A stretch of DNA of 64,000 nt from an uncultured Chloroflexia bacterium (GTDB taxonomy: Bacteria > Chloroflexota > Limnocylindria > Limnocylindrales > CSP1-4), in assembly GCA_963813335.1 (NCBI GenBank), contig CAWEYL010000001.1:1120001-1184000 (forward strand). Direction: 5' to 3'. The notes under the pieces are model-generated. The model was not told where the DNA came from, searched no databases, and worked only from the letters and a program-made list of their open reading frames with translations. Position numbers and translations under genes: made by a program. This document shows, piece by piece, positions 1 to 64,000 of the stretch; within the stretch, counting starts at the first letter, position 1; each line of letters starts with the position of its first letter.

Positions 1-1235
1 TCGACGTCGCCGCCCCGGAGGACTCGCAGGAGGCGGTCGAGGAGATGACCGGCGTGCCCACCGGCGGCCCGCTCCGCCGCTTGCGGAACGGCGTCCGCGA
101 CCGGATGGCCGCACCGGAGCGGCGCCTCGTCAGGTTCGCGGCCATCCTGCTGGCCCTCGCGCTCGCGTCGGCGGTCTTCTTCCAGGTAGAGGCCGGCCTC
201 GGGCCGCTCGACGCGGTCTCCTATGCCATCACCCTGCTGACCGGCGCGTCGCTCCCGACGAACGTGGATCCCGCCAGCGCCGACGTCCCGCTCCGCGTCT
301 ACGCCATCTTCCTGAGCCTCATCGGCGCCGCGCTGGTCGCGGTCGTCTACGCCTTCATCACCGACGCGCTGATCCGCTCACGGCTGCTCCAGACGCTCGG
401 CCGCCGGACCGTGCCGGGCAACATCCACGACCACGTGATCGTGGCCGGCCTCGGCTCGATCGGGTACCGCGTGGCGCTGGGTCTCGTCGCCCGCGGCGTG
501 CCGGTCGTGGCGGTCGAGGTCAGCGACGAAGGGCGGTTCGTGTCGCCCGCGCGCGCCGCCGGCATCCCCGTGTACACGGGCGACGCGCGCCACGCGTCGG
601 TGCTGAAGGAGCTCCACCTCGACGCGGCGCGGGCACTCGTGGCGACGACCAGCGACGACCTGGTCAACCTCTCGACCGCGCTCAACGCCCGCGCGCTCCG
701 ACCAGACCTGCGCGTCGTGGTGCGCCTCTTCGACCCGGAGTTCGCGATGCGCGTCCAGAAGGGCTTCGGGATCCGCTTCACGCGGAGCGTCTCGCACCTC
801 GCGGCGCCGGCATTCGCGGCGGCAGCGGTCGGGTCGGAGGTGGTCGCCACGGTCCCCGTCGGCGACCGGCGGGTCGTGCTGTTCGCCCGGCTGCGCGTCC
901 CCGGCGGCTCCGCGCTGGAGGGGCGGCTCGCGCTGTCCATGAACGCCGTCGGGGCGCGTCGCGTCCTCGCGGTGGCCGACCCGGGCTCGGACGAGGCGCG
1001 CTGGGACTTCCCGGCCGACGAGATCCTCGATGCCGGCGAGGAGATCGTGGTCGCGGCCACGCGGGCCGGGCTCGGCGAGCTGCTGCAGCTGGCATCGACC
1101 GCGGCCGGGGCGGCAGCCGACAGCACCCACCGCGAGGCGCCGGCGCCCCGGCCGGAGGCGGTGGACGCGGTCGCCGACGCCACCGACGGCCTGGTCATCG
1201 ACACCACCGACCTGGCGCCAAGCCGCACGGACTGA
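1..1235 (+). CDS. TrkA/RCK NAD-binding domain potassium-channel family protein (frame open from window start, probably 5'-truncated)
   Basis: Two TM helices around a pore-like segment (DAVSYAITLLTG), then an RCK_N Rossmann motif HVIVAGLGSIG and ATTSDDLVNL. No stop codon upstream of ATG 45. Confidence 0.8.
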   Translation, partial: DVAAPEDSQEAVEEMTGVPTGGPLRRLRNGVRDRMAAPERRLVRFAAILLALALASAVFFQVEAGLGPLDAVSYAITLLTGASLPTNVDPASADVPLRVYAIFLSLIGAALVAVVYAFITDALIRSRLLQTLGRRTVPGNIHDHVIVAGLGSIGYRVALGLVARGVPVVAVEVSDEGRFVSPARAAGIPVYTGDARHASVLKELHLDAARALVATTSDDLVNLSTALNARALRPDLRVVVRLFDPEFAMRVQKGFGIRFTRSVSHLAAPAFAAAAVGSEVVATVPVGDRRVVLFARLRVPGGSALEGRLALSMNAVGARRVLAVADPGSDEARWDFPADEILDAGEEIVVAATRAGLGELLQLASTAAGAAADSTHREAPAPRPEAVDAVADATDGLVIDTTDLAPSRTD

Positions 1236-1242
1236 GCGCGGA

Positions 1243-4200
1243 TCAGGTCGCGATCCGGTCGAGCGCCTCCGACGCCAGCCGTTCTCCGACGCGATGCCGC
1301 TTGGCCCGATAGCGCTCGAGCGCGGCCGCGATGCTCCGGCGGGCCGGATCGATCGAGCCGTGGCGCGTCAGGACATCGGCCTGGGCGAGGTACATGTCGG
1401 CCTGGACCGAGGGGTCGTCGGTGACCAGCGCGATCGTGACGGCCTCCTGGGCGAGCCGTTCGGCTTCCTCGGATGATCCGGCGCCCTCGAGGGCTCGCGC
1501 CCGGGTGGCTCGCCAGAGCGCCTGCGTATAGATGTCATCGTCGGTCGCGATCTCGGCCGAACGACCGGCGAACTCCAGCGCCTCGGCGAGGTTCCCCTGC
1601 TGGCGGAGGGCCTCGGCCAGGTAGGCCGCGGTCGTCGAGATGTAGTTCTGCTCCCCCATCGCGCGCAGGGTGTCGTAATCCGTCCGGAGCTCGCGCACGG
1701 CCGCGTCCGGCTGGCCGGCGAGCAGCTCGATCGGCCCGAGGTTGAGCGAGACGAGGGCGGCATCGAAGTGCCACCCGAGCTCCACGAGCCGCCCACGCGT
1801 CGCCCGGCACAGGTCGCGGGCCTCGTCGAACCGGCCGTCGAAGGCCATGAGGTGCGCCTCGGCACGCTCGGTGAGGGCGCGCACCATGCGGTCGCCGCCG
1901 GCCTGGGCCAGGACCGCCTCGCACCGCTCGATCGCCTCGGGCACGGGCGTCGGGCCATACATCGCCACCCCGGCGAGTGCCGGGAGACCGCGCTGCTCCA
2001 TGAGCTGGTCGTTCGCTCGACGCGCCTCTTCGATCATCAATTCGGCGGCCACGCCGGCGGCGTTCCACTGTCCGTGGGTCAGCTCGACGTTGAAGAGGAG
2101 CCGGTGGCAGCCGGCGAGGGCACGATGGTCCTCCGCGGACGCGAAGACCGGGGTGAGGCGGTCGACGAGCGCGCGTGCGTCCGCGTCGGTCACCCCGTCC
2201 CCGGTGAGGTAGCGCAGGCGCAGTCGCCCGAGCTCGGCGATCCCCGCGGCGACGGGATCGGCGGACCGGAGGGCGTTCGCCTCGGCCTCGTCGTAGAGCG
2301 CGACCGAATCGGGGAACGCCCCGGTCTCCATCCGGGCCTCTGCGGCACGGGCCAGCAGGCGCGGCCGGGTCGAGTCGTCGTCGGGGAGCGCGCGGGCCGC
2401 GCGGCCGAGCAGGTTCGCCGCCGCCGGCATGTCGCCACGACCGAACGCCCGAAGGCCGGCCGGCGCGAGGCGGTCGGCCGCGCGTCGTCCGAGCTGCACG
2501 GCCTCGGCATCCAGGGCACCCAGCCCTGACCGCAGGTGATAGGCCTGCTCGAGGTGGTAGCCGAGGATCTCCTCCATCTCGGTCCGCCGTCCGGTCGAGC
2601 TCGAGAACGACTCGAGCCAGTCGGCGAACCGAAGGTGCAGCACCGAACGGGTCCGCTTGAGCAGCCCGTCGTACACGACGTCGCGCAGCAGGAGGTTTCG
2701 GAACCGATGGTCCGCGAGCAGGTCGGGGTCGCGGGATCGGGCGACCAGCTGACGGCGGATCAGCGCACCGAGCACCGCGTCCGTCTCGACCGGCGTCTCG
2801 AGCAGGGTCTCGACCGCGGTCTTCGAGAAGTCACGGCCGATCACCGACGCCGGCTCCAGGACCTGGCGTTCCTCGCCGCCGAGCGCATCAACGCGGGCCG
2901 CCAGGACCGCTTCGATGGTCGGCGGCACCTGCACGTGCTCGATGTCCGCGGTGACGAGCCACGCGCCGTCGCGCGAGATGAGCAGGCCCTCGTCGACGAG
3001 CATCGTCAGGAACTGCTCGATGAACAGCGGGTTCCCGGCCGCCGCCTGCTTGACCCGGGTCATGAGTGCGGGCGGCAGCGTGGCGTGACCGAGCGCGGCC
3101 GCGACGATCTCGTCGTCGGCACCGTCCTCGAGGGGCCCGAGCTCGAGCACCCCGGGCGTCACGGCCGGGCGGCCGCCGGTCGGGTCGACCGCGGCATCGG
3201 CCTCCGATGGACGCTCCATCGTGACCAGCAGCACCGGGGCGTCGCGGAGGTTCTGGTCGAGGTCGTCCAGCAATTCCACGAGCGTCGGCTCCGCCCAGTG
3301 CAGTCCGTCGATCACCACGACGAGCGGCCGCGCCTCGGCCAGGTGACCGAGGAGCCGGCGGACGGCCCAGACCAGCTCGGGGACCGGGAACTGGCGGTCG
3401 CTGAGCCCGCCGATCGACCACAGCCGCTCGACGGCCGGGTCGCCGGCCGGGAGGAGCGCCGCGATGGCCGCCCGCGCGGTGTCGCCGGCATCGCTCGGGG
3501 AGGAGCCGGACGCCGCCTGGATGAGCTCGACCACGGGCCAGAACGTGATGCCCTCGCCGTAGGAGGGACACGTCCCGCGCAGGACCCAGGCGTTCCCCGG
3601 CAGCCGGTCGATCATCTCGTACACCAGCCGGCTCTTGCCGATCCCGGCCTCGCCGCGGATGGTCAACCGGCGACAGGCCTGGGCCCGGACGGCCTCCTGG
3701 AACCGCTCCTGCATCGCATCGAGCTCGCGGTCGCGGCCCACCAGCGGCAGTTCCAGCCGGGCGCGGGCGCCAGGCCCGGAGACGACCCGAAGGACGCGGG
3801 ACGCGGGGACGGGCTCGGCCTTGCCCTTGAGGGTCAGTGGCGCGAGGGGCTCGAGCACGGCGGCCTCGCCGGCCAGCCGGCCCGTGAGGCTCCCGATCAC
3901 GACCTCGCCAGGTCCGGCGGTCTGCTCGAGGCGGGCCGCGACGTTGACCGCATCGCCCGTCACGAGGCGCTGGCCGAGGCTCGGATCGCCGGCGATGACC
4001 GGTCCAGTGTTGACGCCGATCCGCAGACCGAGCTGGACCCCGAACTCGTGCTCGACCACCGGCGCGACGCGCTCGAGGGCCGCCTGCATGTCCAGCGCGG
4101 CGCGGACCGCCCGGAGCGCGTCGTCCTCGTGTCGCTGCGCCAGCCCGAAGACGGCCATGATGGCGTCCCCGATGTATTTCTCGACGATCCCGCCGTGGTG

Positions 4201-5118
4201 CTCGAGGACGCCACGCAGCTCCTCGAAGGCGCGGACGGTGGCCGCGCGGCGCGCCTCGGCGTCGTCGCCCGCCGTCGAGCGTGACGACAGGTCCGCAAAG
4301 ACGATCGTCAGCGTCCGCCGGCTCGCCTGACGAGGGCCGCGACTCGCGACGGGGTCGCCGCACTGCGGGCACCACGTCCACGGCGGGTCGGCGTCGACCT
4401 CGACCGTGGTCCCGCACGACGCGCACCGGCCCGCGCCCGGCCCGTCGCCGCGATCGGGGACGGGCGTCAGCGTGGCCACGCCGACGAGCCGGGCGGCGGA
4501 CGTCGTCGAGCCGTTCTTGAGCGTGACCGTGGCCAGCGGCTCCGTGACGGCCGCCGACCCGACATCCGCGACGGTCGACGCGGCGAGCAACGCCTCGAGC
4601 GGTGGGGCCACGGGCTCGAGCGCGGAGGCGAGCTCGAGAGCGCTGCCGGCCATGACGCGATGCCCGCCGCCGGCTTCGGCGAACACGACGTCGCCCGTGC
4701 TGACGCCGGTGCGATTGGTCAGCCGGACGCCCCAGGTCCGTTCGATCCGGTCGTTCAGGTTGGCCAGCGTCGCCTGGCACTCGGCGACCGCCTCGACGGC
4801 GCGAAGCGCATCCGTCGCGTCGGCGACGGGCAGCCCGAACACGGTCACCATGGCGTCGCCGATCCGCTTCTCGATCCGGCCGCCGTGCGACTCGAGGACC
4901 CGGCCGAGCTCGTCGAAGTACTGGTCGAGGACATCGCGGAGCGACTCGGGATCGAGACGCTCCGCCAGGGCCGTGGACCCTTGCAGATCGGAGACGACCA
5001 CCGTCACCCGGTGGGCGCTCTCGGACGCGCCGCCGTGGAGGCTGGTACCGCACCCGGTGCAATACCTCCACGGCGGCTGGACATCGTTCCTACAGGACGG
5101 GCAGGTCACCCGCTCCAC
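1243..5118 (-). CDS. Class III adenylate/guanylate cyclase with two cyclase domains, two zinc ribbons, STAND AAA ATPase and TPR region
   Basis: CPSC..CTGC and CASC..CPQC; cyclase motifs SDLQGST/EKRIGDAM and FADL/EKYIGDAIM/GDAVNVAARLEQ; Walker A GEAGIGKS; Walker B VVIDGLHWAE; GNPLFIE; helical C-terminus. Confidence 0.9.
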   Translation of the reverse strand: MERVTCPSCRNDVQPPWRYCTGCGTSLHGGASESAHRVTVVVSDLQGSTALAERLDPESLRDVLDQYFDELGRVLESHGGRIEKRIGDAMVTVFGLPVADATDALRAVEAVAECQATLANLNDRIERTWGVRLTNRTGVSTGDVVFAEAGGGHRVMAGSALELASALEPVAPPLEALLAASTVADVGSAAVTEPLATVTLKNGSTTSAARLVGVATLTPVPDRGDGPGAGRCASCGTTVEVDADPPWTWCPQCGDPVASRGPRQASRRTLTIVFADLSSRSTAGDDAEARRAATVRAFEELRGVLEHHGGIVEKYIGDAIMAVFGLAQRHEDDALRAVRAALDMQAALERVAPVVEHEFGVQLGLRIGVNTGPVIAGDPSLGQRLVTGDAVNVAARLEQTAGPGEVVIGSLTGRLAGEAAVLEPLAPLTLKGKAEPVPASRVLRVVSGPGARARLELPLVGRDRELDAMQERFQEAVRAQACRRLTIRGEAGIGKSRLVYEMIDRLPGNAWVLRGTCPSYGEGITFWPVVELIQAASGSSPSDAGDTARAAIAALLPAGDPAVERLWSIGGLSDRQFPVPELVWAVRRLLGHLAEARPLVVVIDGLHWAEPTLVELLDDLDQNLRDAPVLLVTMERPSEADAAVDPTGGRPAVTPGVLELGPLEDGADDEIVAAALGHATLPPALMTRVKQAAAGNPLFIEQFLTMLVDEGLLISRDGAWLVTADIEHVQVPPTIEAVLAARVDALGGEERQVLEPASVIGRDFSKTAVETLLETPVETDAVLGALIRRQLVARSRDPDLLADHRFRNLLLRDVVYDGLLKRTRSVLHLRFADWLESFSSSTGRRTEMEEILGYHLEQAYHLRSGLGALDAEAVQLGRRAADRLAPAGLRAFGRGDMPAAANLLGRAARALPDDDSTRPRLLARAAEARMETGAFPDSVALYDEAEANALRSADPVAAGIAELGRLRLRYLTGDGVTDADARALVDRLTPVFASAEDHRALAGCHRLLFNVELTHGQWNAAGVAAELMIEEARRANDQLMEQRGLPALAGVAMYGPTPVPEAIERCEAVLAQAGGDRMVRALTERAEAHLMAFDGRFDEARDLCRATRGRLVELGWHFDAALVSLNLGPIELLAGQPDAAVRELRTDYDTLRAMGEQNYISTTAAYLAEALRQQGNLAEALEFAGRSAEIATDDDIYTQALWRATRARALEGAGSSEEAERLAQEAVTIALVTDDPSVQADMYLAQADVLTRHGSIDPARRSIAAALERYRAKRHRVGERLASEALDRIAT

Positions 5119-5156
5119 ATGGCTACCCCTCGCCGCTCAACGGCTCGGGCTCGGTG

Positions 5157-6635
5157 TCACTTCCAGACCGGGTCGGCGGCCGGCACCTTCCCGACGAATG
5201 TCACCTTTCCATCGGCAAACGTCGGCAGCCCGACGAGGCACGGCGCGACGTCGTTCACGAGCGAGCACTGCGGCAGCAGACCGCGGTATTCGTCCTGCGA
5301 GAGGTCGCCGATGACGCGGGCCCCGACCGGCACGACCTCCGCGGGGCTCGTCACCGACCCGCCCGACAGCGCCTTGAGGAGCGCGTCGAAGTTCGTCTGC
5401 GCGTCCGAGGAGTACGTGATGGCCGCGAACTGATCGCGGGACTGGAAGCAGACCTGGTAGCGCCACTCCTCGCCGGCTCCGCTCGGCATGCCCGCCGGAA
5501 TGGGCTTGGTCACGATGACGGTCTTGGTGAGGCCGGCCAGGGAGCCCTGGAGAAGCTGGACGTCGAAGAACAGTCGGTCGCCGAACTCGGTATAGCCCTG
5601 GCAGTCGATGTCGTTCGTGACGAACCTGGCGGTCAGCGTGGCCTTCAGGCTGTCGTTGTCATCGACGGTCACGTTTCCGGTCGTTCCGTCGCTGGGACCC
5701 GGGAAGGTCCCGGTCGTGCAGACCGCGTTGTCGATGTCGCACGTCGTCGTGACGCCGAACTCGACGGTGAACGGGTCGGACGTCGCACTCGTCAGGCCCG
5801 TAGACGACGCGACGAACCGGTACGTGTCTGCTGCCGAGATCGAGACGTCGCCGAACGTCGCCTCGCCGGCGACGGCGGCCTTCGAGGTGGTGCCGCTCAC
5901 AGCCGTGGCCGGAGACGACACGATCGAGATGCTGCCCGAGAACCAGGTCACGGTGGCCGGCGAGGCCCCACCGCTCTGGACGACCACCGTGAAGCCCGGA
6001 GCCGACTGGTTGTACGCGACGCTCGTGATGGTACCGCCTGGGATGGCGTTCTTCGGCTGGGTGGTGAAGGCGAGCGAGCAACCCGACGCGACCGTGGTCT
6101 TCGCTGGCGTTGGGTCTTTCTTGATGGCCGGGATGATGTTGCCGGTACCGTTGAAGTCATTCGACTGTCGCACGTCCGTCTTCCAGACGTAGACGACGCC
6201 GTTCGCGCTGCACGGGATCCTGACGTTGATCGTGATGGTATAGGTCGTGTTGCGTGCCACGTTGGCACTGAGGATCTCGATATAGGGCGTCGCCTTGCCG
6301 AGCGTGCCATTCGGCAAGGCATACGGGGTGATGGTGCCGGCCGCAGTCGACGGCGTCTTCGCGACCGAGATGATGTCGTTGACGTTCATCGAGGCCGGGA
6401 TGAAGACGCGGATGCCGTTGGCCTTGATATTGCCGCTGGTCGACACGTTCTTGATCGAGATGTCGATGGCGGCGGTGGTTCCGCCGTCGACCGACGCGGT
6501 CGCGCCGGGATCGTGCGCCTTCACCCCGTCGTGGTCGTCGCCCGCCTGCGTGACGACGGGGAGCGCCCCGGCCACCACGGCCAGGAGTCCCACGGTGATC
6601 AAGAGTCTCCATCCCAAACGGCCACCCGTACCCAT
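5157..6635 (-). CDS. Secreted hypothetical protein, beta-rich (Ig-like), Thr/Asn/Lys-rich with several Cys
   Basis: GGAGG RBS before ATG 6635; signal-peptide-like N-terminus (WRLLITVGLLAVVAGALPVVTQA); composition differs from neighbouring genes. Confidence 0.7.
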   Translation of the reverse strand: MGTGGRLGWRLLITVGLLAVVAGALPVVTQAGDDHDGVKAHDPGATASVDGGTTAAIDISIKNVSTSGNIKANGIRVFIPASMNVNDIISVAKTPSTAAGTITPYALPNGTLGKATPYIEILSANVARNTTYTITINVRIPCSANGVVYVWKTDVRQSNDFNGTGNIIPAIKKDPTPAKTTVASGCSLAFTTQPKNAIPGGTITSVAYNQSAPGFTVVVQSGGASPATVTWFSGSISIVSSPATAVSGTTSKAAVAGEATFGDVSISAADTYRFVASSTGLTSATSDPFTVEFGVTTTCDIDNAVCTTGTFPGPSDGTTGNVTVDDNDSLKATLTARFVTNDIDCQGYTEFGDRLFFDVQLLQGSLAGLTKTVIVTKPIPAGMPSGAGEEWRYQVCFQSRDQFAAITYSSDAQTNFDALLKALSGGSVTSPAEVVPVGARVIGDLSQDEYRGLLPQCSLVNDVAPCLVGLPTFADGKVTFVGKVPAADPVWK

Positions 6636-6755
6636 GACGAACCCTCCAATGTTCCGGGAGAGGCGGCGACCATCCTCACGCGCGCCGGACGCGGAATGTA
6701 GCACGGGACCATCGGCCCCCACTGATGCCCCCGTCGTACCAGTCAGGCGGTCGAC

Positions 6756-9089
6756 CTAGCTCGTCGCGGAGACCGCCGCGTCGACGGCGCCCGCCGCCTC
6801 GGTCTCGTCCTCGAATTCGCCCTCGATGGTCACCCGCGGAAGCCAGCCCAGCCAGCGCGGCAGCCACCAGTTCCAGTCGCCGAGCAGGCGCATCGTGGCC
6901 GGCAGCAGGATGCTCCGCACCACGGTGGCGTCGAGGAGGACGGCGACCGCGAGCCCGAACCCGAGCTGCTTGATGATCGTCAGCTCCAGGGTCACGAACA
7001 CCGAGAAGACCACGATCATGATCGCGGCGGCCGAGGTGATGGTCCCGGCCGTGATCGAGATGCCGCGGGCGACCGCCTCGTTGGACGACATCCCGTGGTC
7101 GAGGGCCTCCTTGATCCGGGTGAGGATGAAGACGTGGTAGTCCATCGAGAGCCCGAACAGGATCGTGAAGATGAAGACCGGCACGAACGCCTCGATCGGG
7201 CCGGGCTTGAAGCCGAGGAGGTTGCCGAGGTTGCCGTCCTCGAAGACGAGCACGAGCAGGCCGAAGGCCGCGGCGGTCGAGAGCAGGTTGAGCAGGATCG
7301 CCTTGATCGGGATGACCAGCGAGCGGAACGCCACGAGCAGCAGCAGGAACGACAGGAACAGCACGAAGCCGATCACCATCGGCATCCCGTCCGAGTAGAA
7401 GCCGACGACGTCGTAGGTGTAGGCGACGTCGCCCGACACCAGGGCCTGCACGCCGGGCAGGCTCCCGAAGGCGGCCGGCACGACGTCGCGGCGCACCTCG
7501 CGAACGATCTGGCGGTTGCGCTCGTCGTTGGAGCCGCCGGACATGATGAACGAGACCATCGCCGCGTGGCCGTCGGCGGACGGGAACGTCTTGGGCGGGC
7601 CGGAGACACCGGGCACGGCCAGGACCCTGGTCTTGAGGTCGGCGATCGCGGCCTGCGTCGCGGCTTCGTCGGCCTTCGTGACCACGATGTCGAGGGTCAG
7701 CGTGGTGCCGGTCGGCCACTTGTCGTTGAGGATGTTCAGCGCCTGGACGCCGTCGATCGAGTCGGGGAAGGACGTGAAGTCGGCCTGGCCGAGGCGGAGT
7801 CGCAGCGCGGGTGACGCGAGGGCCAGCAGGAAGACCGCGGCAAGGACCGCGGCCGGGAGCGGATGGCGCATCACCGTGCGCACGATGACCGCCCACAGGC
7901 CACTCCCCTCCTCCCGGTCGCGGCCCAGGATCGGCAACCGCAAGCGGTTCAGCCCGTCACCCAGGATGGCGAAGGTGGCCGGCAGGAACGTCAGCGAGCC
8001 GATGACCGCGATGAGCACGACGCTGATCGTCCCGACGGCCATCGAGCGGAAGAGCGGGTCGTCGAGGAGGAACAGGCCGCCGATCGAGACCATGACGGCG
8101 AGCCCGGAGAAGAAGACGGCCCGTCCGGCGGTCGCCGACGCGACGTCGATCGATGCGATCTTGGAGCGGCCGTGCCGCCGTTCCGTGCGGAAGCGGGTGA
8201 CCATGAACAGCGAGTAGTCGACGGCGACGGCGAGGCCGATCAGCACGATCAGCTGGCCGGCGTACGGGCTGGCCGGCGCCACGAAGCGGCTGTACAGGGC
8301 CAGCACCCCGAACGCCGCGAGGAGCGAGCTGACCGCCATCACCAGCGGCACGACCGCGGCCACGACGGCCCCGAACGCGATCAGCAGGATCAGGAACGTG
8401 AGCGGGAGCGTGAGCCGCAGCGACGAGTCGAGGCCGCCGTTGACCAGCTTCTGGATCTCGTCGTTGGCGAGGTGGTTGTTGAGCGAGTGGATCGTGAGAC
8501 CGGGGTGGGCGGCCCGCATCTCGGCCACGAAGGCGGGGACCGGCTCCACTCGTGCCCCGAGGGCGTCGCCCTCGCCGACGACCCGCGAAGGGATGCGCAC
8601 GGTCGTGCGGTCCGGCGAGACGAGTTCGGCGGCGGCCGGGGCGGTGAGCGGATCGACCAGCTGGTCGACGGTCGGGACGGTGCTGCCGTCGACCTGCGAC
8701 TGCAGCGCGCCGAGGCGCGTCACGACGTCGGTGATGGCGGCGGCCGTGGCCGGATCGTCGACGGTCCCGTCCCTCGCCCCGACGACGAGGAGCAGCTGCT
8801 GGCTCGGCGTCTCGGCGGCGCCGGTGCCCGAACCGAACACCTCGTAGGCCTTGGCGGATTCGAACCTCGCCGACTGGTTGTTGGAGACCGCGGCCGCGGA
8901 ATCCGTCCCGCCGGCCGCCAGGCTCAGCGCGAAGATCCCGAAGGTGAACACGAACCACAGCACGAAGACCGGCCAGCGATGGCGGGCGCTCCAGCCCGCG
9001 ACGCGGACCGTCCAGGGCGGCCGGACGACGGCCCGGGCCGGGGCGTCAGGCGTCGGGGCGTCTGGTGCGGGGGCGGTCGGATCTGACAC
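6756..9089 (-). CDS. MMPL family (RND) transporter
   Basis: Two MMPL halves with GLAVAVDYSLF..RFR.E and FGLSMDYHVF..RIKE; C-terminal LLGDWNWWLP. Confidence 0.92.
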   Translation of the reverse strand: MSDPTAPAPDAPTPDAPARAVVRPPWTVRVAGWSARHRWPVFVLWFVFTFGIFALSLAAGGTDSAAAVSNNQSARFESAKAYEVFGSGTGAAETPSQQLLLVVGARDGTVDDPATAAAITDVVTRLGALQSQVDGSTVPTVDQLVDPLTAPAAAELVSPDRTTVRIPSRVVGEGDALGARVEPVPAFVAEMRAAHPGLTIHSLNNHLANDEIQKLVNGGLDSSLRLTLPLTFLILLIAFGAVVAAVVPLVMAVSSLLAAFGVLALYSRFVAPASPYAGQLIVLIGLAVAVDYSLFMVTRFRTERRHGRSKIASIDVASATAGRAVFFSGLAVMVSIGGLFLLDDPLFRSMAVGTISVVLIAVIGSLTFLPATFAILGDGLNRLRLPILGRDREEGSGLWAVIVRTVMRHPLPAAVLAAVFLLALASPALRLRLGQADFTSFPDSIDGVQALNILNDKWPTGTTLTLDIVVTKADEAATQAAIADLKTRVLAVPGVSGPPKTFPSADGHAAMVSFIMSGGSNDERNRQIVREVRRDVVPAAFGSLPGVQALVSGDVAYTYDVVGFYSDGMPMVIGFVLFLSFLLLLVAFRSLVIPIKAILLNLLSTAAAFGLLVLVFEDGNLGNLLGFKPGPIEAFVPVFIFTILFGLSMDYHVFILTRIKEALDHGMSSNEAVARGISITAGTITSAAAIMIVVFSVFVTLELTIIKQLGFGLAVAVLLDATVVRSILLPATMRLLGDWNWWLPRWLGWLPRVTIEGEFEDETEAAGAVDAAVSATS

Positions 9090-9139
9090 GGAACGGGTAG
9101 CCTACCGCGCCATTCCGATCCGGGCGAGCGGCGCCGCGA

Positions 9140-10756
9140 TCAGAGGGTCAGGCGCGAGATCGGCACCCAGTACCCGGAGAGGGTGCCGGCGGTGATGTGC
9201 GCGTAGCGGAGCCCGCCGTACATCGCGGTGGCGTCGAACGGCGCGCTGCTGACCGTCGGGATGGTGATGCGCCGGGTCGAGGTCGGAAGCCCGCGGCTGT
9301 CGAACCGCGACCCGGTCGTCTTGCCGACCAGGAAGAGCGCGGTCCGCTGGGGCGTGTAGCGCGTCTCGCCGTAGCGACCCATCGCGTTGATGCGCCCGGC
9401 GCGCTCCGGGACCCAGTAGCCGGCCAATGACCCGGCCTTGATGTGGTAGTAGACCCCTCGCCCGATGATCCGGCTGTAGCGGTCGGCCGGGGCGCTCGAC
9501 GTCCTCGGGAGCTGGATCGTCCGCTGCCGGGTGATGCGACCCTTCGAGTCGAAGACGTAGCCCGTCACCGTCCCGGCCGCGAACCGCACCGTCGACGAGA
9601 AGGTCGTGGGGTAGTCGTCCCGGTAGCGGTCGGCGGTCCTGGCGAACCGCACGTCCCCGGTCGCCGTCTGGACCTGGAGCAGCTGCGTGGTCACGATCTC
9701 GTGGTACTTGGCGGTCAGCGTCCCGTGCGCCAGGCAATACCGGCTGATCCAGCTGGGGTTCCGGAAGCCGCCGCTCGCGAGGGACGCATAGTGCAGGACC
9801 GTGGTGACGCTGCCATCGAATAGCTGGGTCGCCACCGGGTCCTCGGTCTCCTGCTGGTAATCGTGCAGCCCGAACAGCGCGAAGACGTGGCCGTTGAACG
9901 TGAAGTCGGAGTCGGCCGGCTGGGGCATCGGGTACTCCTCGAGCCAGAGGTAGCCGGCCGCGTCGACCTGGGTGACCCATGGGAGATCGGCCTCGGGAAG
10001 ATTGGAGAGGCTGGCGGCGGCACCGTCGGCCGCGTCCATCCAGGCCGTGTCCGCCGTGGCCTGGAAGAGCCGCACGAAGAGGCTGAGGGCCAGGCCCTGG
10101 GCCATCGCGCTGTACCACGGGGCGCGCTCCAGGAAGGCCGAGTTTCCGTGGAGCTCGAAGTCGAACGGGTAGGGGAAGTACCACGCGCCCCTCGAGATCA
10201 CCTTGGTGTCGACCAGCCGCTGCGCCTGGGCCAGTGCCCGGTCGAGGTAGCGCTGGTCCTGGGTCAGGTCGTAGCTCGCGAGGTTGGCGAGCCCGTAGTT
10301 CGCCTGGGCGACCGGGTGGTCGTACAGGTTCGAGCCGATCTGGAACATGCGGACTCCGCCCGCATCGTGGGCGCCTGTGTCGACGATCGCGATCGGCGTG
10401 GTCAGGGCGTACGGCCGGAGCGGCGCCGGGACGGGCAGCGGGACGAAGTGGCCGGTGGTGAACGGGGTGGTCGGCAGGGTCAGCGACGTGACCGAGCGGC
10501 GGGAGCCGGTCGGCGCCGGGTCGGCCTGGGCGCGGAGGATCGCGCGGACGTCGCGGCTCGGCGGCGCCGCGACGCCATCGGATGGCAGGCCCGCCCCGAG
10601 GCCGTCGTCGAGCAGCGCGTCGTCGGAGGCGCCGGACAGGACCGGCGGGCCGGCCGCGGCCGCGGGTGCCGCCAGCCCCGCGACAAGGAGCATCGCCAGG
10701 ACCGGGACGATGAGGGCGGAGCGGCGACGTGGCATCGATCCCGTCGCCACGGTCAT
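9140..10756 (-). CDS. Secreted D-glucuronyl C5-epimerase family protein with two C-terminal repeats
   Basis: Signal peptide; motifs [37 protein letters not shown]; start overlaps the ALDH stop (ATGA). This is the C-terminal part of ORF 9140..12745. Confidence 0.75.
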
Positions 10757-12259
10757 GCCTGGTTGTCGATCTGGGCGCGCTGGAGCCGTCCGCTGAAGTC
10801 GACGTAGATCGACTTCCACTCGGTGAACGTGTCGAGTGCGGCGTGGCCCGCCTCGCGGTGGCCGTTGCCGGTCTCCTTCCAGCCGCCGAACGGCAGGTGG
10901 GTCTCGGCGCCGGTGGTGCCCGCGTTCACGTAGACGATCCCGGTCTCGAAGTCGCGCATCGCGCGGAACGCCTGGTTCACGTCGGCGGTGTAGATGCTCG
11001 ACGACAGCCCGTAGCGGGTCTGGTTGAGCGCGAGCATCGCCTCGCCGTAGTCGCCGACCGGGATGACCGAGAGGACCGGGCCGAAGATCTCCTCCTGGCC
11101 GATGCGGTCCATCGGCCGGACGCCGCTGAAGATCGTCGGCTCGAAGAAATGGCCGTTGGCGAGCTCGCCGGCCGTCGCGCGACCGCCGCCGGTGATCAGC
11201 TCGCCCTCGCGCGCGCCCGATGGGCATGTACGAGTCGACCTTGTCGAGGGCGCCCGCGTTGATGAGCGGCCCGACGTCGGTCGTCTCGTCCAGGCCGGGC
11301 CCGAGTCGGAGCTTCTTCGCGCGTGCTTCGAGGCGCTGCAGCAGCGGCTCCACGACCTCGCGCTGGACGATGACGCGGGAGCAGGCCGTGCAGCGCTGCC
11401 CGGTCGTCCCGAACGCCGACCACAGGATCCCGTCCGCGGCCAGGTCGAGGTCCGCGTCCGCGAGGACGACCACGCCGTTCTTGCCGCCGAGCTCCATCGC
11501 GAGCCGCTTGAGCCGGTGGCCCGCCTTGACGGCGATCTGCCGGCCGGTGGCGGAGCTGCCGGTGAACGAGATGACCGAGATGTCGGCGTTCTCGACGATC
11601 GCGTCGCCGACCTCGCCGCCCGAGCCCGTCACGAGGTTCACGACCCCGGGCGGGACGCCGGCCTCGGCCATGAGCTCCACGAGCAGCGTCGCGCAATGCG
11701 GCGTGTCGCTGGCGGGCTTGAACACCACGACGTTGCCCGTGACGAGGGCCGGCATGATCTTCCAGCACGGGATCGCCATCGGGAAGTTCCACGGCGTGAC
11801 GATCCCGGCGATCCCGATCGGCTGGCGGATGCTCATCGCCCACTTGTCGGGGAGCTCCGACGGGGTCGTGTCGCCGAACATCCGGCGGCCCTCGCCGGCC
11901 ATCAGGAAGGCGATATCGATGCCCTCCTGGACGTCACCGCGGGCCTCCGACAGGACCTTGCCCATCTCGCGGGTCATGGCCCGGGCGAGCCGCTCCTTGT
12001 GCTGGGCCATGAGCGCCCCGAAGGCGTACAGGATCTCGCCGCGCTTGGGCGCCGGGGTCCGCTGCCACATGCCCTTGGCGGCCTCGGCCGCTCTCACCGC
12101 CATGGCGACATCGGCCCTGGTCCCCTGCTGGAACCGCCCGATGACGTCGCGGGTGTCCGCGGGGTTGCGGCTCTCGAAGGTCTGGCCGCTGGTGGAGTCG
12201 CACCACTCCCCGGCGATGAAGTTGCGGAACGTTGGCGTCTCGACGGCGGTCTCGGTCAT
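10753..12259 (-). CDS. Aldehyde dehydrogenase family protein (one frameshift near 11215)
   Basis: PWNFP, FTGSS, MELGGKN and GQRCTA in one frame; EEIFGPV and PFGGWKETG in ORF 10753..11112. Confidence 0.9.
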
Positions 12260-12276
12260 GGTGCCATCGTAGGAGG

Positions 12277-12981
12277 TCAGGCGGCCGCCGGCGCATCGCC
12301 GCAGCGCCAGCGCAGCAGGCCGCCGTACCGGGCCGGGGCGCCCGGCGGGGGACCGCTCTCGGGATCTGCCGCCTGGCCGACGTCGAAACGGGCGATGCCG
12401 CCCCGTCCGTCGGCGTCGAGCTGGACATGCACGGGTCCGGCATCGGTCGTGTAGTTCGCGATCAGCCCGCCATGGGCGGTGTCGGTCGCATGGAACTCGA
12501 ACGCCGGCGCGGCGAAGGACAACCAGGCGTCGTAGTCCACCGTCCCGTTGCTGGCCGGCAGGCCGGAGATCTCGGTCACGGTCGTCCGGCCCTCGTCCCA
12601 GAGGCACCACGCCGATGCCTCGGTCGCCACGGTGAGCGGCTCCTGGAGGCAGACACGCCAGCGGCCGCCGCCCAGATCGCTGGTGTCCGTCTCGCCGCCG
12701 GCCTCCGGCACATCGCCCGGTCCGGGCTGCTGGCTGAGCTCGCACGCCACGTCCGGGGCCGGCGACGCCGACGGGTCGCTGGTGATCGCTGGGCCGGACG
12801 TCGCGGGCGGCCCGGCGCTGGATGGCACGCTCGATGCGTCGGCGCTCGGCGACGTCGCGCCCGACGGCGCGGTCGCGTCAGCGCAGCCGGAGGCGGCGAG
12901 CACCACGAAGACGACGAGCGCCACGGCTCCTCTGGGCCGCCCACCCGCCCAGCCTCGCGATGCGATGCCTCGCCCGCGCAT
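12277..12981 (-). CDS. Hypothetical lipoprotein
   Basis: Hydrophobic stretch ending LAASGC, Ser/Pro/Ala linker, then a Cys-containing domain. Start uncertain. Confidence 0.6.
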   Translation of the reverse strand: MRGRGIASRGWAGGRPRGAVALVVFVVLAASGCADATAPSGATSPSADASSVPSSAGPPATSGPAITSDPSASPAPDVACELSQQPGPGDVPEAGGETDTSDLGGGRWRVCLQEPLTVATEASAWCLWDEGRTTVTEISGLPASNGTVDYDAWLSFAAPAFEFHATDTAHGGLIANYTTDAGPVHVQLDADGRGGIARFDVGQAADPESGPPPGAPARYGGLLRWRCGDAPAAA

Positions 12982-12987
12982 CCGGCG

Positions 12988-14229
12988 TCAGACCCGCTCG
13001 ACCGCCATCGCGACCGAGCCGCCACCGCCAAGGCAGAGGGTCGCGAGGCCGTAGCGGCCGCCGCGCCGCTGCAGCTCGTGGGTCAGGGTGGCGATGATCC
13101 GGGCACCGCTCGCCCCGATCGGGTGGCCGAGCGCGATCGCGCCGCCGTTCACATTGACCTTGTCCCAGTCGAAGCCGAGCTCGCGGCCGTCGGCGAGGGT
13201 CTGTGCGGCGAACGCCTCGTTGATCTCGATGAGGTCGAACGCCTCGATCGGCAGCTCGACGCGGTCGAGCAGGCGGCGGACACCCTCGATCGGCGCGAGG
13301 AACAGCCACTTGGGCGCGACCTCGGCCTGGGCGTAGCCGACGATGCGGGCCAGCGGCGTGAGCCCGAGCCGCTCGACGGCCCGCTCGCTCGCGACGACCG
13401 TCGCCGCCGCGCCGTCGGTGATCCCGGGCGCGTTCCCCGCGGTGACCGTGCCGACCGAGGCGGCGCCGCGGTCCTCGCCCTCGGGCAGCGCGAAGGCCGG
13501 CTTCAGGCGTTCGAGCGCCTCCATCGTCGAATCGCGGCGCGGGCCCTCGTCGACGGTCACGATCGTCTCGCGGCCCCGCGCGTCGCGCACCGTCACCGGC
13601 GCCAGCTCGGCGTCGAAGCGGCCGGCGTCGATGGCGGCGATCGCCTTCTGGTGGCTGGCCAGCGCGAACGCGTCCTGGTCGGCGCGGCTGACCCCGTCCT
13701 TGATCGCCACGCGCTCGGCGTGGGTGCCCATGTGGCAGTCCTCGATGGCGCACCACAGGCCGTCGTGGACGGTCGCGTCGATCAGCTCGCCGTTGCCGAG
13801 GCGGAGCCCGAAGCGCGCCCCGGGAACCAGGTACGGCGCCTGGTTCATCGATTCCATGCCGCCGGCGACCGCGAGCTCCGCGTCGCCCGCCCGGATCTCG
13901 GCGGCGGCCAGCATGATCGCCTTGAGTCCCGAACCGCAGACCCGGTTGATCGTCGTCGCGGACGTGGTCTCGGCGAGGCCCGCCTTGAGCGCGGCCTGCC
14001 GTGCCGGCGCCTGGCCGACGCCGGCCTGGAGGACCTGGCCCATCAGGACCTCGTCGATGGCGGCTGTTGCGGGATCCAGCCCGGCCCGCTCGACGGCGGC
14101 GCGGATCGCGACGCCGCCCAGCTCCGTCGCCGGGACGGTGCTCAGCGCCCCGCCGAACTTGCCGATCGGCGTTCGCGCCGCGCTGACGATGTAGACGTGC
14201 CCGTTCGGGCCGAGAGGATCCTGGGTCAT
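12988..14229 (-). CDS. Acetyl-CoA C-acetyltransferase (thiolase)
   Basis: [43 protein letters not shown]. Confidence 0.95.
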
Positions 14230-14270
14230 GGCTCGATGCTACACGTGATGGCCAGCGGGGCAGCCCCGCC

Positions 14271-15140
14271 TCACCGTCCCTCGCGCGGGTAGGTGTAGAA
14301 GCCCTGGCCGGTCTTCTGGCCGAGGTGGCCGGCCTTCACGAGGTCGAGCAGCACCCGCGGCGGGTGCATGTGCTCCTGGCTGAGGCCGTCCTCGAGCACG
14401 CGCATGATCCCGAGCACGACATCGAGCCCGATGAAGTCCGCGAGCTCGAGCGGCCCCATCGGGTGGTTGAGCCCGACGCGCGCCCCGGTGTCGATGTCCT
14501 CGGCGGTTCCGATCCCCTGCTGAAGGGCGCGCATCGCCTCCGCGAGGAACGGGATCAGGATCCGGTTGACGATGAACCCCGGCCGGTCCGCCGCGACGAT
14601 GACCTGCTTGCCCAGCTCCTCGGACAGCGCCCGCACGGTCTCGACCGTCTCGTCCGAGGTCGCCTGGCCGCGGATCAGCTCCACGAGCGGCATGACCGGC
14701 ACCGGGCTGAAGAAGTGCATGCCCAGGAACCGCTCTCGCCGCGTCGGCGCGGTCGCCTCGGCCAGCCGGTGGATGGCGATCGAGCTCGTGTTCGAAGCGA
14801 AGATCGCGTCGGGCGTGGCGAGCCGGTCGAGCGACCGCCACAGCTCCTGCTTGACCCCAATGTCTTCGAAGACGGCCTCGATGACGATGTCCGCGTCGGC
14901 GACATGGCCGAGGTCCGACGTCGCGATGATCCGGGCGAGCGTCGCGTCGCGGTCCGCCTGGGACACCCGGCCCTTCGCCACCGACCGGTCGAGGTTGCCG
15001 GCGATCCGCCCGAGGCCGGCCTCGGCGCGCTCGAGGTCGGGTTCGTAGAGGACCACGGCCTTGCCGACCGCCGCGTGCACTTGCGCGATGCCGTGGCCCA
15101 TGAGGCCGGCGCCCGCCACGAAGACCCGCTCGATCGTCAC
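14271..15140 (-). CDS. hbd: 3-hydroxybutyryl-CoA dehydrogenase
   Basis: GAGLMGHG, IEAVFE, ASNTSS, GMHFFSP, PGFIVNR, HPMGPLELAD. Confidence 0.9.
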   Translation of the reverse strand: MTIERVFVAGAGLMGHGIAQVHAAVGKAVVLYEPDLERAEAGLGRIAGNLDRSVAKGRVSQADRDATLARIIATSDLGHVADADIVIEAVFEDIGVKQELWRSLDRLATPDAIFASNTSSIAIHRLAEATAPTRRERFLGMHFFSPVPVMPLVELIRGQATSDETVETVRALSEELGKQVIVAADRPGFIVNRILIPFLAEAMRALQQGIGTAEDIDTGARVGLNHPMGPLELADFIGLDVVLGIMRVLEDGLSQEHMHPPRVLLDLVKAGHLGQKTGQGFYTYPREGR

Positions 15141-15243
15141 GGCAGCAGAGTACCAACGAGGTGACGGCGGCGGGTCGCGGCGGATGCGCGGGTCGCGGCG
15201 GTCCCGTAAGGCCCGGATACGAGCGGATCCACATCATCGACGC

Positions 15244-15894
15244 ATGCCGTTCCGCGAGACAGCCTCCGAACGAGGTGCCCGACGCGGCCGCCGGTTGGTC
15301 GGCCGAATCGCAGAAGGGCTTGCGAACGCACGAAGGTCGAGCGGACTGAGTCTGCGGGATGTCGCTCGACAGCTCCGTGTCGGGCATGCACGCGTCGCCA
15401 GGGCGGAACGCGGCGATCGTTCTGCTCTGACGATCGACTTCGCCTCTCGATATGCGGCGATCGTCGGCTATGAACTCGGCGTGACCCTGCATCCGGACGG
15501 CGAGCCGGTCCGCGACAAGGCGCATCTGGCCCTGATCGCCCGCTTCCGGGCACGCCTCGCGCCGGGCGTTCGCGTTCGGACCGAGGTCCCGATCCCGATC
15601 GCCGGCGACCGACGCAGCGCCGACCTTGTCCTGGGTGTCGCGACCCTCGACATCCTCGTCGAAGCGGAGACTCGCCTGGATGACGTCCAGGCAACGGAGC
15701 GGAACATCGCCGGGAAGCAACGAGACCTGGCCGCGGAACGCGTCGTGCTCCTCGTCGCCGACACGAGGCACAACCGCGAGGTGATCCGCGGGGTTCCCGA
15801 ACTCCGCGCCCGGTTCCCGGTCGACACTCGAACGTGCCTGGCAGCGCTCAAGGACGGGATCGACCCGGGCGGGGACAGCCTCGTCATCCTGTGA
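15244..15894 (+). CDS. XRE-family HTH protein fused to a restriction-endonuclease-like (PD-(D/E)XK fold) domain
   Basis: N-terminal HTH (ARRSSGLSLRDVARQL..VARAERG); C-terminal RTEVP..SAD..LVEAET; CATCAT -10 lies 6 nt before the ATG. Confidence 0.7.
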   Translation: MPFRETASERGARRGRRLVGRIAEGLANARRSSGLSLRDVARQLRVGHARVARAERGDRSALTIDFASRYAAIVGYELGVTLHPDGEPVRDKAHLALIARFRARLAPGVRVRTEVPIPIAGDRRSADLVLGVATLDILVEAETRLDDVQATERNIAGKQRDLAAERVVLLVADTRHNREVIRGVPELRARFPVDTRTCLAALKDGIDPGGDSLVIL

Positions 15895-16117
15895 TAGCTG
15901 CCTGCGACATCGGTCCAGGAATCAGACCGTCCGACGAACGACCTCATCGCTCGAGCATCGGTTTCGTCTGGGTATGGCCGAGCTGGTCGATCGAAACCGT
16001 CGCTCGGGGCCGGCGACGGGCCCCAGCACCACCATTTCGGCCCATCCCAGCCGGCACCGGCGGATACGGGGGCGCCCGATGGCAGATCCCTTCGCCGGAT
16101 GGTCCAGGATCGGACCA

Positions 16118-16229
16118 GCGAGCAGAGCCAGGCGGCCTGGGCCGCGAGCAGAGCCAGGCGGCCTGGGCCGCGAGCAGAGCCAGGCGGCATGGGCCGCGAG
16201 CATGGCCAGGCGGCATGGGCCGCGAGCAG
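16118..16229. repeat. Tandem repeat, about 4.3 copies of 26 bp GCGAGCAGAGCCAGGCGGCCTGGGCC
   Basis: Units start at 16118, 16144, 16170, 16196 and (partial) 16222; later units diverge progressively; no spacers. Confidence 0.95.
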
Positions 16230-16259
16230 CGCGACTCCCCGCAGCCCGACCGCCCGAGC

Positions 16260-17255
16260 CTAGCGCTCCGCGAGGGCCGCCAGCAGCCGGTCCGCCGCCG
16301 TGTAGGGGTCGAGACGGTGCGCGGCGACCTCGCCCAGGACCCCGTCGGTGGTGGCGCGCCGGCCGGGCGCCTCCAGCGCGGCCCGCACCCGCTCCCCGAC
16401 GATCGCCCAGACCTGGCTCTCCGCCCGGCGGCGACGGGCCGCTCCCCCGGCTGCCGCTTCCCGTCCGGCCGCCCGGTGCCGGTCGAGGGCCACCAGCAGC
16501 TCGGGCACGCCGGCCCCGGTCGAGGCGGTCGTGACCAGCACGTCGGGGCGCTTCGGCCGGGGCCGGTCGTCGCCGTCGGCGGCCGCGCCGCGCGCCGTGG
16601 TCGGCATCAGCATCGCGCGCAGCTGGGAGGCGGTCCGCGCGGCACCGGGCTTGTCGCCCTTGTTGACCACGACCAGGTCGGCGACCTCCAGCAGGCCCGC
16701 CTTGATCGCCTGGACCTCGTCGCCCATCTCGGGCGCCTCCAGCACGACCGTGGTGTCGGCGGCGGCCGCGACCTCGACCTCGCTCTGCCCCGTCCCCACG
16801 GTCTCGATGAGCACGAGGTCGAAGCCGCACGCATCGAGCACGGCCGCCGCGGCCGTGGACGTGGCCGCCAGCCCGCCGGCGTGCCCGCGCGACGCCATCG
16901 AGCGGATGAAGACGTCGCCGTCCTCCGCGTACGACTGCATGCGGACGCGGTCGCCGAGGAGCGCGCCGCCCGTGATCGGGCTCGACGGGTCCACCGCGAT
17001 CACGGCCACGGTCCGGCCGGCCTTGCGGACCTCGGCGATCAGGGACGCCACCAGCGTGGACTTCCCCGCCCCGGGCGGCCCGGTGATCCCGACGAGGTGG
17101 GCGCCCCCGGCCATCGGGTAGAGGCGGCGCAGCGCGGCCTCGGCGACCGGGGTGTGGTTCTCGACCGCGGTCAGGAGCCGCGCGGTCGCGAGTCGGTCGC
17201 CGCCGACGGCCGCATCGACCAGCGCGGACGCCCGGGACGCCGCGTCGTCCCGCAC
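16260..17255 (-). CDS. meaB: Acyl-CoA mutase-associated GTPase MeaB/ArgK
   Basis: GITGPPGAGKST, AVDPSSPITGGALLGDRVRM, ETVGTGQSE, VNKGD. Confidence 0.93.
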   Translation of the reverse strand: MRDDAASRASALVDAAVGGDRLATARLLTAVENHTPVAEAALRRLYPMAGGAHLVGITGPPGAGKSTLVASLIAEVRKAGRTVAVIAVDPSSPITGGALLGDRVRMQSYAEDGDVFIRSMASRGHAGGLAATSTAAAAVLDACGFDLVLIETVGTGQSEVEVAAAADTTVVLEAPEMGDEVQAIKAGLLEVADLVVVNKGDKPGAARTASQLRAMLMPTTARGAAADGDDRPRPKRPDVLVTTASTGAGVPELLVALDRHRAAGREAAAGGAARRRRAESQVWAIVGERVRAALEAPGRRATTDGVLGEVAAHRLDPYTAADRLLAALAER

Positions 17256-17256
17256 C

Positions 17257-17661
17257 CTACGTACGGGGTCGCGCGTTGGCCCGCAGGTAGTCGGCGACCT
17301 GCGCGATGGTGGTGCCCGGCCCGAAGACCTCCGCGACCCCGGCGGTCTTGAGGGCAGCGCGGTCCACGTCGGGGATGATCCCGCCGACGGTCACCAGGAC
17401 GTCGCCCATCCCCTGGTCGACGAGGAGCTTGGTCACCCGTGGCACGAGCGTCATGTGGGCGCCCGACAGGATCGAGAGGCCGACCACGTCGACGTCCTCC
17501 TGGAGCGCGGCCGTGGCGATCATCTCGGGCGTCTGGCGCAGCCCGGTGTAGACGACCTCGAAGCCTTCGTCGCGCAGGCCGCGCGCCAGCACCTTCGCGC
17601 CGCGGTCGTGGCCGTCGAGTCCGGGCTTGGCGATGAGCACCTTGAGCGGGCGGTCCGTCAT
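17257..17661 (-). CDS. Cobalamin-binding small subunit of an acyl-CoA mutase (IcmB-like)
   Basis: [12 protein letters not shown] (DxHxxG), [15 protein letters not shown]. Confidence 0.93.
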
Positions 17662-17700
17662 GCGCGGATTGTAGGTTCACCGGTGGGGCATCATGCCGCC

Positions 17701-19155
17701 ATGCCGCCCGACGCTCCTGACGCGTCCCTCGACGACTTCCGCGACGCCCAGCGCGGGCACCGCTTCACCGCCCGCCTCCGCGCGATCCCGGCCGTCCTCG
17801 CCGCGGCCGCGATGGGCATCCCGCTCTCCGTCTACCTCTCCCCGGTCCTGCTCGCGCTCGCGATCCTGGTCAGCGACCTGGTCAACCTCGTCATCCCGAT
17901 GCCCGACGTGGGCGGCGAGGTCAGCGGCCTGATCGAACGGCTCCTGGACGGCGATCCCGGCACGTTCCAGGCCGTCGCCTGGATCCTGGTCGTCTGGCTC
18001 GTCCCGGGGATCATCGGGCTGACCGTGGCGTATCTCCTCGTCCGCTGGCGCCTCGGGGAGATCGGCGGCGACGGCATCGCGGCAGGCCTCGGCGCGCGCG
18101 GCCCGAACCCGGACGACCCCGAGGAGCGTCAGCTCGTCGACGTCGTCCACGAGCTCGCCATCGCGGCGTCGATCCATCCGCCGCGCGTCCTGCTCTACGA
18201 CGAGGGCGCCGCCAACGCCTTCGTCTACGGCCGTCATCCGGACGACGCGACCGTGGTGGTCGGCCGGGCCATGCTTGGCGAGCTCGACCGCGAGGCGACC
18301 CAGGGCGCGATCGCCCGCCTGATCGCGTCAGCCGGCGACGGGGACCTGGGCCTCGCGACCGACATCGGCGCGGTCTACGTCACGTACGGGCTGCTGACGA
18401 CCACGCTGAGCGCCGTGGTGAGCCCGGCGGCCAGGGTGCGGCTGCGAAGCGCGGTCCGGGCCCTGCGCGGTCGACCGGCCGCGGATCCCCGCACGGACCC
18501 CGGGATCGCCGGCCTCCTCGGCCTGCCACCGGACGACGACATCCCGGACGACACGAAGAGCGGCTGCCTGGTCCTGCTCACGATGGGCGGGTTGATCGCG
18601 GTGGGGATGTCGCTGGTGAACCTGTTCCTCGCGGGACCGTTGCTGGTCTTCGCGTGGCGGTCGCGCGGCTACCTCGCGGACGCGCTCGCGGTCGACCTGA
18701 CCCGCAACCCGACGGCGCTGGCCGACGCGATCCGGACGCTCGGTGACGGCCGCGGGCTGCCGGGGACGGCGTGGCTGGAACTGCTGCTGGTGGTCGGCGG
18801 CGCATCGGTCTCGAGCTCGACGGACCCGAACGCCGGCCGGACGCTGTCCGACACGGGCCTCGCCGCATCGATCGCCGCGCCGGTCCGGAACCGACTCGCC
18901 CGCCTCGAGCGGATGGGCGCGCAGCGGCCGACCGACGCGTCATCGGCGGTGTCGCGCTCGGGGCCGAGACGCCGCAGCCGGTTCCCGATGTGGCTGGGCA
19001 TCCTGATCATCGCGCCGCTGGTGGCCCTGATCGCGGTGCTCCTCGTGATCGCGGCGGCGCTGATCGTCTACCTCGTCGCCCTGGCCGCGTTCATCATCCT
19101 GGCGATCGTGGCCGGCCCGATCCACGAGTTCCTGCGGGGCCTCGCCGGACGCTGA
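17701..19155 (+). CDS. HtpX/M48-like membrane protein lacking the HEXXH zinc motif
   Basis: M48 landmarks (ANAFVYG, ATVVVGRAML, YLADALAVDLTRNPTALADA) present, but IARLIAS occupies the HExxH position. Confidence 0.7.
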   Translation: MPPDAPDASLDDFRDAQRGHRFTARLRAIPAVLAAAAMGIPLSVYLSPVLLALAILVSDLVNLVIPMPDVGGEVSGLIERLLDGDPGTFQAVAWILVVWLVPGIIGLTVAYLLVRWRLGEIGGDGIAAGLGARGPNPDDPEERQLVDVVHELAIAASIHPPRVLLYDEGAANAFVYGRHPDDATVVVGRAMLGELDREATQGAIARLIASAGDGDLGLATDIGAVYVTYGLLTTTLSAVVSPAARVRLRSAVRALRGRPAADPRTDPGIAGLLGLPPDDDIPDDTKSGCLVLLTMGGLIAVGMSLVNLFLAGPLLVFAWRSRGYLADALAVDLTRNPTALADAIRTLGDGRGLPGTAWLELLLVVGGASVSSSTDPNAGRTLSDTGLAASIAAPVRNRLARLERMGAQRPTDASSAVSRSGPRRRSRFPMWLGILIIAPLVALIAVLLVIAAALIVYLVALAAFIILAIVAGPIHEFLRGLAGR

Positions 19156-19170
19156 GTGCCGGACACCACG

Positions 19171-19207
19171 AAACGGGGCGGCCGGCCCCCGAAGGCCGAC
19201 CGCCCCG
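19171..19207 (-). terminator. Hairpin terminator between convergent genes
   Basis: Inverted repeat CGGGGCG-GCCGGCC / GGCCGAC-CGCCCCG, followed by TTT on the minus strand. Confidence 0.55.
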
Positions 19208-19236
19208 GTCGATGGAACGCGCGAGTGGCGACGCGC

Positions 19237-20055
19237 CTACGCGTTGGCGCGGCTGAACGTGCGGGCCGCGATCCACACCGAGATCACGGCGAGGACGGCG
19301 GTGACCGCGACACCGATCGCGATCTCCGGATCGCCCCACTGGCCGTTGAACAGCGCCCGGGCCGCGTCCACCGTGTGGGTGAACGGGTTGATCGAGCTCA
19401 GGAACTGCAGCCAGTCCGGCGCGAGGGCCATCGGCAGCAGGATCCCCGAGAGCAGCAGCAGCGGCATCGCGATGCCCTGGACGAGCGGCGCGAACGCGTC
19501 CTCGCTCTTGAGGATCAGCGCCGCCGCGTACGAGAGCGGCGCGACCGCCAGGCCGATCAGGACCAGCAGCGCGAGGACGACGGCGATGCCGGCCGGCTCG
19601 ACGGTGAGGCCGAGCGGGATCGCCAGGATGATCAACAGGATGGCCTGGACCATCAGGATGACGACGTCGCGCAGCGACCGGCCGAGGAGCATCGCGCCGC
19701 GGCTCATCGGGGTGACGCGCATGCGCTCGATGACGCCGCTGCGCAGCTCGGCGATGAGCCCGAACCCGACGAACGCGGTCCCGAAGATCGCGATCTGGAT
19801 GAGCAGGCCGGGCACGAACCAGTTGAAGGCGCTGGTCCCGGTCCCGGCGGCCTTGGTCGCCCCCTCGAGGAGCGGGCCGAACAGGAACAGGTAGAGGACC
19901 GGGAGCATCATCCCGAACACGATCCAGGTGGGCTGCCGGATGGTCAGCCACAGGGACCGGTGGAAGATGAGCCACGTGTCGCGGACGAGCTGCACGGCGG
20001 GATTCCTCGCGGTCACGATCGGCTGGGCGGTGCTGATGGCGGTGGTGGCGGTCAT
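19237..20055 (-). CDS. ABC-2 exporter permease (DrrB-like)
   Basis: About six TM segments; ELRSGVIERMRVTP; NPFTHTVDAARALF; ATGA overlap with the ATPase gene. Confidence 0.9.
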   Translation of the reverse strand: MTATTAISTAQPIVTARNPAVQLVRDTWLIFHRSLWLTIRQPTWIVFGMMLPVLYLFLFGPLLEGATKAAGTGTSAFNWFVPGLLIQIAIFGTAFVGFGLIAELRSGVIERMRVTPMSRGAMLLGRSLRDVVILMVQAILLIILAIPLGLTVEPAGIAVVLALLVLIGLAVAPLSYAAALILKSEDAFAPLVQGIAMPLLLLSGILLPMALAPDWLQFLSSINPFTHTVDAARALFNGQWGDPEIAIGVAVTAVLAVISVWIAARTFSRANA

Positions 20056-21035
20056 GCCGCAGGCTCCTCTCGAAGGGAACGTCCGGTCTGGCGAAGGAAG
20101 ACGTCGTCGAGGCTCGGCCGGGCGAGCGTCAGCGTCCGGGCGCGGAGGTTGGCGGCGTCGAGCAGCCGGATGAGCTGCGGGACGGCGCTGTCGCCCTGGT
20201 CGACATAGAGGCGGACCACGCCGTCCTCGGCGGATGCCTCGCGGACGAAGGACTCGGCGCGGACCAGCTGGAGGACCTGCTCGCGGTCGCCATCGACGCC
20301 GAGCGTGATGACGTCGCCGGCCACCTGGCGCTTGAGCTCGTCGGCGGTGCCCTCCGCCACGATCCTGCCGTGGTCGATGATCGCGAGGCGGTCGGCGAGC
20401 GCGTCGGCCTCCTCGAGGTAGTGGGTGGTGAGGAAGACGGTCGTCCCGGCCTCGCGCAGCCTGCGGATCTCGTCCCACATCCGGGCGCGCGCCTGCGGGT
20501 CCAGCCCGGTCGTCGGCTCGTCGAGGAACAGGACGCGCGGGCGGTGGACGATGCCGAGGCCCACGTCGAGCCGGCGGCGCATCCCGCCGGAGTAGGTAGT
20601 GGTCGGGCGGTCGGCGGCGGCGGTCAGCTCGAGCGCGTCGAGCACCTCCGCCGCGCGGCGCTGGGCCGAGGTCTTGTCGAGGCCGTAGAGCCGGCCCTGG
20701 ATCACGAGCTCGCCGCGGCCGGTCTCGGCCGGGTCCGTCGAGCCGCCCTGCGGCACGTAGCCGATCCGGCGGCGGACCTCCTGCGGCTCGCGGGCGAGGT
20801 CCACGCCGGCCACGGTCGCGCGGCCGCTCGTCGGCTTGAGCAGCGTGGCGAGCATCCGCAGCGTGGTGGTCTTGCCGGCGCCGTTGGGTCCGAGGAAGCC
20901 GAAGATCTCGCCCGCTTCGACCCGGAGGTCGACGCCGCGCACGGCCTCGACCGTCCCCTTCCGGACCTTGAAGGTCCGGCGCAGGTCCTCGGTCTCGATC
21001 ATCGGCGCGCCGGGGCCGGTCGAACTGTTCATCAT
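20052..21035 (-). CDS. ABC exporter ATP-binding protein (DrrA-like)
   Basis: GPNGAGKTT, YSGGMRRRL, FLDEPTTGLDP, TTHYLEEA; AGGAG RBS. Confidence 0.93.
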   Translation of the reverse strand: MMNSSTGPGAPMIETEDLRRTFKVRKGTVEAVRGVDLRVEAGEIFGFLGPNGAGKTTTLRMLATLLKPTSGRATVAGVDLAREPQEVRRRIGYVPQGGSTDPAETGRGELVIQGRLYGLDKTSAQRRAAEVLDALELTAAADRPTTTYSGGMRRRLDVGLGIVHRPRVLFLDEPTTGLDPQARARMWDEIRRLREAGTTVFLTTHYLEEADALADRLAIIDHGRIVAEGTADELKRQVAGDVITLGVDGDREQVLQLVRAESFVREASAEDGVVRLYVDQGDSAVPQLIRLLDAANLRARTLTLARPSLDDVFLRQTGRSLREEPAA

Positions 21036-21100
21036 GGTGTCCTCTCCTGTGCTCCGCTGCTGGTCGGCGGTCACTTGCGCCTTTTCGCATTGTGGGTCAA

Positions 21101-21145
21101 TATCTGCGCAGGGCAGATAATCACCTACACAGGAGCACATGTCAA
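21101..21145. promoter_or_regulatory. Divergent drrAB/marR control region: palindrome TATCTGC-N5-GCAGATA overlapping a minus-strand TTGACA-N17-GATTAT promoter
   Basis: Perfect 7-bp inverted repeat at 21101-21119; TTGACA is the reverse complement of 21140-21145; -10 at 21117-21122. Confidence 0.65.
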
Positions 21146-21146
21146 C

Positions 21147-22235
21147 ATGGACAAGCGACAGGGCATCGACGAGGTCGTTCGAGCCCTTCGGCGGGTCAAC
21201 TTCCAGGGATCGATCTTCGGCCAGTCCGTGGCCATCCGGCTCGGCCTGTCCGAGTCCGACATCGACGCCCTGGAGCTGCTCATCGATACGGGCGCGGCGA
21301 CGGCCGGGAAGCTCTCCGAGGTCATGGGCCTCACCACGGGCGCGGTCACGCGCGTGATCGACCGCCTCGAGCAGGCCGGCTACGTCCGGCGCACCACCGA
21401 CCCGGCCGACCGCCGGCGGGTCGTCATCGAAGTGGTCCCCGAGCGGGTCGCGACCGTCGAGTCACTGCTCGATTCGCTCGAGCACGCCGCGGCGGCGGAC
21501 GCGGAGCGCTACTCCCCGGAGCAGCTGGCCACGATCAACGACTTCCTCTCGCGGATGGCCGACCTCACCCAGACCGAGGCGACCCGCATCCGGACCGACA
21601 CCACCGAGCACCCGTCGGACCCGGTCGGGCCGTCCGAGCACTCGGCGCCGCTCGGCGGGCTCACGGCGGCCCGGCTGACGTTCCGCGCGGGCGCGCAGGA
21701 CCTCCGCCTGCGGACCGCCAAGCCGGGCCTGGACCTGTACCGCGCCCGCTTCGACGGCGCGACCCCGCACGTGCGCGTGCGCGACGGGCGCGTGCTGGTC
21801 CAGTACCGCGGCATCCCGTTCGACTGGCGCAAGCGCGTGGCGACGATGACGCTCAACCCGTCGATCCCGTGGGCGATCGAGATCGTCGGCGGGGTCAACC
21901 GCATCGAGGCCGACCTCATCGAGCTCGACCTGGAGCGCCTCGAGGTCACGGGCGGCTCCGAGCGGACCCAGCTCGAGGTCGGTCGGCCGCACGGCGAGGT
22001 CCCGATCCGGATCACGGGCGGCATCAAGATCATCCGCCTGGAGCGGCCGGCGGGCATCCCGATCCGGCTCGCGATCTCGGGTGGCGTCAGCTCCGTCGAG
22101 ATCGACGGCCAGATGACCGGCCACCACGGCGGCAACACCTCGATCGAGACGCGCGGCTGGTCCGAGGCCATCGACCGCTACAGCCTGGAGATCACCGGCG
22201 GCACGAAGACCGTCACGATCGTCGAGCGCCGCTAG
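21147..22235 (+). CDS. MarR-family regulator with C-terminal beta-rich (adhesin/LiaF-like) domain
   Basis: LTTGAVTRVIDRLEQAGYVRR..DPADRRRV, then repeated I-x-GG beta motifs. Confidence 0.85.
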   Translation: MDKRQGIDEVVRALRRVNFQGSIFGQSVAIRLGLSESDIDALELLIDTGAATAGKLSEVMGLTTGAVTRVIDRLEQAGYVRRTTDPADRRRVVIEVVPERVATVESLLDSLEHAAAADAERYSPEQLATINDFLSRMADLTQTEATRIRTDTTEHPSDPVGPSEHSAPLGGLTAARLTFRAGAQDLRLRTAKPGLDLYRARFDGATPHVRVRDGRVLVQYRGIPFDWRKRVATMTLNPSIPWAIEIVGGVNRIEADLIELDLERLEVTGGSERTQLEVGRPHGEVPIRITGGIKIIRLERPAGIPIRLAISGGVSSVEIDGQMTGHHGGNTSIETRGWSEAIDRYSLEITGGTKTVTIVERR

Positions 22236-22241
22236 TCGGCC

Positions 22242-22700
22242 CTAGCCGCGGAGGCGCTCGACGGTCTTCGCCGCGCGGCGCTCGCGGGTCTCGGCCTGCT
22301 TGCCCTCGGCGACGTGCTCGGCGTATTCGCGGCGGTGCGAGGGGGCGAGCGCGTCCCAGGCGGCCGTCGCGGCCGGGTCGGCGGCCAGCGCCGCGGCCAG
22401 CTCGGGCGGGATCGCGATATCGGCGGAGCGCGAGCGCTCGTCGCGCTCCAGGTCGAACTCGACCGTGTCGCCGTTGGCCTTGCCGAGCGAGGTCCGGACG
22501 GCCTTGTTGACGACCATCATCACGGTCTTGCCGTGGCCCTCGACCGTGTAGGGCATGAACTGGTTGCGGAACGGCCGGCCGTCGATCGTGCCGACCACCG
22601 AGGTCCGGCCCGTGACCTTGAGCGCGGCGACCACCTCGGCCGGGATCTCGACGAAGGTCCCCAGGGGCGCCGGCAGCAGCTCCACGGTGAAGCGGACCAC
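22242..22700 (-). CDS. DUF1905 / YdeI-OmpD-associated family protein
   Basis: VVGTIDGRPF..; IPPELAAALAADP..WDALAPSHRREYAEHVAEGKQAETRERR. Confidence 0.8.
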   Translation of the reverse strand: MVRFTVELLPAPLGTFVEIPAEVVAALKVTGRTSVVGTIDGRPFRNQFMPYTVEGHGKTVMMVVNKAVRTSLGKANGDTVEFDLERDERSRSADIAIPPELAAALAADPAATAAWDALAPSHRREYAEHVAEGKQAETRERRAAKTVERLRG

Positions 22701-22702
22701 CC

Positions 22703-23398
22703 CTACGCCTCGGGCGAACGGCGCTCGAGGTGGGCGAAGAACTCGGCGCGGGTCCGGTCGCGTGTCCGGAACAGCCCGAGCACGGACGACGTGGTCATGA
22801 TCGTGCCGGGCTTGCGGATGCCGCGCATGACCGCGCAGAGGTGGGTCGCCTCGATCACGACGCCGACGCCCTGCGGCTCGAGCCGGTCCTGGAGGAACTC
22901 GGCGACCTGCTGGGTGAGCCGCTCCTGGACCTGGAGCCGGCGCGCGTAGGTCTCCACGATGCGCGGGATCTTGGACAGGCCGATGACCCGGCCGCGCGGG
23001 ATGTACGCCACCGCCGCGGTCCCGAAGAACGGCAGCAGGTGGTGCTCGCACAGCGAGTAGAACGGGATGTCCTTGACCACGACCATCTCGCTGTAGGCGA
23101 CATCGAAGACGGCGTTGTTGATCAGCCGCTCCGGGTCGACGTGGTAGCCGGCGGTCAGCTCGGTGTACATCCGGTGGACCCGGCCCGGCGTCCCGACCAG
23201 GCCCTGGCGGTCCGGGTCCTCGCCGATCTCGACCAGGATCTCGCGGACGGCCGCCTCGACGCGCCCGTTGTCGCCGGACGGGTGGCGGCTGGCGGCGCCG
23301 CTGATGTCGTCGGCGGCCACGTCGGACTCGCCGATCTCGGATTCGATCTCCTCGACGAGGCGTCGGACGTTGGGTGGCAGGTCGGTCGGGCTGGGCAA
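22703..23398 (-). CDS. folE: GTP cyclohydrolase I
   Basis: [49 protein letters not shown]; TTG start after GGAGG. Confidence 0.95.
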
Positions 23399-23455
23399 GG
23401 CGGGCCTCCAGGTGAGGGCTGCGATGGTACGTCGCTCGCTGGTAGGCTGCGAGCC

Positions 23456-23962
23456 ATGACCCATCCACGCGCCGACCAGCTCCGGTTCGCCCGTTCCGAA
23501 TGGCAGCGCGGGCTCGTCGGGCTGAGCGACGAGGACGCTCGCAAGCGCCTCCTGCCGATGAACTCGATCTCCTGGATGATCGGCCACCTCGCGTGGCACG
23601 AGCGCCTGATCTGGTTCGTGCGTGGGCAGGGGCTCGAGGTCGAGCCGATCCTCGACGCGGTCGCGTCGGGGCAGCCCGCGACGACGCCGCCGCTCGACGA
23701 GATGCTCGCGGTCTGGGCACGGATCACGGCCGCCGCCGACCCGTTCATCGACACGCTGACGACCGAGGCGCTCGAGGTGCCCCTCCCCTTCGACAAGCGC
23801 GAGCCGCCGTCGGTCGCCGGGTCGCAGTTCCAGCGCATCACCTACCACTACTGGAACCACATCGGCGAGGCCTCGGCCGTGCGCCAGATCCTGGGCCACG
23901 CCGACGTGCCCGAGTACGTGGGCGACCTCGACGGGCTGGCGCCCTACCGGCGGGAGACCTAG
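23456..23962 (+). CDS. DinB family protein
   Basis: [14 protein letters not shown] and YHYWNHIGE (His triad). Confidence 0.85.
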
Positions 23963-24001
23963 CCGGGTCGGTTCGCGGGCGCCCTCGGCCCGGGCGGCCC
24001 G

Positions 24002-24637
24002 TCAGCCCGGGCGGCCGCGGCGGCCCAGGTAGTCGTGCCAGAGCAGGCGCGCGGCCACGGAACGCCAGGGCCGCCACGCCTCGCCGATCGCGCGCAGCTC
24101 TTCAGCGTCCGGGCGGTGGTCGAGGCCCTTGACCTCGGCGGCCGCCTGGGCCAGCGCGATGTCGCCCACGGGCCACACATCCGGGCGGCCCAGCACCATC
24201 AGCAGGTAGATCGACGATGTCCACGGCCCGATGCCCGGCATCGCCTCGAGCGCGTGGCGGACGCCGTCGTCGTCGAGCCGATGCAGACCGTCGAGGTCGA
24301 GCCCGCCCGAGCGCACTGCGGCCGCCAGCTCGCGGCTGTAGCGCGCCTTCTGGCGGCTGAACCCGAACGCGAGCAGGTCCGCGTCGCTGAACCCGAGGAA
24401 GCGCTCCGGGGTCGGCATGCCGTCCGAGGCTGCGGCCAGCCGGTCGAAGGCGGCCTGCGCGGACGCGAGCGAGACCTGCTGCTCGAGGATCAGGTGGACC
24501 AGCGTGGCGAAGCCGGGCGCGCGGTCCCACAGCGGCGGGATGCCGTGGCGGGCCACGATCTCGGCGAGGTCGGCGTCACGCGCCGCCAGCACCGCGACCG
24601 CGGCGGCCAGGGCGGTCCCGTCGAGCGGCTCGATCAG
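24002..24637 (-). CDS. alkA: DNA-3-methyladenine glycosylase II (AlkA/HhH-GPD family)
   Basis: ILEQQVSLASA, MPGIGPWT, RPDVWPVGD, WRPWRSVAARLLW. Start uncertain (CTG overlapping the upstream stop). Confidence 0.85.
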   Translation of the reverse strand: MIEPLDGTALAAAVAVLAARDADLAEIVARHGIPPLWDRAPGFATLVHLILEQQVSLASAQAAFDRLAAASDGMPTPERFLGFSDADLLAFGFSRQKARYSRELAAAVRSGGLDLDGLHRLDDDGVRHALEAMPGIGPWTSSIYLLMVLGRPDVWPVGDIALAQAAAEVKGLDHRPDAEELRAIGEAWRPWRSVAARLLWHDYLGRRGRPG

Positions 24638-25749
24638 ACGACCGAGCCGCCGGCCGCGAAGCCGCCAGCGGGGAGCGGATCGAACGGCCGCCCCTCGGCC
24701 CCGCGCAGCCACGCCCGGGCGTTCTCGCCGAGCGACGGGCGGTGGTAGCCGCCCTCCTGGAGGACGACCAGCCGGCGCCCGAGCGCCGCGACCCGCCGGC
24801 CGACCTCGTGGTAGACGTCGGTCGTGAGCGCGAAGTCGCCGATCGGGTCGAGCCCGTACGTGTCGAAGCCGAGCGACACGACGACCACCGAGCCGGGCAC
24901 CGCCGCCATCGCCTCGACCGCGCGGTCGGTGGCCTCGAGGTAGTCCTCGTTGGTCGCGCCGGCCCGCAGCGGCAGGTTCAGGTTCTCGCCGGCACCCGGG
25001 CCCTCCCCCGTTTCGTCCGCGCGACCGAGGAAATACGGGTAGGCGCGCTGCGGGTCGGCGTGGATCGAGACGTAGCGCACGTCGCCGCGGCGCCAGAAGA
25101 TCTGCTGCGTCCCGTTCCCGTGGTGGTAGTCGACGTCGAGGATCGCCACCCGCTCGCCCGTGGCGCGCGTGATCGCTTCGGCCGCGATCGCGGCGTTGTT
25201 GAAGAAGCAGTAGCCGCCGTACATCGAGCGGGCGGCGTGGTGGCCGGGCGGCCGGCACAGGCCGTAGGCGACCGCATCCCCGCCGAGGACGAGGTCCACC
25301 GCGGTGAGCGCCGCGTCCACGGCGCCGCGCGCCGCGACGTACGTGCCCGCGACCAGCGGTGCGGCGGAGTCCAGGCCCCAGTACCCGGCCCGCCCGCCGA
25401 CGTGCTCCGGCTCGCGCACGAGCGACTCGATCGCTTCGGCGCTCATCCCCTCGAACATCGCGCGGTTTGGGTACGTGTCGGCCGACAGGAACGGCACCGT
25501 CTGCTGCTGGCGGCGCACCTCGTGCCAGGCGACCTCGAGGAAGCGGAGGAGCCCCTCGTCGTGGACGGCGGTGATCGGTGCCTCGCCGTGCTCGGTCGGG
25601 GCGACCACCTCGTAGCCGCCGTCGGCCTCGAGCGTGCGGCGGATGATCTCGGCGCGCTCCGCCACCTCGTTGGCCGGGACCCCCTGGCCCATGTAGGTCT
25701 CGGTCGTGATGTCGTGGCCCAGGTGGCTCGGCGTGTAGACGACCCGCAT
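24634..25749 (-). CDS. Histone-deacetylase family protein (acetylpolyamine amidohydrolase-like)
   Basis: RPPGHHA, GYCFFNNAA, LDVDYHHGNGTQ, SLGFD, QEGGY. Confidence 0.9.
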   Translation of the reverse strand: MRVVYTPSHLGHDITTETYMGQGVPANEVAERAEIIRRTLEADGGYEVVAPTEHGEAPITAVHDEGLLRFLEVAWHEVRRQQQTVPFLSADTYPNRAMFEGMSAEAIESLVREPEHVGGRAGYWGLDSAAPLVAGTYVAARGAVDAALTAVDLVLGGDAVAYGLCRPPGHHAARSMYGGYCFFNNAAIAAEAITRATGERVAILDVDYHHGNGTQQIFWRRGDVRYVSIHADPQRAYPYFLGRADETGEGPGAGENLNLPLRAGATNEDYLEATDRAVEAMAAVPGSVVVVSLGFDTYGLDPIGDFALTTDVYHEVGRRVAALGRRLVVLQEGGYHRPSLGENARAWLRGAEGRPFDPLPAGGFAAGGSVV

Positions 25750-26703
25750 TCAGGCCCCTCGATCGGCGGTGTCGCTCGCGACCGACAGGATGGCCGCGCT
25801 CACCGCATCCGGACGGTAGCGCATCAGGTTGTGGCCATCGTGGCGGAACGGCACCGTGCGGATCGGCGGGCGGCCGGCGGAGGCGCGCGCGGCGTCCACG
25901 GCGGCCATCGCCGCGTCGCGAGTCCCTGGCCGGTCGTCGGACGGGTCGGCGGCCAGCAGCGCGACGATCGGCGCGTCCACCGCGGCGAGGGCCGCGACCG
26001 GGTCGTAGTCGAACATCGTGCGCACGCACGCGGCCGTGACGTGCGGCCGCGTCGTCGGTACCACCCGTCCGGCGTGCGTCTCGACCACGCTCGCTCGCGC
26101 CGCGCGCTCCTGGTCGGCGTCCCACGTGGCGGGGTCGAAGCCCTGGCGGTCCGCGAGGAACGCGGTCATCGAGCGCATGACCTCGGGCGGCTCGTCGAGG
26201 CCGCGCATGAACTCCTCGAGGTCGAGGCCGGTCGAGGCTTCGATCGACTCCCAGCCGCCGTCGACGAGCACCAGCCCCGCGCAGCGCGGACCGAGCGCCC
26301 GGGCGGCCTCGGCGGCGACCATCGCCCCGAATCCGTGCCCGACGAGGACGACGCGGTCCGCCAGCTCGGCGAGCAGGCCGGACCCCTCGGCGACCGCGAT
26401 CGCGTCCTCGGCGAGGACCGGGAGGTCGTAGGCGTCGGTCTCCGTCGGCGCGTCGGACAGGCCGTGGCCGCGCAGGTCCATCGCCACGACCGAGCGGACG
26501 CCGCGGACCCGCCGCGCGACCGGCGACCAGATCCAGGCGGTCCCCCCGAGCCCGTGGATGAGCAGGACGCCGGGCCCGTCCGCGGCGACCGGGCCGCCCC
26601 AGTCGAGGAAGTGGACGCGGTCGCCGGGGGCGATCTCCACGACGAACCCCTCGGGCTCGGCGGTCGGGTCCGGGGCCGGGACGACGGGCGTGCGGGTCTC
26701 CAT
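25750..26703 (-). CDS. Alpha/beta-hydrolase fold protein (nucleophile elbow GHGFG, no Ser)
   Basis: LIHGLGG, MDLRGHGLSD, LVGHGFGA, DGHNLM. Confidence 0.8.
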   Translation of the reverse strand: METRTPVVPAPDPTAEPEGFVVEIAPGDRVHFLDWGGPVAADGPGVLLIHGLGGTAWIWSPVARRVRGVRSVVAMDLRGHGLSDAPTETDAYDLPVLAEDAIAVAEGSGLLAELADRVVLVGHGFGAMVAAEAARALGPRCAGLVLVDGGWESIEASTGLDLEEFMRGLDEPPEVMRSMTAFLADRQGFDPATWDADQERAARASVVETHAGRVVPTTRPHVTAACVRTMFDYDPVAALAAVDAPIVALLAADPSDDRPGTRDAAMAAVDAARASAGRPPIRTVPFRHDGHNLMRYRPDAVSAAILSVASDTADRGA

Positions 26704-26725
26704 CGACCCGTAGGATACGGGCGCC
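26704..26725. promoter_or_regulatory. Bidirectional overlapping -10 elements (TAGGAT / TATCCT) inside palindrome CCCGTA-GGA-TACGGG
   Basis: Only 22 bp separate two divergent ATGs; no RBS for either gene. Confidence 0.55.
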
Positions 26726-27136
26726 ATGGCCAAGCGCCGACGGGGCGCGCGGAGCGCCCCACCCAGAGCCAGCCGCCACCGCCCGTTCGACGAGCTCGTC
26801 GACGACGCGCTGGCGACGATCCCGATGCCGTTCGCGGCCGCCCTCGACGAGGTCGCGATCGTGATCGCGGACGAGCCGTCCGCCGAGCAGCGGCGCGAGA
26901 ACGACCTCGGCCCGGACGACACGCTCTACGGCCTGTACGAGGGCGTGCCGCGCACCGAGTGGGCCGCCGACTGGGCCGCGGCCCCCAACCGGATCACGCT
27001 CTTCCGTCTCCCGCTCGAGGAGGACTTCGCCGACCCCGACGACCTCGCCGACGAGGTCTGGCTCACCGTGGTCCACGAGCTGGCCCACCATCTGGGCATC
27101 GACGACGACCGGCTCCACGACCTGGGCGTGGACTGA
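26726..27136 (+). CDS. Zincin-like metallopeptidase (DUF1025/Zincin_1)
   Basis: LYGLYEGVP, RITLFRLP, TVVHELAHHLGIDDD. Confidence 0.88.
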   Translation: MAKRRRGARSAPPRASRHRPFDELVDDALATIPMPFAAALDEVAIVIADEPSAEQRRENDLGPDDTLYGLYEGVPRTEWAADWAAAPNRITLFRLPLEEDFADPDDLADEVWLTVVHELAHHLGIDDDRLHDLGVD

Positions 27137-27194
27137 GGCGAGAGCGGGCGCCGGGGCGGGCGCCGCGTCCCGACCGGGCGTGGCGTGACGACGT

Positions 27195-27367
27195 TTCCGT
27201 CAGATGACCTTCAGGCGGTCCTTGGTCACCACGCGACCGCCCGAACCGGCCGGTCTCGGCCGGAATTCTGGGCTCCTCGAGGCCGATCCCCTGCCAGATG
27301 TCGCCCAATCGGATCATCTGCCGGGATCTCTCTGACGAGTGCCCGCCTGGTGGTCATCTGTCAGGAA
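27195..27367. repeat. Nested inverted-repeat element (MITE/REP-like or structured RNA) between convergent genes
   Basis: 18-bp arms at 27201-27218 and 27343-27360 (16/18 complementary) enclose internal hairpins that reuse CAGATG/CATCTG. Confidence 0.6.
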
Positions 27368-27443
27368 CCGGACCCGATCGAGCCGCGCGGCGAGGGAACC
27401 CGACCGACACGGGGACATGACGACCACTCTGGCCCGCGAGCCT

Positions 27444-28577
27444 CTAGCCGAGGACCTGCAGGATCCCGATCAGGCCGGCGACCCCGAGCGCCATCCAGGC
27501 GATCAGCGGCCGGGTGATCCAGCGGAACGGTCGCTGGCCCGGTCGCCGGACATCGGGGTCGCCACGACCGCCCTCGCGAACGTGCTCGAGGCCGTAGGTC
27601 GCGTGGGTGAGCCCGACGAACATCACGACCTGCGGCGCGATGGCGATGGCGGTCACCGTGTAGACGAGCGTCCCGATGGCGAAGACGCCGATGACGATCC
27701 CGACCGTGATGAGCATCAGCCCGAGCGTTCCGGACTCCGGGCCGAGGCCCGCCGCATCCGCGGCCCGGAACGCGAGGTCCAGCCCCACGCCGAGCCCGAA
27801 CAGGATCAGCAGCTGGGCGACGGTGTCGAACAGGGCGACGACGATCGCCGCGACCTTGCGGGCGTTGAAGACGCGGAGCGAGCGGCGGAGCGCCTCGATC
27901 GCCGACACGTCGCCGAGGACGATCCCGGTCAGGAGGTACGCGAACGGCGCGCCGAGCAGTGCGGTCACGATGAGCGTGACGATGACCGCCGCGTCGCCGC
28001 TGAAGTCGGTCGAGGTCCCGAACCAGCCCACCATCCAGTCCTGGAGCAGCTGCAGCGGGATGCCGATGATGAGGGTCGCGGCGAGCGCCCGCAGGAAGAC
28101 CATCCGCGCCCGCGCCAGGGCCTGCCGGACGGTGATCGGGCGGCCGACCAGCCGCGCCCCGAGGAGCGACGCCGCGATGATCCGGCCGTCGACGTTGGCG
28201 ATGATGAAACCGACCGCCGCGATGAAGAGCAGGAACCGATCCCACGCGTCATAGGTCGGGCCCAGGACGACGAGGCTCTCGAACTCGGTGCGCGACACGT
28301 CGGTGACGACCGTGGCCCAGGCGGCCAGCGCGAGCGGCGCGAGGGTCCCGAGGATCACGATGCCGATGTAGAACGACGCGGGCCGCATCTCCTGCGACGA
28401 CCGCATGAGCAGGTCGAAGCTGGCACCGAGGAGGCGCCGGGTCGACTCGACCGGCGGCATGGGCGGGGCCGGCGGGACCGGGATCGCCGGCTCGTCGGGC
28501 AGCCCGGCCTCCGGGACGATGGCCGCCTCCGGGACGATGGCCGCCTCGGCGACCGCGGCGGCCTCGGGATCGCTCAC
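27444..28577 (-). CDS. Hypothetical polytopic membrane protein
   Basis: Multiple TM segments; GTGA overlap with the upstream dehydratase; EALRRSLRV motif. Confidence 0.7.
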   Translation of the reverse strand: MSDPEAAAVAEAAIVPEAAIVPEAGLPDEPAIPVPPAPPMPPVESTRRLLGASFDLLMRSSQEMRPASFYIGIVILGTLAPLALAAWATVVTDVSRTEFESLVVLGPTYDAWDRFLLFIAAVGFIIANVDGRIIAASLLGARLVGRPITVRQALARARMVFLRALAATLIIGIPLQLLQDWMVGWFGTSTDFSGDAAVIVTLIVTALLGAPFAYLLTGIVLGDVSAIEALRRSLRVFNARKVAAIVVALFDTVAQLLILFGLGVGLDLAFRAADAAGLGPESGTLGLMLITVGIVIGVFAIGTLVYTVTAIAIAPQVVMFVGLTHATYGLEHVREGGRGDPDVRRPGQRPFRWITRPLIAWMALGVAGLIGILQVLG

Positions 28578-29605
28578 CCGGATGCTCCGGGCAGCCTCCC
28601 CGCACCAGCCAGCAGCTCGCCGAGCCGCCCGACCTCGACGTTCCCGCCGGACAGGAGCACGGCCACGCGCTCGCCGTCGCGGATCGGGATGCGCCCCGAC
28701 AGCACGGCGGCGATGGCGGCCGCGCCGGCGGGCTCCACCAGCTGCTTGCAGCGCTCCAGCACGAACCACATCCCGGCCAGGATCGTCGCGTCGTCGAGGA
28801 GCACCACGCCGTCGAGGTAGCGGCGCGCCATGGCGAGCGTGTATACCCCGGCGAACGGCGCGCCCAGGCCGTCCGCGACGGTCACCGGGCTGATCGGGAC
28901 GATCTCGTCGCGCTCGAGGGCCAGCGTGAGCGCGTTCGACCCCTCCGGCTCCACGCCATAGACGCGGGTCGATGGCCGGCGGCCCTTGACCGCCGCCGCG
29001 ACCCCGCTGATCAGGCCGCCGCCGCCGACACCCACGACCACGACATCGACGTCGGGCAGGTCGTCGACCAGCTCCAGCCCGGCCGTCCCATGACCGGCGA
29101 TGACGGCCGGGTCATCGAACGGGTGGCAGAAGACCAGTCCCTCCTCGTCGCGGATCCGCTCCGTCTCCAGCACGGCCTCGCCGACGTGCGTGCCGTGGAG
29201 GACGACCCGCGCTCCGTAGCCGATGCACGCGTCCACCTTGGAGCGGACCGCACCGAGCGGCATGACCACCGTGACCGGCACGCCCGCCGCGCGACCGGCC
29301 CACGCGAAGGCGGCGGAGGCATTCCCGGCCGAGTACGTGATCAACCCACGAGCGCGGTCGTCGGGCGACAGCCCGGCCATCTTGTTCGACATGCCGCGCG
29401 CCTTGAAGGAGCCCGTGGCCTGGAGGTTCTCGGCCTTCATGTACAACCGGTCGTCGGCCAGGCGGACGCCGAGCGCGGCCGTCGTCCAGGTCGCGGCCGT
29501 CGTCGAGTGCAGCATCGGGGTGCGCTGCACGAGGTGCTCGATCCGTGCCCGCGCGGCCTCGATCTCGGCGATCTTGACGTCCAGGTCCGCGGTCGGGCTC
29601 GACAT
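28574..29605 (-). CDS. PLP-dependent threonine/serine dehydratase family protein
   Basis: KAENLQATGSFKARG, YSAGN, HPFDD, GVGGGGLISG, VEPAGA, LSGGN. Confidence 0.9.
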   Translation of the reverse strand: MSSPTADLDVKIAEIEAARARIEHLVQRTPMLHSTTAATWTTAALGVRLADDRLYMKAENLQATGSFKARGMSNKMAGLSPDDRARGLITYSAGNASAAFAWAGRAAGVPVTVVMPLGAVRSKVDACIGYGARVVLHGTHVGEAVLETERIRDEEGLVFCHPFDDPAVIAGHGTAGLELVDDLPDVDVVVVGVGGGGLISGVAAAVKGRRPSTRVYGVEPEGSNALTLALERDEIVPISPVTVADGLGAPFAGVYTLAMARRYLDGVVLLDDATILAGMWFVLERCKQLVEPAGAAAIAAVLSGRIPIRDGERVAVLLSGGNVEVGRLGELLAGAGRLPGASG

Positions 29606-29652
29606 GCGCCGGAGTATGGCGCGCGGCCCGCAGATGGGATGCTCGATTTGCG

Positions 29653-29670
29653 CTTGCGTGTTTGCGCAAG
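29653..29670. promoter_or_regulatory. Candidate ArsR operator palindrome CTTGCG-N6-CGCAAG
   Basis: Inverted repeat in an AT-richer patch just upstream of arsR. Confidence 0.4.
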
Positions 29671-29688
29671 TAGGAATACTGTACGGGA

Positions 29689-30000
29689 GTGTTGGATTAC
29701 CTCCCCGTGTCCGCCGAGGTCGATCGCGACCGCTACGCGGCGATCGGTCGAGCCCTGGCGGACCCCAAGCGGCTGTGCGTCCTCGAGTCCCTCGCCATCG
29801 GCGAGCTCTCGGTCAGCGACCTCAGCAACCGGGTCGGGTGCCAGGTCCCCAACATGAGCCAGCACCTCGCGGTGCTGCGCAACGTGGGGCTGGTGACCAG
29901 CCGTCGGGACGGCAACACCATCCTCTACCGCCTCGCGGACCCCCGGGTCCTCGAAGCCTATCGACTCATCCAGGACATCGCCCGCACGTCGGGCACGTAG
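29689..30000 (+). CDS. ArsR/SmtB family transcriptional regulator
   Basis: RALADPKRL, MSQHLAVLRNVGLV..RRDG..YRL. Confidence 0.9.
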   Translation: MLDYLPVSAEVDRDRYAAIGRALADPKRLCVLESLAIGELSVSDLSNRVGCQVPNMSQHLAVLRNVGLVTSRRDGNTILYRLADPRVLEAYRLIQDIARTSGT

Positions 30001-30055
30001 GGCCGGCTCGCCGGCACAGGCATCCCGTATCGGACGGGAGAAGGGATCGAATCAC

Positions 30056-30400
30056 ATGGCGGAGATCAAGGTCGCGACGGACGCGAATTTCGAGGAACTC
30101 GTCCTCAAGGCAGAGCGACCGGTCGTCGTCGACTTCTGGGCCGCCTGGTGCGGGCCCTGCAAGATGGTCGCACCGGAGATGGAGAAGCTCGCCGCGAAGT
30201 ACGACGGCGCCGTCGACGTCGTCAAGGTCGATGTCGACGCGAACCCGCGGCTCTCGCAGGCGTTCAACATCCTCAGCATCCCGACGATCGCGTTCTTCAA
30301 GCCCGGCGCGCAGCCGCAGGGCGTGGTGGGCTTCCGCCCGCTCGAGCAGCTCGAGCAGCAGTTCGGGCTGACGCAGTTCACGGCGGTCGAGGCCGACTGA
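30056..30400 (+). CDS. trxA: Thioredoxin
   Basis: VDFWAAWCGPCK, SIPT. Confidence 0.95.
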   Translation: MAEIKVATDANFEELVLKAERPVVVDFWAAWCGPCKMVAPEMEKLAAKYDGAVDVVKVDVDANPRLSQAFNILSIPTIAFFKPGAQPQGVVGFRPLEQLEQQFGLTQFTAVEAD

Positions 30401-30497
30401 CCTCGGCCCTAGGCCACGGGCCCTGCGAAGCCCGAACCCCGCTCCTCCTCTCGAGGACGACCCCGGTCCCACGGATCGGGGTCGTTCGATTCCCGGG

Positions 30498-30813
30498 TCA
30501 GTCCGCCGTCGCGTGCCGCACGGCGAAGCCGAGCCAGGCCACGGCGCGGTCGATCGCGTGGTCGTCGAGCTCGGCCGGCTCGAAGCGGACCCATTCGGGT
30601 CCGCGCGGCGAGGCGGTCGTGTCGGGCGTCCGGATCGCGGCCCCGGCGACGGCCTTCGACAAGCCGGAACTCGGCGGCGGCACCCGTCGCGGCCGACGAC
30701 GGCGACGGTCGTGCCGCCGGCGACGTAGGTCACGGCGCCGTCGGCGCCCGATCGTCGTCGACGACCTCGTCGACCCCTTCGGCCGACTCGGCCAGGGCAT
30801 CCCGCAGCGTCAC
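30498..30813 (-). CDS. Small hypothetical protein (apparently broken by indels at about 30660-30760)
   Basis: GTGA-coupled start VTLRDALAE, middle TYVAGGTTVAVV and C-terminal PDTTASPRGPEWVRF..AVAWL lie in different frames. Confidence 0.5.
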
Positions 30814-31293
30814 GTCGCCGCGGCGGCCAGGATCGCCCGCAGGTCGTCCATGTGCTCGTGGTAGTGGTCGATGGTCTGCGTGTCGAAGCTCTCCATGTGG
30901 ACCGGGTTCTTGATCCAGCGCGCCTCGGGGACGACCGTCAGGTAGCCGCGCAGCTCGCCGGGCTGGGTCCGGAACTGCTCGCGCAGGTCGGCCATCGACA
31001 GCGCCGCCCACTGCGCCTGGAGCTCCGCGTTCACGACCTCGCCACCGCGGGTGTCCCAGTCCACCTCGGCGCGATCGATGGCCGGGCTGGTCTCGTTGAC
31101 CGCCAGCTCCTTGGCGACCTCCAGCGAGAGGCCCTGCCACGCGAGCATGTGGCCCATCAGGTCGCGACCGGACCAGCCGTGGGCGGCCTCGACCGGCGGT
31201 CTCGAGCTGCTCGTCGGTCAGGGCCGCCAGCGCCTCGAACGGCGCCCAGGCCTCGTGCTCCTCCTCGAGGAACTCCATCGCATCGAGATACAT
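30810..31293 (-). CDS. DinB-superfamily four-helix-bundle protein (frameshift near 31200)
   Basis: MYLDAMEFLEEE.. then GWSGRDLMGHMLAWQ..DHYHEH in a second frame. Confidence 0.7.
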
Positions 31294-31339
31294 GCCGGCA
31301 TGGTAGCCGCGCCGGACCGGGCTGCGACGTGGCGCCCCG

Positions 31340-33043
<1,704 letters not shown>

Positions 33044-33066
33044 GGCCGCGACTCTAGCACGACCGC

Positions 33067-33648
33067 TCAGCCGTTCCCGAACGCCGCGATGGCCTCCTGG
33101 ATGCGGTCCTCGGGCAGGTCGTTGGTGATCACGACGTTGACGATGTCGGGGTCCGCCGACGGCCAGGTGACGACGCTCTGCAGCCGCTCGCCGGTCTTGG
33201 TGTCGAGGCGCCGGGCGTGCCGCCCGGCGATCGTCGGCGAGGAGACGCCCAGGATCTCGGTCCGGCTGGCGGCATCGGCACTCGAGGCGTAGAAGTCGCC
33301 GATCATATCGGCCGTCAGGCCCGGGGCGCTGAAGACCGCCAGCGCCGCGGTCCGCTCCGCCCCGAAGGACCAGGTCCCGCCGCCGAACCGCAGCTCGTCG
33401 ATGCCGGCCGCGGTCAGGGTCCCCATCGCTTCGGGCGAGCAGTTGCGCCCCGAATCGAGGCTCCCGGGCGCGGCGTCATGGAAGGTCTTGGGGACGCGTG
33501 CCTCGAGCTCGGGGTAGGCGCCGGGGGCCGATCCGTCGGCGGTGCAGAGGCCGGTCGGGTCGAACGATGCCGCCGGCGGCCCGGAACAGCCGGCGACCAC
33601 GAGCAGCACGAACAGGAGGGTGGCGACGAGGCCGGACCTGGGAAGCAC
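33067..33648 (-). CDS. Hypothetical lipoprotein
   Basis: LVATLLFVLLVVAGC lipobox-like signal; two further Cys. Confidence 0.65.
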   Translation of the reverse strand: MLPRSGLVATLLFVLLVVAGCSGPPAASFDPTGLCTADGSAPGAYPELEARVPKTFHDAAPGSLDSGRNCSPEAMGTLTAAGIDELRFGGGTWSFGAERTAALAVFSAPGLTADMIGDFYASSADAASRTEILGVSSPTIAGRHARRLDTKTGERLQSVVTWPSADPDIVNVVITNDLPEDRIQEAIAAFGNG

Positions 33649-33783
33649 GGACGGAAGCGTACCCGTGCTCGGCCGAGCGTGCCCGCAGCGGGGTGGTGCG
33701 CCGCCGCACCTGGTACGGGCGTCCCGGGGTGGTGCGTCCACGCGCCCGACCATCGACCCTGTCCGCGGGGGACAAGGGTGCCA

Positions 33784-33812
33784 TTGCTCCCCTGCTCGTC
33801 GGGACCTAGTGT
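33784..33812 (+). promoter_or_regulatory. Sigma70-type promoter TTGCTC-N17-TAGTGT
   Basis: Canonical spacing; no credible plus-strand CDS downstream. Confidence 0.55.
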
Positions 33813-33816
33813 TCTG

Positions 33817-34047
33817 GGTACGCCGACCCGCGATCGAACCGGGAACTTCCTGGGGCGTCGGTCACGGAACAGGAAACGGCCCTTCGTTCTGAGGATGGTT
33901 CGGAGCGAGGGATCCCGGATCCAGTTCACGAGCCGAATAACTGGACATCGGCCAACAGGCCTGGTGGACCGTCGGGACGGCAGCGCTTATCGCTCGGTCA
34001 TCTCTAATCAGCGGATAGAACGCCCTCCGGCTATCGGGGGGCGTTCT
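33817..34047 (+). ncRNA. Candidate structured small RNA (~230 nt), family not recognised
   Basis: Upstream promoter; hairpins at 33881-33911, 33920-33945, ~33946-33966 and terminal 34017-34047; G-U pairs favour the + strand; lower GC than flanks. Confidence 0.5.
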
Positions 34048-34092
34048 CGCGTCCGGCGACAGGTCGGACGTCGACGCGACGGCCGCCCAGGG

Positions 34093-34822
34093 TCAGGCGG
34101 AGCGGCCGGGACGCACCCGCTCCGGCTCCGGGCGGGCACGGCGGTGGATCCCCCGCCGGTCGAGATCGGCCTGGACGACGCGGGCGGCCGACACGAGCTC
34201 CGGGTCGCGGGTCACGGTCCCGCTGAGCCAGTCGATGTACGACGGCTCGAAGGACGGCGATCTGGCCCAGCGTGTGCCCGTGGAACTTGCCGAACTCCAC
34301 CGGGTACACGTTCGCCTCCTCGAGCGACGGGGGCGGCCGGCGCCGGAAGTGGCGGACGCGGTCCTTGATCAGCGGCCCGGTCGGGGTGGAGGCCCGCGGC
34401 GGCTCGCCTCCGACCGACTCCGGGCGGGGCGGCGGCTGGCCGGGGAGCGTCGTCCGCGGAGCGCCGTGCGCGGCCGCCTGGTTGCGCGCCCGGTACGTGG
34501 CGCTCATGTCGACCCGCCCGGTCACCGGGCGCGTCGGCTTCGGCCGCGGCGGGCCGCCGCGCTTCGGGCGCGCGTCCTCGTCGAAGGTGGCCGGCTCGCC
34601 CGCGCGATCGGCCGCGGACCGTCCCGCCGCGTCGCGGGTCAGCGCCGCGTACGCGTCGTTGATCTCCGCCATCTGGCGGGTCGCGATGCGCGACAGGGCC
34701 GGGTCGTCGCCGGTGAGGTCCGGGTGGTGGGCGCGGGCGAGACGGCGCCAGGCTGCCTTGATCTCGGTCGCCGAGGCGTCACGTCCGACGCCCAGGACCT
34801 CGTGCGGATCGCGCTTCGCCAC
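34093..34822 (-). CDS. J-domain (DnaJ-like) protein with C-terminal FGK-motif domain (frameshift near 34250)
   Basis: DPHEVLGV..IKAAWRRLARAHHPD..MAEINDAYAAL; C-terminal FGKFHGHTLGQIA / FEPSYIDWL. Confidence 0.8.
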
Positions 34823-34876
34823 GTGCTGAGTGTACGGCGCTTGACAGGTCCGTCGGTCGTGGCGTCCCCTTGCGGC

Positions 34877-36000
34877 ATGGGTTCCGTCCGACGCGCCGGG
34901 TTGCTCGCGGCCCTCGCCGCCGCGCCGGTCGGGCTCGCGTACCGGTTCGCGCTGGCGTACCGCGTCCGCGCCGGCTATCCGCGCCGCGACCCGGCCCGGG
35001 TCATGCCCGACGCGCGCGGATTGCCCTACGAGGAGACGACGGTCCGCTCGGCGGGCCTGGACCTGCCGGCGTGGTTCATCCCGGCCCGCGACGGCGCCCC
35101 CGGACCGGGCATGGTCCTGGTCCATGGCTGGGAGTCCGCGCGCGACCGTACGCTGCCCATGGCGCAGTTCCTCCACGCCGCGGGCTTCCACTGCCTGGCC
35201 TTCGACGTGCGCGGGCACGGCGGCAACCCGCCCGAGGAGCTGCCGCTGACCGCCGGCGAGTTCGGCCTCGACACGGTCGCCGCGTTCACCACGCTGCTCC
35301 AGCGGCCCGAGGTGACCGCCGGCGGCGTGGCCGGCCATTCGATGGGCGGGATCGGGGCGATCCTCGCGGCCGCGGCCGACCCGCGGATCGCCGTGCTGAT
35401 CGCGACCTCGTCACCCGCCGACCCGTGGCGCCTGACCCGAGAGACCTTCCGCCTCGCCCACCTGCCCATCCCCGACCCGATCGCCTATCCGCTCGCCTGG
35501 CTCACCTCGCGCGTCTACCTGCGCCCGCGCGGCCACCAGGTGACCGAGGTCAGCGCCTCGGCAGCGATCGCCCGGTACCGCGGCCCGATCCTGCTCGCCC
35601 ACGGCTCCGACGACGCGGTGGTCCCCGCCTCGCACATGGCGCGGCTGGCGGCGGCAGCGCGCGCCGGGCGGACCGGCGCGGCCGACGCGCCCGCGACCCC
35701 CATCGAGACGCTCATGGTGCGATGGCGGCCAGCACTCGTGGCTGTACGAGTTCCCCGAGTACCGGCGCACGGTGGCCTCGTTCGCCGCGCGGGCGCTGGG
35801 CGGCCCGCTGACGCCCGACGCCGCGGGCGAGGCGGCGGCGGCCGTCCCCGCCGAGCGGCTGCCCGAGGCCGAGCAGCGCTTCTCGACGATCGAGGACAGT
35901 CCCGGCGGCTTCCGGACGCTCGCGCAGGTCGCGCTGCCGGGGGCCACGCAAGCCGATCGTCCGGCCGGAGCCGGACGCGGCCGGCGACGCCGCGCCATGA
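34877..36000 (+). CDS. Alpha/beta hydrolase (frameshift near 35720; 3' end uncertain)
   Basis: LVHGWES, FDVRGHG, GHSMGG, HGSDDAVVP; catalytic His (GGQHSWL) lies in the shifted frame. Confidence 0.75.
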
Positions 36001-36539
36001 CCACGTCCGCCGCCGACGGACCGGTCTGGTCGGCGATCAGGACCCGTCGCGCGATCCGCGCCTTCGCCGACCGGCCGCTGGAGCCCGCCCATCTCGAGCG
36101 GATCCTCAACGCCGGCCGCCGGGCCGGCTCGTCCAAGAACCAGCAGCGCTGGGCGTTCATCGTCTGCCGCGACCGCGACCGCCTGCGGGCGCTCTCGAAG
36201 GTGGGGCCGTGGGCCGGCCACCTCGCCGGCGCCGCGGTCGGGATCGCCCTCGTGACGCCGGACCCGTACCGCCCGGACGCCCCGCTGTCGATCCTGTTCG
36301 ACCTCGGCCAGGCCGCCGGGAACATGATGCTGGCGGCGTGGGAGCTCGGGATCGGCAGCGTCCCCGCCACGGTCTACGAGCACGACGCGGCGCGCGCGAT
36401 CCTGGGCTACCCCGACGACCGGCGCTGCGAGTACATCCTCTCGTTCGGCTATCCGGCCGAGCCGGGCGACCTCACCAGGCCGCCGGCCGCGGGCGGCCGG
36501 GCGCCGCTCGGCGAACTCGTCCACGAGGAGCGCTGGTAG
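35997..36539 (+). CDS. Nitroreductase family protein
   Basis: AIRTRRAIRAF, AGSSKNQQRW, DLGQAAGNMMLAAWELGIGS, FGYP. Confidence 0.88.
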   Translation: MTTSAADGPVWSAIRTRRAIRAFADRPLEPAHLERILNAGRRAGSSKNQQRWAFIVCRDRDRLRALSKVGPWAGHLAGAAVGIALVTPDPYRPDAPLSILFDLGQAAGNMMLAAWELGIGSVPATVYEHDAARAILGYPDDRRCEYILSFGYPAEPGDLTRPPAAGGRAPLGELVHEERW

Positions 36540-36545
36540 GCCGCC

Positions 36546-37642
36546 CTACTGCCACTGGAACTTGCGCGACGCGATCCCGAAGCAGACCACGAGCCATCCG
36601 ATCAGCACCGCGGCGCACACCCACAGCGGCGCGAACGGCGTCCCGCCGACCATCACCTGGCGCAGGGCATCGGCGAGGTACGTCAGCGGGATGAGCCGCG
36701 CGATCGCCTGCAGGAACGGCGGCATCTGGTCGATCTGGAAGAAGGCGCCCGAGAGGAACATCATCGGGAACTGGATCATGCTGGTCATGCCGTTGGCGGC
36801 ATCCTCGGTCTTGGCGAACGAGGCGATCACGTAGCCGAGCGCGAGGAACGTCACCGCGCCGAGCACCACGAACATGAACGTCACGACCATCGAGCCGACG
36901 ATCTCGACCCCGAACGCGAGCGTCCCGACCGCGACGATGATGATCGTCTGGACGAGCGCGATCAGCAGCCGCATCAGCACGTTCGAGCCCACGAGCTGCC
37001 AGCGCTGCAGCGGCGTGGCGGCGAGCCGCTTGAGGATGAGCTTCTCGCGGTCCGCCACCAGCGGGATCGCGGCGAAGATGCCGACCTGCATGACCGACAG
37101 GCCGAGCATGCTCGGGACGAAGTAGCTGATGAAGTTGAGGTCGTCCGACTGCACGGCCTGCGCCTGGGGCAGGACCAGCGGCGGCTGTCCCCGCAGGTTG
37201 ACCACGCCGAGCACGGTCCCCACGGCCTGGTAGACCTGACCGGTCACCTCGCTCCGGGACGGGTCCGTGTAGACCGTGATCGACGCGGGGGTCGCGGACG
37301 TGCCGGCGGTGCCCGCCGCGATGCTCGCGCCGTAGCCGGCCGGGACCCCGATGACCGCGGCGAGCTTGCCGTCGTTCATCTTGGCGATGGCCTCGTCCTT
37401 CGTCGCATCGACGAGCGTGACGCCCTGGAGCGCCGCGAACCCGGTGCGCAGCTTGCGCCGCGGCCGCGGAGCCGTCCTCGTCCGCCCAGCCGAGCGTGAT
37501 GTTCGACGTGCCGCTGCCCTGGAAGATGAGCCCGAACATCACGATGAAGACGATGCGGGAAGGCCAGCGTCCAGAAGAGCGCGGCACGGTCGCGCGTGTA
37601 GCTCCGGATGTTGGCGAGGGTCAGCTGCAGGAGGGCGTGCAT
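36546..37642 (-). CDS. ABC-2 exporter permease (two frameshifts at about 37555 and 37450)
   Basis: RDRAALFWTLAFP N-terminus; DREKLILKRLAATP; FLSGAFF; PLTYLADALR. Confidence 0.85.
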
Positions 37643-37652
37643 CAGGCGGCCG

Positions 37653-38615
37653 TCAGTCCCGCAGCGCCCGGCCGGTCAGGTCGAGGAAGACGTCTTCGAG
37701 GGTCGCCCGCCGGACGCCCAGGTTCTGCGGCTCGACACCGCGCGCCTCGCACAGCGCCAGCAGGGCGCCGATCGTCGCCGCGACATCCGGCGTGTACAGC
37801 AGGGCCTCGCCGTCGTCGAACTTGACCGACGAGACGGCCGGCAGTGCGACGAGGTCGGCTTCGGACAGGGCGTCGATGGCGTCGAAGCGGACGGCGCGCT
37901 CCTTGAACCGCTTGGAGACCAGCTCCTCGACCGTGCCCATCTCGAGGATGTGCCCGTGGTCCATGATCGCGAGGCGGTCGCACAGGATCTCCGCCTCCTC
38001 CATGTAGTGCGTCGTCAGCAGCACCGAGCGGCCTCGCGCCTTGAGCCCGAGGACGAGGTCCCACAGGGAGCGGCGGGCGGCCGGGTCGAGGCCGGTCGTC
38101 GGCTCGTCGAGGAAGACCAGCTCCGGGTCGTTGACCAGCGCGAGGGCGACCGCCAGGCGCTGCCGCTGGCCGCCCGACAGCTCGCTGGTCCGCGCGTCGC
38201 GCCGCTCGCCGAGCTCGAGCGCATCGATCAGCTCCTGGGTCGGACGCGGGTTCGAGTAGAAGGCGCGGAAGAGGTCGATGACCTCGGTGACGGTCAGCTT
38301 GGGGTAGAGCGCCGCCGTCTGGAGGCTCACGCCGATGCGCGGCTTCAGCCCGTCCGCGCCCTTCGTGACGTCGATGCCCAGCACCGATGCCTGGCCAGCG
38401 TCGGGCTTGCGCAGCCCCTCGAGGATCTCGACCGTCGTGGTCTTCCCGGCCCCGTTGGGGCCCAGCAACCCGAAGACCTCGCCGGGTCGGACGTCGAAGT
38501 CGATGCCGTCGACGGCGGCGAGGTCGCCGTAGCGCTTCACCAGCCCGCGGACGCGGACGACGGGATCGTTCGGGAGCGCGGCCACCTGGCCAGCCGCCGG
38601 GGAGTTCGACTGCAT
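37653..38615 (-). CDS. ABC exporter ATP-binding protein
   Basis: GPNGAGKTT, LSGGQRQR, FLDEPTTGLDP. Confidence 0.93.
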   Translation of the reverse strand: MQSNSPAAGQVAALPNDPVVRVRGLVKRYGDLAAVDGIDFDVRPGEVFGLLGPNGAGKTTTVEILEGLRKPDAGQASVLGIDVTKGADGLKPRIGVSLQTAALYPKLTVTEVIDLFRAFYSNPRPTQELIDALELGERRDARTSELSGGQRQRLAVALALVNDPELVFLDEPTTGLDPAARRSLWDLVLGLKARGRSVLLTTHYMEEAEILCDRLAIMDHGHILEMGTVEELVSKRFKERAVRFDAIDALSEADLVALPAVSSVKFDDGEALLYTPDVAATIGALLALCEARGVEPQNLGVRRATLEDVFLDLTGRALRD

Positions 38616-38650
38616 GGCCCCGAATGGTGCCAGACGAGCGGGCGGGACGC

Positions 38651-39997
38651 TCAGCCGGCCGCGGCGTCGGGCGTGTCGAGGCCGCCGGACCAGTCGATGT
38701 CGAGGGCGATGGTGGAGTCGGCGCTCCGGTCATCCTCGGGCGCGGGCGCCCCGAGGCGGAGGTACGCCTCGATCGCGGCCTCGAGGCCGACGTCGCGGCC
38801 CGCCAGCTCGGAGAGGATCCACTTCTCCTCGAGCACGTCGCAGTAGGCCTGCAGCGGGTCGCGCTTGGCGCCGACCGTGGGGAGGATGGCCTCGAGGCTC
38901 GGCTCGAGCACGTCGCGCAGCCAGCGGTCGGCGGCCTCCTGCTCGGACACCGGCCGCCGGTCGTACGACTCCAGCCACGCCCGGTACTCGCGCAGGTCGT
39001 TGAGCAGCAGGCGGGCCTGGCCCTCGAGCGCGACGAGCCCGGTCAGGCGCTCCAGCTGGTGGGCGTGGAAGCGGCGGTTGGTGACGGCGACCCGCAGCTC
39101 CACGGTCCCGCCGCCGGCGCCGGTCGGCTCGAGGTTGATCTCGTCGACCGCGAAGCCCAGGTCGTTGAGCCGCCGGATGCGCGCCCGGACGGCGTGCCGG
39201 TCGGTCGGCGAGACCTCGGGGACGATGTGGAGCTCCTCCCACAGCGAGCTGTACCGCGTCCGCACGGTCTCGGCGGCGGCGACCGCGTCGTCGAAGGCGT
39301 CCGAGCGTCCCTGCAGCGCCGCGACGTCGGCCAGCCCGAAGGCCACGTTCTCGACGAGGATCTCGAGGTCGTACGCTCGCTGCCCGTCCGACAACGACGG
39401 GTGGATCTCGCTGGTCTCCGCGTCGACGAGGAACGCCTGGATCTTGTCGCCGTCCCGGCGGAACAGCGTGTTGGCGAGCGAGCAGTCGCCCCAGAAGACC
39501 CCGGCGCGGTGCAGGTCGATGAGCAGCCACGCCATCGCATCGAGCAGCCGGTCGCGATACGGGCCCGGGCCGAGCGGGAAGCGCATCAGCAGGCGGCGGT
39601 ACTGGATCGAATACGCGAGGTACTCGGTCATGAGGATGGCGGACGAGCGCTCCGGGGATTCGGCGAGCCCGACCGCGGTCACGGCCGGGAGGCCCATCGA
39701 CTCGAGATGGCGCAGGACGTCGAACTCCGTCGCCGCGACGCCGAGCGGCTCCTCCTTGAGGGCATAGGTCCGGCCGCTCGCCACGAGGAAGCGGACGAGG
39801 TGCCGCGACGGCCCGACCGGGTACTCCTTGAAATGGAGGGCATCCGAGGTCCAGTCGGCCAGCGGGCGCTCCCACGGCAGGTCCAGCAGCGCCCCGGCGC
39901 CGTCGCGCAGCCGGAGCCTCGGGAAGACCGGCTCGATGAGCGGCTCGGTCAGGGCGTCAGAGCTTCTTGCGGAGGTACGCGGTGACGGTGGCGTCAT
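38651..39997 (-). CDS. DUF4032-domain / LPS-kinase-like protein (start uncertain, possibly near 39950)
   Basis: LLDLPWERPL, SRHLVRF, LHRAGVFWGDCSLANTLFRRD, LVDAET, QARLLLNDL, LEEKWILSE. Confidence 0.85.
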   Translation of the reverse strand: MTPPSPRTSARSSDALTEPLIEPVFPRLRLRDGAGALLDLPWERPLADWTSDALHFKEYPVGPSRHLVRFLVASGRTYALKEEPLGVAATEFDVLRHLESMGLPAVTAVGLAESPERSSAILMTEYLAYSIQYRRLLMRFPLGPGPYRDRLLDAMAWLLIDLHRAGVFWGDCSLANTLFRRDGDKIQAFLVDAETSEIHPSLSDGQRAYDLEILVENVAFGLADVAALQGRSDAFDDAVAAAETVRTRYSSLWEELHIVPEVSPTDRHAVRARIRRLNDLGFAVDEINLEPTGAGGGTVELRVAVTNRRFHAHQLERLTGLVALEGQARLLLNDLREYRAWLESYDRRPVSEQEAADRWLRDVLEPSLEAILPTVGAKRDPLQAYCDVLEEKWILSELAGRDVGLEAAIEAYLRLGAPAPEDDRSADSTIALDIDWSGGLDTPDAAAG

Positions 39998-40409
39998 AGC
40001 CGAGCGATTCGTACAGGTGGCGCGCCTCGGGCCGGTGGTGGCCGGCGGTGATCTCGACGAATGCCGCGCCGAGCTCGGTCCCGATGCGCTCCGCCTCGGC
40101 CATCAGCGTCCGCCCGACGCCGCGCTCCCGGGCGCCCGCGTCGACCACGAGCGCGAGGACGCGCAGGATCCGGTCGTCGTGCTCGAAGCGCGGCAGCGCG
40201 TGGACGGCGATGAAGCCCAGGATGGCGCCGTCGTGCTCGGCCACGACCACCCGCGAGTGGGGCGAGGCGAAACGCTCGAGCCGGGCCACGATGTCGCTCG
40301 GCCCGGCCGGGTAGCCCTCGTCGGTGAAGAGCTGGGCGATCTCGTCGGCATCGTCGGGGCCGGCCGGGCGAAGGGCGACGGGAGGACGGTCGGTCGCGTG
40401 ATCGGTCAT
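39957..40409 (-). CDS. GNAT N-acetyltransferase
   Basis: LVVDAGARERGVGRTLM; HLYESLGY. Confidence 0.85.
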   Translation of the reverse strand: MTDHATDRPPVALRPAGPDDADEIAQLFTDEGYPAGPSDIVARLERFASPHSRVVVAEHDGAILGFIAVHALPRFEHDDRILRVLALVVDAGARERGVGRTLMAEAERIGTELGAAFVEITAGHHRPEARHLYESLGYDATVTAYLRKKL

Positions 40410-40912
40410 GGGGCGATGGTACCCGGCGCGCCGTCCACGACGAGCAGCAGGTGGCCGTCGCGCCCGCCGGCGAGCACGAGCCGCTCCGTGCCGAACGGAC
40501 CGGCGGCCGACGCGGAGAGGATGCCACCGGGCAGCGCGGCGGTCGTGGCGCCGCCCGCCAGCCAGACCACCGCCGGTCCCTCGCCGAGGCGCGCGAGCGA
40601 GGCGGCCAGCGGCCCTTCGCCCGACGGCTCCAGCAAAACGAGCGAGCGGACTCCCGGGACCGCGGCCAGGGCCAGCCCCGTCACCCGGCAGGTCGCGCCG
40701 AGGAGGTCGTCGCGGGCCGCATCCACGAACGCGCCGACCGCCCCGGACGCGGCCGCGGCCGTGACCTCCGCCGCCGCCCGCTCGGCCTCGACGGTCGTCC
40801 AGCCGACGGCCAGTGGTGCGGCCGTGGCCGCACCGTCCGGCACCGCCGCACGCCAGCGGGCCAGGGCGCCGTCGACGGCGTCGGCGACCGCGGCCTCGAA
40901 CGCGTCGCTCAC
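40406..40912 (-). CDS. Hypothetical protein (possibly degenerate VOC fold)
   Basis: Coupled by GTGA/ATGA overlaps on both sides; LVLLEPSGEGPLAASLARLGEGP. Confidence 0.55.
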   Translation of the reverse strand: MSDAFEAAVADAVDGALARWRAAVPDGAATAAPLAVGWTTVEAERAAAEVTAAAASGAVGAFVDAARDDLLGATCRVTGLALAAVPGVRSLVLLEPSGEGPLAASLARLGEGPAVVWLAGGATTAALPGGILSASAAGPFGTERLVLAGGRDGHLLLVVDGAPGTIAP

Positions 40913-41763
40913 CCGATCAGCAGGAGGTCCGGCGCGGGACGGCCGACGAGCTCGAAGCCGACCCGCCGGTAGAGCCGGATCGCGGCCGCGTTGTCGGCGA
41001 AGACGCCGAGGTGGATCCAGTCGCTGCCGGCGGCGATCGCGTCGGCGGTCGCCGTCGCCGTGGCCAGCTCGCCGAGGCCCCGGCCGCGGGCCCACACGGC
41101 GGTCCCGATCGAGGACAGGTAGCTCAGGCCGTCGAAGGTGGCCCGGCGGGCGACGGCGGCGGGCTCGCCGCCGAGCCTGACGACGTAGTGCATGAACGCC
41201 GGGTTCCCGAGCGAGGCGACCGTCTCCCGCCGTACGCCAGGCCGCAGCGCGTCCTCGATGTCGAAGGCCTCGCTCAGGATCGCGGCGATCGCGTCGATGG
41301 TCGCCTCCGGCGGCGGCCCCGCGGTCGCGTTGAGCCGTTCCAGGCTGACCTCCGGCCCGTACGGGCGCGGGGCGCCGGCGAGCGCTCGCTCGCGATCGGT
41401 CAGGACCATCACGCACCCACGCCCCATATCGCGGAACCCGTGGGCCTCGAGGCGCGACACGAGGTCCGCGGGCTGGTCGTAGGCCGGCGACGGCCAGATG
41501 TGCGGCTGCCGGCTCAGGGTCGTGAACAGGACCATCGCCTCGGCCAGGCGGCGATCGAAGGCGTCCGGATCGGTCGGCCAGCGGAGGGCCTCGAGCCGGT
41601 TCCAGAACGGCTCCGCCTCGTTCGGGTCGAACAGCAGCAGGCCGTCGCCCATGTCGCGCAGCTCGCGGCTCGGCATGGCGTGGACCCGGGCCTCGTGGAT
41701 CAGCAGGCGGCGCATCGTCGCCTCGTCGATCCCGTGGAGGTGCCCCCGGTCGTCGTCGCGCAT
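40909..41763 (-). CDS. GNAT N-acetyltransferase
   Basis: SIGTAVWARGRGLG; NAAAIRLYRRVGF. Confidence 0.8.
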   Translation of the reverse strand: MRDDDRGHLHGIDEATMRRLLIHEARVHAMPSRELRDMGDGLLLFDPNEAEPFWNRLEALRWPTDPDAFDRRLAEAMVLFTTLSRQPHIWPSPAYDQPADLVSRLEAHGFRDMGRGCVMVLTDRERALAGAPRPYGPEVSLERLNATAGPPPEATIDAIAAILSEAFDIEDALRPGVRRETVASLGNPAFMHYVVRLGGEPAAVARRATFDGLSYLSSIGTAVWARGRGLGELATATATADAIAAGSDWIHLGVFADNAAAIRLYRRVGFELVGRPAPDLLLIG

Positions 41764-41784
41764 CACGTGTGGACGATACTGGCG

Positions 41785-41811
41785 GGAAACCGGAGCCGCT
41801 GCGGAGACGTA
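41785..41811 (+). promoter_or_regulatory. ECF-sigma-type promoter GGAAAC-N17-CGTA upstream of the cupredoxin gene
   Basis: Matches the general ECF AAC...CGT consensus. Confidence 0.45.
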
Positions 41812-41872
41812 GCACGCACCGGGGCCGACGACCGGCCCGACTCGTCGCGAACTGATCTGGAGGAACCTCACC

Positions 41873-42289
41873 TTGTCTCGTCGGATGCTCTCGGTCCTTG
41901 GCCTCTCCGCCGTCCTGAGTCTCGCCCTGGCAGCCTGCGGCAGCTCGGCCGCCTCCGTGGCGCCGAGCGCGGCCGCGTCCACGCCGGCCAGTGCGCCCGC
42001 CGCCTCGGCCGCGGCGGCCTGCGCCGAGAGCTCCGCGGCAGGCACCGTCAAGGTCTCGATCGAGAACTTCGCCTTCAACCCCTCGGCGATCACGGCCAAG
42101 GTCGGCGACGTCATCACGTTCACCAACGGCGACAGCGCCGGCCACACCGCCACGCTCGACGACGGCTCGTGCTTCACGCCGACCATCGGCAGCGGCAAGA
42201 GCGACGGCCTGACCTTCACCAAGGCCGGGACGTACACGTTCCACTGCGCGATCCACTCGACGATGAAGGGGACCATCACCGTCAGCTGA
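41873..42289 (+). CDS. Plastocyanin/azurin-like cupredoxin lipoprotein
   Basis: LAAC lipobox; F.FNPS, GHTAT, YTFHCAIHSTMKGTI (type-1 Cu ligands H/C/H/M); GGAGG RBS. Confidence 0.9.
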   Translation: MSRRMLSVLGLSAVLSLALAACGSSAASVAPSAAASTPASAPAASAAAACAESSAAGTVKVSIENFAFNPSAITAKVGDVITFTNGDSAGHTATLDDGSCFTPTIGSGKSDGLTFTKAGTYTFHCAIHSTMKGTITVS

Positions 42290-42325
42290 GGCCAGCCCGG
42301 CCCGACCCGGGAGACGCGCCGGCGG

Positions 42326-43339
42326 CTAGCTCGGGCGCTCGATCACGAGCAGCATCGCCTCGGACGGCAGGTCGATCAGGTTCGGCTCGGGCAGGCCGGC
42401 GGCCGCGGCCCACTCGCGGAACCGTTCGCGGGTCGCCAGCGCCGTGCCCTGGTACAGCTCGTCGAGCTGGACGCCGCTGATCAGCTCCCCGTAGGGCGTC
42501 CGGAAGTCCTCGGCCGTCGACGGCAGCGGCCAGTCCATGACGAGGATCCGTCCTCCGGGTCGGAGGGCCGCCCAGGCAGCGCGCAGCGCGCCGACCGGGT
42601 CAGGGAGCTGGTGCAGGGCGTACTGGAAGTAGGCGAGGTCGTATTCGGGGCCGGGTCCCGGCTTGTCCACATCGGCCTGGCGGATCTCGATCCGCTCGGC
42701 GAGGCCGGCCGCCGCGACGTTGGCCCGCGCGCGGGCGACCGAATCCGGCTCGAACTCGACGCCGACGAGCTCGAGTTCGGGGAAGCGCCGGGCCATCGCG
42801 ATCAGCCAGCGCCCGCCGCCACAGTGGATGTCCACCACGCGACCACCGCGCGCGAGGTCCGCGACGAGCTGCGGCAGCTCGGCCAGGGCCTCCTGGAAGA
42901 AGACCGCGATGTCCTGCACGGTCAGCCGCTCGATCGAGGCGCGGTAACGGTCCGGCCGCTCGGCGATCGGCTGCCCGCTGCGGAAGAACTCGAGCATCCC
43001 GCCCCAGTCGAGCGAGGCGATCACCGAATGGACGAACTGGCCGCCGATGAACTCCGGGCGGTCGTCGTCGAGCAGGACGACGGCGGTGTCCTCGTCCAGG
43101 GTCAGGAGGCCGTCCTCGATGGTCACGAGGCGGTGCGCGTCCGACGCCCGCGCCCAGGCGTCGATGGCCTCGGGGCGGCAGCCGCGGTCGGCGGCGAGCT
43201 GCGCCGGCGAGAGACCCGCCCGACCCGCCGCGCGCAAGCGCGCGAACAGCCCCAGCTCCACGCCGAGGTAGACCAGCCATGTCCGCTGGAACCCGGTCAG
43301 GCTGTCGACGAGTTCGTCGAAGCGGTCATCGAGCGGCAT
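42326..43339 (-). CDS. Class I SAM-dependent methyltransferase with N-terminal winged helix
   Basis: GVELGLF..; VVDIHCGGG; ALHQLPDP..ALRPGG. Confidence 0.85.
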   Translation of the reverse strand: MPLDDRFDELVDSLTGFQRTWLVYLGVELGLFARLRAAGRAGLSPAQLAADRGCRPEAIDAWARASDAHRLVTIEDGLLTLDEDTAVVLLDDDRPEFIGGQFVHSVIASLDWGGMLEFFRSGQPIAERPDRYRASIERLTVQDIAVFFQEALAELPQLVADLARGGRVVDIHCGGGRWLIAMARRFPELELVGVEFEPDSVARARANVAAAGLAERIEIRQADVDKPGPGPEYDLAYFQYALHQLPDPVGALRAAWAALRPGGRILVMDWPLPSTAEDFRTPYGELISGVQLDELYQGTALATRERFREWAAAAGLPEPNLIDLPSEAMLLVIERPS

Positions 43340-43440
43340 CGTCGGCCGATTGTGCCACGCGGGCTGCCCTCGGATCGGGGCGTCGCGGGGTACCGTTGGG
43401 GCATGCAACGGTTGCGCCCGGGCGCGTGTTCTGCGGATTG

Positions 43441-44043
43441 ATGGACACCGACAGCCGCCTGGCGGCGGATCTCGCCCGCGACCTCGACGCGAGCTTCGAG
43501 GCGCTCGTCATCGCCCACCAGGACCGGCTCTACTCGATCGCGCTGCGCGTGCTCGGAGAGCGGGGCGCGGCCGAGGAGGCCGCCCAGGACGCGTTCGTGC
43601 GCGCCTACCGGGCCCTGGCGACGTACGACGCGGACCGGGTCCGCGAGCTCCGGCTCCGGCCGTGGCTCGCCACGATCGTCCTCAACCTGTGCCGGACGCG
43701 GATCGCCCGGCGCGCGGCGAAGGGCGCGGCGCCGTTGTCGTTCGATCTCGAGGCGGCGCCGCTGCCCGAGCCGGTCGCGACCGACGCGACCACGATGCCC
43801 GCCGCGGTCGCCGAGCGTCGGGCCGAGCGCGAGCATTGGGCGGGGCTCCTCGCCTGCCTGCCACCGGCCTACCGGGCCGCCGTCGTGCTGCGCCATGTCG
43901 ACGGCCTCAGCTACCCCGAACTCGCCAGCGCCCTCGGTCGACCCGAGGGCACCGTGAAAGCCCAGGTCCATCGCGGCCTGGCGATGCTGCGCAGCGCCAT
44001 CGAGTCGAACGAGCGCCTCGAGCGCCAGGAGATGACCGCATGA
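43441..44043 (+). CDS. ECF RNA polymerase sigma factor
   Basis: AEEAAQDAFVRAY, PWLATIVLNLCR, LPPAYRAAVVLRH..LSYPELA..GTVKAQVHRG. Confidence 0.9.
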   Translation: MDTDSRLAADLARDLDASFEALVIAHQDRLYSIALRVLGERGAAEEAAQDAFVRAYRALATYDADRVRELRLRPWLATIVLNLCRTRIARRAAKGAAPLSFDLEAAPLPEPVATDATTMPAAVAERRAEREHWAGLLACLPPAYRAAVVLRHVDGLSYPELASALGRPEGTVKAQVHRGLAMLRSAIESNERLERQEMTA

Positions 44044-44837
44044 CCACCACCGACCGCACCGACGACGCGAGCCTCGAGGCCGCGCTGGCCGGCATGACCA
44101 CCACCGCGCCGCCCACCCTGGCCCCGAACGTCCTCGTCGAGGTCGGCCTCGCCGACCGCATGGCCCGCCTCGACACCGTGATCGGGCCGCTCTACGTGGC
44201 CTGGAACGGCCGCGGGGTCAGCGGCGTGGAATCCGCCGAGTTCGCCGCGAGCCACGCGGCCCGGACCGGTCGCCCGGTCTTCCCCGCGGACGCGCTCCCG
44301 GACCGGCTGGCCCGGGCGATCGACAAGCGGCTGGGCGGCGACCGCCGGGTGCGCATCGACCTCGACCTGCGCGGCCACAGCGAGTTCGAGCAGGACGTCT
44401 GGCGCAAGGCCCTCGACATCCCCCGTGGCGAGGTCCGGCCGTACGGCTGGATCGCCGCCGAGATCGGCCGCCCGAAGGCGGTCCGCGCGGTCGGGACGGC
44501 GCTCGGCCACAACCCGGTCCCGCTGATCGTGCCGTGCCATCGGGTCGTGCGGACCGACGGCACCATCGGGCAGTACTCGCTGGGCGGTCCGGAGAACAAG
44601 CGGACGATCCTGGCCGCCGAAGGCCTGGACCCCGACGAGATGGAGGCCGCCGCGCGGCGCGGCGAGCGGCTGATCGGCTGCGCCTCCACGAACATCGTCT
44701 GCTGGCCCACCTGCTGGACCGGGCGGCACATGCTGCCGCGCAACCGGCGGCCGTTCCGCTCGCTGGCCGAGGCCTCGGCGGCCGGCTATCGCCCGTGCAA
44801 GGTCTGCCGGCCGGTGGCGGGAGCGGTCGCCGCCTGA
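44040..44837 (+). CDS. ogt: Methylated-DNA-protein-cysteine methyltransferase with C-terminal Ada-type Zn domain
   Basis: IPRGEVRPYG, RAVGTALGHNP, VPCHRVV; C-terminal CWPTC..GYRPCKVCRP; ATGA overlap with the sigma gene. Confidence 0.88.
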   Translation: MTTTDRTDDASLEAALAGMTTTAPPTLAPNVLVEVGLADRMARLDTVIGPLYVAWNGRGVSGVESAEFAASHAARTGRPVFPADALPDRLARAIDKRLGGDRRVRIDLDLRGHSEFEQDVWRKALDIPRGEVRPYGWIAAEIGRPKAVRAVGTALGHNPVPLIVPCHRVVRTDGTIGQYSLGGPENKRTILAAEGLDPDEMEAAARRGERLIGCASTNIVCWPTCWTGRHMLPRNRRPFRSLAEASAAGYRPCKVCRPVAGAVAA

Positions 44838-44890
44838 GCCCGGCACCGGCCGACGCGCCGTTGTACCATCCGGCCTTGGACCACTCGGCT

Positions 44891-45943
44891 GTGCCAACCG
44901 TCGACAGCGCGCTGCGGACGCCGGCTCCCCAGGCGCCCGCGGTCGACGGCGCGCCCGCCAAGGCGGCCCGCAACCCGGGGGTCCTGCTGGGGATGCTGGT
45001 CCTCTACGTCGTGTGGGGCTCGACCTACCTCGGGATCGCGGTCGCCGTCCAGAGCATCCCGCCGTTCCTGATGGCCGCGACGCGGTTCGTCCTCGCCGGC
45101 CTGATCCTGCTCGCGCTGTCGAGGATCCGCGGCGGCCGCGAGTTCGAGTGGCCCACGCGCCGCGAGTGGCGCGACTCCCTGATCGTCGGCGGCCTGCTGC
45201 TCGGGGGCGGGATGGGCATGGTCGCCTTCGCCGAGCAGACGATCCCGTCCGGGATCACCGCCATCCTCATCGCGATGCTGCCGGTCTGGGTCGCGATCTT
45301 CAGCCGGCTCTTCTTCGGCGAACGGCTGCCGCGCGGCGCGGTGGTCGGGATCGCCATCGGGTTCGTCGGCGTGGCCGTCCTGGTCGGCCCGACCGCCCTC
45401 GGCATCCAGGGCGGCCTCGAGCCGCTCGGGCTCGCGGCGGCCATCCTCTCGCCGATCTCCTGGTCGCTCGGCTCGCTCTTCGCCTCGCACCGGGCCGTCC
45501 TGCCGCGCCGCCCCCTGGTGCTGGCCGGCGCCGAGATGCTGGCCGGCGGCCTGATCCTCGTGGCCATGTCGGCCGGGGCCGGGGAGCTGGCCGACTTCCA
45601 CGTCGCCGACGTCACGGCGTCGTCGTTCGTCGCGCTCACCTACCTGACCGTCGTCGGCAGCCTCATCGCGTTCACGACCTACGGCTGGCTGCTACGCAAG
45701 GCGCCGCTGTCGCTGATCGCGACGTACGCGTACGTCAACCCGGTGGTCGCGGTGATCCTGGGGTTCGTCGTCCTGCAGGAGCCCATCGAGCCGCGGACGA
45801 TCGTCGCCGGGGCGATCATCGTGTTCGCGGTCGCGCTCATCGTCACGGCGCGAAGCCGGATGCTGCGCCCCGCTGAGCGCGTGGCAGCGGACCGGTCCGT
45901 GGCGGCCAAGGTCGGCGGCGACGCGACCCCGGAGGCGGCCTGA
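44891..45943 (+). CDS. EamA/DMT family transporter
   Basis: YVVWGSTYL, PPFLMAATRF, YAYVNPVVAV; about 10 TM segments. Confidence 0.9.
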   Translation: MPTVDSALRTPAPQAPAVDGAPAKAARNPGVLLGMLVLYVVWGSTYLGIAVAVQSIPPFLMAATRFVLAGLILLALSRIRGGREFEWPTRREWRDSLIVGGLLLGGGMGMVAFAEQTIPSGITAILIAMLPVWVAIFSRLFFGERLPRGAVVGIAIGFVGVAVLVGPTALGIQGGLEPLGLAAAILSPISWSLGSLFASHRAVLPRRPLVLAGAEMLAGGLILVAMSAGAGELADFHVADVTASSFVALTYLTVVGSLIAFTTYGWLLRKAPLSLIATYAYVNPVVAVILGFVVLQEPIEPRTIVAGAIIVFAVALIVTARSRMLRPAERVAADRSVAAKVGGDATPEAA

Positions 45944-45946
45944 CCC

Positions 45947-47928
45947 TCACATCTCGCTGAGGACGACCCGCGAGACACGGCGCGCCAGCGCCATGATGGT
46001 GATCATCGGGTTGACCCCGATCCCGGTCGGGAAGACCGACCCGTCGCCGACGTACAGGCCGCGGATCACGTGGTCGCCGCGCCGCCGTCGCGGACCCGTC
46101 CCCACGGATCGCAGGGATGCGTGCGCGGGTCCGCGCCCATCCGCGCCGTCCCCATCTGATGGGCGGAGAAGACCGTCCCGCGGTTCGGCGCGAAGTCGAA
46201 CGACCCGAGGTCGGCCACGAACCGGGTGAACCGGGCGACCTCTTCGTCGACCCCGCCCGCGCGGACGTCGTGCCAGCGCGGCGGCGTGCCGACGGCGACG
46301 ATCCGCTGGGCGCCGGCCGCCCGGGCGAGGCGCGCCATCTGGACCAAGCCATGGCGCAGCGTCGCCACGCCCGCGGCATCGAGGCGGTAGTCCAGCCGCA
46401 CCCGGCCGCTCCCGGTCAGCGTGGCCCGCCCCTCCCCGCCGTCGCGGGTCACCGCGATCAGCGGGGCCACCATGCGGCTGCTCCGCATCACCTCCGCGTG
46501 GGCGTCGCGGCCCGCCCAGGGCAGGGCGAGCGCGAGGAGGCCGGGGTGGCCCGGCGCCGATTCGATGGCATAGCCGTTGCGGCCCGGCTCGCGATCGCCG
46601 AACTGGAGCGAGCGGGCGCCCTGCATCGTGCCGCGCCACATGTCGACCGGCTCGTCATACCAGCCGGCCAGCACTGACACCGGATGGAGCCGCAGGTAGC
46701 GGCCGATCGCGGGGTGGTCGACCGCGGTCCGCTGCAGGATCGCCGGCGTCCGCAGCGCGCCTGCGGCCAGCACGACGGTCCCGGCCCGGACCGTCAGCCG
46801 GCGGCCGTCGGCGAGCACGGCATCGACGCCCGCCGCCCGTCCGTGCTCGAGGAGCACCTTGACGACCCGGGCGTCCGGCACGATCCGGGCACCGGCCCCG
46901 AACGCGCGCGCCAGGTGGGCCCGGATCCCCGACTGCTTGGCTCCGCGGCGACACCCGAACGGGCAGCTCCCGCAGTCGCCGCAGCCCGTGGCGTCGCGGC
47001 GGGTCGGGGCGGCCTCCCAGCCGAGGCCACGCGCGCCGCGCAGGAGGATGGCGTCCTTGGCCGGGATGCGCGTCGACTCCGAGACGCCGAGGTCCGACTC
47101 GACGGCCGCCACGTCCTTGCTCCAGGCCGTCCCGTCGGCGAGGGCCTCGAGGCCGTGCTCGCGGCCCCATTCCTCGCGGACCGCGGCCGGCGCCTGGATG
47201 CTCGTCATCCAGTTGACCAGCGTGCCGCCGCCGACCGCGCTGCCGGACAGGATCGTCACGGCGCCGTCCCAGGTGGAGACCAGGCCCTGGTCCAGGTAGA
47301 GCCGGGCGAACGCGTCGAGCTCGGTCGTGGGCATCGTCGACTCATCGACGAACGGCCCGGCCTCGAGGACCACCACCGACCGACCGGATTCCGCCAGCTC
47401 GGCGGCGACGACCCCGCCGCCGGCGCCCGATCCGACGACGACCGTGTCCGCGTCGAGGGTCACAGCGTCGGACGGCCGGTCCGGATCCGCGGCGCACCGG
47501 AGCGGGGCGATCGCCGCCAGCTCGCTCGTCACCGGCGGCTGGTCGGGCTCGTAGCCGATCTCGGCGAGCAGCGGGTTCGGCCCGTCGGCGCCGGGCTCGG
47601 CGTAGGCCAGGAAGCTCAGCAGCTTGCGCAGCGCCTGGAACGCGGACCGCCGGAGCGCGAGGCGCGAGTCGCCCCACGACAGCAGGTATCGCTCGCGGGC
47701 CTCGGGCGACATGGCCGAGAACGTCGTGGGCCGGCCGGCCAACGCGAGGTTGACGGGGGCGGAGTCCATCAGCCGCAGCGCCTGGCGGAGCTGCTTGACC
47801 TGGGCGGGATCCGCGGCGGCCGTGAGCGCCTCCGCGGCAAGCCGCGCCCGAGCCATCCCGTCGCCGCGCACGAACGTCTCGGCGATGTCCGCGAGGATCC
47901 GGAGCTCGCGATCGGTCCAGTCGCGCAT
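45947..47928 (-). CDS. GMC oxidoreductase (long-chain alcohol oxidase-like; frameshift near 46080)
   Basis: VVGSGAGGG, VGGGTLVN, CGDCGSCPFGC, SAHQMGTARMG; C-terminal GLYVGDGSVFPT..VNPMITI in a second frame. Confidence 0.88.
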
Positions 47929-47984
47929 CGGCGCGAGTATGACCCCGGCGCTGGGGCGCAGCGGCTCGTTCTCGAGGCGGATCC

Positions 47985-49190
47985 CTAGGCCGGGCGCTCG
48001 AACCCCTGGGCGGGCCACGGCTCGCAGCGGATCGGCCGGTCTTCGCGATAGCCGAGGGCGTAGTCGGCCTGGATCAGCGTGTGCAGCTGGCTCGTGCCCT
48101 CGTAGATGACGGCCGCCTTCGAGTTGCGCAGGTAGCGCTCCACCGGGAACTCGTTCGAGTAGCCGTTGGCGCCGTGGATCTGGATGGCATCGAGCGCCGC
48201 CTGCACCGCGTGCTCGGTCGCGTGCCACTTGGCCAGGCTCGTCTCCCGCGTGTTCCGCAGGCCGCGGTTCTTGAGCGCGCCCGCCTGCCAGACCAGCAGC
48301 CGGCCGATCTCGGTGCCCTTGGCCATGTTGGCGATCATCTGCTTGACGAGCTGGTGCTCGCCGATCTCCTGGCCGAAGGTCTGCCGCTCGTGGGCGTAGC
48401 GGACGCTCGCATCGAGGCAGGCCTGGGCGAGCCCGACCGCGCCGGCGGCGACCGTGTAGCGCCCCTGGTCGATGGCGCTCATCGCGACGAGGAACCCCTC
48501 CCCCTCCTCGCCGATGCGGTGGTCCAGCGGCACGGGCACGTCGTCGAGGTTGATGAGCCCGGTGTTCCCGGCCCTGATCCCGAGCTTGCCGTGGAGCGTG
48601 CCGGTGGTCAGGCCGGGCATCCCGCGCTCGAGCATGAACGCGGTGACGCCCTTGTGCTTCTTCGTGCGGTCCACGCTGGCGAAGACCAGGAAGTGGTCGG
48701 CGAGGTCGGCGAGGCTGATCCAGATCTTCTGGCCGTTGAGCCGGTAGACGTCGCCGTCGCGGCGGGCCGTCGTCGCGAGGTTGCCCGCGTCAGTGCCCAC
48801 GCCGGGCTCGGTCAGCCCGAACGTGGCCAGCTTCTCGCCGCGCGCCTGCGGCACCAGCCAGCGCTGGCGCTGCGCCTCGGTCCCCCATTGGAGGAGGGCC
48901 AGCGAGTTCAGCCCGACGTGGACGGACTGGACCACCCGGAATGCCGTGTCGGCCCGCTCCAGCTCCTCGCACAGCAGCGCGAAGCTGATGTAGTCCATCC
49001 CGGCGCCACCGTACGCCTCGGGGATCGGCGCGCCCAGGAACCCCTGCGCGGCCATCTTCGCGAAGACCTCGCGGTGGACCTCGCCCTTCTCGTCCCACTC
49101 GCGGATGTAGGGCAGGATCTCGGCCTCGGCGAAGGCGCGGACGCTGTCGCGGACGAGCTTGTGCTCGTCGGTCAGGGTGAAGTCGACCAT
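47985..49190 (-). CDS. Acyl-CoA dehydrogenase
   Basis: FGLTEPGVGTD, LNGQKIWIS, KLGIRA, QIHGANGY, IYEGTSQ. Confidence 0.93.
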   Translation of the reverse strand: MVDFTLTDEHKLVRDSVRAFAEAEILPYIREWDEKGEVHREVFAKMAAQGFLGAPIPEAYGGAGMDYISFALLCEELERADTAFRVVQSVHVGLNSLALLQWGTEAQRQRWLVPQARGEKLATFGLTEPGVGTDAGNLATTARRDGDVYRLNGQKIWISLADLADHFLVFASVDRTKKHKGVTAFMLERGMPGLTTGTLHGKLGIRAGNTGLINLDDVPVPLDHRIGEEGEGFLVAMSAIDQGRYTVAAGAVGLAQACLDASVRYAHERQTFGQEIGEHQLVKQMIANMAKGTEIGRLLVWQAGALKNRGLRNTRETSLAKWHATEHAVQAALDAIQIHGANGYSNEFPVERYLRNSKAAVIYEGTSQLHTLIQADYALGYREDRPIRCEPWPAQGFERPA

Positions 49191-49253
49191 GGCGGCATCG
49201 TACGCGGCGGACGGCGGTCGGTGCCGGCCGGTCCCAGCCGATACACTCGGGCC

Positions 49254-50519
49254 ATGGACACCGCCCCCAACCTGACGCCCGTCCTCGGGCGCTACTTCAC
49301 GCGGGAATGGAGCCACGGCATCGGCCACCGGCTCTACGACACCGACGGCAAGGCGTACCTCGATTTCGCCAACGGGATCGCGGTCAGCGCCCTCGGCCAC
49401 GTGCACCCGCGGGTCACCGCCGCGATCCACGCCCAGGTCGACAAGCTGATCGGGCCGGTGAGCGCGCTCGGCTTCACGGAGCCGATCTCGCGTCTCGCCA
49501 CCGACCTCGCCGCGACGTTCCCGGCGCCGCTCGACTCGGTGATGTTCCTGAACTCGGGCTCCGAGGTCATCGACGGCGCGCTCAAGCTGGCGCGGCGGAC
49601 GACCGGCCGACCCGGGATCATCGCGTTCCGCGGCGGGTTCCACGGGCGGACCTTCGGGGCCGCCAGCGTCACGACCTCGAACCTCAACTACCGGACCGGC
49701 TACGAGCCGCTGCTCCCGGGCGTGTACTTCGCCCCGTATCCGGCCGTCTACGCCGACTTCGACGGCGACGAGGCTCGGGCGACCGAATCGTGCCTGGCGA
49801 TCCTCGACTCGCTGTTCAGCACGATCATCGCGCCGGAGATGGTCGGCGGGCTGCTGATCGAGCCGGTCCTCGGCGAGGGCGGGTTCATCCCGGCGCCGCC
49901 GGCGTTCCTGCGGGGCCTGCGCGAACGGTGCGACCGGCACGGGATCGTGATGATCGCCGACGAGGTCCAGACCGGCTATGGCCGGACCGGGACGATGTGG
50001 GCGTTCGAGCATGCCGGGATCGTCCCGGACGTGGTGGTCGTCGCGAAGGCGATCGCCAACGGGCTCCCACTCTCGGCGATCGTCTCGTCGCGCGAGCTCC
50101 AGGAGCGCTGGGGGCGCGGGGCCCACGGCTCGACGTACGGCGGCAATCCCGTGGCCTGCGCCGCCGGCATCGCGGTCCTCGAGACCATCCGCGAGGAGGG
50201 CCTCGTGGCCAATGCGGCGGCCCGCGGGGCCGAGCTGGCGGCGGGCCTCGGCCGGATCGCCGCGGAGGACGAGCGCATCGGCGACGTGCGCGGGCCGGGC
50301 CTGATGGTCGGCGTGGAGTTCGTGAAGGACCGGGCGACCCGCGAGCCCGACGGCGACCTGCCGGACCGGCTCATGGCAGCCTGCGCCGACGCCGGCCTGC
50401 TGGTGCTCACCTGCGGCCGCAGGCACGAGACGGTGCGCTGGCTGCCGCCGATCAACGTGACCGCGGCCGAGATCGCCGAGGCGGTCGAGATCTTCGGGGA
50501 GACCCTCCGGAAGATCTAG
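49254..50519 (+). CDS. Class III aminotransferase (GabT-like)
   Basis: YLDFANGI, NSGSE, FHGRT, EPVLGEGG, IADEVQTGYGRTG, AKAIANG, STYGGNP. Confidence 0.92.
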   Translation: MDTAPNLTPVLGRYFTREWSHGIGHRLYDTDGKAYLDFANGIAVSALGHVHPRVTAAIHAQVDKLIGPVSALGFTEPISRLATDLAATFPAPLDSVMFLNSGSEVIDGALKLARRTTGRPGIIAFRGGFHGRTFGAASVTTSNLNYRTGYEPLLPGVYFAPYPAVYADFDGDEARATESCLAILDSLFSTIIAPEMVGGLLIEPVLGEGGFIPAPPAFLRGLRERCDRHGIVMIADEVQTGYGRTGTMWAFEHAGIVPDVVVVAKAIANGLPLSAIVSSRELQERWGRGAHGSTYGGNPVACAAGIAVLETIREEGLVANAAARGAELAAGLGRIAAEDERIGDVRGPGLMVGVEFVKDRATREPDGDLPDRLMAACADAGLLVLTCGRRHETVRWLPPINVTAAEIAEAVEIFGETLRKI

Positions 50520-50562
50520 CGGCGAGGCGCGGCGCGATCGGGGCGGGTCGCGGAACCGGCCC

Positions 50563-50847
50563 CTATCGCTCCGGCGTGAGCGGCGAGATCGCGTGCAGCG
50601 ACGCCTCGCGGTCGGCAAGCTCGGCGCGCGGGCACGAGGCCCAGAGGGCCCAGCCACCGGCCTCGGTGCAGATGAAGAACTGGAGGTGGGCGACGTCATC
50701 CCCAGGGTCGGCACTCGCCATCTCCACCCGGATCGCGTCGCCGATCAGGAGCTCGACGCGCTCCAGTGAACGGACCGGCATCCCGGCCGCGCCGGGGTGC
50801 ATGCCGTCTCGCCAACCGCGCGGCATCGTCGGCGACCACTCGGTCAT
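50563..50847 (-). CDS. Hypothetical protein
   Basis: GGAGGAGG RBS; fills the gap between genes; no recognised motif. Confidence 0.5.
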   Translation of the reverse strand: MTEWSPTMPRGWRDGMHPGAAGMPVRSLERVELLIGDAIRVEMASADPGDDVAHLQFFICTEAGGWALWASCPRAELADREASLHAISPLTPER

Positions 50848-50936
50848 CGTCGTCCTCCTCCGTGTTCGGGCCTGGATGCGCTGGAACGCTCGAGGATACC
50901 GGCGCCCGATCCCATCTCGGACGCTGCGGCGTCACC

Positions 50937-51740
50937 TTACGCCGGTGCCGTCACCCGGTTCGCGGGGTCGTTCGCACGGGTGACCTCGATGCGCAGGTCC
51001 GCCGGTCCACCCTCGCCCGGGAAGTCGTTGGCCTCGAAGGCGACCAGGTGGCCGTCGAGCGAGACCCACAGGTCGATGCTGGCGCCCGGCGGGAAGGTCG
51101 CCCCGCCCGGCCCCGGGCCGGTCGCGGCGTCCGCGTGGTAGTGCGTCGTCAGGGCGCCGTTCTTCGTCTCCGGGCCGACGGTGACGTAGTCGGCCCCGCC
51201 GAAGATCGACACGAGCGTCGCCGGCTCCACGGCGCCCAGGGTGCCGTCGACGAGGCCGAACGCCCCGGGTACCAGTTTGCCCTTGCCGGTCCGGTCCATC
51301 CAGGCCTTGTCGCCGATGGTCACCGCGCGGATGGTGGAGCCACCGACCGTGATGGTCGCGGCACGGGCCGGCGTCGGCCGCTGGACGACGGTCATCTCCG
51401 CGGTGAATCGTCCCTGCCCGGTGAGCCCGGCCATGCTCACGTGGTAGGACCCGAGCGATGCGAGCGCGCCGGCCGCCGCGAGCGGGTCGACCGGCGAGGG
51501 CGTGGCCGACGCCGACGGGACGATCGTGGGGCTCGGGACAGGCTCCGAGGCGGCCGGCTGGGTGGCCGTCGGCGAGGCGGTCGGCACGGCGACGGCGGGC
51601 GTGCCACCCGGCGTCGCGCTCGGCAGGACACTCCCGGCCGGGCTCACCGTCGGCGTCGAGCTCCAGCAAGCCGCCACGATGAGCGAGAGCGCGGCCGCGA
51701 TCGCCGTGCGCGTGGCGGCGGATCGAAGGCTGGACGACAT
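50937..51740 (-). CDS. Hypothetical exported/lipoprotein (LppX/LolA-like beta fold possible)
   Basis: IVAAC signal, Pro/Ser/Thr linker, GPETKNG..TTHY, DLWVSLDG. Confidence 0.6.
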   Translation of the reverse strand: MSSSLRSAATRTAIAAALSLIVAACWSSTPTVSPAGSVLPSATPGGTPAVAVPTASPTATQPAASEPVPSPTIVPSASATPSPVDPLAAAGALASLGSYHVSMAGLTGQGRFTAEMTVVQRPTPARAATITVGGSTIRAVTIGDKAWMDRTGKGKLVPGAFGLVDGTLGAVEPATLVSIFGGADYVTVGPETKNGALTTHYHADAATGPGPGGATFPPGASIDLWVSLDGHLVAFEANDFPGEGGPADLRIEVTRANDPANRVTAPA

Positions 51741-51910
51741 GGACCCCTCATCGCGGACGGCGGCCGGGGCATGGTACCAACGCGACCCGGCGAGACCCGC
51801 CCGCGGACCGACGCGGACAGCAAGAAGCGTCCGGCTGGTGCCGGACGCTCAGCGACGCACGACCGATGCGATGGACCGCCCGACCCTCGCGATGGGCCGG
51901 ACGCTCGGCG

Positions 51911-52105
51911 CTATCGGTTCTGCGAGAGGAACTTCATGACGTCGTCGAGCCGGAACCGGCGGTCCCCGCGCTTGCAGACGCGATAGAACGGCAGCTCACC
52001 CCGATCACCCAGGCGCTTCACCGTATTCACATGCAGGTGGAGCATCTCGGCGACCTCGGTCGCGGTGAGCATCGGTCCAAGTTCGTTGACGGCCATCGAT
52101 GCCAT
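51911..52105 (-). CDS. Small excisionase/BldC-like (HTH_17, MerR-like) DNA-binding protein
   Basis: MLTATEVAEMLHLHVNTVKRL..GELP..R..GDRRFR. Confidence 0.85.
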   Translation of the reverse strand: MASMAVNELGPMLTATEVAEMLHLHVNTVKRLGDRGELPFYRVCKRGDRRFRLDDVMKFLSQNR

Positions 52106-52276
52106 GTGGTCGTTGCCTCGCTTAACGCACGTTTCGGCGGTCGCGGAACCCCCGGGGCTATCCGGGGTAAGGTCCGGCCCGCTGCGAGGAAGAGCGTATG
52201 AGAGGGGTGGAGGGGGGCCAAGCCGTACTTTGGGGTACCCGCGGGTAGCACGGACGGGTACGGGGGTGTCCGGGGG

Positions 52277-53464
52277 TCAGTCGCCCCGTCCGACCCGGTA
52301 GGCGTCGGTGGAACCTTTCGACTCGGCGACCATCGTGATCTCCAGCGCGGGCAGGCGCTCGAGGATCCGCTCGGCAAGCGGTCTCGTGCGCACGCGCTCG
52401 AGCGTGCTCGACGGTCGGTACGGCAGCACGATCCGGGTCACCCGTCGGCGCCGCGCCAGCTCGACGATCCCGTCGGCCAGGTCGGCCGCCTCGACGTTGA
52501 GGACTTCCGCTCCGAGGTCCACCGCGTCGTCCAGGTGCTCGCGCAGGCGACGCATCTGCTCCGATGATGCGCCGGCCGCGCCCGGCGTATCGACCACCAC
52601 CGCGAGCAGGGGGGCGCGCAGCACGGCGGCGGCAGCGGCCGCCCGGCGGATCGCGCGAGGCGCGGCCACGGAGCCATCGACGAGAACGAGGACGCGCTCG
52701 GTCACCGGCTGGGAGATGATCGGCGTGCCGGTCCCCTCGAGCTGGGCATCGACGCGGCCAGCGACGAACCGCAGGCTGAGCTCGCGCAGGGCCGTCAGGT
52801 TCGTCTCGGTGAAGAACCGTTCGAGGGCGATCTTCGTCCGGTCGGGCGGGTAGACGTTGCCATGGCGCATCCGCTGGCGGAGCGCGAACGGGCTCATGTC
52901 GACCAGTTCGACCTCGTCGGCGGCGGCGAGGACCTCGTCGGGGATGCGCTCGTTGACCGGCGCGCCGGTGATCGTGGCGACCGCGTCGGCGACCGAGTCG
53001 AGATGCTGGATGTTGCAGGTGCTGACGACGTCGATGCCGGCGTCCAGCAGGACCCGCACGTCCTCCCAGCGCTTGGGGCGCGCCGACCCGGGCGCGTTGG
53101 TGTGGGCAAGCTCGTCGACGAGGGCGACCGTCGGGGCTCGGGCCACGATAGCGTCGGTGTCCATCTCCTCGACGACCACCCCGCGATGCTCGACGCGGCG
53201 GCGCGGCACGATCTCGAGTCCAGCGAGGAGCTTCTCCGTCTCCGGGCGACCGTGCGCCTCGACGAAACCGACCACCAGGTCCGTCCCGCGCCCCGATCGG
53301 CGATGGCCCTCCTCGAGCATGCGGAACGTCTTGCCGACGCCGGGCGCCATACCCAGGTAGACGCGGAGGCGGCCGCGACCGCTGTCGGTCGTGCCGCCGA
53401 TCCGCGCGAGCATCTCCTCGGCCGTCGGGCGATCGTCCGGATCGGTCCGCTCGCCGTCAGTCAC
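52277..53464 (-). CDS. kdpD: Stand-alone KdpD N-terminal sensor domain + Usp domain
   Basis: GRLRVYLGMAPGVGKT, EAHGR, LVDELAHTN, NIQHLDS, LRELSL; Usp-like C-terminus; no TM segments or kinase domain. Confidence 0.88.
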   Translation of the reverse strand: MTDGERTDPDDRPTAEEMLARIGGTTDSGRGRLRVYLGMAPGVGKTFRMLEEGHRRSGRGTDLVVGFVEAHGRPETEKLLAGLEIVPRRRVEHRGVVVEEMDTDAIVARAPTVALVDELAHTNAPGSARPKRWEDVRVLLDAGIDVVSTCNIQHLDSVADAVATITGAPVNERIPDEVLAAADEVELVDMSPFALRQRMRHGNVYPPDRTKIALERFFTETNLTALRELSLRFVAGRVDAQLEGTGTPIISQPVTERVLVLVDGSVAAPRAIRRAAAAAAVLRAPLLAVVVDTPGAAGASSEQMRRLREHLDDAVDLGAEVLNVEAADLADGIVELARRRRVTRIVLPYRPSSTLERVRTRPLAERILERLPALEITMVAESKGSTDAYRVGRGD

Positions 53465-53509
53465 GGATCCCGCCTCCCATGCCACGTGGTTGCGCCGCCA
53501 CATCGCGCA

Positions 53510-54100
53510 TCAGGATGAGGCCAGCAGCCCGTCCAGGTCGAGGTTGGTCAGGAGGACGTTGACGCGCGGCTCGCCGAGGAAGCCGAGCAGGGGCTGCTCG
53601 GTGTGACGGGCGACGGCTGCCCGGACATCCGACTCCGACATGCTGCGGGCCGCAGCGACACCCGCGACCTGGTACTCGGCAGCGGCGGGGCTGATATCCG
53701 GGTCCAGGCCCGAAGCCGAGGTCGTGACGAGGTCGACCGGGATCGGCTTGTCGCCGTTGGCTGCGCGGAGGGCGTCGACCTGTTCGGTGATCCGGTCGAT
53801 CAACACCTGGCTGGTCGGTCCGAGGTTCGACCCGGCCGATGCCGAGCCGTCGTATCCGTCGGCACCTGCCGCCGACGGGCGGCCGGTGAAGTACTTCGGG
53901 TCGCTGAACGCCTGGCCGATCAGGGCCGAACCGATCGTCCGACCGTCGGCCGTCACGATGAACGAGCCGTTGGCCTGCTTCGGGAAGGCGACCTGTGCGA
54001 TGGCGGTGACGACGACCGGGTACACGACGCCCACGATGATGGTCATGGCGAGCAGCAGGGCGATGGCCGGCCAGAGCCGGTGGCGGAGGAAGGTGGTCAT
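53510..54100 (-). CDS. kdpC: K+-transporting ATPase subunit C
   Basis: QANGS, YFTGRPSA, GSNLGP, VTTSASGLDPDIS, GEPRVNVL. Confidence 0.95.
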   Translation of the reverse strand: MTTFLRHRLWPAIALLLAMTIIVGVVYPVVVTAIAQVAFPKQANGSFIVTADGRTIGSALIGQAFSDPKYFTGRPSAAGADGYDGSASAGSNLGPTSQVLIDRITEQVDALRAANGDKPIPVDLVTTSASGLDPDISPAAAEYQVAGVAAARSMSESDVRAAVARHTEQPLLGFLGEPRVNVLLTNLDLDGLLASS

Positions 54101-54109
54101 TGGACTGTC

Positions 54110-56272
54110 CTATGCGAGGCGGAGGGCCGAGACGAGGAGATCGATCGCCTTGATCCCGATGAACGGGGCGATGATCCCGCCGAGGCCGTAGATGAGCAGG
54201 TTGCGCTGGAGGAGCGCGCTCGCCGACATCGGCTTGAACGCGACACCGCGGAGGGCGAGCGGGATCAGGGCGACGATGACCAGGGCGTTGAAGATCACTG
54301 CCGAGAGGATCGCGCTCTGCGGCGTCGCCAGGCCCATGACGTTGAGTGCCGCGAGCTCCGGGAAGACCGGGATGAAGATCGCCGGGACGATCGCGAAGTA
54401 CTTGGCGACGTCGTTGGCGATCGAGAAGGTCGTGATCGACCCCCGCGTGATCAGGAGTTGCTTCCCGATCGCGATGACCTCGAGCAGCTTGGTCGGGTCC
54501 GAGTCGAGGTCGACCATGTTGGCCGCGTCCTTGGCCGCCGACGTCCCGCTGTTCATCGCCATGCCGACGTCCGACTGGGCAAGGGCCGGCGCGTCATTGG
54601 TGCCGTCGCCGGTCATCGCGACCAGGTGGCCCTCGGCCTGCTGCGCGCGGATGAAGGCGATCTTGTCCTCGGGTGTCGCCTGCGCGATGAAGTCGTCGAC
54701 GCCGGCCTCCTTGGCGATGGTCGCCGCCGTCCGCGGGTTGTCGCCCGTGATCATCACGGTCTTGATGCCCATGCGGCGGAACTCGGCGAAGCGCTCGACG
54801 AGGCCCTCCTTGACGGTGTCCTTGAGCTCGATGAGGCCAAGGACGCGGCCCTCGCTCTCGAGGATGAGCGGGGTGGCACCGAGGTCGGCGATCCGGTCGG
54901 CATCCGTGGACACGTCGGCCGGCAGCTCGCCGACCTTCTTCTGGATCGCGTCGACCGCGCCCTTGAGGATCGTCGTGCCGGACGTCGTCGTGACGCCGCT
55001 GGTGCGCGTCTCCGCGCGGAACGGGATGTCTTCGGCGATCTCGTTCGACAACGTCGCGAAGCCCGCGTCGTCGCCCGAGCCGGCCGGCTGCCCGAGCTCG
55101 GCAAGCCGCTTGCGGGCGAGGTCGACGACCGAACGGCCTTCGGGGGTCTCGTCGTGGACGGACGCGATCAGGGCGGCCCGGTTCACCTCGGCGTCCGTGA
55201 CACCGGTCGCCGGGGTGATCGAGGCGGCCAGCCGGTTGCCGTAGGTGATCGTGCCGGTCTTGTCCAGGAGGATCACGTCGACGTCTCCCGATGCCTCGAC
55301 GGCGCGGCCGCTCATGGCCAGGACGTTGAAGCGGGCGACGCGGTCCATGCCGGCGATCCCGATCGCCGAGAGGAGACCGCCGATGGTCGTCGGGATGAGG
55401 CAGACGAGGAGGGCGACGAGGGCGACCGTATCGACGGTCGTCCCGGCGAACAGGCCGAACGGCCGCAAGGTCACGGTCGCCATCAGGAAGATGATCGTGA
55501 GACCGGACAGCAGGATCGCCAGGGCGATCTCGTTCGGCGTCCGCTGCCGCTTTGCGCCCTCGACGAGGGCGATCATCCGGTCGAGGAAGGTCTCGCCCGG
55601 GTCCGTGGTGACGAGGACCACGATCCGGTCGCTGACCAGCGTGGTCCCGCCCGTGACCGAGCTGCGGATATCCGTGCCCGGCTCCTTGAGGACCGGGGCC
55701 GATTCGCCGGTGATCGCGGCCTCGTTCACGAAGCCGATGCCGTCGATGACGTCGCCGTCGCCGGCGATCGTCTCGCCCTCCTCGACGACGATGACGTCGC
55801 CCTTGCGCAGCTCGGACGAGCCGACATCCTGGAGGGTCCCGTCGGCCGCGCGGCGGTGGGCGATGGTCTCGGACCTGGTCTTGCGCAGACTCGCCGCCTG
55901 GGCTCGTCCGCGCGCCTCGGCCACGGCCTCCGCGTACGTCGCGAAGATGACCGTGAACCACAGCCAGACGGCGATCTGGACCTGGAAGCCGAGGCCTGCT
56001 GACTCGCTCGCGGCCTGGACCCCGGTCACGTTGGCGAGCGCCGCGACGGTCACGAGGGCCGCCGTGATCTCCACCACGAACATGACCGGGTTCTTGATCA
56101 GGAGCCGCGGGTCGAGCTTGCGGAACGCGTGCGGGAGGGCCGCCCGAAGGAGATCGGGGTCCAGCACGCCACGCGGCCGCGGTGGCTCGCCGGACGGCTT
56201 GGCGCCACCGAGCGTGACGAACCGCTGGAAGCGGCGCGTGCCGCGTCCGAGATCGACGGACATGAGAGCCAT
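54110..56272 (-). CDS. kdpB: K+-transporting ATPase subunit B
   Basis: [32 protein letters not shown]. Confidence 0.97.
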
Positions 56273-57984
56273 CAGGAGACCTTTCCGGCGTTCTGGAGGA
56301 GTTGTTCGACGATGGGACCCAGCGCCAGGGCCGGGAAGAACGTGAGGGCGCCGACGATGATCACGACGCCGATGATCAGGACCGTCCACAGGACGCCCGT
56401 CGTCGGGAACGTGCCGAGCGATGGGGCGACCGCTCGCTTGATGCCCATCGAGCCGGCCAGGGCGAGGATCGGGATGATCATCCCGTAGCGGCCGACCAGC
56501 ATCGCGAGGCCCCCGGTCAGGTTGTAGAAGGGCGTATTCCCGGTCAGGCCCGCGAACGCCGAGCCGTTGTTGCCGGTCTGGCTCGAGAAGGCGTACAGGA
56601 TCTCGCTGAAGCCGTGCGGTCCCTGGTTCAACGGCCCGGCGACGCCCTCAGGGAGCACGGTGGCGAGCGCCGTGAACCCGAGGATGCTGGCACCGAGCAC
56701 GAGGGCCGTAAGCATCGCCATCTTGATCTCGAACGCCTCGACCTTCTTGCCGAGGTACTCGGGCGTCCGACCGACCATCAGGCCCGCGATGAAGACCGCC
56801 AGGATGGCCCCGATGACGAGCATGCCGTACATGCCCGCACCGATCCCACCGGGCGTGACCTCGCCGAGCTCCATGTTGAAGAGCGGGACGAGCCCGGCGA
56901 TGGGCTGTGCGCTGTCATGCCACGAGTTGATCGCGCCGGTGCTCGTGCCGGTCGTGGCGGCCATGAACAGGCCGCCGACCGCCGCGCCGAAGCGGGTCTC
57001 CTTGCCTTCCATGTTCCCCTGGGCGACCTGGTCGACACCGGCCGGGAAGAGCGGGTTGCCGCTCGCTTCCACGTGCATGGCGAGGACGCCGCCGACCAGG
57101 AGGATCGCCGCCATCGCGCCGAAGATCGTCCAGCCCTGGCGCTGGTTGCGCGCGTATCGGCCGAACGTGTACGTCAGCGAGAAGGAGCAGATGAGCAGGG
57201 CGAAGATCTCGAGCCAGTTCGTCAGCCCTGTCGGGTTCTCGAAGGGGTGCGCCGAGTTGGCGTTGAAGAAGCCGCCGCCGTTGTTCCCGAGCTCCTTGAT
57301 CCATTCCTGCGACGCGACAGGGCCGATGGCGATGGTCTGCTGGGCGCCCTGGAGCGTGGTGACCGTCCGCGACGGATCCCACGTCTGTGGCACGCCCTGC
57401 CAGACGAGCACGAGTGCGCCCACGATGGAGATCGGCAGCAGGATGTAGAGGATCCCGCGGGTGAGGTCCACCCAGTAGTTGCCGAGCGTCCTGGTGCTGC
57501 GGCGCGTGAGGCCGCGGATCAGGGCGATCGCGATCGCGAGGCCGGTGGCCGCGGAGGTGAAGTTGCGAACGGCCAGCATCGCCGCCTGCGACAGGTAGGT
57601 CGCGCCGGTCTCGCCCGAGTAGTTCTGCCAGTTGGTGTTCGTCTCGAAGCTCACCGACGTGTTGAAGGCGAGCTCTGGGCTCATCGGCGGGATGCCGCCC
57701 TGGTTGAGCGGCAGGACGTCCTGGAGCCGGAGCACCACGTAGCCGGCGACGATCGCCACCGCGGCCATCGCCAGCACCGCGACGGCGTAGCCCTTCCACG
57801 TCTGCTCCACGGTCTCGTCGACACCGCTGAGGCGATAGACGAGCCGCTCGACCGGGCGGACGATCGGGCTGAGGAAGACCCGCTCCCCCTCCATGACCCG
57901 GTAGATGTACCGGCCGAGGAAGGGAACGACGAGGACGATCGCGAGCGCCAGGGTGGCGAGCGTCAGGAATTCGTTGATGGCCAC
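56272..57984 (-). CDS. kdpA: K+-transporting ATPase subunit A
   Basis: [59 protein letters not shown]. Confidence 0.97.
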
Positions 57985-57986
57985 GT

Positions 57987-58076
57987 TCAGAAGTCCTCAG
58001 GGCGCAGCAGGGCCCACAGCAGGTAGACGAAGACGAATGCGGTCGCGATGGCGGCCAGCACTTCGATGATGTTCAT
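57987..58076 (-). CDS. kdpF: KdpF peptide (29 aa)
   Basis: MNIIEVLAAIATAFVFVYLLWALLRPEDF carries the YL..AL..PE.F signature; directly upstream of kdpA. Confidence 0.9.
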   Translation of the reverse strand: MNIIEVLAAIATAFVFVYLLWALLRPEDF

Positions 58077-58162
58077 CGTCCGACCCGCTCGCAGAGCAGC
58101 AGGTAGCCGGAAAAGACGACAAGGCAGCCGAGCATGATCACGGCGATCTGCAGATCGGTCAT
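58073..58162 (-). CDS. Second 29-aa hydrophobic peptide upstream of kdpF
   Basis: MTDLQIAVIMLGCLVVFSGYLLLCERVGR; AAGGAG RBS; ATGA overlaps on both sides. Confidence 0.75.
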   Translation of the reverse strand: MTDLQIAVIMLGCLVVFSGYLLLCERVGR

Positions 58163-58539
58163 GGTTCGATGGTCTCCTTGGTGAGCAGCCGGTCGAGCGT
58201 CGACCGCAGCGTGTCCATGGCGAATGGCTTGGGCAGGTAGCCGGCGACGCCGAATTCGCGGAGGCGGGCCGGACTGACCGCCATCGCGCTGGCGACCACG
58301 ACCGGCGGGCGCCCGGCCGCATCGAACGCGGCGCTCCGCAGGACGGACCAACCGGTCTCACCCGGGAGGTTGATGTCCAGGAGGATCAGGTCCGGCCGCG
58401 GCCGGCGGACGAGGAGCGACTGCGCCTCTTCAGCGGTCGGGGCGACCGTCACGGTGTAGTCATGGGCGCGCAGATGCGCCGAGAGCAGGTCGGCGAGGGT
58501 CTCGTCGTCCTCGATGATCATGAGGTGGGCCTTGGTCAT
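58159..58539 (-). CDS. Single-domain response regulator (receiver only)
   Basis: MIIEDD, DLILLDINLP, VVASA, YLPKPF. Confidence 0.85.
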   Translation of the reverse strand: MTKAHLMIIEDDETLADLLSAHLRAHDYTVTVAPTAEEAQSLLVRRPRPDLILLDINLPGETGWSVLRSAAFDAAGRPPVVVASAMAVSPARLREFGVAGYLPKPFAMDTLRSTLDRLLTKETIEP

Positions 58540-58790
58540 GATCCCGCCGCCAGGCGGACTCGGACATCGGTCGTCGTCTCGTCCGCGCCCCACAGGGGCT
58601 CGACCACCACGCCGCGCTGCGTTGCCCGCGGGCGGACGATCTCGATGACGAGGTCGGTCATGCGCAGCCCCGCCACGGTGGCCGACGGCGCGCCGTGCGT
58701 GGCGACGAGGTCGATGGCACTCGTCACCAGCTCGACCTCGCGGTCGAGGGCGTGCTGGACGTCGACGCTGGACCCTTCCGATCCCTTCAT
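58536..58790 (-). CDS. Hypothetical protein (84 aa), first gene of the kdp transport operon
   Basis: ATGA-coupled to the receiver gene; plausible codon usage. Confidence 0.55.
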   Translation of the reverse strand: MKGSEGSSVDVQHALDREVELVTSAIDLVATHGAPSATVAGLRMTDLVIEIVRPRATQRGVVVEPLWGADETTTDVRVRLAAGS

Positions 58791-58844
58791 GGGTCCAGCC
58801 TCGCACCGGGCTCCAAGAGGCCCGACGCGCCGACTCGTCGTCGG

Positions 58845-58863
58845 CGCTCAAGGACCGCTCAAG
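58845..58863 (-). promoter_or_regulatory. Candidate KdpE box: direct repeat CGCTCAAG x2 with 11-bp period
   Basis: Copies at 58845-58852 and 58856-58863, upstream of the kdp transport operon; OmpR-family proteins bind such tandem half-sites. Confidence 0.5.
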
Positions 58864-58915
58864 ACCGTGTATCGCGACGGTCGGCCGCGGTCAACGCGGC
58901 GGGCCGAAGCTCGCG

Positions 58916-59623
58916 TCAGGAGGGCGCGACGCGGTACCCCACTCCGGGTTCGGCGACGATCAGTCCCGTGAGCGAGCCGTCGGTATCGAGGGCCTCGAGC
59001 TTGCGGCGGATCTGGCTCACGTACACATGGACGTAGTGCGCCTCCTCGCTGTACGCCGAGCCCCAGACGGCACGGAGCAGGCGACCGTGCGTGACCAGCC
59101 GACCCGGGTTGGTCAGGAGGACCTTGAGGACCTCGTACTCGCGCGGCGTGAGATGGACGGTCTCGCCTCGGACGCTGACCGTGCGCTGGGCGATGTCCAT
59201 GCTGAGGTCGCCGAACCGGATCTCCCCGTCGGTCGCGGCGGCCGGCCCGGCGGCGCGACGCAACAGCGCGTCGATCCTGGCTCTGAGCTCGACCATCCCG
59301 AAAGGTTTCGTCACGTAATCGTCGGCCCCGAGATCCAACGCCGCGACCTTGTCGGATTCGCGGTCCCGGGCCGAGAGGACCAGGATCGGCGTGGCGGCCT
59401 CGCGACGGACGCGGCGGATGACGACGAGGCCGTCCTGGTCGGGCAGACCCAGGTCGAGCACGATGATGTCCGGCCGACCCCGTTCCCAGGCCGCGGTCGC
59501 CGCCGCGACATCGGCAGCCTGGTCGACTTGGTGCCCGTGCCCAGCGAGGAATGTGGCGACCGAGTCCCGCGTCGCGTCGTCATCCTCGACGAGCAGGACG
59601 ACTGACCCCTGCCCGCGGTTCAC
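58916..59623 (-). CDS. kdpE: OmpR-family response regulator KdpE
   Basis: LVEDD, LDLGLPD, GADDYVTKPF, HLTPREY, LLRAVWG, EPGVGYR. Confidence 0.92.
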   Translation of the reverse strand: MNRGQGSVVLLVEDDDATRDSVATFLAGHGHQVDQAADVAAATAAWERGRPDIIVLDLGLPDQDGLVVIRRVRREAATPILVLSARDRESDKVAALDLGADDYVTKPFGMVELRARIDALLRRAAGPAAATDGEIRFGDLSMDIAQRTVSVRGETVHLTPREYEVLKVLLTNPGRLVTHGRLLRAVWGSAYSEEAHYVHVYVSQIRRKLEALDTDGSLTGLIVAEPGVGYRVAPS

Positions 59624-61290
59624 GACGCGGACCCCGCCGCCCGTGACGTGGGTGCGACGGGGAGGTCGAACTCGATCGCGAGCCCGCCCAGCGAGCTTCT
59701 GGTGGCCCTCGCCGTGCCCCCCATGGCCTCCACGATGCCGCGGACCACGGCCAGTCCGATGCCCGTGCCGCGCCGCGAGCCCTCGCCCTTGCGGGGCACG
59801 CGATAGAACTTCTCGAACAACCGCGGCAGGGCGTCGGGCGGCACCCCGACGCCACCATCCTCGACCGTCACGCGGACGAAGCCCGCATCGGCGCGGGTCG
59901 CCATCACCCGGATCGGGGCGCCATCGCCCGAATACTTGGCCGCGTTGTCGAGGGTGTTCGCGAGGACCTGGCCGAAGAGGACCTCGTCCACGAGGACCGG
60001 CGGGAGATCCGCCGGCACCCGCACGGTGAGTTCGTGCCCCCGAGCCTCGACACCGGCCCGGGACACGGCCTGGTCGACCAGGTCCGACAGTGAGAACACG
60101 GCCAGGTTCGGACGCAGCTCGCCGGCCTCCACCCGGCTCATGTCGAGAAGGTTCGTTACGAGGCGATTGAGCCATTCCGCCTCGCGGTCGATAGAGGCGG
60201 CGATCTCACGCCGCCGCTCGATCGGCCAGTCCACATCGGGGTCCATCAGCGTCCCGGCGGCCGCCCGGATCGATGCGAGCGGCGTCCGCAGGTCGTGCGA
60301 GACGGAATCGAGCAGCGCCGACTTCAGGGCATCGCTGCGCCGCGAGACCTCGGCCGTCATGGCGTCGCGCTGGAGCCGCGCCCGCTGGATCGCCCCACCG
60401 ATCTGGTCGGCCGCCGCGGTGATGACGCGCGTCTCACCCTCATCGGGATCGCCGAGCTCACGCGCGCGCGTCGCCCAGATCACGCCGAGCGGGTCATCGC
60501 CGGCGTTGATGGCCACCCGGTAGGCGGTCTCGGCACGGTCGCGAGCGACGACGCGGCTCGTCTGGGCCGGGGCGTGGACTCGCACCCACTCCGCCGGTTC
60601 GTCGCCAGGACGGCGACGCAGCACGACATGGACCGCCGGAGCGACCGGTGGCGGAGCTGCGACCGCGACCGCGCCGGCCGCGGCGGCAGTGTCGGCCGTG
60701 ACGGTATCGCCGACCTTGATCCAGACCCTCGATGCCCGGACCTGCTGCCGGATGATCTCGGCGATCGGCCGCGATGCCTCGGTCGGGTCGCGCAGGCCGG
60801 CGAGCGTGAAGCTGATGTTGAACATGGCCAGGGCTTCACGCTGTCCGGCGATCGCGGCGAGCGCACGCTCCCGCTCGCGTCCCGCGAGGCGTCCCACCAC
60901 GATGCTGACCACAAGGAGTAGCAGGAGGTTGAGCCACTCCGCCGGGTCGCGGACGGTGAACGTGTAGAGCGGCTCGATGAACAGGAAGTCGTACGCCAGG
61001 AAGGACCCGATGGCGGCGAAGATCGCGGGACCGGTGCCGCGCGCCACCGCGACGCCGACCACGGCGAGGAGGAACGCCGATGAGCCGTTGTCGAACCCGG
61101 CTACCTGCTCGAGCAGGGCGACGACGACGGCGCCGGCTGCGAGAGCGACCGCGACCGCCAGGGCGTCCGGTCCGTGCCGCCGCACGAGGCGTTCGGTCCG
61201 ATGCGCGATGCGCTCGAGCCGCTGTCGCCAGCGCCGGACCGGCCGGCCAGGCGGCGGGTCGGGTGTCGGCGGCTGAGTCCGGATCGTCAT
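59620..61290 (-). CDS. kdpD: KdpD-type histidine kinase (DUF4118 TM + GAF + HisKA/HATPase), lacking the N-terminal sensor domain
   Basis: YDFLFIEPLYTF, SVSHDLRTPL, LDNAAKYS, FEKFYR, GTGIGLAV. Confidence 0.9.
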   Translation of the reverse strand: MTIRTQPPTPDPPPGRPVRRWRQRLERIAHRTERLVRRHGPDALAVAVALAAGAVVVALLEQVAGFDNGSSAFLLAVVGVAVARGTGPAIFAAIGSFLAYDFLFIEPLYTFTVRDPAEWLNLLLLLVVSIVVGRLAGRERERALAAIAGQREALAMFNISFTLAGLRDPTEASRPIAEIIRQQVRASRVWIKVGDTVTADTAAAAGAVAVAAPPPVAPAVHVVLRRRPGDEPAEWVRVHAPAQTSRVVARDRAETAYRVAINAGDDPLGVIWATRARELGDPDEGETRVITAAADQIGGAIQRARLQRDAMTAEVSRRSDALKSALLDSVSHDLRTPLASIRAAAGTLMDPDVDWPIERRREIAASIDREAEWLNRLVTNLLDMSRVEAGELRPNLAVFSLSDLVDQAVSRAGVEARGHELTVRVPADLPPVLVDEVLFGQVLANTLDNAAKYSGDGAPIRVMATRADAGFVRVTVEDGGVGVPPDALPRLFEKFYRVPRKGEGSRRGTGIGLAVVRGIVEAMGGTARATRSSLGGLAIEFDLPVAPTSRAAGSAS

Positions 61291-61973
61291 CGCCCGCCGC
61301 CGCGCACGATGCGGCGGGCGTCGCGCGTGGCGCGCAGGAACTCCGTGAAATGGCGCCACGGCCGGATGTGGCTGGGCTCGCCCTCGTAGATGGTCCGGAT
61401 CGGGACCCAGCCGATGGGCAGGCCGAGGGCGATGCTACGGGCGATCATCTCGACCTCGAACTCGAATCCCGACTCGGTCGACTCGAGCAGCGAGCGCATC
61501 AGCGTCCGCCCGATGAGCCGGTAGCCGGACTGGTTGTCGGGGATCGACCGGCCGACCGCAGCCGAGAACACGGCGCCACCGAGGCTGTTCGACAGGCGGC
61601 GGACCGGCGGCATCGCGCGGAAGTCGCGCCGGCCGATGATCAGCTCCGGGCGGGTCGCGTCGAACGCGGCGAGGAAGTCGGGGATCTCGGCCGGGTCGTG
61701 CTGGCCGTCGGCATCCAGCGTCACGACCGCGGCGGCGCCCGCATCGAGGGCGTGCCGGAAGCCGGCGCGCAGCGCGGCACCCTTGCCTGCATTGGGGACC
61801 TGGCGGATGACGGTGGCGCCGGCGGCCTCGGCCCGGGCCGCAGTGTCGTCCGTCGAGCCGTCGTCGACGACCACCACGGGCAGCCAGCGGCGCGCGGCGA
61901 CCACGACCGGGCCGATGCGCGGCCCTTCCTGGTAGCCGGGGATCAGCGCGAGGATCAGCGGTTCGATGCTCAC
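61287..61973 (-). CDS. Glycosyltransferase family 2 (DPM1-like)
   Basis: IPGYQE, VDDGSTD, NAGKGAAL, LDADGQH, DNQSGYR, FEFEVEM. Confidence 0.9.
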   Translation of the reverse strand: MSIEPLILALIPGYQEGPRIGPVVVAARRWLPVVVVDDGSTDDTAARAEAAGATVIRQVPNAGKGAALRAGFRHALDAGAAAVVTLDADGQHDPAEIPDFLAAFDATRPELIIGRRDFRAMPPVRRLSNSLGGAVFSAAVGRSIPDNQSGYRLIGRTLMRSLLESTESGFEFEVEMIARSIALGLPIGWVPIRTIYEGEPSHIRPWRHFTEFLRATRDARRIVRGGGR

Positions 61974-62000
61974 GGTCGCCCCGTCGTGGTGGGTGGGAGT

Positions 62001-62076
62001 TGGCGCCCCCGGCAGGATTCGAACCTGCGACCTTCCGCTTAGAAGGCGGCTGCTCTGTCCACTGAGCTACGGGGAC
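62001..62076 (-). tRNA. tRNA-Arg (anticodon TCT)
   Basis: GTCCCCGTAGCTCAGTGGACAGAGCAGCCGCCTTCTAAGCGGAAGGTCGCAGGTTCGAATCCTGCCGGGGGCGCCA: cloverleaf, T-loop GGTTCGAATCC, encoded CCA. Confidence 0.97.
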
Positions 62077-62145
62077 GTTCTCAGACTGTAACCGTCGGCC
62101 CGGTGGGCCGACAATCGGCCGGCCCGGCCCGGGCGTGCACCGGGA

Positions 62146-62301
62146 TCATCCGTACTCGAGCATGACCGCCACACAGCCGACCAATCCGAGCACGAACCAG
62201 ATGGCCGCGATGATCAGCACGGCCCAGAACAGCTTGCCGTGCCCCTTGCCCGCGGGAGGCGGGGTCGCCCATCCGCTCTCGCCGGTCGGATCCTCGCTCA
62301 T
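62146..62301 (-). CDS. Small single-pass membrane protein (51 aa), not in the ORF track
   Basis: MSEDPTGESGWATPPPAGKGHGKLFWAVLIIAAIWFVLGLVGCVAVMLEYG. Confidence 0.55.
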   Translation of the reverse strand: MSEDPTGESGWATPPPAGKGHGKLFWAVLIIAAIWFVLGLVGCVAVMLEYG

Positions 62302-62442
62302 CCGGACATCGTAGACCCCGCCCATCCGGCGCCCGTGGTGTCCGTTCCGAGCCGCCTGAGCGCCGATTCGCGCGTGCTACACTCCGCGACCCATCGCGCC
62401 GAAGCCCGTTCGGAGCGTGGGCCAGGGAGGAGCCGACCGCCC

Positions 62443-63840
62443 ATGTCGGGACGTCCGACACGCGTCGCCACCGCCGGCCAGCTCGCGCTCGAGCTGCCGA
62501 TCGAGCTGCCCGCGATCGAGCTCGCGCCCGAGTGGAAGGACCAGCAGCGCCTGTGGGGCCACCCGTTCCACCCGATGTGCTCGTACCTGGCGAGCTTCCC
62601 GGCGGCGCTCACCCACGCCTTCATCGCCCGCTACTCGCGGCCGGGTGACGTGGTCCTCGACCCGTTCTCGGGCCGCGGCACCACGCCGCTGCAGGCCTGC
62701 GCCGAGGGACGCATCGGCGTCGGCAACGACCTCAATCCGTTCGCCCACCTCCTGACCGCCGCCAAGGTCGAGCCCGCGACCCGGGCCGAGGCATCGACCC
62801 GCCTCGCCTCGCTGCGGCTGGGCTGGAACGCGGGCGCCGCCGGCTGGACCGCCCTCGCGGAATGCGTGATCGCCGATCCGGCCGCCTCGTCCTCGCTGGT
62901 GCCGGTCGCCGGCTCGCTCGCCGGGCCGGGAGACGGCGCGGAGTCCGTCCCCGCCGAGGTCGCGCTCGCGTTCCACCCGCGGACGCTCGGGCAGCTGCTG
63001 TTCGTCCGCTCCGCGCTGCGGCTCGACGACCGGACCGACCGCTTCCTGGCCGCCGCGATCACCGGGATCCTCCACGGCAAGAGCGCCTCGTACCTCTCGG
63101 AGCTGATGCCGAACACCTTCAGCATGGCCCCGCGCTACGTGCGCGACTTCGCCAAGCGCAACGCCTTCGCCTCCCCGGAGCGGGACGTCTTCGACGGGCT
63201 GTCGAAGAAGCTCGACCGGCTGTACCGCGGCGTGCCGCCGTCGATGCAGGGGATCGCCCTCCTCGGCGACGCCCGCGATGTGGCGCCGCGGGCCCGCGCC
63301 GCGCTGCGCGAGCGCGGCCGCCCGGAGCAGGCCCGGCTCGTGGTCACCTCGCCGCCGTACCTGCGGGTCGTCAAGTACGGCTACTACAACTGGCTGCGGA
63401 CCTGGTTCCTGGGCTTCGACGCGCGCGAGATCGACGCGACGCTCGACGACGCCCATCACCGCGAGCCGTACCTGCTGTTCCTGCGCGATGTCCTCGCCGG
63501 CCTCCGCCCCATCCTGACCGACGACGCCGTCGTCGTGCTGGTCATCGGGGACGTCGAGACGGACCGCGGCCGGCGGATCAGGGGCGGGGTCGGCCTTGCC
63601 GAGCGGACCTGGGAGGCCGCCGCCGAGCCCGAGGGCTACCGCCTGGCTGGCGTGGCCCTGGACGACGTCGCGGCCACCCGGAAGATGACCAAGCTGTGGG
63701 GCGACGAGGCCGGGCGGGCCACCAAGACCGACCGGATCCTGGTGCTGGGCGCCACGGAGGCCGGTCGCCGTCGCGCGCTCGCGGGCGCCTCGAACGACGT
63801 CGACTGGACCTGGCCGCCGAGGGCGCTCCGCGCCATCTAG
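62443..63840 (+). CDS. Site-specific DNA methyltransferase, amino-MTase (SPPY, likely N4-cytosine)
   Basis: YLASFP, VLDPFSGRGTT (motif I) ... VTSPPY (motif IV); GGAGG RBS. Confidence 0.85.
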   Translation: MSGRPTRVATAGQLALELPIELPAIELAPEWKDQQRLWGHPFHPMCSYLASFPAALTHAFIARYSRPGDVVLDPFSGRGTTPLQACAEGRIGVGNDLNPFAHLLTAAKVEPATRAEASTRLASLRLGWNAGAAGWTALAECVIADPAASSSLVPVAGSLAGPGDGAESVPAEVALAFHPRTLGQLLFVRSALRLDDRTDRFLAAAITGILHGKSASYLSELMPNTFSMAPRYVRDFAKRNAFASPERDVFDGLSKKLDRLYRGVPPSMQGIALLGDARDVAPRARAALRERGRPEQARLVVTSPPYLRVVKYGYYNWLRTWFLGFDAREIDATLDDAHHREPYLLFLRDVLAGLRPILTDDAVVVLVIGDVETDRGRRIRGGVGLAERTWEAAAEPEGYRLAGVALDDVAATRKMTKLWGDEAGRATKTDRILVLGATEAGRRRALAGASNDVDWTWPPRALRAI

Positions 63841-63849
63841 AATGCCGCC

Positions 63850-64000
63850 ATGCGGCAGATGTACCACCCGTCCGACCTGGCCTCGATGGATCCGCTGGTC
63901 CTCATGAAGAACCTGGACCACGTGCGGATGACCAGCCGGCGGCTGAGCTACATCCTCCAGCAGCAGGTCCACCTGTACACCCCCGAGGCGAACCAGCTCC
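63850..64000 (+). CDS. Hypothetical protein, 3'-truncated by the window end
   Basis: MRQMYHPSDLASMDPLVLMKNLDHVRMTSRRLSYILQQQVHLYTPEANQL...; TAGAAT -10 lies 6 nt upstream. Confidence 0.6.
   Translation, partial: MRQMYHPSDLASMDPLVLMKNLDHVRMTSRRLSYILQQQVHLYTPEANQL

What the first reader, a model, noticed from the sequence alone, without database searches (positions are those of the whole stretch)
33784..34047. Unrecognised ~230-nt multi-stem RNA with its own promoter and terminal hairpin
Seen: TTGCTC-N17-TAGTGT, then a 12-bp stem with three G-U pairs (33881-33911), TCCAGTT/AACTGGA (33920-33945), a GGCC-AACA-GGCC hairpin, TCCCGG/TCGGGA closing a multibranch junction, possible long-range GACC-GCGAT/ATCGC-GGTC and TTCCTG/CAGGAA pairings, and a 13-bp terminal stem (34017-34047). 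It points opposite to both flanking genes, so it is not their leader. I see no RNase P, tmRNA, SRP, T-box or cobalamin-riboswitch signature. Inference: a stand-alone structured ncRNA, possibly a lineage-specific 6S/Ms1-like RNA or a new class.
Basis: partly seen in the sequence, partly recalled or inferred. Interest (0 to 1): 0.75.

Follow-up and report, generated by a model that had tools for sequence, protein, structure and literature searches.

The report
New structured small RNA, soil Chloroflexota
A previously undescribed, intricately folded RNA gene of about 230 bases, with its own promoter and terminator, is kept in nearly every member of one family of uncultured soil bacteria and turns up in environmental RNA libraries, but what it does is still unknown.

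Summary
The element is real. Window 33820-34050 (+) is a stand-alone gene for a structured RNA of about 230 nt. It has a conserved TTGNNN-N17/18-TANNNT promoter, a four-way-junction core (P1, P2, a long P3-P4 arm, P5) and a GC-rich terminator hairpin.

A covariance model finds it, almost always as one copy, in 135 of 151 genomes (29 of 34 genera) of the window's own family. That family consists of uncultured Chloroflexota of the order Limnocylindrales. The model gave 0 of 56 hits in three other families of the class, and 1 doubtful hit of 50 in a fourth.

The fold is supported by covariation: 92.8% of cells are paired, 38 of 50 pairs change on both sides, and 0 of 500 shuffles reach these values. 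G-U pairs outnumber A-C mismatches 285 to 52, which fixes the + strand.

Contigs from four metatranscriptomes cover 33829-34012. No Rfam family matches this copy or 20 homologues.

6S membership and riboswitch behaviour were tested and not met.

A J-domain/ExoX-C gene lies convergent downstream in 72 of 74 loci. Function is unknown; my best guess is a trans-acting, protein-binding RNA.

The parts
33784..33789 (+). -35-like hexamer TTGCTC (consensus TTGCC in relatives)
   Evidence: TTGNNN-N16-19-TANNNT is in register in 53 of 73 homologues. Shuffles give a mean of 0.1, and the reverse complement gives 0.
33807..33812 (+). -10-like hexamer TAGTGT (TANNNT in relatives), 17 nt after the -35
   Evidence: The spacer is 18 nt in 37 and 17 nt in 14 of the 53 homologues that carry the pattern.
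33820..34050 (+). the RNA gene; predicted start at the invariant A 33820, end just after the terminator hairpin (about 230 nt)
   Evidence: The start is inferred from the -10 position and an invariant A. The end is inferred from the hairpin. Contigs from RNA libraries cover 33829-34012.
33822..33832 (+). P1, 5' strand; pairs with 33970-33981 (T 33972 bulged) and closes the four-way junction
   Evidence: 10 of 11 pairs change on both sides across the family, and 90.8% of cells are paired.
33835..33857 (+). P2 hairpin (C35-G57, G36-C56, an AA/GG internal loop, then 33839-33843 with 33849-33853)
   Evidence: 4 of 7 pairs change on both sides on A3, and 99% of cells are paired on A1.
33858..33936 (+). 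Long arm. P3 is 33858-62 with 33932-36. P3a is 33865-67 with 33927, 33929 and 33930 (A 33928 bulged). P3b is 33868-74 with 33920-26. P3c is 33877-79 with 33915-17. P4 is 33881-92 with 33900-11.
   Evidence: P3b, P3c and P4 covary strongly. In P3, a G-C pair becomes A-U in 6 distant sequences (columns 66/222). The bases of P3 and P3a are nearly invariant.
33937..33949 (+). J3/5 junction strand that carries the near-invariant TAAC
   Evidence: Conservation lines.
33950..33961 (+). P5 hairpin GGCC-AACA-GGCC
   Evidence: It is invariant in the genus. On A3, 99.3% of cells are paired and 3 pairs each show one both-side change.
33970..33981 (+). P1, 3' strand
   Evidence: As for the P1 5' strand.
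33982..34016 (+). Unpaired 3' tail and linker. A conserved tail (..CTTATCGC) is followed by a stretch of variable length rich in ATC(G) words.
   Evidence: In the 59-nt stretch scanned (last 13 nt of the core plus 45 nt beyond, so part of the terminator is included) AUCG occurs 144 times in 73 sequences, against 13.9 expected. The count includes the conserved tail copy and the base of the terminator.
34017..34047 (+). 13-bp GC-rich terminator hairpin
   Evidence: U-G, U-A and C-G alternate at one pair, which fits the + strand only. A strong hairpin follows the core in 73 of 73 homologues.
33690..33783 (.). Conserved upstream block with repeated GGTGC/GCACC words, next to the -35. Possibly an operator or the leader of the divergent gene.
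   Evidence: It is conserved in sequence, but no covarying helix was found on either strand. It is listed as context and its role is not settled.
34093..34825 (-). Convergent neighbour, a J-domain protein with an ExoX-like C-terminal domain. In this assembly the frame changes near 34215-34250.
   Evidence: The intact orthologue L072:1712-2419 scores DnaJ 45.9 bits and ExoX-like_C 27.8 bits. The gene is downstream and convergent in 72 of 74 loci.
33067..33650 (-). Divergent neighbour, a lipoprotein-like ORF (signal peptide ending in a ..VVAGC lipobox), followed by methylmalonyl-CoA mutase at 31340-33043 (-)
   Evidence: It lies upstream and divergent in 56 of 74 loci.

Best explanation
Window 33820-34050 (+) is an independent gene for an abundant, stably folded non-coding RNA of about 230 nt that belongs to no described family.

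Shown here:
- A conserved sigma-A-type promoter (TTGCC-N17/18-TANNNT) lies upstream.
- The core is a four-way junction: closing helix P1, hairpin P2 with an AA/GG internal loop, a roughly 80-nt irregular arm P3-P3a-P3b-P3c-P4, and hairpin P5.
- The nearly invariant bases sit in and next to the junction and the internal loop of the long arm (GGCGTCGGTCACGG at 33854-33867 and CACGAGCCGAATAAC at 33927-33941). The outer helices covary.
- An unpaired ATC(G)-rich linker and a strong terminator hairpin follow the core.

Inferred:
- The RNA ends at its own terminator in all conditions and acts in trans.
- The pattern of an invariant junction and loops with covarying outer helices points to a specific binding platform for a protein partner (a scaffold or sequestering RNA). 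It does not look like a base-pairing regulator or a cis leader.
- The first candidate partners are the J-domain/ExoX-C protein, whose gene is almost always adjacent, and RNA polymerase.

My odds: a real, independently transcribed structured RNA of a new family, about 0.93. A protein-binding mode of action, about 0.45.
For: Conservation: the core model R2 hits 135 of 151 family genomes, 112 of 121 high-quality ones and 29 of 34 genera. There is one copy per genome except in two. BLAST alone finds it in 142 of 401 genomes.

Structure: on the family alignment A3, 92.8% of cells are paired against 82.9% in shuffles and 24-48% in slid controls. 38 of 50 pairs change on both sides (304 cells), and 0 of 500 shuffles reach this. 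On the MAFFT-only genus alignment A1, 92.9% are paired against 88.6%. 20 of 65 pairs change on both sides, and 0 of 500 shuffles reach it.

Strand: G-U cells outnumber A-C cells 285 to 52 on A3 and 169 to 23 on A1. Fold z is -4.57 on the + strand and -1.79 on the - strand.

Promoter: the pattern is in register in 53 of 73 homologues, against 0.1 in shuffles and 0 on the reverse complement.

Terminator: a hairpin follows the core in 73 of 73 homologues. Short T runs follow it on the + strand in several genera.

Expression: contigs from four RNA libraries of four studies cover 33829-34012. One contig is identical over 149 nt. Three runs share the left end 33829, and in two of them sequencing adapter abuts it.

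Not coding: the median longest + strand ORF is 16 aa, and core lengths are spread over all three residues mod 3.

No known family.

Trans action rather than cis: the next gene is convergent in 72 of 74 loci. No co-varying antiterminator was found.
Against: - Nothing here shows binding to any protein. The mode of action is inferred from the conservation pattern alone.
- P3, P3a and P5 are nearly invariant, so covariation cannot confirm them within the genus.
- A3 was aligned by a model carrying part of this structure, which favours it. A1 is free of that bias but shallower.
- The expression evidence comes from assembled contigs of runs that were picked because they hold this stretch. The tool states that contigs cannot prove a start, an end, a strand or a level.
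- The shared left end at 33829 lies 9 nt inside the predicted transcript and within P1.
- The strict E. coli-type scan finds no promoter and no terminator, and the window's hairpin lacks a T run.
- The link to the J-domain gene could reflect nothing more than a shared bidirectional terminator.
Confidence: 0.5

Rival explanations
1. It is a functional stand-in for 6S RNA or Ms1: an abundant RNA that binds RNA polymerase and holds it back, built on an unrelated fold.
For: The Rfam 6S model finds nothing in 41 of 41 genomes of this class or in 5 of 5 chosen genomes. It hits 13 of 37 genomes of the phylum outside the class (the 3 further genomes of this class in that sample and G000 gave none). 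So the class has no recognisable 6S. The RNA is single-copy, nearly universal in its family and present in small metatranscriptomes. In outline it is a closing stem, a large interrupted loop and a long irregular arm.
Against: There is no 6S hit at E up to 10 on this copy or on 20 homologues. The would-be central bubble is occupied by the covariation-supported hairpin P2 and by P5. P1 is only 11 bp, and about 70 nt lie outside the closing stem. The RNA is missing from the sister families, which also lack a 6S hit. The 6S control also fails on Corynebacterium, so a blank says little.
Confidence: 0.12
2. It is a base-pairing small RNA. An unpaired conserved stretch (the TAAC junction strand or the ATC(G)-rich 3' linker) is a seed that pairs with mRNAs, and the folded core only stabilises it.
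For: It has its own promoter and terminator and a typical sRNA length. The linker before the terminator is single-stranded with repeated AUCG words, 144 against 13.9 expected in 73 sequences. Such words could pair with GAT-containing start regions.
Against: A 160-nt core with invariant junction bases is far more structure than a seed carrier needs. The linker varies in length and sequence even within the genus. The one target tested, the leader of the divergent operon, shows no cognate preference: the cognate pair is better in 36 of 73. No genome-wide target search was done.
Confidence: 0.18
3. It is an orphan ligand-sensing RNA (riboswitch-like). Ligand binding to the junction decides whether transcription stops at the hairpin or reads on as antisense RNA into the convergent J-domain gene.
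For: The conservation pattern is that of an aptamer. A terminator follows the core by a median of about 15 nt, whose hairpin finder over-extends stems. The downstream gene is convergent in 72 of 74 loci, so read-through would be antisense to it. Riboswitch-controlled antisense RNAs are known in Listeria and Enterococcus (recalled, not checked here).
Against: No alternative pairing that competes with the terminator co-varies: the cognate pair is better in 35 of 73. The linker is variable. There is no match to any riboswitch family. RNA-library contigs stop before the hairpin and none continues into the J-domain gene, which is weak evidence.
Confidence: 0.1
4. It is a self-cleaving or otherwise processed catalytic RNA. 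The shared 5' end at 33829 would be the cleavage site.
For: Three RNA runs share the end 33829, in two of them with adapter directly abutting it. That end is 9 nt inside the predicted transcript. The conserved core is large enough for a ribozyme.
Against: 33829 lies inside the covarying helix P1, an unusual place for a scissile bond. Loss of about 10 nt at RNA 5' ends is a known effect of second-strand cDNA synthesis (established knowledge, not tested here). No ribozyme family matches.
Confidence: 0.04
5. It is not an RNA gene on the + strand. It would instead be a - strand leader of the lipoprotein/mutase operon, a 3' element of the J-domain gene, a DNA-level site or a small protein gene.
For: The region lies between two - strand genes. 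The terminator hairpin could also serve the J-domain gene. A separate conserved block with no RNA structure lies just upstream.
Against: G-U cells outnumber A-C cells 285 to 52. The - strand fold is not better than shuffles. The promoter pattern occurs on the + strand only. The upstream gene changes in 18 of 74 loci while the RNA stays. No ORF is conserved.
Confidence: 0.03

Closest known systems
6S RNA (Rfam RF00013) and mycobacterial Ms1
   Same: It is a single-copy, abundant, stand-alone RNA of about 200 nt, widely kept within its lineage. The 5' part pairs with a downstream segment to close a large loop from which a long irregular arm projects. No recognisable 6S exists in this class.
   Different: There is no model match. 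The covariation-supported fold is a four-way junction with hairpins P2 and P5 where 6S has an open bubble. The junction sequence is strongly conserved, whereas 6S is conserved mostly in shape. About 70 nt of tail plus terminator lie outside the closing helix. Ms1 is an actinobacterial RNA (recalled), and this host is a Chloroflexota.
Orphan large structured bacterial RNAs found by comparative genomics (raiA, OLE and similar motifs; recalled from the literature, and all are in Rfam)
   Same: It has a complex multi-helix fold with invariant junction bases and covarying stems. It is lineage-restricted, not tied to a downstream gene and of unknown function. OLE has a protein partner encoded nearby (abstract of PMC3413148, seen in the listing).
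   Different: It has no sequence or structure match to any of them (4227 Rfam models). The host lineage differs, and so does the architecture: a four-way junction of about 160 nt plus its own terminator.
Riboswitch aptamers, including those that end in sRNAs or drive antisense RNAs (cobalamin elements in Listeria and Enterococcus; recalled)
   Same: The core size, the conservation pattern and a terminator hairpin shortly after the closing helix are alike. A B12-dependent mutase gene lies nearby.
   Different: There is no co-directional downstream gene (72 of 74 are convergent) and no conserved antiterminator. No cobalamin or other aptamer model matches. The mutase is divergent and is replaced by other genes in 18 of 74 loci.

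Membership tests
6S RNA (RF00013) | Scores against the family covariance model | tested here: not met
   No 6S hit at E up to 10 on 33600-34250 or on 20 homologues. There are 0 hits in the own genome, 0 of 5 chosen genomes and 0 of 41 in the class. The model does work in the phylum, hitting 13 of 37 genomes outside the class.
6S RNA (RF00013) | Rod-like fold: a long closing stem, a large open central bubble and a terminal stem | tested here: not met
   The covariation-supported structure is a four-way junction. P2 (4 of 7 pairs change on both sides) and P5 occupy the would-be bubble, and P1 has only 11 pairs.
6S RNA (RF00013) | Binds RNA polymerase holoenzyme and templates product RNA | not testable with these tools
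   This needs gel shift and transcription assays.
Riboswitch (any class) | Lies in the 5' leader of a co-directional gene or operon that it controls | tested here: not met
   The next gene downstream is on the opposite strand in 72 of 74 loci.
Riboswitch (any class) | Matches a known aptamer model | tested here: not met
   Rfam at gathering and at E up to 10 gave nothing at the core. 20 distant loci gave 0 hits at gathering. 20 short homologue stretches gave 10 weak hits, each to a different family.
Riboswitch (any class) | An expression platform with mutually exclusive terminator and antiterminator pairings | tested here: inconclusive
   A terminator is present in 73 of 73 homologues. Duplex energies between the 5' region and the terminator 5' half are no better for cognate than for non-cognate pairs, 35 of 73. 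Only this one alternative pairing was tested.
Intrinsic-terminator sRNA gene (generic stand-alone bacterial small RNA) | Own promoter, own terminator, no ORF, a transcript seen | tested here: met
   Promoter in 53 of 73. Hairpin in 73 of 73. No conserved ORF. RNA-library contigs over 33829-34012 in 4 of 4 runs laid (contigs only, so the ends and the strand are not proven).
Housekeeping RNAs SRP RNA and RNase P RNA | Is the genome's copy of that RNA | tested here: not met
   Both are found elsewhere in 5 of 5 genomes, including this one (G000 contig 1, 275961-276060 and 450128-450498).

The most novel reading that the evidence does not exclude
The RNA is not a base-pairing regulator. It is the RNA component of a new ribonucleoprotein, in one of two forms:
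- a structurally unrelated stand-in for 6S RNA, in a bacterial class where no 6S can be recognised; or
- a partner of the J-domain/ExoX-C protein whose gene is kept tail-to-tail with it in 72 of 74 loci. That would be an RNA-linked Hsp70 co-chaperone system, a kind not described in bacteria.
Probability: 0.22. Interest if true: 0.85.

Novelty: categorically new. Interest (0 to 1): 0.62.

Why it matters
The host family is a large lineage of uncultured Chloroflexota. Its genomes in the public collection are titled as soil, wetland and sediment MAGs, and no isolate is available to study. A single-copy RNA kept in about nine of ten of its genomes, with a core as elaborate as a large riboswitch or a small ribozyme and visible in small metatranscriptomes, is likely to do something central to these cells.

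As a family and a fold it has no relative among 4227 curated RNA families, and four full-text searches found no paper on it. The gene type itself, a stand-alone small RNA, is ordinary. The fold, the conserved junction and the fixed pairing with a J-domain gene are new.

It gives experimenters a defined 160-nt core to probe for ligands, proteins or catalysis. It also gives a sensitive marker RNA for this lineage in environmental transcriptomes.

Tried and rejected
1. Known families. Rfam was run at gathering on the window and at E up to 10 on 33600-34250. That run gave only a 26.5-bit nhaA-II hit on the terminator (cut-off 70.4) and a 14-bit anti-hemB hit. It was also run at gathering on 20 distant loci (0 hits) and at E up to 10 on 20 short homologue stretches (10 weak hits, all to different families).

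3. Pairing of the sRNA tail with the divergent gene's leader: cognate pairs are better in 36 of 73. Rejected.

4. An antiterminator between the 5' region and the terminator: 35 of 73. No support. The hairpin finder of that script over-extends stems, so its T-run counts are not used.

5. Tertiary pairs among unpaired columns show one-sided changes only. An A/U swap between the P5 loop and J5/1 within the genus did not extend into a helix.

6. Homologues outside the family. One 37-bit hit in a sister family (G476) has many mismatches and neither syntenic neighbour, so I treat it as false. No RNA lies beside J-domain genes of that family (best 12.7 bits).

7. Upstream conserved block: no covarying helix on either strand. 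One search used 47 of the 73 sequences, picked by hand; near-identical and the most divergent rows were left out.

8. The strict sigma-70 and terminator consensus scan gave 0 and 0.

9. Flank coverage in RNA libraries. No contig of the four runs covers 33300-33828 or 34013-34600.

A trimmed alignment was used instead.

11. Earlier notes of this scan contain nothing on this place or sequence.

Full report
OBSERVATION. The quoted letters are all present.
- TTGCTC is at 33784-33789, followed by 17 nt and TAGTGT at 33807-33812.
- A 12-bp stem with three G-U pairs is at 33881-33911.
- A GGCC-AACA-GGCC hairpin is at 33950-33961.
- A 13-bp GC-rich hairpin is at 34017-34047.

The interval is the GC-poorest stretch of the neighbourhood, 0.60-0.66 against 0.70-0.84. 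As RNA the + strand folds far better than its dinucleotide shuffles (-115.2 kcal/mol, z = -4.57, 0 of 200 as good). The - strand does not (z = -1.79, 10 of 200).

The flanking genes are both on the - strand. To the left is a lipoprotein-like ORF and, beyond it, methylmalonyl-CoA mutase. To the right is a J-domain protein whose reading frame changes in this assembly.

A FAMILY OF RELATED SEQUENCES.
- BLAST with the interval finds it in 30 of 36 genomes of the same genus at 72-82% identity, and in 0 of 24 of the neighbouring family.
- BLAST finds it in 142 of 401 genomes of the family, 23 of 49 genera.
- A covariance model of the core built from 30 genus sequences (R1) finds full-length, single matches in 105 of 151 family genomes.
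- A second model, R2, was built from 71 sequences of many genera with my structure (A4). It finds 135 of 151 genomes, 112 of 121 high-quality genomes and 29 of 34 genera. There is one copy each except in two genomes.
- Outside the family, R1 gives 0 of 19 in the sister family of the order.
- R2 gives 0 of 6, 0 of 49, 1 of 50 and 0 of 1 in the four other families of the class.
- The single outside hit (37 bits) is full of non-canonical pairs and has neither syntenic neighbour. I regard it as false.
All 80 rows listed carry Chloroflexota-type titles (uncultured Chloroflexia, Candidatus Limnocylindrales, Chloroflexota).

STRUCTURE. RNAalifold on the genus alignment A1 and inspection of distant genera give the following fold, in window coordinates.
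- P1: 33822-33832 with 33970-33981.
- P2: 33835-33857, with an AA/GG internal loop.
- Long arm, P3: 33858-62 with 33932-36.
- Long arm, P3a: 33865-67 with 33927, 33929 and 33930; A 33928 is bulged.
- Long arm, P3b: 33868-74 with 33920-26.
- Long arm, P3c: 33877-79 with 33915-17.
- Long arm, P4: 33881-92 with 33900-11.
- A 13-nt junction strand carrying TAAC.
- P5: 33950-53 with 33958-61.
- An 8-nt strand that leads back to P1.

On the family alignment A3 there are 75 rows, 74 of them distinct. A3 was made by giving the model 74 of the 80 loci then held; the six left out duplicated genomes already present. On A3, 92.8% of 3529 cells are standard pairs, against 82.9% in shuffles and 24-48% when partners are slid. 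38 of 50 pairs change on both sides (304 cells), and 0 of 500 shuffles reach any measure.

A3 was aligned by a model that already carried much of this structure, so I repeated the count on the MAFFT-only genus alignment A1. There 92.9% are paired against 88.6%, 20 of 65 pairs change on both sides, and 0 of 500 shuffles reach it.

P1, P3b, P3c and P4 covary richly. P3 shows a G-C to A-U swap in six distant sequences. P3a and P5 are almost invariant, so they rest mainly on conservation.

The invariant bases cluster at the 3' end of P2 running into P3, at the small internal loop between P3 and P3a, at the junction TAAC and in P5. This is the pattern of a specific binding core.

One of them, TCCCGG/TCGGGA, is 93.8% paired within the genus. 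It competes with P1 and drops to 78.3% across the family, where P1 covaries.

STRAND, ENDS, EXPRESSION. G-U cells outnumber A-C cells 285 to 52 on A3 and 169 to 23 on A1, so the structure exists on the + strand.

The promoter pattern TTGNNN-N16-19-TANNNT lies in register in 53 of 73 homologues (58 if the first T is free). Shuffles give a mean of 0.1, and the reverse complement gives none. The -10 ends 8-9 nt before P1, which places the start at the invariant A 33820.

A strong hairpin follows the core in 73 of 73 homologues. Several genera have a short T run after it on the + strand, but the window's copy does not. The strict consensus scan sees neither a promoter nor a terminator.

Six metatranscriptome runs hold part of the stretch. 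I laid four of them, from four studies (sediment, rhizosphere, soil). Their contigs cover 33829-34012 and nothing else of 33300-34600.
- One contig is identical over 149 nt.
- Three runs share the left end 33829, two with sequencing adapter directly abutting.
- The right ends fall between 33945 and 34012, just before the terminator stem.

The orientation of the adapter letters fits a + strand RNA if the libraries were dUTP-stranded. The 9-nt gap between 33820 and 33829 fits the usual loss of 5' terminal bases in second-strand synthesis. Both points are my inference. The tool warns that contigs prove neither ends nor strand, and that runs found with a stretch cover it by choice.

WHAT IT IS NOT.
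- Not a known RNA.
- Not SRP RNA or RNase P RNA, which lie elsewhere in 5 of 5 genomes.
- Not coding.
- Not a leader. The next gene is convergent in 72 of 74 loci, while the upstream gene pair is replaced in 18 of 74.
- Not a member of 6S, because there is no model hit and a different fold.
- The 6S model finds nothing in 41 of 41 genomes of the class. It hits 13 of 37 genomes of the phylum outside the class. So the class has no recognisable 6S, and a 6S-like function cannot be excluded.
- Riboswitch behaviour finds no support. There is no aptamer match and no co-varying antiterminator. Only one alternative pairing was tested.

CONTEXT. The constant neighbour is a 235-300 aa protein with an N-terminal J domain and an ExoX-like C-terminal domain. 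In the intact orthologue L072:1712-2419 these score DnaJ 45.9 bits and PF20600 27.8 bits against a cut-off of 26.5. Its gene lies tail-to-tail with the RNA. Shorter J-domain/ExoX-C genes exist in a sister family without any RNA beside them. One of the 26 genomes is flagged unpublished, and nothing is drawn from it.

MECHANISM.
Shown: an independently promoted and terminated, conserved, structured RNA that is present in RNA libraries.
Inferred: it acts in trans, and its invariant junction and loop core is a binding site for a protein. I put this mode at about 0.45. The J-domain/ExoX-C protein and RNA polymerase are the first candidates.

Rivals and my odds:
- base-pairing sRNA using the ATC(G)-rich linker or the junction strand, 0.18;
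- 6S-like RNA, 0.12;
- ligand-controlled read-through antisense to the J-domain gene, 0.10;
- ribozyme, 0.04;
- not a + strand RNA at all, 0.03.

NOVELTY AND LIMITS. As a family and a fold it has no described relative. Four full-text searches gave nothing on non-coding RNA in this lineage. They combined Limnocylindria, CSP1-4 or Ellin6529 with ncRNA terms, and Chloroflexi with 6S and covariation terms. I saw only search listings and abstract openings, read no paper, and supplements are closed.

The gene type is ordinary and the function is unknown. All evidence is computational, from uncultured genomes, several of them incomplete. The window's own genome is 81% complete and shows frame breaks in neighbouring genes.

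Noticed in passing
window 33690-33783: A second conserved block lies directly upstream of the RNA's -35. It holds repeated GGTGC/GCACC words and a CGTCCCG...CGGGACG inverted repeat, and it is kept across genera with few length changes. No covarying helix was found on either strand and no Rfam family matches. It may be an operator for the divergent promoters or a leader of the lipoprotein/mutase operon.
   Followed up: partly
window 31340-33043 (-) and 34093-34825 (-): The methylmalonyl-CoA mutase ORF is open but carries an out-of-frame stretch (about aa 190-293; Pfam matches in two pieces). The J-domain gene changes frame near 34215-34250. Orthologues in other genomes are intact. This suggests indel errors in this assembly rather than pseudogenes.
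   Followed up: partly
window 34011, run X19: One RNA-library contig continues after 34011 with 137 A-rich letters that are not in the genome. It could be a chimeric assembly or a heteropolymeric A-rich tail added to the RNA. It is a single contig, so no conclusion can be drawn.
   Followed up: no
class-wide: The Rfam 6S model finds no 6S RNA in 41 of 41 genomes of the class Limnocylindria sampled. It finds one in 13 of 37 genomes of the phylum outside the class. The 6S of this class is either very divergent or replaced.
   Followed up: partly
G353, G209, G372: Three family genomes show two copies of the RNA. In G353 the two score identically on two contigs, which looks like an assembly duplication. 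The other two were not examined.
   Followed up: no
window 62004-62076 (-): A tRNA gene is the only Rfam match at gathering score in the whole window.
   Followed up: no
window 33782-33784 and relatives: The CAT just before the -35 TTG is conserved (CCATTGCC) and reads ATG on the - strand. The ORFs that start there are arginine-rich, differ in frame between genomes and do not look like real proteins. So the conservation probably belongs to the promoter or to the upstream block.
   Followed up: partly
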